In this document: positions 1 to 32,000 of the stretch, in pieces | Numbering within the stretch: position 1 is the first letter of the stretch | Layout: every line of letters begins with the position of its first letter | Assembly: GCF_000981785.2 (NCBI RefSeq) | Contig: NZ_CP011304.1 | Coordinates: 510,001 to 542,000, forward strand | DNA length: 32,000 nucleotides | Reading direction: 5' to 3' | DNA from: Microcystis aeruginosa NIES-2549 | GTDB taxonomy: Bacteria > Cyanobacteriota > Cyanobacteriia > Cyanobacteriales > Microcystaceae | Made by a program: the position numbers and the translations under genes | The notes under the pieces: model-generated | The model's input: the letters and a program-made list of their open reading frames with translations, nothing else | Told to the model about the DNA's origin: nothing | The model's database searches: none

Positions 1-180
1 CGTTAGGGAGTAGGATGTGTTACCGGTAAGGGGTTCTTCGGTATAGTTAGGCGTGGAGTTATATCCAATCGCTAACAAGGGTAACGTTAGGGTCAGAATT
101 GCGATCATGGTTCCGAGTAAGTTTGCCCACCTATGACTAGGAGGTTCGGAAGTCTTCCCTGACGGGTTGCTTGATTCCAT
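1..180 (-). CDS. hypothetical membrane-anchored protein, N-terminal part only (continues past left edge)
   Basis: ATG on the minus strand at 180-178 opens a stop-free frame down to position 1: MESSNPSGKTSEPPSHRWANLLGTMIAILTLTLPLLAIGYNSTPNYTEEPLTGNTSYSLT. It has one hydrophobic helix and no family I recognise. It is absent from the ORF track because there is no stop in the window. Confidence 0.35.
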   Translation of the reverse strand, partial: MESSNPSGKTSEPPSHRWANLLGTMIAILTLTLPLLAIGYNSTPNYTEEPLTGNTSYSLT

Positions 181-434
181 AAAGGGGTCGTTTTGAACTC
201 GACAAGTAAAGAATACGAGAGATATATAGAGCAGTCAGCTATCGGCTTTTAGCTTTTAGCAAATTACTGCTATTTTTTGCTTTTGAGCTTGGTTAACGTC
301 TCGTTAAAAAGCGAAACATTAACAGCAATACTCTCCCTACTAATTATATTTTACCAATTCTTTTCCAGGAGTTCACTCTGATACTTTTCTTGACGATCTC
401 TCCAGATCATGGTCTGTTGGTGTTTGTCCCTGTT

Positions 435-543
435 ATACTAAATCCGTTGAGTATAGGCTACATATCAGGACAGGCAAAAGGCAATAGGCAATAGGCAAAA
501 GGAGCAATAGATAATCAGTTTTTAATAACCAGATTTAGTGTTA
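435..543 (+). mobile_element. MITE-like element, family A, copy 1
   Basis: It begins ATACTAAATCCG and ends CCAGATTTAGTGT, forming terminal inverted repeats. The interior carries GGCAAAA/GGCAATA heptamers. It is near-identical to the reverse complement of 13639-13734. No ORF. Confidence 0.6.
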
Positions 544-1053
544 CACTGTGGGTGCCAGCACAGCTTCCTTGTCTGATTCCGAAATCAGGTTATTTACTAC
601 TCAATCCACAAAAAAAATGTCTGAAGGGCTTAAATATTAAGCGATCCAAACATTTTCTCATTGCAATCGGAGGGTGATATTGACTTTATGTCTTAACTTC
701 GAGCTTACGATAGAAACCTGGCTGTTAATGTAGCCTATTTAACCAAAATATCGATTTTTTGCTTATTTATAGGGATAAAAAATGGCCTTTGCTTAAAATT
801 ATCCGAGTTTAGAGACAATTACTTAGTAATAATCTCCCAATAAGCTAGGCCTCAGAGACCGGCAAGGCATCCTCAAGCCTTGATTTGTCCTTGCTTGCCA
901 TGGACGGCGATCACCAAGGGCGGAGTTAATCTACCAATACAGATATCATAACTCGATCGAGGGAGAAAAACCAAGAACCTGCGAGAAAATTGCCGATTTA
1001 TCCCGGCCAATATTACTGCTCAGATCGCCCCAGATGATGCCGTCAGTCATTCT

Positions 1054-2232
1054 TCAGCGAGAAACCACCTCGCTAGGGGATTCCGATTCCAGGGGGAGAG
1101 AGGGTTTAATTACCCCGTGTTTTGTCTCCTCCGGTGTCACTTGACGGATCACCTCCAAAGCTTCCTTAATCATTACCGCCATGGGAACCGCGACAATCAC
1201 CCCCAGTAAACCGCCCACTCGCGCCCCCGTCAAGACTGAGACTAACACCCAAAAGGGATTTAACCCGGTGACACTGCCCAAAATCCGGGGAGCAATGCCG
1301 TTTTCGACAATTTGCTGCACCACTACAGCCACGGCTAAAACTTGCAGAGCTAAACCAATATCGCGCAAAGCTAGTAAAGCTGTCACCGTGACAATGCCTA
1401 CAGTTCCCCCAAAAGGGATTAAAGCCATGGTGCCAATCAAAAGGCCGAATAGGAGACCAAAAGGGACTTTAATCGATAAAAAGGCCGTGACTAATCCCAG
1501 GGCCATGCAGGTGGCACAAATTACCTGTCCGACAAAGTAATTCTGAAAACTTAAGCGTAGAGTTAGGGAAAAGGGTTGTTGGACGGGTTTGGGCAACCAT
1601 TGGATAATACTCCTCCAGATATCGGGACTGTGGAGAAGCAGATAAAAGGTGAGGATAATAGTTAGCAGCACATCAAGCACGCGCACCACGGTAAAAACGG
1701 TGAGATTAAGGGCTAAATTAACGCTTCTTCCCGCTAGAATTTGCAATTCTGCCCCTAAACGACTGTTAAACTGAGCGATCAGACCATCGAAACTGATCGG
1801 AATCGGTAGATTCATCGTGTCGATTTTGGTATCTAGTTGCATCAGTTGGCGCTGTCCCGAGTCTAACCATTCTGGCAATCTATTGACAAATTGCTGCGCT
1901 TGGGTGAAGACTAGGGGAACTAGGGTTATTCCCACGGCCACAAAAATTAAAATCGTGATCAGGGAAACCACGATCGCAGCTAAACCCCGTTTTAATCCCT
2001 GACGTTCCAACCAAGTCACCGGATAACCCAAGAGAAAAGATAGAACGGCCGCTATCAGTAAAATAACAAATAAAGATTCAAAATAGCCAAAAATTGCCGA
2101 TAATGCCCAGACATTCAGGACGACAAGTGGTGCGGCTAGAGCAATCACCAGTAAGCGGGATAAGGAATTCAGGGATTGCCACCACGTCTGAATCCAATTG
2201 CGTTTCGGGGGAACGACTTTAACTTCCACCAT
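1054..2232 (-). CDS. AI-2E family transporter (PerM/UPF0118-like permease)
   Basis: 392 aa polytopic membrane protein. The N-terminal WLERQGLKRGLA and the overall layout of hydrophobic helices with a soluble insert are typical of AI-2E/PerM proteins. Confidence 0.8.
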   Translation of the reverse strand: MVEVKVVPPKRNWIQTWWQSLNSLSRLLVIALAAPLVVLNVWALSAIFGYFESLFVILLIAAVLSFLLGYPVTWLERQGLKRGLAAIVVSLITILIFVAVGITLVPLVFTQAQQFVNRLPEWLDSGQRQLMQLDTKIDTMNLPIPISFDGLIAQFNSRLGAELQILAGRSVNLALNLTVFTVVRVLDVLLTIILTFYLLLHSPDIWRSIIQWLPKPVQQPFSLTLRLSFQNYFVGQVICATCMALGLVTAFLSIKVPFGLLFGLLIGTMALIPFGGTVGIVTVTALLALRDIGLALQVLAVAVVVQQIVENGIAPRILGSVTGLNPFWVLVSVLTGARVGGLLGVIVAVPMAVMIKEALEVIRQVTPEETKHGVIKPSLPLESESPSEVVSR

Positions 2233-2403
2233 GAAGCCTCTTAAAAGGGTTGTTTCAATACTTGTATTCTGACAGATCGAAGCCTAACCCGCTAACTCCA
2301 AAAGGGAAGGTGGGGTGTGGGGGAGTGGAGCATTTGGCTGAAATTTCCCTAAACCCCGTAAATCCCTATCACCCTATCTCCTGACTCCTGACTCCGCCAG
2401 AGA

Positions 2404-4419
2404 TTAACTTGCTTGGGAGGAGACAAAACCCGATAACTCGCGGAAGCGGATCTCATCGCGGTGGGGATCGGCGCGACTAACTTGTACTTGAAAGCGATCG
2501 CCTAAAGATACTGAACGCTCAAAACGATGGGGTAATTCTAACCCCAATTCCTCCAATAAAATCAAGCCTAAATTTTCCTCTTCCCGCAGCCAGCGCAACA
2601 CCAAAGCTTGCCAGACTTGATCTCCCTGTCGTCGCAAAAATTCCAAACTCCAATAACGATTAGTTTGTCGTTCCACCGAGGTGGCTTCCTGGGCTGAACT
2701 AGCGACACTATAGAGAATTTCTTGCATTCTATCCCGGGTAAAAGGCAGTTGATCGCCCCGAAGATGGGCTTTTAGTTGAAAATGGGTCAAAAGGTCAGTA
2801 TAACGGCGAATTGGCGAAGTTACTTGGGAATAGGTATTCAATCCCAGACTAGCATGACGGTTAGGAATCGTCGTCATCTCACTGCGCGGCATACAGCGAC
2901 GCAAGGCACAGGAACGCACAGGGCCCGCAGGTAGTAAAATTAACTCCTCATCGGGGGGTAATTCCGGTTGTGGTTGTCCCCGGAAAGGCACGGGGATCTC
3001 GTGTTCCTGACAGTAGCGACCGGCGATTTCTCCAGCTAAAATCATCATTTCCGCCACTAATTGCCGAGATGGGGAAACCTCCTGCAATTCTACGATAATT
3101 TCGTCGTTATCCTTCACCTTAATGGATGATTCTGGCATTTGGATGTTAATCGATCCCTGAGATTTGCGCCAGGCGTGGCGTTGTTTGGCCCAACGGTTGA
3201 GAATCTTCACTTCCGGTTCATGCTGCAGATCCAGATGTAACATTTCGTCCACATCTTCGTAGGTGAGGCGATAGGTAGGTTTAATTGTACTAGGATGGAT
3301 ACGATAATCAGCGATCGCCCCTGTTTCATCGAGGATTACCCCAAAACTTAAGGCAGGACAAAGTTTACCCTGTACCAAACTCATTGGACCTGCGGCCAAC
3401 TCTAGGGGAAACATGGGAACCATTCCCGTGGGAAGATAGAGACTGGTACTGCGACGACGCGCTTCTAGGTCTAATTCATCATCGGGACGCACTAAACGGC
3501 TAGGATCGGCAATATGAATCCAGAGACGATGACCACCATCCGCAAGCATTTCCACCGATAATCCGTCATCGATTTCCTCGGTACTTTCATCGTCGATGGT
3601 ATAAATTTTTTGGTGGGTTAAATCGAGACGATTGTTGACATCCGCATCCGCAGGGGGATTGAGTAAATTAAGACGCGCCACATCAAGCACCTTTTTCGAG
3701 AATTGAACGGGGTAGGAACTGCGTCGCAGGAAAAGGTTTTCGTGACTACTCCACCATTTCAAATCGACTAACAATTCAAAAGCGGCCTCGGGGGTTTGGG
3801 AACGGCCCAGCAGGGAGAGTATTTCCATGGCTGCTGGATATTTTTGTTCGGGTTGGAGGATAAATTTTTCTAGAGATTCCAGACGAATTCGATCGCTTTC
3901 TGACCATTCTACCGTTTCAGAGGCCAAGGCTTGCTGGATACGTTGGAGAAATTGGCTTTTTTCCCGTTGACGCTGTTTTTCCACCTCTAGCTGGTGTTTG
4001 ATTTCCTCTACCTGATTTTCCGAGCGGGCCTCGTAACCATCCCCTTTATTTTTAAAATAAACTTTATCATCACTCAAGAGACAATGGGCTGCATAGCAAA
4101 ACTGCCAACCGCGATCAGAAAAGAGGATCTCGGCCATGGTTTCGGGAGTGACTAACTGATTTTCCCCGGCTAATAATTCCCAGGCCACTTCTAAACCACT
4201 AGGATCTAGATAGGGTTGGACTTCTCGCAGAAAATTGCCGATCTCCCTATAGTTGGACGGACCTCCTTTGACAATGTAATCGAAGCGTTGGGGACGCAGT
4301 TTATGCGGGTTTCCCCCCTGATCGATGACGATCCAATCTTTTTTACCTTCTGGGCGATCGATCACCCCTAAGCGCCTTTCTCCTTGCACTCGAAATTCTA
4401 CCAGCGTTCCCTTTTCCAC
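2404..4419 (-). CDS. RNase II/R family 3'-5' exoribonuclease (RNB domain)
   Basis: 671 aa. RNB catalytic motifs are visible: IYTIDDESTEEIDDGLSVE and YSQVTSPIRRYTDLLTHFQLKAHL. Confidence 0.9.
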   Translation of the reverse strand: MEKGTLVEFRVQGERRLGVIDRPEGKKDWIVIDQGGNPHKLRPQRFDYIVKGGPSNYREIGNFLREVQPYLDPSGLEVAWELLAGENQLVTPETMAEILFSDRGWQFCYAAHCLLSDDKVYFKNKGDGYEARSENQVEEIKHQLEVEKQRQREKSQFLQRIQQALASETVEWSESDRIRLESLEKFILQPEQKYPAAMEILSLLGRSQTPEAAFELLVDLKWWSSHENLFLRRSSYPVQFSKKVLDVARLNLLNPPADADVNNRLDLTHQKIYTIDDESTEEIDDGLSVEMLADGGHRLWIHIADPSRLVRPDDELDLEARRRSTSLYLPTGMVPMFPLELAAGPMSLVQGKLCPALSFGVILDETGAIADYRIHPSTIKPTYRLTYEDVDEMLHLDLQHEPEVKILNRWAKQRHAWRKSQGSINIQMPESSIKVKDNDEIIVELQEVSPSRQLVAEMMILAGEIAGRYCQEHEIPVPFRGQPQPELPPDEELILLPAGPVRSCALRRCMPRSEMTTIPNRHASLGLNTYSQVTSPIRRYTDLLTHFQLKAHLRGDQLPFTRDRMQEILYSVASSAQEATSVERQTNRYWSLEFLRRQGDQVWQALVLRWLREEENLGLILLEELGLELPHRFERSVSLGDRFQVQVSRADPHRDEIRFRELSGFVSSQAS

Positions 4420-4496
4420 TGTTTTCCTTTACTGCCTATTTATTTTGTCTATTTTCTATCATCCTCGATCGATTACTCGATCGGCAAGAACAATCA

Positions 4497-6536
4497 TCAA
4501 TCCCCACCCACTAGATAGGTATAACGTCGCAAACTGCGTTCATAATCCTGTAGTAGTAATTGGGATTCTTCCACAGTCATGCGATTTTCCTGCAAAGCTT
4601 GTTCACAACGAAGACGAATTCTTTCTAACAGATCTTCTGCGGAATACTGCACATAACTTAATACTTCCGTGATCGTATCTCCTTTGACTAGATACTCGAT
4701 ATCGTACCCCTTGGGACTCATCTGAATATGTACCACGTTAGTATCGCCAAAAAGATTATGTAAATTGCCCATAATCTCTTGATAAGCACCCACCAGAAAC
4801 ATTCCTAGATAATAGGGTTCTGGAGAATGTTTACCGTTTTTGTACTCCAAAGGATGCAATTCTAAAACTGATTTTATGTCCCCGCGCAAATCGATAAACT
4901 GGGCAATTTTCCCGTCACTATCACAGGTTAAATCGGCGATAATTCCCCTTTGAGTAGGTTCTCGATCGAGACGATGGATCGGCATAATTGGAAATAGTTG
5001 ATCGATCGCCCAACTATCGGGAACTGACTGAAAAACCGAGAGATTGGCATAATAAATTGAGGCCATAATTTGCTCTAAGTCTTCCAAGTCATCGGGAACA
5101 TAATCCTGTTGTCGGGCCACTTGCAGAATTTTGTGGCAACAAGCCCAGTACAATTGTTCGGCTCTAGCTCGTTCTTTGAGACTGAGATAACCGAAATTAA
5201 ACAGACTAATTGCCTCCTCTTTGAACTGTCCCGCATCGTGATAAGCTTCCTGATAATTGCGCTCATCGATACCCGTGTAGGTTTCCCAGAGATTACGGAG
5301 GATGAGGTGTTCTTTCCCATTGCAGGGATCGGGAGGGTTTTGGGGAACCTCGCTACTTCCCAGGATGTCGAAGATTAGCACCGATTGATGAGAAGCGATC
5401 GCCCGTCCACTTTCACTGATAAGAATTGGGGGGGCAATCTGGGCATCTTCACAAGCTTCCTTGACCTCGGCCACGATATCATTGGCATAATTCTGCATAT
5501 TGTAGTTTTTTGAGGCGTAGAAGTTAGTTTTTGAGCCATCGTAATCGACCCCTAAACCACCCCCCACATCGAGATAGGTCATATTTGCCCCTAATTTCGC
5601 TAATTCCACATAAATCTGACTAGCTTCGCGAATGGCATCCTTAATAACGCCAATAGCGGAGATTTGCGACCCGATATGATAGTGCAGCAGTTGCAGACAA
5701 TCTAACATCCCCGCTTGTTCTAATTCCATCACCACCGTTAGGATTTCCGGAACGGTTAAACCGAATTTTGCCCGGTCTCCCGTGGAACATCCCCAACGGC
5801 CCACCCCTTTTGTCCCCAGTTTCGCACGCACTCCCAAATGTGGGGCAATTCCTAGCTGACGACTGACGCGCAGGGTTAAATATAATTCTTCCAATTGTTC
5901 GATGACAATCAAAGGCCGATGACCGAGACGAGTGGTCAACAGGGCAGTTTCTAGGTATTCTTTGTCCTTATAGCCATTACAAATTAGCAATGGTTGTGTT
6001 TTGTCATTTTTGCCGTTTAAGGCAGGTTCTAGGGTCGCTAAAGCAATCATTAGCTCAGGTTTTGAACCAGCCTCCAGCCCAAATTGATAGGGTTTGCCAA
6101 AACGAACTAAAGACTCGACGATGTGACGGTGTTGATTGCACTTGATCGGATAGACACCGCGATAGACGTTGGCATAATTATAACGGGCGATCGCTCGGTT
6201 AAAACAGGCGTTCAGGCGCTCGATCCGATCTTCCAAAATATCGCTAAACCGAATTAACAGGGGTAAACCGATATTTCGCCGCTTAATCGCCGAAACTAAC
6301 TCGTATAAGTCCAAAGAACCGCCCCTTTCTCCCTGGGGCGAGACGGTGATATTTCCCGCAGCATTGATCGAGAAATAGGGTTCTCCCCAGCCTTGGATGC
6401 GATAGAGATTTTCGCTATCTTCGATCGACCAATGTTTAACGGGGGCAACTTTTTCGAGGTTGTTACCGTCAGAAGGGGTCAGATCCACTGGAGATAATTG
6501 CTTTTCCTGTTTCTTAAGTTGAGTTTTACCCGCCAT
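4497..6536 (-). CDS. speA: biosynthetic arginine decarboxylase
   Basis: 679 aa. PLP-lysine context GVYPIKCNQ, HYHIGSQI, YLDVGGGLGVDYDG and an N-terminal WSIEDSENLYRIQGWGEPYF are typical of SpeA. Confidence 0.92.
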   Translation of the reverse strand: MAGKTQLKKQEKQLSPVDLTPSDGNNLEKVAPVKHWSIEDSENLYRIQGWGEPYFSINAAGNITVSPQGERGGSLDLYELVSAIKRRNIGLPLLIRFSDILEDRIERLNACFNRAIARYNYANVYRGVYPIKCNQHRHIVESLVRFGKPYQFGLEAGSKPELMIALATLEPALNGKNDKTQPLLICNGYKDKEYLETALLTTRLGHRPLIVIEQLEELYLTLRVSRQLGIAPHLGVRAKLGTKGVGRWGCSTGDRAKFGLTVPEILTVVMELEQAGMLDCLQLLHYHIGSQISAIGVIKDAIREASQIYVELAKLGANMTYLDVGGGLGVDYDGSKTNFYASKNYNMQNYANDIVAEVKEACEDAQIAPPILISESGRAIASHQSVLIFDILGSSEVPQNPPDPCNGKEHLILRNLWETYTGIDERNYQEAYHDAGQFKEEAISLFNFGYLSLKERARAEQLYWACCHKILQVARQQDYVPDDLEDLEQIMASIYYANLSVFQSVPDSWAIDQLFPIMPIHRLDREPTQRGIIADLTCDSDGKIAQFIDLRGDIKSVLELHPLEYKNGKHSPEPYYLGMFLVGAYQEIMGNLHNLFGDTNVVHIQMSPKGYDIEYLVKGDTITEVLSYVQYSAEDLLERIRLRCEQALQENRMTVEESQLLLQDYERSLRRYTYLVGGD

Positions 6537-6676
6537 TGTCTATCGATCGCTCCGTGTGAGACTCCGATCTTCTATCTTAAGTCAGACTCCCTGTCTGCGA
6601 CCAAGATTCTGATCATGATAGAATTTACTCTCTAGGCTCGATCTCTAGGAATAGTCATCTATATAAATTCAAGGCT

Positions 6677-7210
6677 ATGCAGTTATTAGACTCAAAAGGA
6701 CGTTTATTCGGTAAATTTAGCTTGCTTGATATCGGAGCGGCCTTAGTAATTTTATTGACAATTATCGGTATTTTTGTTGTGCCGGGGACGAGTGGTAAAA
6801 GTACGATCGCTCAAGTCACCAAAGAACCCATAGAAGTGGATGTTATTGTCCGGGGTTTAAGTGTTCTTAATCCCAATGCTTTGATTAATCAATTCAATAC
6901 CGAGAAGAAAACTAATATTGTTATTCGTAATCAACCGGCTGGTCAAGTGGATATAAAAAATGTTAAACCTTTATCGAGAAATGTCTTAGTTCCGCAGCCA
7001 GATGGTAGTGTGAAAGTCCTACCCGATCCCCGCACGGAAAACTATTCTCAAGATATGATCATGACTCTCAGTGGTCAAGCGGAAGTTACCGATACCGGTG
7101 CGGTTGTTGGCGGTCAAAAGGTGAAAATTGGCACTTTAATCGAGTTAGAAGGAGATAATTATAATTTCAACACCAGTGTTATCGATGTCCGTTTATCAAA
7201 AAGGTCTTAA
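6677..7210 (+). CDS. DUF4330 domain protein
   Basis: 177 aa. N-terminal GRLFGKFSLLDIGAALVILLTIIGIFVVPG membrane anchor followed by a beta-rich domain, the pattern of the cyanobacterial DUF4330 family. Confidence 0.7.
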   Translation: MQLLDSKGRLFGKFSLLDIGAALVILLTIIGIFVVPGTSGKSTIAQVTKEPIEVDVIVRGLSVLNPNALINQFNTEKKTNIVIRNQPAGQVDIKNVKPLSRNVLVPQPDGSVKVLPDPRTENYSQDMIMTLSGQAEVTDTGAVVGGQKVKIGTLIELEGDNYNFNTSVIDVRLSKRS

Positions 7211-7211
7211 T

Positions 7212-7239
7212 CAGTGACCAGTGAGCAGTAAACAGTGAA
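7212..7239 (+). repeat. heptanucleotide tandem array CAGTGAC/CAGTGAG/CAGTAAA/CAGTGAA
   Basis: Four consecutive 7-nt units read directly, starting 2 nt after the DUF4330 stop codon. Confidence 0.8.
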
Positions 7240-7288
7240 AAGACAGCAGGAAACTTCCATGTAACACTGCTCACTTGAAAACTCAAAT

Positions 7289-7338
7289 CTGATAACTGAT
7301 AACTTACCCACTGATAACTGATAACTGATAACTGATAA
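7289..7338 (+). repeat. heptanucleotide tandem array (CTGATAA/GATAACT)n, two blocks
   Basis: CTGATAACTGATAACT (7289-7304) and CTGATAACTGATAACTGATAACTGATAA (7311-7338), directly upstream of recR. It is the reverse complement of the unit at 10075-10109. Confidence 0.85.
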
Positions 7339-7352
7339 GAGGATTAACTGCT

Positions 7353-7943
7353 ATTTATACACCGCCTTTAGCTCGTTTGATCGAGCAGTTACAAAAATTA
7401 CCAGGAGTCGGACCCAAAAGCGCCCAACGTCTGGCCCTCTATATTCTCAAACGACCGGAACAAGATGCGATCGAATTGGCCCAGGCGATCGTAGCAGCGA
7501 AAAAACAAGTAGGATTATGTCAGGTTTGTTTTCATCTTTCGGCCGAACCGATTTGTGAAATTTGCCGCAATCCCAACCGAGAAACGGGGACTATCTGTGT
7601 GGTAGCTGACTCCAGAGATGTGATTGCTTTGGAGAAAACTAGGGAATATTCGGGCAAATATCACGTTTTAGGGGGTGTTATCTCACCTATGGATGGGATT
7701 GGACCGGATCAATTAAATATACAGTCTTTAGTCACCAGAGTCAGCCAGAAAAAAATTCAGGAAGTTATCTTAGCTATCAGTCCCAGTGTCGAGGGGGAAA
7801 CCACGACTTTGTATATCGGGGGTTTACTGAAACCCTTCACTAAAGTTACCCGCATCGCTTTTGGGTTGCCGATGGGCGGCGATCTGGAATACGCTGATGA
7901 AGTAACTTTAGCGAGAGCTTTAGAAGGTCGTCGGGAATTATAG
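7353..7943 (+). CDS. recR: recombination protein RecR
   Basis: HhH region [13 protein letters not shown], Cys4 finger [18 protein letters not shown] and Toprim segment [16 protein letters not shown]. The ORF track starts at TTG 7377. The conserved N-terminal [10 protein letters not shown] continues upstream to ATT 7353, which lies 9 nt after AAGAGGA (7337-7343). The 5' end is therefore uncertain (7353 or 7377). Confidence 0.85.
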
Positions 7944-8186
7944 AGCAGGGTGTGAGGTTTTGATCAGGTTACTTTTTGGCGAATAATCGAGCATTTGTAG
8001 CCAGCGATACAGTTTTATAATGCGTATTATGCTTAGTTGCAGAATTTGTAGATGCAGAAATCTTTGGGGGGGAATCACCAGCAACTGCACGGGAGCGAGA
8101 GAGCGCGCTGTTAAATGCTGTCAAGGCTGTTCTAGAATCGCCATTTCGCCGAAACAGTCACCATTTCCCCAGATTTCCCAGGACAA

Positions 8187-9554
8187 TTATTCAGCCCGAC
8201 TACTCAAAGGATTATTGAGATTGCCGGTGCTGGGACGTTTAACATTATGGGATTGTAGGAGTGAGATCGCCTGTTGGTACTGGGGATCATCCTTAGTTCC
8301 CAGCAAAGAAGGATCATCGCGGAAGCGCAGCTGTTGTTCCCGGGTTAACTCGATCTGCACATCGGGTTTAATGCCTTTTTTGTAGATATTTTCGCCGTTG
8401 GGGGGATAATAACGGGCAATTGTCACCGCTAAACCAGAACCATCGGAGAGGGTGTGTACCGATTGGACGGTACTCTTGCCATAAGTCGATGTACCGACTA
8501 AAGTCGCCCGGCCATTTTCTTTTAGCGCCCCGGCGAGGATTTCGCTGGCGCTGGCGGAACCTTTATTGACCAAGACTACTAGGGGTAAATCGGTAATAGC
8601 GGTGTTATTGGCACTAAATTGACGATCTCCGCCCCGTCGATCGATGGTGCTAACGATTTTGCCCTGTTTCATCCACATACGAGCGATATCGACACTAGCA
8701 AATAGTAAACCCCCGGGGTTGCCTCGCAGATCGAGAACATAGCCGGATATTTGTTGTTGACTTAATTCCTCGATCGCCTCTTTCATTTGTTCGGCTGCGT
8801 GGGAACTAAATTCATCCAGTTTGATATAACCAACTTTCACCCCACCTTCCTGTTTCAGGGTATAGCTAACCGAGGGAATTTCGATATCTACCCGGGTCAA
8901 AGTCACTTCAAATACCCCTTGATCGGGACGGGCAAGCTGTAAACTAACGCTAGTACCCACTTCTCCCTGTAGAGCTTCCATTGCCTGTTCTAAGGTCATT
9001 AAAGCGGTGGGTTTGCCGTTAATTCTGATCAGGCGATCGCCGCTTTTCACTCCCGCTTCCTTGGCGGGGGATTTTTTCACCGTATCGACAACGATCAGAT
9101 CGCTAGTGCGTTTATCGAGGGCTAAACGTATGCCGATTCCCGATAATTCTCCAGAAGTTTGACTGGTGAGGACAGAAAATTCACTAGGAGTTAAAAAACG
9201 GGTATAAGTATCACCCAACTCCTTTAACGCTTCCCGGATTGCCGTGTAAGCTTGTTGGGGATTAGTATAATTTCTGCTTAACAATTCTTGACGTTTTTTT
9301 TGCCAATCAATTTGATGAAAACTACGATCTACAAATTCATTATTAACAATTTGCCAAACCTGGTCGATGACTGCTTTCGGGTTATCTTCTAAGGGTTTTT
9401 CCCCTTTGGCTGCGGGGGTGAGGACCATCAGGGAACTAACTGCTAGGGTAGCGATCGCACCTCCAGATAGGAGTTTCTGCACGGAAACGAACGAGGGACG
9501 CGACTGGTTCATAAAGACAAAGCCAAAATAAGATTGACGTTTAGATAAAGCCAT
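8187..9554 (-). CDS. S41 family carboxyl-terminal processing protease (Ctp)
   Basis: 455 aa. Signal/anchor region, then a PDZ-like segment (GIGIRLA...VKKSPAKEAGVKSGDRLIRING). Catalytic Ser context VLVNKGSASASEILAGALK and Lys context TYGKSTVQS. Confidence 0.88.
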   Translation of the reverse strand: MALSKRQSYFGFVFMNQSRPSFVSVQKLLSGGAIATLAVSSLMVLTPAAKGEKPLEDNPKAVIDQVWQIVNNEFVDRSFHQIDWQKKRQELLSRNYTNPQQAYTAIREALKELGDTYTRFLTPSEFSVLTSQTSGELSGIGIRLALDKRTSDLIVVDTVKKSPAKEAGVKSGDRLIRINGKPTALMTLEQAMEALQGEVGTSVSLQLARPDQGVFEVTLTRVDIEIPSVSYTLKQEGGVKVGYIKLDEFSSHAAEQMKEAIEELSQQQISGYVLDLRGNPGGLLFASVDIARMWMKQGKIVSTIDRRGGDRQFSANNTAITDLPLVVLVNKGSASASEILAGALKENGRATLVGTSTYGKSTVQSVHTLSDGSGLAVTIARYYPPNGENIYKKGIKPDVQIELTREQQLRFRDDPSLLGTKDDPQYQQAISLLQSHNVKRPSTGNLNNPLSSRAE

Positions 9555-9654
9555 TCAAAAAGCGGGAGCATTTTGCCTTCGAGGGAGGTGAGGAGCAGTG
9601 TTAACTACGACTTTCGTATAGATAGGGGAGTTCCTTGTCTGGCTCTAATATCCA

Positions 9655-10074
9655 CTATAATTCTACTTCTAGAAAATCGAGTAATATCTGGCGATGAATT
9701 TTTCCTAAAGAACGAGTCTGATTAATCTTCTCGGAGTAGTATTCCCCTTGACGGATGGCAGCCGGAGGTAATAAAGCTAAATCTTGTCCTTCTGTTTGCA
9801 CTAATTTTTCTAATCCCAAGGTCAGGGGTACATGATAAAGATAACGGGAGAGATTATCATCGTTATAAGAGCGAAAATAGCGTAAACTAGGAGCTTCGTA
9901 GTTAATTTCTTCTTTTAACTCTCGTTTTAACCCTATTTCTGGACTTTCACCCGCTTCTAAGTGACCACCAAATAAACCCCACACCCCCGGATAGAGAATC
10001 GTCGGGATGTCGTCGCGCAACTGCATTAAAAATCGACCGTCCTGTTCCAAAATCGCCAAAGCAACAAATATCAT
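9655..10074 (-). CDS. NUDIX hydrolase
   Basis: 139 aa. Nudix box GGHLEAGESPEIGLKRELKEEINY fits GX5EX7REUXEE. Confidence 0.85.
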   Translation of the reverse strand: MIFVALAILEQDGRFLMQLRDDIPTILYPGVWGLFGGHLEAGESPEIGLKRELKEEINYEAPSLRYFRSYNDDNLSRYLYHVPLTLGLEKLVQTEGQDLALLPPAAIRQGEYYSEKINQTRSLGKIHRQILLDFLEVEL

Positions 10075-10109
10075 CAGTTATCAGTTATCAGTTATCAGTT
10101 ATCAGTTAT
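10075..10109 (+). repeat. five exact tandem copies of heptamer CAGTTAT
   Basis: It fills the whole spacer between the four-helix-bundle gene stop (TAA at 10108-10106, inside the array) and the NUDIX ATG (10074). Confidence 0.9.
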
Positions 10110-10465
10110 CGGTTTTTGGTATTTTCTTGGCAGGTTTTTAGAATAGCCCAAAGCATTTTACCAATTTCCTCTGCGTCATCATTGATACTTTGAAAGGCTC
10201 TTTCCTCTATGTAATTCGTGTCTTTCAATAGAGACAGCCAATACTTTGTTTCTAGACATTCCTTATAAGCTATTGACATTTTAGCTCGAAAATCAGATTG
10301 AGAAATAGCTCCATTAGCCTCGGCAATGTTAGCCCCGATTGAAGTGCCACTCCTTAATAGCTGTTTTGACAAAATATATTCTTGTTTAGTCTCACACAAA
10401 TATTTATAGCCTTTAACAATCCTAAGGGCAAATTTATAAGCTTTGTCATAAACTTTACTCTCCAT
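10106..10465 (-). CDS. four-helix-bundle protein (23S rRNA intervening-sequence ORF / Avd-like family)
   Basis: 119 aa. The pattern KAYKFALRIVKGYKYL...LSKQLLRSGTSIGANIAEANGA.S..DF..K..IA.KE..ET.YWL.LL is the signature I recall for this family (TIGR02436-type). Confidence 0.8.
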   Translation of the reverse strand: MESKVYDKAYKFALRIVKGYKYLCETKQEYILSKQLLRSGTSIGANIAEANGAISQSDFRAKMSIAYKECLETKYWLSLLKDTNYIEERAFQSINDDAEEIGKMLWAILKTCQENTKNR

Positions 10466-10477
10466 CTGTTTGCCCCG

Positions 10478-10505
10478 CTACTGATTACTAATTACTGATT
10501 ACTGT
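10478..10505 (+). repeat. heptanucleotide array CTACTGA/TTACTAA/TTACTGA/TTACTGT
   Basis: Four 7-nt units fill the spacer between the lipoprotein gene stop (10494-10492) and the four-helix-bundle ATG (10465). The reverse-complement unit CAGTAAT differs by 1 nt from CAGTTAT at 10075-10109. Confidence 0.8.
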
Positions 10506-11202
10506 TTTTCTCGCTTTGTTTATGGGGTAAAAAGAAAGCATCAAGGGGATCTGGGATGGGTTTAACCACTGCGGGGGGTTTGGGGGGAATCGCTTCTGCG
10601 ACGGGTTGCGCGGGGGGATTGGGTTTAACAGGGGTAACGACGGGAGTTTCTGGGGGTTTTGTTTCAGCTGCGCTGGGAATTGTCACCTGTCGGGGATTTT
10701 CGAGGGGTTTAGTGGAGACTGGGGGAGAATTGTTTTCTGGGGGTTTAACTTCTGAGGTGGGGGAAGGTTTAATTTCTGGGGACGGGGAAGGAGTGGGAAC
10801 CGAATGAACTGCTACTGCATCCATCTGTTCTAATTCCACTACATACAATTCGTTAACGGTTTGGGAACCCTGGGGAATAACTTCAAAGTCAATTTTGCCC
10901 TTAATGACGATTTCTTCGCCTTGACGGGGTAATTTATTGCTATTGGTGCGAATCCAAATCTTACCAGACTTATCCTGCAAAAGATAGGCCCCTCCCGCTA
11001 AAAAAGGGGCATAATTGCTCACAGTTCCCCTAAGATAAACTAAAGCGCCTTTTGGTTTTTCCTGTAATTGCTCGATCGCTGTTAGGGGAGGATCACCGAT
11101 GTAGGGAACGGCAATACCGAGGTCAGCAAGGGTACTACAACCGAATAACCCTAGCAATAATAATAAACTGCCGATGCGCCCTACACGAGTCTGGATAGAC
11201 AT
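10492..11202 (-). CDS. lipoprotein with N-terminal beta (OB-like) domain and proline-rich C-terminal tail
   Basis: Lipobox LLLLGLFGCS, a globular segment (LVYLRGTVSNYAPF...IWIRTN...IVIKGKIDFE), then about 100 aa of P/T/K/E-rich low complexity. Confidence 0.6.
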   Translation of the reverse strand: MSIQTRVGRIGSLLLLLGLFGCSTLADLGIAVPYIGDPPLTAIEQLQEKPKGALVYLRGTVSNYAPFLAGGAYLLQDKSGKIWIRTNSNKLPRQGEEIVIKGKIDFEVIPQGSQTVNELYVVELEQMDAVAVHSVPTPSPSPEIKPSPTSEVKPPENNSPPVSTKPLENPRQVTIPSAAETKPPETPVVTPVKPNPPAQPVAEAIPPKPPAVVKPIPDPLDAFFLPHKQSEKNSNQ

Positions 11203-11291
11203 TCTTGCTTTAACCTTAACGAGTGCTATTAGCCAATCTTTTTGACCATAGAATGGATCCGAAAGATTTTTGTTCTCGGTATTATCATAGA

Positions 11292-12149
11292 ATGTCCGTA
11301 ACTACTTGCCAAATTCTCGACGGGAAAGCCTTAGCTCAAAAAATCCAACTTGGTCTAGGAGAGCGCATCCAGACGCTAAAATCTTCAATGGGAAGACCTC
11401 CGGGGTTAGCGGTGTTGATGGTGGGGGATAATCCTGCTAGTGCCGTTTATGTACGCAATAAGGAGAAAGCTTGTACTAAAATCGGCATGGCCTCTTTTGG
11501 TCGTCATTTTCCAACCAATACAAGTGAACCAGAAATTTTGGCGGAAATTGTCCGTCTCAATCAAGATGAGCGGGTGGACGGGATTTTAATTCAATTACCC
11601 TTACCCAAGCATTTAGATGCGGTTTCCCTTCTCTACCAAATTGACCCGAAAAAAGATGCTGATGGCTTACATCCTCTCAATTTAGGCGGTTTAGTGCGGG
11701 GTGAGGACTGTATCCGCAGTTGTACTCCTGCGGGGGTCATGGCACTGCTGAAAGAATATAATATTCCCATAGCCGGTAAGCACGCGGTGGTACTGGGTCG
11801 CAGTATTCTAGTGGGGAAACCTTTAGCTTTAATGTTATTGGAGGAAAACGCTACGGTAACTATTGCTCACTCGCGCACAGAAAATCTGGCAGAAATAACC
11901 AGAAGTGCCGATATTTTAGTACCTGCGGTCGGTAAAGCCAATTTAATCACTAAAGATATGGTAAAACCTGGTGCGGTGGTGGTAGATGTGGGGATTAATC
12001 GTGTCGCTGACCGTTTGGTGGGAGATGTGGACTATGCTGGGGTTTTAGAAGTAGCTAGTTATCTTACTCCTGTCCCCGGGGGTGTCGGTCCGATGACGGT
12101 GGCAATGTTATTAAAAAATACCTTGTTAAGTTACGAACGCAAGTTATAA
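11292..12149 (+). CDS. folD: bifunctional methylenetetrahydrofolate dehydrogenase/cyclohydrolase
   Basis: [50 protein letters not shown] and [15 protein letters not shown]. The track's GTG 11223 start adds a non-conserved extension. ATG 11292 (or ATG 11253) gives a normal FolD length. Confidence 0.9.
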
Positions 12150-12154
12150 ATCCG

Positions 12155-12175
12155 CAGCTACCAGCTATCAGCTAT
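12155..12175 (+). repeat. heptamer array CAGCTAC/CAGCTAT/CAGCTAT
   Basis: Three 7-nt units starting 6 nt after the folD stop. Confidence 0.7.
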
Positions 12176-12416
12176 TCAGTGATTCGGCTCTCTTGGGTTC
12201 GGTGGGTAAAATCTATTCTAAAATACAGTCTTGCTGGCGAGTGCGTGGAACGAACCACAAAGACACAAAGGACACAAAGATTGATCGCTTCTATATAAGT
12301 TAAACTTATCACACAAAGAATAAGAGGGCCGTAATTCTACCGATACAATCCTTGATTTTTTTTTAACTATGTTGGTAGAATTTTGCAAAACTGAATAAAC
12401 TAGGAGCTTTTCGGTC

Positions 12417-13427
12417 ATGATCTTTATTATCCCGATTATTCTTGGCGCGGCGGCCTTAGTTACTGCTGGTGTGGGTGTTAGTGCGGGTGCTAATGGTGTC
12501 TCCAAGCTACAAAAGGCCGAAAAAATTGGCAAAAGTGCCGAACAAAGATATAAAAAAGCCAACAAATCCCTAGAAAAAAAGTTTCAAGCTACCCAAAAAT
12601 TCGCGGAAGAATACGGTCAACTGCAAATTAATGTCAAAATCAACACTATCGGCAGATTTATTAAGTTTATTAGCAGAATTGATCAAAGAATCGGTCAAAG
12701 ACTTGGTCAAAATTCTTCCCAATCCCATCAACGCTTCTTAGAAGGGTTTGAGGGATTTTCTGCCGAACAATTCAAGGAATATAAAGCAGAAGTGTTAGAC
12801 GCGCAAAGTTTGGCTGTGGGGGGTTTAAAAGTAGTGGGAGTCGCTTCGGCAGCCAGTCAGGGAACCCTAGGATTAATTGGTCTTTTCGGTACTGCTAGTA
12901 CAGGAACAGCAATTAGTGGACTTAGTGGGGTAGCGGCTTGGAATGCTACCTTAGCATGGTTAGGAGGTGGTTCTTTAGCTGCCGGTGGTGGTGGTATGGC
13001 CCTGGGAACAGTGGTTTTAGGAGGTATTACCGTCGGACCTGCTTTAATGATTGGTGGTTTTGTCTTAGGAGGAGAAGGGAAAAAGGCCCTAACTAAAGCT
13101 ATCGAATACGCCAAGGAAGTGGATAATAAAATAGCTCAGTTAGATAAAAGTAAGAGTTTTTTAGGACAAGTTCAGCGCAGAATTAAGGAGTTACAATACC
13201 TCGTTAATAGTCTGAATAGTAGAGCTATTCAGAGTTTAACTGAACTGGAGTCACGAGCTAATTTTAATCCCCATCTAGAGGAAGATGTGGCCAAGTTTCG
13301 GGAGGTACTACTTTTAATTAAAGCTTCATCGGAAATCATGAAACTACCCATCCTAGACAAAAAGGGAAAATTAACCAAAGCAACGGAAAATCTCGGAGAA
13401 AAGTACCGCCTTCTCTTAGAAAACTAA
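12417..13427 (+). CDS. hypothetical membrane protein: N-terminal TM, coiled coil, glycine-zipper hydrophobic core, C-terminal coiled coil
   Basis: AGGAG lies about 9 nt before the ATG. 336 aa. MIFIIPIILGAAALVTAGVGV, then a K/E/Q-rich helix, then GLFGTASTGTAISGLSGVAAWNATLAWLGGGSLAAGGGGMALGTVVLGGITVGPALMIGGFVLGG, then heptad-like KIAQLDKSKSFLGQVQRRIKELQYLVNSLN. I cannot place it in a named family. Confidence 0.7.
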   Translation: MIFIIPIILGAAALVTAGVGVSAGANGVSKLQKAEKIGKSAEQRYKKANKSLEKKFQATQKFAEEYGQLQINVKINTIGRFIKFISRIDQRIGQRLGQNSSQSHQRFLEGFEGFSAEQFKEYKAEVLDAQSLAVGGLKVVGVASAASQGTLGLIGLFGTASTGTAISGLSGVAAWNATLAWLGGGSLAAGGGGMALGTVVLGGITVGPALMIGGFVLGGEGKKALTKAIEYAKEVDNKIAQLDKSKSFLGQVQRRIKELQYLVNSLNSRAIQSLTELESRANFNPHLEEDVAKFREVLLLIKASSEIMKLPILDKKGKLTKATENLGEKYRLLLEN

Positions 13428-13638
13428 TAATTATTCTTGAAAATCTATGAATGTTATCAACTGGTGGATTGATATTTATCCTCTGGTGATAATCAAAAAC
13501 TTTCCTTGATTTTAGAAGAAATTACTATCTTATTTTGCTCTATTTCTTTGAGAAATTTCATTCAATTATCGACGGGAAAAGCCGCGTTAAAGGATGCTAA
13601 TCACTGTTGGGAATTTTAATTAATTATCTGTTAATATC

Positions 13639-13734
13639 TAATACTAAATCTGGTTAGTAAAAACTGATTATTTATTCTCCCTTTTGCCTGAGTGCCTGTC
13701 CTGATATGTAGCCTATACTCGACGGATTTAGTAT
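13639..13734 (-). mobile_element. MITE-like element, family A, copy 2 (inverted relative to copy 1)
   Basis: The reverse complement reads ATACTAAATCCGTCGAGTATAGGCTACATATCAGGACAGGCA...ATAATCAGTTTTTACTAACCAGATTTAGTATTA. This matches 435-543 except for the internal heptamer tract. Confidence 0.6.
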
Positions 13735-13749
13735 TACTTATATCAAGAC

Positions 13750-13776
13750 AAAAAAAGGTGGGACTTGCCCACCTTT
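13750..13776 (-). terminator. Rho-independent terminator of ppsA
   Basis: The minus strand reads AAGGTGGG-CAAGT-CCCACCTT followed by TTTTTT, 10 nt after the ppsA stop. Confidence 0.8.
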
Positions 13777-13785
13777 GTCACTAAA

Positions 13786-16227
13786 CTATTGTCCTTGCTC
13801 CACTGCTGCCACCATCAATAAAGTCTTGAGGACAGAATCAGGATTAAGACTGATGGAATCGATGCCTAATTCCACTAAAAATTGAGCAAATTCGGGGTAA
13901 TCACTGGGAGCTTGACCACAGATACCGATTTTGCGATTATGGGCTTTAGCGGTTTCAATGGCCATTTTCACCATGCGTTTAACTCCCTCATTCCGTTCAT
14001 CAAAAAGATGGGCAACTAGGGCAGAATCCCGATCTAATCCTAAGGTTAATTGGGTCAAATCATTAGAACCGATCGAAAATCCGTCAAACACCTGAGCAAA
14101 TTGGTCGGCAAGAATTACATTACTTGGTAACTCACACATCACATAAACTTGCAAACCATTAACCCCGCGTTCGAGACCATTTTTCGCCATTTCTTCGAGG
14201 ACTCTCATCCCTTCTTCGGGGGTACGACAGAAAGGAATCATCGGAATCACATTAGTTAATCCCATTTCTTCCCGGACCATTTTCAGCGCCCGACATTCCA
14301 AAGCGAAAGCCTCGCGATAATTAGGATCAGTATAACGGGAAGCGCCGCGCCAACCGATCATCGGGTTTTCTTCCTTGGGTTCAAAGGGTTTGCCCCCCAA
14401 TAAATTAGCGTATTCATTGGATTTAAAATCAGACATCCGCACAATTACATCTTTGGGGTAAAATGCGGCTGCAATCATGGCAATTCCCCGGGCCAATTTA
14501 TCGACGAAAAATTGGGGTTTATCCTCGTAGTGTTTGGTTAATTCGGCGATTTGGTCTTTTACGTCTCCTTCTTCCAATTCGTGGAATTTCAGCAAGGCGC
14601 TGGGGTGGGCCTGAATATGGTTAGCGATAATGAATTCTAGACGGGCTAAACCGACCCCTTGGGCAGGAATATCGGCAAAAGCGAAGGCTTTTTCGGGATT
14701 ACCGATATTCATGAGGATTTTTGTCCGAGTTTGGGGCAAATTGTCCAGAGGAGTTTCGAGAATTTCAAAGGGTAGCAATCCGAGGTAAACTTTCCCTTCA
14801 TCCCCCTCCGCACAGCAAACGGTGACTTCCTGACCGGTTTTAATCGTTTCCGTGGCATTATTGCAACCCACGATCGCCGGAATGCCCATTTCTCGTGCGA
14901 TAATAGCGGCATGGCAAGTACGACCACCCTGATTAGTAACGATCGCGCTTGCTTGTTTCATAATCGGTTCCCAGTCGGGATCCGTGCGATTGGTGACGAG
15001 AACTTCTCCCGGTTTAAAGTTGTTGATTTTATCTACACTGAGGATGACTCTGGCTTTTCCTTGACCGATTGCCGCACCTACACTCCGTCCCACCGCTAAA
15101 ACTTGACTTCTTTGCTTAATCTCGTAGGATTTAAGGATATTAGCGGCTTTTTGCGATTGTACGGTTTCTGGACGGGCCTGAACGATAAAGAGTTCTCCCG
15201 TGATCCCATCTTTTGCCCATTCGATGTCCATGGGGGTGTAAGTTCCGCGCACTTGCGAGTAATGTTCCTCGATTTGGGCTGTCCAACGGGCTAAAGTAAG
15301 GATTTCTTGGTCACTAATGCAGAATTGATCCTGTTCTAGCTTGTTAACTCGGATATTCTTGGTTAGACGCGATCCTCCGTCATCGTAGATCATCTTGATG
15401 GCTTTACTGCCGAGGCGTTTGTCGAGGATGGGTTTGTAACCGTTTTTAAGAGTGGGTTTAAAAACCAGATATTCGTCGGGGTTAACAGCGCCTTGCACGA
15501 CATTTTCCCCTAAACCGTAGGCTGCCGTGATTAAAGCGGCATTTTTGAACCCTGTTTCCGTATCGATGGAGAACATCACCCCGGAGGTGGCTAGATCTGA
15601 ACGCACCATTTTTTGGACACCGACGGAAAGGGCGACGGCAAAGTGATCGAAACCGTTATGATGACGGTAGGAAATAGCGCGATCGGTGAATAAAGAGGCA
15701 AAACATTTATGGCAAGCTTCTAAAACTCCCCTCACCCCTTGCACGTTGAGATAGGTTTCCTGTTGTCCGGCAAAACTCGCTTCTGGTAAGTCTTCGGCAG
15801 TGGCGCTCGATCGAACGGCCACATCGATGAAATGATAGAGATCATCGCCATAACGTTCACAGAGTCGGCGATAGGCAATAGCGATCGCATGACTTAAATC
15901 ATCGGGGAACGGTGTATTTAAGATTAATGTGCGTGCTTGTTTACCTTTTTCTTGCAGGTTCTGCACATCGTTTTCGTCTAAATCTTGGAAAATTTGTCTT
16001 AATTGTGCGTCTAGTCCGGCTTTTTCGACAAAGTGACGGTAAGCGTAAGCGGTGGTGGCGAATCCTGTGGGGACATTAATCCCTTTCGGGGTTAATTGTT
16101 GGATCATTTCGCCTAATGAGGAGTTTTTCCCACCGACTAATCCCACATCTTTGCTGTCTACTTCTTCAAACCACAGAATTAATGCTTGTTCTCTAGAGGT
16201 TCTCGCAACATCTTGTAATAGCATCAT
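13786..16227 (-). CDS. ppsA: phosphoenolpyruvate synthase
   Basis: 813 aa. N-terminal VGLVGGKNSSLGEMI, phospho-His loop GGRTCHAAIIAREMGIPAIVG and C-terminal PEP-utiliser motif FSIGSNDLTQLTLGLDRDS. Confidence 0.93.
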   Translation of the reverse strand: MMLLQDVARTSREQALILWFEEVDSKDVGLVGGKNSSLGEMIQQLTPKGINVPTGFATTAYAYRHFVEKAGLDAQLRQIFQDLDENDVQNLQEKGKQARTLILNTPFPDDLSHAIAIAYRRLCERYGDDLYHFIDVAVRSSATAEDLPEASFAGQQETYLNVQGVRGVLEACHKCFASLFTDRAISYRHHNGFDHFAVALSVGVQKMVRSDLATSGVMFSIDTETGFKNAALITAAYGLGENVVQGAVNPDEYLVFKPTLKNGYKPILDKRLGSKAIKMIYDDGGSRLTKNIRVNKLEQDQFCISDQEILTLARWTAQIEEHYSQVRGTYTPMDIEWAKDGITGELFIVQARPETVQSQKAANILKSYEIKQRSQVLAVGRSVGAAIGQGKARVILSVDKINNFKPGEVLVTNRTDPDWEPIMKQASAIVTNQGGRTCHAAIIAREMGIPAIVGCNNATETIKTGQEVTVCCAEGDEGKVYLGLLPFEILETPLDNLPQTRTKILMNIGNPEKAFAFADIPAQGVGLARLEFIIANHIQAHPSALLKFHELEEGDVKDQIAELTKHYEDKPQFFVDKLARGIAMIAAAFYPKDVIVRMSDFKSNEYANLLGGKPFEPKEENPMIGWRGASRYTDPNYREAFALECRALKMVREEMGLTNVIPMIPFCRTPEEGMRVLEEMAKNGLERGVNGLQVYVMCELPSNVILADQFAQVFDGFSIGSNDLTQLTLGLDRDSALVAHLFDERNEGVKRMVKMAIETAKAHNRKIGICGQAPSDYPEFAQFLVELGIDSISLNPDSVLKTLLMVAAVEQGQ

Positions 16228-16648
16228 CAGTATTTTTACCTCTGTACTTTATACTTTCAGTTTAGCGAGATACCATCTTCAAAAATCCTTGAGTTTGATA
16301 TTTATTTACAAAACTATATAATAGCAAACTCAGCCACGATCACTCTATCTCTAAATGGGTTAATTGTCTAGGTACTTAACACAAAAATTAATAAACTAAT
16401 CAGGAGTCTCAACAGTAACTTTCCTCAATGATAGCCTTAGTTATCTCAAAATAGTTACAGCAGTTATCTCAATGGTGAGATAGGAAGTTTTCGTTTTGGG
16501 GAGTCGGTCGTCGCGGGTTTTTTGAAGAAAGTCGGGTAAATTTTCAGGATAATTTATGGTGAGTTGTAAAGTCATATCTCGTGCTATATTTATCTCATTT
16601 TTCTAGGTTGGATTTCACCTAGTTTAGCTCCATCCAACCTAGATTTAT

Positions 16649-18097
16649 TTATAGTTGTGTAATGGTGACATCAACAGTTTTAACCGTAGTTCCCAAACTG
16701 GATAAAGGAGGTTGAATTTCCTGTTCATTTCCCACCACAAGAGTCACAATTTGATTCGGTTGTAGATATTGTTGGGCCACTCGTTGAATATCGGCAATTG
16801 TCACCCCTTTTACCGCTTGTTGATAACGGAAGATAAAATCTTGGGGATAACCATAGTATTCATAGGTCATCAATCGCGATAAATTTTGAGCGGGTTTCTC
16901 AAACTTAAAAACAAAAGAATTGAGAATAGCATTTTTAGCATCTTCTAATTCTTTTGCGGTAACGGGTTGATTGCGAAGGCGCTCGATTTCGCCTAAAATT
17001 GCCTTAATAAAAGGTACGGTAGCATCCGTGCGAGTTTGACCTCCGGCAATAAATAAACCGGGATAATCATAACGACTATTCCAGATACCATAGACAGAAT
17101 AAGCTAATCCTTGACGGGAACGCACTTCATTAAATAAACGACCACCAAAACCGCTTAAAATCTCATTTAATACCGTTAAAGCGGGATAGTCTGGACTATC
17201 CAAACGACCCCCAAGATGACCTAATAAAACGCTACTCTGGGTTAATTGGGGTTGATTGACAACAAAGACACCTTGAAGATTTTTTTGGGTTGCCGAAGGG
17301 GTGACAATTTTAGGGGTAGTGGCGGGATTTTTCCAATCGCTAAAAGTCTTATTGATTAATGCTTTCATCGACTGAGAATCAAAATCACCGACAATTCCTA
17401 AAATTATTTGGTCGGGACGGACATAGGTACGATAAAAATCAATTAAATCCTGACGGTCAATATTAGCTAAAGTGCTATATTCTACAGTACGAGCGTAGGG
17501 GCTATTATCACCATAGACTAGCTTTTTAAACTCCCGACTAGCAATATCACTGGGATCATCATTACGTCGGGCAATCGCCCCTTTTTCCTGAACTTTGGCT
17601 AATTCTACCCTCTGACTTTCAAAAGCTGGGGAACGCAAAACCTCGGCAAAGAGATTAAAAACTGCTTCTAAATCTTCACTAAGAGCGTTAAAACTAGCAG
17701 TTCCAGCATTAAGATCGATCGAGGTTTCTACGAGGGCTGCTCTTTGTTCTAATAATTGATTTAAGACATTAGAAGAATGTTTGTCTGTGCCACCACTACG
17801 CAGCACGGTTCCAGTAATATCGGCTAATCCGACTTTTTCCCCCGGTTCTAATCTTCCTCCCGTCCGAATCATCGCCGTACCACTCACTAAAGGCAAGCTC
17901 CGATCCTCCACTAAATAAACCACCATACCATTATCTAGTTGATAGCGCTCGTATTGGGGAACTGTAACTTCAGGAAGGGGAGGAAAAGTTAAATCGGTAA
18001 AATGTCGCGGGGTTTGGGCAATTGCCGGGGAACGAAAAGCTAGGACACCTATCAGGGTGATCAGGATTAAACCTAGCCATTGTAAGCGTTTTTTCAT
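16649..18097 (-). CDS. M16 (pitrilysin) family peptidase homolog, apparently non-catalytic
   Basis: ATG 18097 gives the signal peptide MKKRLQWLGLILITLIGVLAFRSPAIAQ. The track's TTG 18184 adds an implausible extension. The fold pattern is M16-like (YQLDNGMVVYLVED...). The HxxEH zinc motif is replaced by GLADITGTVLRSGG, and no HxxEH occurs anywhere in the protein. Confidence 0.8.
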   Translation of the reverse strand: MKKRLQWLGLILITLIGVLAFRSPAIAQTPRHFTDLTFPPLPEVTVPQYERYQLDNGMVVYLVEDRSLPLVSGTAMIRTGGRLEPGEKVGLADITGTVLRSGGTDKHSSNVLNQLLEQRAALVETSIDLNAGTASFNALSEDLEAVFNLFAEVLRSPAFESQRVELAKVQEKGAIARRNDDPSDIASREFKKLVYGDNSPYARTVEYSTLANIDRQDLIDFYRTYVRPDQIILGIVGDFDSQSMKALINKTFSDWKNPATTPKIVTPSATQKNLQGVFVVNQPQLTQSSVLLGHLGGRLDSPDYPALTVLNEILSGFGGRLFNEVRSRQGLAYSVYGIWNSRYDYPGLFIAGGQTRTDATVPFIKAILGEIERLRNQPVTAKELEDAKNAILNSFVFKFEKPAQNLSRLMTYEYYGYPQDFIFRYQQAVKGVTIADIQRVAQQYLQPNQIVTLVVGNEQEIQPPLSSLGTTVKTVDVTITQL

Positions 18098-18700
18098 GAT
18101 TTGAGTGAAAATTATCGAGAGGAATAGATAAGAGGGAGCAAAAGGCAAACCTGGCCGCTTTTTGCTTTTTACGGTAGTCCTCAAGAAGTAATGATGATAG
18201 AATAGTCGCTAAAAATCAAGTGTCTCTCCGCTATGCCTAATTGTCCAAAATTCCCTACGGATCGGGGGGGATCTAGTATTTTATCCATCACTATAATTCC
18301 TCTTTGGATTTATCATTACTTGTTTAGCACTACCAATTTCCATCAGATTCTTGAGTATTTTCGTTCCCCCTACAAACCCATTCTAAACTAGGGGTCGGCA
18401 TTGCTGCTCTGGCAGCGCCCTGAGCATTCAAACTCTCGAACTTGTTTTTATAGGGACTCGAACCATCGACGCGCTGATATTCTGGGATTCTCGTAGGCCA
18501 TGACCCTAACTTATTTGTCACTATAAGTCAAGCTCAACCTCTTACTTATTGCCAAAAAAGCTTGATTTATTTTTTTCTGTTGGACGTTGCTCAATCAAGC
18601 GGTGCGGTTAGCGTCGTCTGGGGCTTGATATTGTTTTGTTTTAGCCTTAACCTTAAACTCTAGGACAAACATTGACGCTAAAATTTCAAAAATAGACCCA

Positions 18701-18820
18701 TATATAGCGTTTTTCAGTCTGCTGAGGTACAAAAGTTATGGGTTTTAGGCAAAAGGCAAGAGGCAAAAGGCAAAAGGGAAGAAAATAGGTGTACCTCACT
18801 AGCTTAGGAAACGCTATATA
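18701..18820. mobile_element. MITE-like element, family B
   Basis: The 30-nt terminal inverted repeats are TATATAGCGTTTTTCAGTCTGCTGAGGTAC and GTACCTCACTAGCTTAGGAAACGCTATATA. 23 of 30 positions are complementary, with the outer 12 and inner 7 perfect. The interior carries GGCAAAAGGCAAGAGGCAAAAGGCAAAAGG heptamers like family A. Confidence 0.55.
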
Positions 18821-19056
18821 TAGTTAAAGCCGTCCGACCCTAAGCTTTCATGACGGGGCTTTAAACCCAGATTTTCGGTAAAATCTCTAAGCTTTTAAGT
18901 GAACAGAAAATCTCCAGACGGCAAATGTTTGCACAAACGAACCTCCTTGAGGTATGGCCAGGGGCAGTAGAAGCTGATGGGCAAATCGCCATTTCGGGCG
19001 ATTACCGACCTGAACAAGGAAATTACAGATTTTTTCAAGCTAGGATCAAAGATTTT

Positions 19057-19098
19057 GTATCGAAAAATACAAAAACGGTCAAAGTGACTGTTTAGGAT
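19057..19098 (+). promoter_or_regulatory. NtcA-activated (class II) promoter of glnA
   Basis: GTATCGAAAAATAC (19057-19070) is a perfect GTA-N8-TAC NtcA box. After 22 nt comes TAGGAT (19093-19098), which fits the TAN3T -10. The glnA ATG is at 19149. Confidence 0.75.
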
Positions 19099-19148
19099 GG
19101 ATTTTTTGAGAAGCTTAAGAACTGATCCATACATCAAAGGAGTTTTCC

Positions 19149-20570
19149 ATGCCCGAAACGCCACAAGAAGTCTTGAAAATGATTCAGGACAACAATATTA
19201 AGATTATTGACCTGAAATTTATTGATATGCCTGGTATCTGGCAACATTGCTCGTTCTACTACGATCAAATCGATGAAAGCTCTTTCAGCGATGGTGTTGC
19301 CTTCGATGGTTCCAGTATTCGCGGTTGGAAAGCAATTAACGAGTCTGATATGGCCATGGTTCCCGATCCCACCACTGCTTGGATCGATCCCTTCTACAAG
19401 GAACCCACCCTAAGCATGATCTGTAGCATCAAAGAACCGAGAACCGGTGAATGGTATAGCCGCGATCCTCGCTCTATTGCTCAGAAAGCGATCGATTATC
19501 TTAGCACTACCGGTTTAGGTGATACCGTATTTTTTGGACCGGAAGCAGAATTTTTCCTCTTTGATAGCGCTCGTTTCGATCAAACCGCCAACTCCGGCTA
19601 TTACTACATGGATAGTGTCGAAGGTCGTTGGAATAGCGGTAAAGACGAAAAAGACGGAAATCTTGCCTATAAACCCGCCTACAAACAGGGTTATTTTCCC
19701 GTTAGTCCCACCGATACCTCTCAAGACATTCGCACGGAAATGCTCTTAACCATGGCCGACTGCGGAGTTCCCATTGAAAAACATCACCATGAAGTCGCTA
19801 CCGGTGGTCAAAACGAGTTAGGGATTAAATTCTCTACCCTAGTACGGGCCGCCGACTACTTGATGACCTATAAATACTGCATCAAGAACGTGGCTAAGAA
19901 ATACGGTAAAACCGTCACCTTTATGCCTAAACCCATCTTTGGTGATAACGGTTCTGGGATGCACGTTCACCAGTCTATCTGGAAAGATGGTCAACCCCTG
20001 TTCGCTGGGGATAAATACGCCGGACTTAGCCAAATGGCACTGTACTACATCGGTGGTTTGCTTAGACACGCTCCCGCGCTCTTAGCTTTAACTAACCCCA
20101 CCACCAACTCTTACAAGCGTCTCGTCCCCGGTTTTGAGGCCCCTGTAAACCTAGCCTACTCCCAAGGTAATCGCTCCGCTTCGATTCGGATTCCTTTATC
20201 GGGAAGCAACCCGAAAGCCAAACGTTTAGAATTCCGTTGTCCTGATGCGACTTCTAACCCCTACCTCGCTTTTGCCGCCATGCTCTGTGCCGGTATCGAT
20301 GGGATTAAAAATCAAATCGACCCCGGGGAACCCCTTGATGTGGATATCTACGAACTAAGTCCCGAAGAATTGTCAAAAATACCCTCTACCCCCGGTTCTC
20401 TAGAAGCAGCTCTAGAAAGTCTCGAAAAAGATCACGCTTTCTTGACCGATTCTGGTGTTTTTACCGAAGACTTTATCCAAAACTGGATCACCTACAAACT
20501 CGATAACGAAGTTAACCCGATGCGCTTACGTCCTCACCCCTACGAGTTCTCTCTCTACTACGATGTCTAA
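19149..20570 (+). CDS. glnA: glutamine synthetase type I
   Basis: 473 aa. [37 protein letters not shown] and [20 protein letters not shown]. Confidence 0.95.
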
Positions 20571-20597
20571 GGTTTGATTGACTAATCATTAATCCTA

Positions 20598-20624
20598 GGG
20601 TGGGCTTTTGTCTGCCCTTTTTTT
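20598..20624 (+). terminator. Rho-independent terminator of glnA
   Basis: GGGTGGGC-TTTT-GTCTGCCC hairpin (8 bp including G-U pairs) followed by TTTTTTT, 28 nt after the stop. Confidence 0.65.
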
Positions 20625-20675
20625 CGGAATCAGCAAGGGAGTGGGGAGCGGGGGAGATGGGATAATAAATAAAAG

Positions 20676-20724
20676 CTGAATCCTGAATACTGAATAGTGA
20701 CTCCTGAATACTGAATACTGAGTA
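20676..20724 (+). repeat. heptamer array (CTGAATA-type, 7 units)
   Basis: CTGAATC CTGAATA CTGAATA GTGACTC CTGAATA CTGAATA CTGAGTA, read directly. Confidence 0.85.
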
Positions 20725-20789
20725 ACTGCCCAATCAAACAACAATCTTAAGCTTTATCCCCTCAGTCCTCAACAGTGATACAATTGCCG

Positions 20790-22275
<1,486 letters not shown>

Positions 22276-22290
22276 AGGGGAGTTATTGGG

Positions 22291-22313
22291 AGGGCTGATT
22301 TGATTTCAGCCCT
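22291..22313 (+). terminator. hairpin after thiC (possible terminator, weak U-tract)
   Basis: AGGGCTGA-TTTGATT-TCAGCCCT, 16 nt after the thiC stop. It is followed by ATTCC, so the T-run is poor. Confidence 0.4.
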
Positions 22314-22362
22314 ATTCCTAGGATAGAAGTCAAAATTATGGGAATAACCGCCGATTTTTTGA

Positions 22363-22902
22363 CTAATTGACCCGTTTTTCTAGATATTGACCGATCATCA
22401 ATTCTTGACCAGCGCGAGAGATAATCGTTTGTCGGGTGCGATATTGTTGACCGATGAGTTTAATTTCTTCTTCAAAGACAGAACCGGCGTATTCTGTTCT
22501 CAGACAGAGAGTAGAGGGGTTAGGAAAGGTATAAATAGCGCTAACGGGTTTATCCGTCGCAAATCCCCGATCGCGATAGAGAATATTATCTAAAATACCG
22601 AATATAGTGGAACCGTTGGAGGGTTTTTTACTCTGGGGACGGAGATAATTACTTTGCCAAGTCACTTCCGTGCCACCTAATAAGGTTGTATCTTCCAGAT
22701 TATGTAAACGGGCAAGTTGAATTAATGGTTCGCTGCCTTGGGGTAAATATTTAATCTCGATGGCGCTGATAACTTCTTGGGGTTCCGTTTCTTGGGTGAG
22801 GGTGTAATAACGTCTCTGGGATTGCCAGCGTCCTTCTGTCTGCTTAAAAAAGGCTAAAGCCGAGGTTTCCAGCGATAATTGGGCGGTTTGAATTAATGTC
22901 AT
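22363..22902 (-). CDS. CpcS/CpeS-family phycobiliprotein (bilin) lyase homolog
   Basis: From ATG 22902: MTLIQTAQLSLETSALAFFKQTEGRWQSQRRYYTL. This is the F..S.G.W.SQR N-terminal signature of the CpcS/CpeS lipocalin-like lyases, plus LYRDRGFA later. The track's TTG 22956 start is unlikely. Confidence 0.7.
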   Translation of the reverse strand: MTLIQTAQLSLETSALAFFKQTEGRWQSQRRYYTLTQETEPQEVISAIEIKYLPQGSEPLIQLARLHNLEDTTLLGGTEVTWQSNYLRPQSKKPSNGSTIFGILDNILYRDRGFATDKPVSAIYTFPNPSTLCLRTEYAGSVFEEEIKLIGQQYRTRQTIISRAGQELMIGQYLEKRVN

Positions 22903-23280
22903 AGAAATAAAACCTTTCCTGTTTTTTGGTAGAGCAGATTTGTTATCCTTTGTCAAGAGTTTGCCAGAGAACTGTTACACATCTTAATACAATTATAACC
23001 TTGCCTGGAAATTAAGTGGTAGGGGTGTTGAGGGAAATAATTCGGTAAAAGTCGCATAGATACAGCAGTTACAGGGAAAAAACGGGATAAGATTGCTAAA
23101 ACCTGTGAGCTTATCCTAGTTACTTCCATTTACCCTTATCTATCGATTAATTCTGTCAAATTGGCTACAGTGAGTACGAGGTTCTTCCTCCAACCCCTTT
23201 TTTACCTGTTACTTTTCATCCGATCTGCCCAGTCTTGCTATTGTTAAAAATATAGAACCTCCGAACCAGGTCTCAACTCC

Positions 23281-24201
23281 GTGCAGTTAAAACAAGTCAT
23301 CATCGCTCACAAGGCCAACCATCCCCAAAGTAAAGCATGGGCGGAAAAATGCGCTAAACAATTAGAAGCCCGTCAGTGTAAAGTTTTAATGGGACCCAGT
23401 GGCTTTAAAGATAATCCCTATCCGGTATTTTTAGCCTCAGCATCGGGAAAAATCGACCTAGCCATCGTTTTAGGCGGAGATGGAACCACTTTGGCCGCCA
23501 CTCGCTATTTAGCTCACGAAGACATTCCAATTTTAGCGGTGAATGTCGGCGGCCATCTGGGATTTTTAACGGAACCTTTTGAGGTTTTCCAAGATACAGA
23601 GACGGTCTGGGAGCGTTTACAATCGGACCACTATGCGGTACAACAACGGATGATGTTAACGGCCAGAATCTATGAAGGGGATAAAAGAAACCCAGAGGCA
23701 GTGAGCGAGGCATTTTATGCCCTGAATGAGATGTGTGTGAAACCCGCTAGTATCGATAGGATGCCCACCTCGATCCTGGAAATCGAAGTGGACGGGGAAA
23801 TAGTAGATCAGTACCAAGGAGACGGCCTATTAGTGGCCACTCCCACGGGGTCCACCTGTTACACCGCTTCCGCTAATGGCCCGATTATACACCCCGGCAT
23901 GGAAGCGATCGCTGTCACCCCGATTTGTCCCTTGAGTCTCTCCAGTCGGCCGATTGTCATTCCCCCGGCATCTCTGGTCAGTATTTGGCCCCTGGGAGAC
24001 TACGAATTAAATACTAAACTCTGGATGGATGGCGCTTTAGCCACTTCCATTTGGCCCGGGCAATGGGTGGGAGTTACTAAAGCTGAAAAATTCGCCCAAT
24101 TTATTATCCTGCGGGAAAGTTATTCTTTTTATCAGACTCTACAGGAAAAATTGCAATGGGCCGGGGCGAGAATTCATTATGATGGCAATCGTCATAATTA
24201 G
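23281..24201 (+). CDS. nadK: NAD(+) kinase
   Basis: 306 aa, GTG start. LAIVLGGDGTTL, ALNEMCV and YQGDGLLVATPTGSTCYTASANGPI. Confidence 0.9.
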   Translation: MQLKQVIIAHKANHPQSKAWAEKCAKQLEARQCKVLMGPSGFKDNPYPVFLASASGKIDLAIVLGGDGTTLAATRYLAHEDIPILAVNVGGHLGFLTEPFEVFQDTETVWERLQSDHYAVQQRMMLTARIYEGDKRNPEAVSEAFYALNEMCVKPASIDRMPTSILEIEVDGEIVDQYQGDGLLVATPTGSTCYTASANGPIIHPGMEAIAVTPICPLSLSSRPIVIPPASLVSIWPLGDYELNTKLWMDGALATSIWPGQWVGVTKAEKFAQFIILRESYSFYQTLQEKLQWAGARIHYDGNRHN

Positions 24202-24441
24202 GACTGGCTCAAGAGCTTCTGGGAGTGGTGTCTGGGGGATGATTGAGTATATCTTCTAAAATTGGTCATTACTTCCGATTTTATCAGTCAATCTAGGCTT
24301 TTGGGGGGTAGAACCCCCCAAACCCAGAAGCGCATTTGCTGATTGTCGGTATTTCTGCAAGAGAGGGTCAAAAGTTGTCAAAATATTTGACAAAGTTGCC
24401 ACTTTATGGTAAGAAATTGGGTCATTATTATCCCTTAAATT

Positions 24442-25509
24442 TTAAATTTCATCCCATCCAGTTAAGCCAGAAGACATAACATAACTGGTAACGGTTGCTT
24501 CAAAAAAGTTAGCTTTGGTGTGGCCTTCTTTTTTGGTATCGGAGAAGCGTTCCAGATGGGTATAGGGACTTTTTTTATACTTTTCTTCCCTGTATAAAGG
24601 CTCAAGTCCGATCGCTTTTAGTCGAATATTAGCGAGGTATTTGGTGTACTGTTCGGTACTGTATTCGGTAATACCTAAAATGTCGTTGCCAACAATGTGA
24701 TTTGTCCAGCGACATTCGTGTTTAACGGCACTATCGAACATCTCATAAATCTGTTCAACAGAATGGGGAAAAATTGCCATGGCTTCGGGGATAAGTTTTT
24801 GATACAAACGGACGTGACTTAATTCGTCCCGGTTGATCATTTTGAAAACGTCAGCACTACCGGACATTAGCTGTCGAGAAGCGAGATTATAGAAGAAGAT
24901 AAAGCCGTTATAAAAATACAAACTCTCCAGTAAATAGTCGGCAAGAAGAGCGATAAAATAGCTTTCAGTAGTTTGTTTGTCGATGTATTGCTGGTAGAGA
25001 CTAGCGATAAATTCACAGCGATCCTTGAGAACTTTATCGGTACGCCAAAAGTCGTAAACTTCACCTCTGCGATCCGATGGAATAATCGTTTCAATTAAGT
25101 ATTGATAACTTTGATTGTGCATGGCTTCTTGGGAAATTTGTTCCGCCATACAAAGACTAATTTCTGGCGCAGTGACGCTACCTTTTAGGTGGGGAATATT
25201 ACAGGTTTGTACGGAATCAAGAAAAGTTAGATAGGACAAAATACCATCATAAGCATATCTTTCTTCATCGGTAAGATGCCCGTATTCAGTCACGTCTTGA
25301 GTGATATCTAAGCGTTGGGGGATCCAGAAATTTTCCCGCATTTGTTGATATAAACCAACCGCCCAGGTGTAGCGGACATCGTTTAATTGCATCAGGTTGG
25401 TGGTGTTACCAAACCAGATTGAACGGTTTTCGATCGCATCATCTCCCGACGGATTGAAGATCGGGGAAATGGGCATCGAATGGCAAGAATTAACTAAATG
25501 TAAGGACAT
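24442..25509 (-). CDS. nrdB: class I ribonucleotide reductase beta subunit (R2)
   Basis: 355 aa. Di-iron ligand contexts EQISQEAMHNQSY and NRDELSHVRLY, and ESLYFYNGF. Confidence 0.9.
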   Translation of the reverse strand: MSLHLVNSCHSMPISPIFNPSGDDAIENRSIWFGNTTNLMQLNDVRYTWAVGLYQQMRENFWIPQRLDITQDVTEYGHLTDEERYAYDGILSYLTFLDSVQTCNIPHLKGSVTAPEISLCMAEQISQEAMHNQSYQYLIETIIPSDRRGEVYDFWRTDKVLKDRCEFIASLYQQYIDKQTTESYFIALLADYLLESLYFYNGFIFFYNLASRQLMSGSADVFKMINRDELSHVRLYQKLIPEAMAIFPHSVEQIYEMFDSAVKHECRWTNHIVGNDILGITEYSTEQYTKYLANIRLKAIGLEPLYREEKYKKSPYTHLERFSDTKKEGHTKANFFEATVTSYVMSSGLTGWDEI

Positions 25510-25562
25510 GATTACTTGGATATTATGGCACTTTTAGGTTATAATAGGTTTTCGGTAAAAAG

Positions 25563-26009
25563 TCAAATGGTTTGATTAGGAATAAATTCAAAATCTAGGG
25601 CTTCTGCCAAAGTAAATGGGCAATCGTTCGGGAATTTATCGAGGTTTATCCCTGTTTCAATAGCGGCTTTTTTTCTGGCTTTGTTATAGCATTTTTTAAA
25701 AATTTCTTCTGTTAAAAAAATCTTAAGACTAGGGCTAGTTTCTAAATCTTCTTCGATTCTTTCGCGATGCTCAAAAAGGGTTAATTCCCAGCTTCTGCTT
25801 TGTTTTTCTGGCTCTTGTAAGTATTTTAGTAAATGCCATAAAATCACGGTCAGATTGCTTTTTAATGCTTTCTGTTGACTGATAGACATAGATTTGATTT
25901 CTTCAATTAAATTCTCTAAATCTAAATCGGAAAACTGGCGATTTTCCAGTAAATTAATTGTTTTCTCTAACCAGAGATAGTAATCTTTTTCGTATAAGTT
26001 CTTTTCCAT
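25563..26009 (-). CDS. DUF29 domain protein (copy 1)
   Basis: MEKNLYEKDYYLWLEKTINLLENRQFSDLDLENLIEEIKSM is the DUF29 N-terminal signature. An alternative ATG at 26021 would overlap the upstream stop as TAATG. ATG 26009 aligns with the paralogs and follows GGGGA. Confidence 0.8.
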   Translation of the reverse strand: MEKNLYEKDYYLWLEKTINLLENRQFSDLDLENLIEEIKSMSISQQKALKSNLTVILWHLLKYLQEPEKQSRSWELTLFEHRERIEEDLETSPSLKIFLTEEIFKKCYNKARKKAAIETGINLDKFPNDCPFTLAEALDFEFIPNQTI

Positions 26010-26020
26010 AATTATCCCCA

Positions 26021-26473
26021 TTATTTTGATATTTCAGGAAACCAATCCTCATTTAAAGCCTGTTCTATAGTGCAAATTGGAGCTAAACCGACCAAATTTT
26101 CAGCCATTCCAGATAGATCCAGAAATAATTTACGAGCATTTTGATAACAGGGGGAGAAAATTTCCAATAAATAGGGCTTTAAACTGGGACTGTCTTCAAT
26201 AATTTGTTGAATTCGTAGGCGAAAGTTACGGATTTCATTTTTCCATCCTCTTTGATTATATTCTAATTCCGACTGCCAGTAAGCTAGTTTCAGCAAATGT
26301 TCTAATAACCGAGTTAAATAACTTTCTAAACTTCGTTTCTCACTTTTCCCCATACTACTAATTTCATCAATTAAATTTTCTAAATCCAACTCAGAAAATT
26401 GACGATTTTCTAGTAAAGATATAGTTTTCTCTATCCAGAGATAGTAATCCTGTTCGTATAAATCACTCTTCAT
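26021..26473 (-). CDS. DUF29 domain protein (copy 2)
   Basis: MKSDLYEQDYYLWIEKTISLLENRQFSELDLENLIDEISSMGKSEKRSLESYLTRLLEHLLKLAYWQ. The ATG is 3 nt after the copy 3 stop. Confidence 0.85.
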   Translation of the reverse strand: MKSDLYEQDYYLWIEKTISLLENRQFSELDLENLIDEISSMGKSEKRSLESYLTRLLEHLLKLAYWQSELEYNQRGWKNEIRNFRLRIQQIIEDSPSLKPYLLEIFSPCYQNARKLFLDLSGMAENLVGLAPICTIEQALNEDWFPEISK

Positions 26474-26476
26474 TGC

Positions 26477-26953
26477 TTAATCCTCTCCGAGAAACTCAGG
26501 AAACCAATTTTCATCTAAAATTTGGTTGATTGATCCAATAGGTGTAGCACTTAAAAGTCTTTTATCGATGCCAGAACCTTCGACAAATAGATGGCAAGCA
26601 TCCTCGTAACATTGATCGAGAATCTCGGTGAGATAAGATACTAAGTTTGTATTATAAGTTCCATCCTTTTTGTTGCTAATAATTCTTTTTATTTGAATGC
26701 GAAAATTTAAAATCTCACGTCGCCACTTGTTTTTATTGTAATCGCGCTTAGATTGCCAATAAGTTAATTTAAGTAAATGCTCCAAGAGTTTAGTTAGTAA
26801 ACTCTCTAACTTCTGACGTTCTCTTCTGGACATATCTTTTATTTCTTCAATTAAATTTTCTAAATCCAACTCAGAAAATTGACGATTTTCTAGTAAAGAT
26901 ATGGTTTTATCTAACCAGAGATAGTAATCCTGTTCGTATAAAGTCTTATCCAT
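26477..26953 (-). CDS. DUF29 domain protein (copy 3)
   Basis: From ATG 26953: MDKTLYEQDYYLWLDKTISLLENRQFSELDLENLIEEIKDMSRRERQKLESLLTKLLEHLLKLTYWQ. The track's longer ORF (to 27058) overlaps the nrdA 3' end, and its extension has no homology to the paralogs. Confidence 0.85.
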   Translation of the reverse strand: MDKTLYEQDYYLWLDKTISLLENRQFSELDLENLIEEIKDMSRRERQKLESLLTKLLEHLLKLTYWQSKRDYNKNKWRREILNFRIQIKRIISNKKDGTYNTNLVSYLTEILDQCYEDACHLFVEGSGIDKRLLSATPIGSINQILDENWFPEFLGED

Positions 26954-26990
26954 AGCTGTGATTAGGTGATGAATAAGACTTATCTTAACC

Positions 26991-29900
26991 TTAATTAGCG
27001 CAACTAGAACAACTATCGTCAGACTCTCGAAAATTGTCCTTTTGTACGGTACGGACATAATAAATCGCTTTACACCCCAATTCCCACGCCATGATTAGAG
27101 TATCAAAGATATCCTTGGCTGTGAGACAACGGTTGGGTTCTGCGGGAAAATAAACCCCTTCATTGAGGTTGAATAATAACTCCATAGAAATCCCCGTATC
27201 GATCCATTCTTGCATAGTAGCGATCGCTTTGACCACTTGTTGCTGTTCGAGGTTTTTATTCTCTGGATAAAACCAGAAAGCTTCTTCAATAAAAGGCGGT
27301 GCGATGGGAACAGTTCCCTTTGCCCATTTATCGTAGAAAAAGCGACTATAAACCGGCAAAACACTAGCGGTACATCCCTGTACCAAACTAGAGGAAGTAT
27401 TAGGAGCAATGGCGGTAATATGGGAATTACGGATGCCAAATCGTTGAATATCTTCGGCTAATTGTTGCCATCTTTGCGGTTGCACCGCGTTATTTAAAAA
27501 CCATGCCACTGGTTTTGCCCCGATTAATTTGCCTTGACTCCATTCGCTACCCAAGAAAGCTTGATAAGCGCCGCGTTCTTTGGCTAATTCCATCGAGGAA
27601 TAGGTACACCAATAGCCAATTTCTTCAAATAAATTACTAATTTCTGACAGGTTATTGTAGGATAATTTCCGTTTAGCTAACCAGTCAGCCAATCCCATCG
27701 CCCCTACCCCAATAGTGCGATATTTATCGTTGTGGCTTTTAGCATTATCAAAGGGAGGATTAGTAATATCGATAGTATTGTCGAGAATTCTGACAGCGAT
27801 TTGACAATTAGACTCGATTTCTTCCCTGTCGATGTTGGCTAAATTAAGGCTAACTAAATTACAGCAATGAGCAGTTTTATCGGGGGTGACATTGCTAAAA
27901 GATTCGGTGCATTGTCCTGTGAGAATGCCGTTAAACATTCCCAGATGACGCTTGGGTTCTGTAAAACAGTAGGTGTCATCTCGACGACAGGTTAACTCTA
28001 CCGATTCAATGCGGATAAACTGAGTGGCCGAACGTTGGGGTTCTTTTAACGTCCATTGTAAGCGATGGGTTTTAAGTCCCAATTGACCAAGTTGAAATAG
28101 TCCGACAGAATTAATCAGTAAACGATATTTTGGTTGACAGAGATATTCTTGATAATTTCCCTTTCCATTTGGCATCAATTTATAGCCACCGTCATCCATA
28201 GCAGTAACTTTGGAATCAACTCCTAAAGTCTGTAACATTAGGCGAATATCGAGCAAAAATTGCCGGTTAACAGAAGCAATCTGGAGAGACTCGTTAGAAC
28301 CATTGCGGGCAACTGTTCCATCGGCATCAAGTAAACCAGCTAACCATTCTAAACGAGATTTAATTGTGTAACCATTGAGAGGAACTGTAAATTTACTGGG
28401 AATATCTAACGGGAGTTTACAGACGATCCGATCTTGTTTACTGTCATGATAGACCGCTAGGGTATCGGTTTCTTTTCTCCAAAAAGTACCTTTTTCAATA
28501 GAGCCATTTCCCCGATATTTGTTACGAATAGCCAATAAGGGAAGTAACTCTTTTTTAACTCCGTATAGGTCAACTTCTGGTATTCCATTGTTTCCGTAAC
28601 TCCCATCTCCAGAAAAGAATCCTGCGGTGTAGGCGTAGGGAAAGTCAAGATCATTTTCTGACTGGATGAGAGGCAGCTGGTATTTAATTAATTTATCCCC
28701 TTGTTTGAGGTCTTTTGCCTCCACAATTTCCACGGTTCCCTTGTAGTTTTTCTGAACGTAAAACTTATGGTAGTAAGTACATTCCAAGTTCTCTCCGTTA
28801 GAGAAATTGACCTTTAATAAAGGCTGGTTTTCTCCAGTCTTTTTAACTAATACTTCTGACCACTCCAATCCATTCCAGACATTAACATATTCTCCCACCA
28901 AATCAGCGATTGCTATTTGTCCTCGATCCGTGAGAATTTTTGTTTCTCCCGCAACGCATAAATTTACACCGGGGATATAGCCATCGTGTTTATTAGGATT
29001 AGCTCGATTGATGGTATCTTTGAAGGCAATGTAGGGCATTCCTGTTTCCACTTGGGAACGCATGATACTTTTAAATAAGTCCCGGGCATTGATTTTTTTA
29101 TAGAGGACAATCTCTCTATCTAAATTAGCCTCTACTAAACGATAAGCCTCTTCAAATTCTTCCCCCCATAGTTCCGCTAATTCTATACCTAATTTAGTGC
29201 GAACTTCGTAGGGATCTACTAATGTCCACTCGGCTTTAGTTATCACCCGACGCATGAATTCATCGGTGATAACTAATTGGGGAAAAATATCATAAGCTTT
29301 GCGTCTTTGATCACCGTTTTCTGTCTGCATTTCCAGAAATTCTGGCACGTCTAAATGCCAGATGTCAACACCGATGGTAACAGCCCCGGCGCGTCTTCCC
29401 CCCTGATTGACTGCAATAGCTGTATCGTTGAGTAATTTAATCCAAGGAATAATCCCACCAGAAGCATTAGCTTTGCCCATTACCCAGCTACCAGTGGCGC
29501 GAATTCTACTCACATTCACCCCGACACCGCCACCATTTTTGGAGATGCGGGCAGCATTAGTAATCTCGCTGAAAATACTTTCTAAACTGTCGTCAATGGA
29601 GAGGATAAAACAACTGGTTAGGGAACCTTTGGGAGTGCGTAAATTGGCTAAAATTGGGGTGGCAAGAGAGATTTTTCTTTGGGCAATCGCTTGATAAAAT
29701 TTCTTCGCCCAGGGTAGTCTATTAGCCGGTTCTTCCACAATGGCAAGCAGTAAGGAACAGGTTAATAATGCCTCTTGGGGTAACTCATTTTTGAGTAAAT
29801 AACGGCTAGTGATTAACAATGCGCCAGCGTAATCATAATCGATATCCCAATCGGGATTAATCCAAGAACCAGCTTCTTTTAATTCTGCCTCGGAATAGAT

Positions 29901-30350
29901 GAGAATCCTTTCGTCGTATAGGCGATTTTTAACTTGAGTTTTGACGGTTTTCTCGTAATTTCCGTACTGATAACCCCGGGCTACTAAGGTATCTTTCCAA
30001 AGACTCCAAATATGCAATCTTCCCGCCACATAACGCCAATCCGGTTCCTCTGGACTACACATTTCTAGGGCGCAATTGATTAAATTATCCTGTATTTCCC
30101 TAGTGGTAATCCCATCCCGCAGGCGTGTGGTTAAACCCGCTTCTAAGGCGATTGAATTGACTTTTTTACCTTCACAAGCCCACTCTACCACGTCGCGAAT
30201 TTTGCCGATATTTAAGCTTGTGGTGGAACCATCACGCCGAATCACTTTAATTCCATGGCTGCCCATATTAGCTAAAGGGGTAGAACGAAAGGGTATTACT
30301 TCGTTATTTTTGTGAATGGAAACAGCAGTAGTCAAGGGCTTCGATTGCAT
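26991..30350 (-). CDS. nrdA: class I ribonucleotide reductase alpha subunit, intein-containing precursor
   Basis: 1119 aa. ATP-cone-like IKVIRRDGSTTSLNIGKIRDVV, LATPILANLRTP, SCFILSIDDSLESI, GGGVGVNVSRIRATGS and a C-terminal CSSC pair. The active-site NLC-TE motif is split by residues 465-813. The mature protein would be 770 aa. Confidence 0.93.
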   Translation of the reverse strand: MQSKPLTTAVSIHKNNEVIPFRSTPLANMGSHGIKVIRRDGSTTSLNIGKIRDVVEWACEGKKVNSIALEAGLTTRLRDGITTREIQDNLINCALEMCSPEEPDWRYVAGRLHIWSLWKDTLVARGYQYGNYEKTVKTQVKNRLYDERILIYSEAELKEAGSWINPDWDIDYDYAGALLITSRYLLKNELPQEALLTCSLLLAIVEEPANRLPWAKKFYQAIAQRKISLATPILANLRTPKGSLTSCFILSIDDSLESIFSEITNAARISKNGGGVGVNVSRIRATGSWVMGKANASGGIIPWIKLLNDTAIAVNQGGRRAGAVTIGVDIWHLDVPEFLEMQTENGDQRRKAYDIFPQLVITDEFMRRVITKAEWTLVDPYEVRTKLGIELAELWGEEFEEAYRLVEANLDREIVLYKKINARDLFKSIMRSQVETGMPYIAFKDTINRANPNKHDGYIPGVNLCVAGETKILTDRGQIAIADLVGEYVNVWNGLEWSEVLVKKTGENQPLLKVNFSNGENLECTYYHKFYVQKNYKGTVEIVEAKDLKQGDKLIKYQLPLIQSENDLDFPYAYTAGFFSGDGSYGNNGIPEVDLYGVKKELLPLLAIRNKYRGNGSIEKGTFWRKETDTLAVYHDSKQDRIVCKLPLDIPSKFTVPLNGYTIKSRLEWLAGLLDADGTVARNGSNESLQIASVNRQFLLDIRLMLQTLGVDSKVTAMDDGGYKLMPNGKGNYQEYLCQPKYRLLINSVGLFQLGQLGLKTHRLQWTLKEPQRSATQFIRIESVELTCRRDDTYCFTEPKRHLGMFNGILTGQCTESFSNVTPDKTAHCCNLVSLNLANIDREEIESNCQIAVRILDNTIDITNPPFDNAKSHNDKYRTIGVGAMGLADWLAKRKLSYNNLSEISNLFEEIGYWCTYSSMELAKERGAYQAFLGSEWSQGKLIGAKPVAWFLNNAVQPQRWQQLAEDIQRFGIRNSHITAIAPNTSSSLVQGCTASVLPVYSRFFYDKWAKGTVPIAPPFIEEAFWFYPENKNLEQQQVVKAIATMQEWIDTGISMELLFNLNEGVYFPAEPNRCLTAKDIFDTLIMAWELGCKAIYYVRTVQKDNFRESDDSCSSCAN
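27912..28958 (-). mobile_element. intein with LAGLIDADG homing-endonuclease domain inside nrdA
   Basis: Residues 465-813 (349 aa). Block A CVAGETKILT, block B TxxH (ECTYYHKF), LAGLIDADG motifs YTAGFFSGDGSYG and LEWLAGLLDADGTVA. C-terminal DDTYCFTEPKRHLGMFNGILTGQ is followed by +1 Cys. Excision restores GVNL-CTESF. Confidence 0.88.
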
Positions 30351-30378
30351 AATTGGGAAATTGCGGCGTTAAAAAAAC

Positions 30379-30407
30379 TTGACAAATTAATCTATTTGTA
30401 CTAGAGT
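30379..30407 (+). promoter_or_regulatory. candidate sigma70-type promoter reading away from nrdA
   Basis: TTGACA (30379-30384), a 17-nt spacer, then TAGAGT (30402-30407). It is back-to-back with the candidate nrdA -10. Function unproven. Confidence 0.4.
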
Positions 30408-30436
30408 ATTCTATCAGATTTTCTAGGAAAACACAA
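30408..30436 (-). promoter_or_regulatory. candidate promoter of the nrdA-DUF29x3-nrdB operon
   Basis: Minus strand: TTGTGT (30436-30431), a 17-nt spacer, then TAGAAT (30413-30408), about 58 nt upstream of the nrdA ATG. The -35 lies inside NrdR-like box 1. Confidence 0.4.
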
Positions 30437-30478
30437 CATCTAGCGTGTTAAATAATTTTATAACTCTATATGTAGTAG
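30431..30478 (-). promoter_or_regulatory. two tandem NrdR-type boxes
   Basis: Box 1 is ACACAACATCTAGCGT (30431-30446) and box 2 is ACTCTATATGTAGTAG (30463-30478). Against my recalled consensus acaCwAnATnTwGtgt they match 13/14 and 11/14 defined positions. The start-to-start spacing is 32 bp, the spacing typical of paired NrdR boxes. Confidence 0.55.
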
Positions 30479-30839
30479 AGCGAGGATTGTTTTGTTCCCC
30501 AAAACAGTGTTTTGGATGACATTTTCCGCAAAAAATTCTCGATTTTCCTGGGAAGAAAGATAGTTCCTTTGTATGCTTGACAAAAAGCTTGTTTTTTGAT
30601 AACAAAAACAGATTGACAAAATATTTCCGATCCCATTGTGCTTGACTACTGAGGAGGTTGTGGTGAGACTTTATTTGTTCTTAACTTTTCGATAATTTAA
30701 GACAAGAGTGGATTAAAAGTCAAATTTCCTCTGAGAACCTCTGAGAGAGTAAATTTTCTCTTTTCGCTATTTAGTGTCTTACCGCTAGAATAATAGGACA
30801 AAAACGCTATATATAGCGTCTAGCCAGTAGAGGACAAGG

Positions 30840-32000
30840 ATGAAATATTTAGAAGAATGGCGTGGTAGCGGGGTGGACGCGGAGTTAATTGATCTCAATG
30901 TCACTGGTTTAGCGGGGTTATCTCCCAGTGAATACCTACTCTACTCCCAAGAATTACCGCGACGCAATGATGGCAGGGTTAGGGATAGTATTCTCAAGCG
31001 TTATGAACATACCAGTCAAGGCGGTTGGTGGTGTTCAGGAATTGACTTATTAACGGGTAATTATGACACTTGGGGCTGTTTTAAGCCCGATTTTCCCCGT
31101 TTAAGCTTCGATAAGGCTAAACCGATTAAGTACGAACATCCTCCCCAAACCCCTACGGGAGTCTTTGCTTTGCGGGTTCCCCTGAAAATTTGGCAAAGGA
31201 TAGCCCAGTCTATCAATGTTAATATTTTACCTGAAGAAGTGGATAATAAGCAAGAGGATCTCGGTTTTTGGTCGTGGGTAATTAAACATCCAGAGATACC
31301 TATTTGTCTTACGGAAGGGGCAAAAAAAGCGGGGGCTTTACTAACAGCAGGTTATGTAACAATTGCCTTACCCGGGATTCACAATGGTTATCGTACTCCC
31401 AAGGACGAATTAGGTAGGAGAATCGGCAAATCTCATTTAATTCCGCAGCTAGAAAAATTAGCTAACTCTGGACGAAAGATTTATCTAGTTTTTGATCAAG
31501 AAACTAAACCGAAAACCCAACAAGCGGTTAATTTAGCTTTACGGAGAATGGGTTATCTATTCAGTCAGGCTAACTGTGAGGTAAAGGTAGTTGCTTGGGA
31601 TGCTGCTGACGGTAAAGGGGTGGATGATTTACTAATCAATCGAGGAGAAGATTACTTTCAACAAGTCTATCAAAAAGCTACTTCTTGGGAGATTTGGAAA
31701 GCAACGAATTTAAATAGTTTAACTCTCCCACCTCATCTAGAGTTAAATAGCCGTTACTTGCCAGATATTTCTATCCCTACATCAGCGCAGTTAGTGGCGA
31801 TTCAATCGGCTAAAGGTACGGGTAAAACTGAGTTTTTAGCCAAGATAGTTAAACAAGCTATTGCCAATCAACAAAAAGTTTTAGTTATCGGTCATCGGGT
31901 TAAACTGGTAGAGGAGTTATGTCAACGCTTTGGTTTAAACTATATCAGCAAAATTAGGGATAATCCTGCGGCACAAATTTACGGTTATGGTTTATGTATT
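30840..32000 (+). CDS. DUF3854 (Toprim-like) plus P-loop NTPase protein, CyRepA-like replicase/primase-helicase, N-terminal 387 aa only (runs off right edge)
   Basis: GAGGA lies 5 nt before ATG 30840, and the frame is stop-free to 32000. MKYLEEWRGSGVDAELIDLNVTGL..., Toprim-like ICLTEGAKKAGALLTAGYVTIALPGIHNGY, IYLVFDQE and DGKGVDDLL, then Walker A IQSAKGTGKTEFL. It is not in the ORF track because no stop lies in the window. Confidence 0.7.
   Translation, partial: MKYLEEWRGSGVDAELIDLNVTGLAGLSPSEYLLYSQELPRRNDGRVRDSILKRYEHTSQGGWWCSGIDLLTGNYDTWGCFKPDFPRLSFDKAKPIKYEHPPQTPTGVFALRVPLKIWQRIAQSINVNILPEEVDNKQEDLGFWSWVIKHPEIPICLTEGAKKAGALLTAGYVTIALPGIHNGYRTPKDELGRRIGKSHLIPQLEKLANSGRKIYLVFDQETKPKTQQAVNLALRRMGYLFSQANCEVKVVAWDAADGKGVDDLLINRGEDYFQQVYQKATSWEIWKATNLNSLTLPPHLELNSRYLPDISIPTSAQLVAIQSAKGTGKTEFLAKIVKQAIANQQKVLVIGHRVKLVEELCQRFGLNYISKIRDNPAAQIYGYGLCI

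Follow-up and report, generated by a model that had tools for sequence, protein, structure and literature searches.

The three tandem DUF29 genes that separate the ribonucleotide reductase (RNR) genes nrdA and nrdB in Microcystis aeruginosa NIES-2549 are best understood, with a probability that we put at roughly 0.55, as accessory hitch-hikers lodged in a tolerated spacer rather than as an RNR-specific module. In the window (the whole 32,000-nucleotide stretch of DNA that was analyzed), the ORF list and the raw sequence give the order nrdA, DUF29 c3, c2, c1, nrdB on the minus strand. The nrdA gene (26991-30350, minus) encodes the class Ia RNR large subunit, with Pfam matches to ATP-cone, Ribonuc_red_lgN and lgC, LAGLIDADG_3 and Intein_splicing, and carries a 354-aa LAGLIDADG intein (27894-28955, minus) whose boundaries were drawn by blastn against intein-free Microcystis alleles; nrdB (24442-25509, minus; PF00268, E 1e-65) encodes the small subunit, which is 98-99% identical to Microcystis NrdB. 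Between them, c3 (26477-26953, minus; 158 aa; PF01724, E 6e-41) adjoins nrdA and belongs to the same "YWQS" subfamily as c2 (26021-26473, minus; 150 aa; E 1.7e-48), and c1 (25563-26009, minus; 148 aa; "KYxYQP" subfamily; E 3e-48) adjoins nrdB. The spacers are short: 37 nt between nrdA and c3 (26954-26990), 3 nt between c3 and c2 (26474-26476), a TAATG overlap or 11 nt between c2 and c1, and 53 nt between c1 and nrdB (25510-25562). The shorter c2-c1 reading depends on an alternative c1 ATG at 26021; we prefer the start at 26009, which yields 11 nt, because the N-terminus then reads M-x-x-x-LYE, as is typical of the family, and a GGGGA lies about 7 nt before it. For c3, the ATG at 26953 suffices, and a longer ORF from 27058 that overlaps nrdA is unneeded. 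The c2 product is 100% identical to MYAER_0525 of M. aeruginosa NIES-2549. The DUF29 copies have a GC content of 32-33% (c3, 32%) versus 41-43% for nrdA and nrdB, and an Rfam scan of 24000-31200 returned no match. The first-pass annotation, made from the sequence before any database search, had described three co-directional DUF29 genes with a common N-terminal signature and these same spacers, and the ORFs, coordinates, alignment and PF01724 matches bear it out.

Family membership is clear-cut. The three copies score 164, 164.8 and 140.3 bits against PF01724, all above the gathering threshold of 22.5 bits, over model positions 1-137/138 of 138, and their proteins are 41-58% identical to one another. 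The helical-bundle character that had been proposed for them agrees with the AlphaFold2 model of c2 (mean pLDDT, 90.5), in which four long helices are predicted at residues 3-22, 31-65, 67-94 and 96-121. Searching with a c2-group profile retrieves 3FCN, a solved DUF29 structure annotated as an "alpha-helical protein of unknown function", with an E value of 2e-7 over residues 1-144; judged from the profile match and the model, c2 is predicted to adopt the same all-alpha fold. 3FCN is not among the 50 matches that Foldseek listed for the c2 model, and nothing in PDB or BFVD was matched with E below 0.6. The best match, the helical nuclease NeC3PO/translin, has a probability of 0.84, an E value of 0.6 and a TM-score of only 0.36. 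A MazG-like all-alpha NTP pyrophosphatase, defined by a four-helix fold with EExxE...ExxD metal-binding motifs, was suspected from an ENLIEEI motif and rejected, as neither the listed Foldseek PDB matches nor the Pfam and PDB sequence searches contained a MazG-like protein, and the Foldseek list held no dUTPase; a HEPN-type protein was likewise discarded, the Rx4-6H motif being absent from DUF29 alignments. Searches of NCBIfam, PADLOC and PHROGs yielded only the unnamed PHROG 11797. DUF29 proteins are acidic (median pI, 5.2), and we infer that they act by binding a protein or a small ligand, not DNA. At least 11 polar or aromatic residues are invariant (Y6, D9, W13, D30, N33, E37, H59, K62, W77, R85 and Y110); they point to a specific conserved activity that the term "hitch-hiker" does not explain. 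The family comprises 7,728 clusters at 50% identity, nearly all single-domain; longer members consist of DUF29 domains fused in tandem, or of one that runs into an IS605 OrfB HTH, so domain fusions offer no functional clue. In the literature searched, a single paper names DUF29; it reports self-activation in yeast two-hybrid screens and makes no reference to a recurrent nrd placement. The search found no mention of PF01724, and the papers tied to 3FCN say nothing of what this protein does.

Such a placement is nonetheless what comparison with other genomes reveals. DUF29 occupies the gap in 9 of 40 cyanobacterial loci with linked nrdA and nrdB, one of the nine being a decayed C-terminal remnant in Hydrococcus, and in an HMM scan of 80 nrdB loci (1.38 Mb), 18 of 22 DUF29 matches fall within the 1.7% of that DNA that separates nrdA from nrdB, with two more of the 22 adjoining nrdB. 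The carriers represent at least six genera and include Microcystis, Crocosphaera, Aphanothece, a Synechocystis MAG and strain SU2. The gaps of the other 31 linked loci lack DUF29, among them L010, L016 and L017, whose NrdB is 84-86% identical to that of the window, and no remnant is detectable in the 700-880 nt gaps of diatom endosymbionts (L029, L033, L040 and L048; best E, 0.017). Insertion points differ between genera, ranging from 37 to about 155 nt from the nrdA stop and from 53 to about 445 nt from the nrdB start. Where the two RNR genes have come apart, DUF29 can go with either: in M. ichthyoblabe (L001), c1 and nrdB lie 7 kb away from nrdA, with glnA, thiC and an opposite-strand gene between; in L006, DUF29 is found downstream of an unlinked nrdB; and in L095, the array stays with nrdA, not nrdB. 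Persistent linkage at these three loci could mean a functional tie and not mere tolerance. The nrd gap of L028, from another genus, holds a CyanoTRADDas_TM gene.

The array is composite, maintained and changeable. All three copies are real genes under purifying selection, with dN/dS of 0.14-0.26 for c3, 0.16-0.32 for c2 and 0.21-0.37 for c1, against 0.03-0.08 for nrdB; dS of c2 (0.25-0.59) exceeds that of nrdB (0.09-0.15), and c3 is 95-98% identical to its orthologues at other Microcystis loci. At least two DUF29 subfamilies contributed, c1 on the one hand and c2 plus c3 on the other: in the neighbor-joining tree, bootstrap support for the Microcystis c1 group is 100%, this group joins exclusively with c2/c3 in 0 of 100 replicates, and c2/c3 group with solo copies of other genera in 53 of 100. 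The 5' coding stretches of the copies form a 137-nt direct-repeat family (c3, 26818-26954; c2, 26338-26474; c1, 25874-26010; all minus). Within codons 1-40, c2 and c3 use the same codon at 30 of 32 identical residues, versus roughly 40-45% beyond codon 40. Array size varies from one to at least four among Microcystis strains (1, 3, 4, or 3 plus a fragment plus c1), and in NIES-4325 (L003), where c1 is the sole copy left, the c3 5'UTR is joined to a mosaic c1 coding sequence. The array thus changes by gene conversion or recombination between copies within the homogenized 5' stretch. A three-copy Crocosphaera-type array pairs copy for copy with another array, each pair at 100% bootstrap, which indicates vertical descent. 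That the nrd-linked copies of different genera are polyphyletic is suggested and not proven, because deep neighbor-joining branches are poorly supported; these copies form an exclusive clade in 0 of 100 replicates.

DUF29 is also at home in surroundings that have nothing to do with RNR. In a metagenome sample of 80 listed loci encoding relatives 48-64% identical, for which nrd-linked sequences served as seeds, 76 have no nrd gene nearby; some copies resemble an nrd-linked copy about as closely (60-64% identity) as its nrd-linked relatives do and occur in unrelated contexts. Some sit inside other clusters, as in cas7-[2 DUF29]-cas4 and PFOR-[3 DUF29]-Fer4_12 (PFOR-activase), and other neighbors include sufB, DNA methylases, Uma2, DUF559, CHAT, DUF433, HTH_37, Cas proteins, an IS200 transposase and HNH. 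About a dozen of the 80 listed loci have adjacent co-directional DUF29 copies or fragments. No constant partner gene emerges: many copies are solo, such as those at L003, L019, L026, L081 and L082, or stand beside paralogues only. A small antitoxin-like ORF follows DUF29 by 4-8 nt in 3 of the 80 (L101, L148 and L159).

Transcription of the locus probably starts from more than one promoter. A single nrdA-c3-c2-c1-nrdB transcript is consistent with the common strand, the short spacers, the failure of a terminator scan to find hairpins in any of the four spacers, and the confinement of NrdR-like boxes to the region before nrdA. There, pattern scans detect two NrdR-box-like sites, with 3-4 mismatches to the consensus, at 30463-30478 and 30431-30446 (minus), 32 nt apart and 81-128 nt ahead of the nrdA ATG; L001-L003 have this pair as well, and no such pair precedes c1 or nrdB. 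The absence of terminators and the single operator upstream of nrdA, both noted in the first-pass annotation, therefore stand. Lacking any terminator or operator of their own in this strain, the DUF29 genes are most likely co-transcribed with nrdA by read-through. Promoter-like hexamer pairs also lie inside the array (26679-26651 and 25660-25633); in the region, 24 such pairs were found versus 19.1 +/- 4.2 expected, which is chance level. The further claim that nrdB depends on read-through of the array is not supported. A candidate sigma-70-type promoter at 25538-25566 (minus) consists of TTGACT, which holds the c1 TGA stop, a 17-nt spacer and TATAAC; five Microcystis loci retain the element, L001 with TATAAA in place of TATAAC. 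It was missed by the hexamer scan because the last base of its -10 hexamer is C, which is an unfavorable base there. Together with the L001 arrangement, this element argues against an exclusively single transcript, and L057 has NrdR-like boxes in the stretch that separates its DUF29 gene from nrdB. A promoter serving nrdB itself is thus probable at the junction with c1.

We posit that DUF29 genes, which encode acidic four-helix bundles of about 150 aa, are accessory hitch-hikers akin to phage morons and settle in intergenic spacers throughout cyanobacterial genomes, including those of tightly packed clusters and spots beside toxin-antitoxin, restriction-modification and IS genes, commonly as tandem arrays. 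The nrd spacer would be one long-standing tolerated site in Microcystis and several related genera, where the array would lengthen and shorten as its members recombine or undergo gene conversion through their opening 120-140 nt, which are almost the same in all. Its genes would be transcribed by read-through from the nrdA promoter with its NrdR-box-like sites, and nrdB would be driven also from its own promoter at the c1/nrdB junction. Of the three roles suggested in the first-pass annotation, a selfish or hitch-hiking helical-bundle cassette family fits these observations best; an RNR-linked module and a defense or addiction module fare worse.

We would bet against the idea that c1 and its counterparts are dedicated partners of class Ia RNR, acting as a NrdB assembly or maintenance factor or as a Sml1-like small acidic inhibitor and kept in place for NrdR co-regulation. 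It gains from the recurrence of a place beside nrdB in several genera, from c1 remaining with nrdB in L001 though nrdA moved away, from the DUF29 gene that follows the unlinked nrdB of L006, from purifying selection, and from invariant D/E/H/K/R/Y residues that are compatible with metal or ligand binding. However, such a partner should not be missing from the gap in 31 of 40 loci of the same RNR type, leaving most related genomes with empty gaps, nor decay in Hydrococcus, stay with nrdA in L095, lack an exclusive nrd-linked clade, or turn up as 60-64% identical copies elsewhere. RNR operons do contain small accessory genes, such as yfaE, nrdI and nrdH in E. coli and ymaB in B. subtilis, which are single-copy genes with recognizable cofactor-binding folds, each tied to one RNR class. 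The DUF29 genes resemble them as small ORFs tucked tightly into an RNR operon, with which they are probably transcribed, but are multi-copy, dispersed and absent from most related nrdAB operons, and Pfam detects in them no flavodoxin, glutaredoxin-like or 2Fe-2S ferredoxin domain and no similarity to NrdI, NrdH or YfaE. Mere coincidence, a single chance insertion devoid of wider significance, is hardly credible: the scatter of DUF29 genes over many unrelated contexts is what it would predict, yet 18 of 22 matches are concentrated in so small a share of the scanned DNA, in at least six genera and with at least two subfamilies in the same gap. Recurrent association with nrd genes had been chosen beforehand as the observation on which this reading would turn, and DUF29 does recur in the gap across genera.

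Explanations that grant DUF29 an activity of its own, mobile or antagonistic, face other obstacles. It is unlikely that DUF29 belongs to a conflict system, whether as toxin, antitoxin, immunity, anti-phage or anti-defense component, that uses an essential nrd operon as a safe harbor against loss. The family is multi-copy, AT-rich and fast-evolving, its frequent neighbors (DUF433, HTH_37, DNA methylases, Uma2, DUF559, CHAT and Cas proteins) are suggestive, as are the antitoxin-like ORFs close behind three copies and the CyanoTRADDas_TM gene of L028, and inoviruses carry DUF29 as an accessory gene; but genes of these kinds are plentiful across cyanobacterial genomes in any case, a search of 2.9 million viral contigs turned up just 10 loci, and, with no constant partner and several single-copy sites solo, DUF29 does not form the conserved two-gene unit of a type II toxin-antitoxin system. 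PADLOC-DB, which models known anti-phage defenses, gave no significant match, the best being WH_III-A, an unrelated winged-helix protein, for c1 (E 0.0047) and none for c2 and c3. The viral copies have a different setting: in the Ralstonia inoviruses RSS1 and RSS0 (PMC4471427), ORF11, an accessory gene set into a conserved gene order and exchanged between phage lineages, is homologous to DUF29, with 35% identity to c1 across 94% of its length, and it resembles phage morons and the window copies in its accessory nature, whereas the latter are chromosomal, cyanobacterial and tandemly repeated. Self-mobility, with DUF29 as a new homing or cassette gene aimed at conserved gene pairs such as nrdA-nrdB, is very improbable. 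T4 mobE, which encodes a free-standing HNH homing endonuclease and lies between nrdA and nrdB (PMC2790892), is its model; both are small, co-directional non-RNR genes in this position, at loci with other selfish elements (an intein here, the intron I-TevIII in T4), and RNR genes are known homing-element targets (PMC2790892, PMC3045599). Different subfamilies in one gap, presence/absence polymorphism and the weak resemblance to C3PO/translin could also be taken in its favor. Unlike mobE, DUF29 is acidic, all-helical and arrayed, with no HNH, GIY-YIG or LAGLIDADG motif and no evidence of cleavage or homing; Pfam, NCBIfam and PADLOC give no nuclease, recombinase or DNA-binding domain, fold matches are non-significant, insertion points vary relative to both flanking genes, and the copy-for-copy array indicates vertical descent. 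The array does look like integron cassettes in its head-to-tail short ORFs, minimal spacers, apparent lack of internal promoters, likely upstream promoter and variable number, but there is no integrase, all the window cassettes are paralogues of one family, and change apparently proceeds via homologous recombination in the 5' stretch; spacers of 3, 11 and 53 nt are too short for attC-like sites, and a repeat scan found only paralogous coding repeats.

A bolder reading is improbable. DUF29 might be a new kind of promoter-less cassette that spreads and builds arrays by recombining through its conserved 5' 120-140 nt "handle" and accumulates in essential or conserved clusters (nrdA-nrdB, cas7-cas4 and PFOR-activase), shielded by host transcription and by selection against deletions, with the dispersed repeats serving as breakpoints that unlink operons such as nrdAB.

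RNR loci are known to accumulate extra genetic elements; the array extends this to cyanobacterial chromosomes, here with a non-nuclease gene, and does so for a very large family of some 7,700 clusters at 50% identity. It also warns that position in an operon is not evidence of shared function. Natural variants with one, three or four copies, together with empty sites, make it possible to test whether embedded genes affect the expression of their host operon.

Three DUF29 genes lie between nrdA and nrdB in Microcystis aeruginosa NIES-2549, and this placement is recurrent. In the window all five genes occupy the minus strand, in the order nrdA (26991-30350, assigned by Pfam and interrupted by a LAGLIDADG intein), c3 (26477-26953), c2 (26021-26473), c1 (25563-26009, with an alternative start at 26021) and nrdB (24442-25509, its product confirmed as NrdB by Pfam). 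The first-pass annotation had described three tightly packed DUF29 genes, and both points hold: PF01724 (DUF29) covers its full model in each (E 6e-41 to 1.7e-48), and the spacers measure 37 nt (nrdA/c3), 3 nt (c3/c2), 11 nt or a TAATG overlap (c2/c1) and 53 nt (c1/nrdB). The c1 start at 26009 agrees with the family N-terminus, M-x-x-x-LYE; c2 matches MYAER_0525 of M. aeruginosa NIES-2549 at 100% identity, and pairwise identity among the three proteins is 41-58%. Other Microcystis NrdB proteins share 98-99% identity with that of the window, and an Rfam search of the array region matched no family.

Synteny argues against a single chance insertion, an outcome the annotation had allowed for. A scan seeded from nrd-linked sequences, with one genome per species, yielded at least 80 nrdB loci (1.38 Mb in total; genes in related loci were called by simple ORF heuristics). 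Same-strand nrdA lies upstream of nrdB in 40 of the 80 listed loci, and 22 of these 40 have a gap of at most 300 nt, i.e., an empty site. Searching the 80 loci with an HMM derived from the copies gave 22 DUF29 matches, 18 of them within nrdA-nrdB gaps, which amount to 1.7% of the scanned DNA; one match lies directly downstream of an nrdB without linked nrdA (L006), one immediately ahead of an nrdB at the end of its contig (L008), and the remaining two elsewhere (L062, L076). The association recurs across genera: occupied gaps are found in Microcystis (L001, L002, L003), Crocosphaera (L007, three copies), strain SU2 (L012), Aphanothece hegewaldii (L019), a Synechocystis MAG (L026) and an uncultured cyanobacterium (L057), and a 177-nt gap in Hydrococcus rivularis (L005) retains a remnant, the last ~43 codons. 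Different small genes also occupy this gap in other genera, namely a CyanoTRADDas_TM two-transmembrane protein gene in a Snowella MAG (L028:9443-9760) and two unknown ORFs, one of 220 aa at L012:8560-9219 and one of 102 aa at L043:3338-3643. Accessory genes in general seem to find a landing site in the nrdA-nrdB spacer.

The array itself is fluid. Among Microcystis alleles, M. aeruginosa NIES-4325 (L003) has one copy, the window and L002 have three, metagenome locus L113 has four together with an intein, and M. ichthyoblabe FBCC-A1114 (L001) has three plus a 28-codon fragment and c1. In the NIES-4325 allele the c3 5' untranslated sequence is joined to a c1-type CDS whose first codons are a c1/c3 mosaic, matching what unequal recombination between conserved 5' stretches would be expected to produce. 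Over codons 1-40, c2 and c3 use the same codon at 30 of 32 identical residues, and past codon 40 at only roughly 40-45%; c1 and c2 share 21 of 31 over the first stretch. Such codon identity indicates recent gene conversion rather than protein-level constraint alone, and a repeat finder groups the homogenised 5' stretches (137 nt) into one family. The c2 alleles (window 26021-26473 versus L001, L002 and L113) show a dS of 0.25-0.59, several-fold above the 0.09-0.15 of adjoining nrdB, which suggests either that alleles were exchanged with paralogues or that the polymorphism is old. In M. ichthyoblabe a genome rearrangement interrupts the array after codon 28 of a fourth copy (L001:4404-4600, 9079-9500), and the glnA-thiC block (19149-22956 in the window) now separates it from c1-nrdB. 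Dispersed DUF29 repeats may provide breakpoints for rearrangements in which nrdA and nrdB become unlinked. Metagenome locus L095 has a three-copy array after an intein-containing nrdA and no nrdB nearby. Each of its copies has a single counterpart among the three in Crocosphaera (100% bootstrap per pair), which makes this an old array of conserved order.

The nrdA intein (27894-28955, LAGLIDADG, 354 aa) is polymorphic, being missing from the Microcystis alleles L001, L002 and L003. It is present in L113, where full-length NrdA including the intein is 98% identical, and a similarly placed LAGLIDADG intein occurs in the nrdA of L095; intein presence does not follow DUF29 copy number.

Two DUF29 subfamilies share the gap, one with the motif LLKYxYQPEK (c1) and one with LLKLxYWQSE (c2 and c3). 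In neighbour-joining trees (100 bootstraps, about 142 alignment columns), no replicate placed c1 in an exclusive group with c2/c3 (0/100) or united nrd-linked copies from different genera in an exclusive clade (0/100); c2/c3 joined solo DUF29 genes of other genera in 53/100, one following ffh in Crocosphaera UHCC 0190 and another, from Pannus, in unrelated surroundings. Because support for the deep nodes is weak, repeated settlement of the gap is suggested rather than proven. Comparison of Microcystis alleles gives a dN/dS of 0.21-0.37 for c1, 0.16-0.32 for c2 and 0.14-0.26 for c3, versus 0.03-0.08 for nrdB; the DUF29 proteins are therefore under purifying but weaker selection. Their composition is atypical, with a GC content of 32-33% and GC3 of 27-32%, as compared to 41-43% and about 40-42% in nrdA and nrdB.

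A terminator scan of all four spacers found no terminator-like hairpin, as the annotation had noted. The nrdA ATG is preceded, at a distance of 81-128 nt, by two NrdR-box-like sites spaced 32 nt from each other, with 3-4 mismatches to the consensus of the published motif; paired sites occur nowhere else in the locus, bearing out the claim of a sole operator upstream of nrdA. The close spacing, the terminator-free spacers and the sole operator ahead of nrdA are all compatible with read-through from the nrdA promoter. That nrdB depends on such read-through, as had been proposed, is doubtful because of three features. A candidate promoter (25538-25566, TTGACT-17 nt-TATAAC) overlaps the c1 stop and is kept in five Microcystis loci, albeit with an unfavourable C ending its -10 hexamer; nrdA in M. 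ichthyoblabe lies 7 kb from c1-nrdB, with an opposite-strand gene intervening; and in L057 the interval separating the DUF29 gene from nrdB contains two NrdR-like boxes, at the same position as an NrdR-like CTATATAG core in Crocosphaera. In NIES-4325, an extra insertion right after the nrdA stop (L003:9427-9475), which the window lacks, contains hairpin GGGTGGGCAATGCCCACC followed by a T-run and resembles a terminator; the DUF29-nrdB pair there may be transcriptionally separate from nrdA. Elsewhere in the window, the divergent region upstream of nrdA contains a perfect 16-nt palindrome, ACGCTATATATAGCGT (30804-30819), which differs from the NrdR-box consensus at 2 positions and precedes a plus-strand gene by about 25 nt; a similar site, ACGCTATATATAGTTA (18811-18826), is found upstream of the glnA region.

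The helical-bundle character suggested for these proteins fits the AlphaFold2 model of c2 (mean pLDDT 90.5), which predicts long helices at 3-22, 31-65, 67-94 and 96-121 and a short C-terminal helix. Foldseek found no significant match to this model in PDB or BFVD, the best being the helical nuclease NeC3PO/translin (E 0.6, TM-score 0.36). The only solved relative by sequence profile, 3FCN (E 2e-7), is absent from the 50 Foldseek PDB matches listed; either model and crystal conformation differ, or 3FCN escaped the library or the search filters. The acidic pI of the family (median 5.2; below 6 in 94%) argues against DNA binding. Residues Y6, D9, W13, D30, N33, E37, S51, H59, K62, W77, R85 and Y110 and an SPSL turn are invariant across the family, indicating a specific conserved activity or binding site. 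The only paper naming DUF29 that our literature search found reports that DUF29 baits self-activated in yeast two-hybrid screens (PMC2779905).

Whether the array is an RNR-linked module, as the annotation had entertained, can be judged against the family at large, and the evidence does not favour this reading. When 1.84 billion cluster representatives were searched with a profile, 7,728 clusters matched at E <= 1e-3, nearly all of them single-domain proteins of 140-165 aa; longer members are tandem DUF29 fusions or run into an IS605 OrfB HTH. A metagenome scan seeded with nrd-linked copies returned at least 80 loci with relatives 48-66% identical to an nrd-linked copy; nrd genes are nearby in only 4 of the 80 listed (L084, L113, L157, L095), and about a dozen contain adjoining co-directional DUF29 copies or fragments. 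One locus (L132:35-2493, contig Ga0308417_1017890) reads cas7-[2 DUF29]-cas4, with tandem copies and spacers of 14 and -2 nt, and is a second case of DUF29 inside a tightly packed gene cluster; another (L110:34-5081, contig Ga0114972_10002163) has three DUF29 genes between those for pyruvate:ferredoxin oxidoreductase and a Fer4_12 radical-SAM activase-type protein, on one strand. Other Pfam-identified neighbours include sufB, N6/N4 and C5 DNA methylases, Uma2, DUF559, CHAT, DUF433, an HTH_37 protein, an IS200 transposase, an HNH endonuclease and assorted housekeeping genes, and a Pfam search for a constant partner among the listed metagenome loci found none. Small antitoxin-like ORFs start 4-8 nt past DUF29 at L148:1535-1813, L159:2864-3142 and L101:1524-1808, two HicB-like by eye and under the Pfam threshold, one matching HTH_37; a two-gene module is possible in a minority of family members. 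Among annotated phage records, DUF29 matches only ORF11 of Ralstonia inoviruses RSS1 and RSS0, an accessory gene exchanged between phage lineages (PMC4471427), and 2.9 million viral contigs contained only 10 DUF29 loci. RNR loci are known to gather extra genetic elements (PMC2790892, PMC3045599), and on balance the evidence favours a hitch-hiking array of accessory genes lodged in a tolerated spacer.
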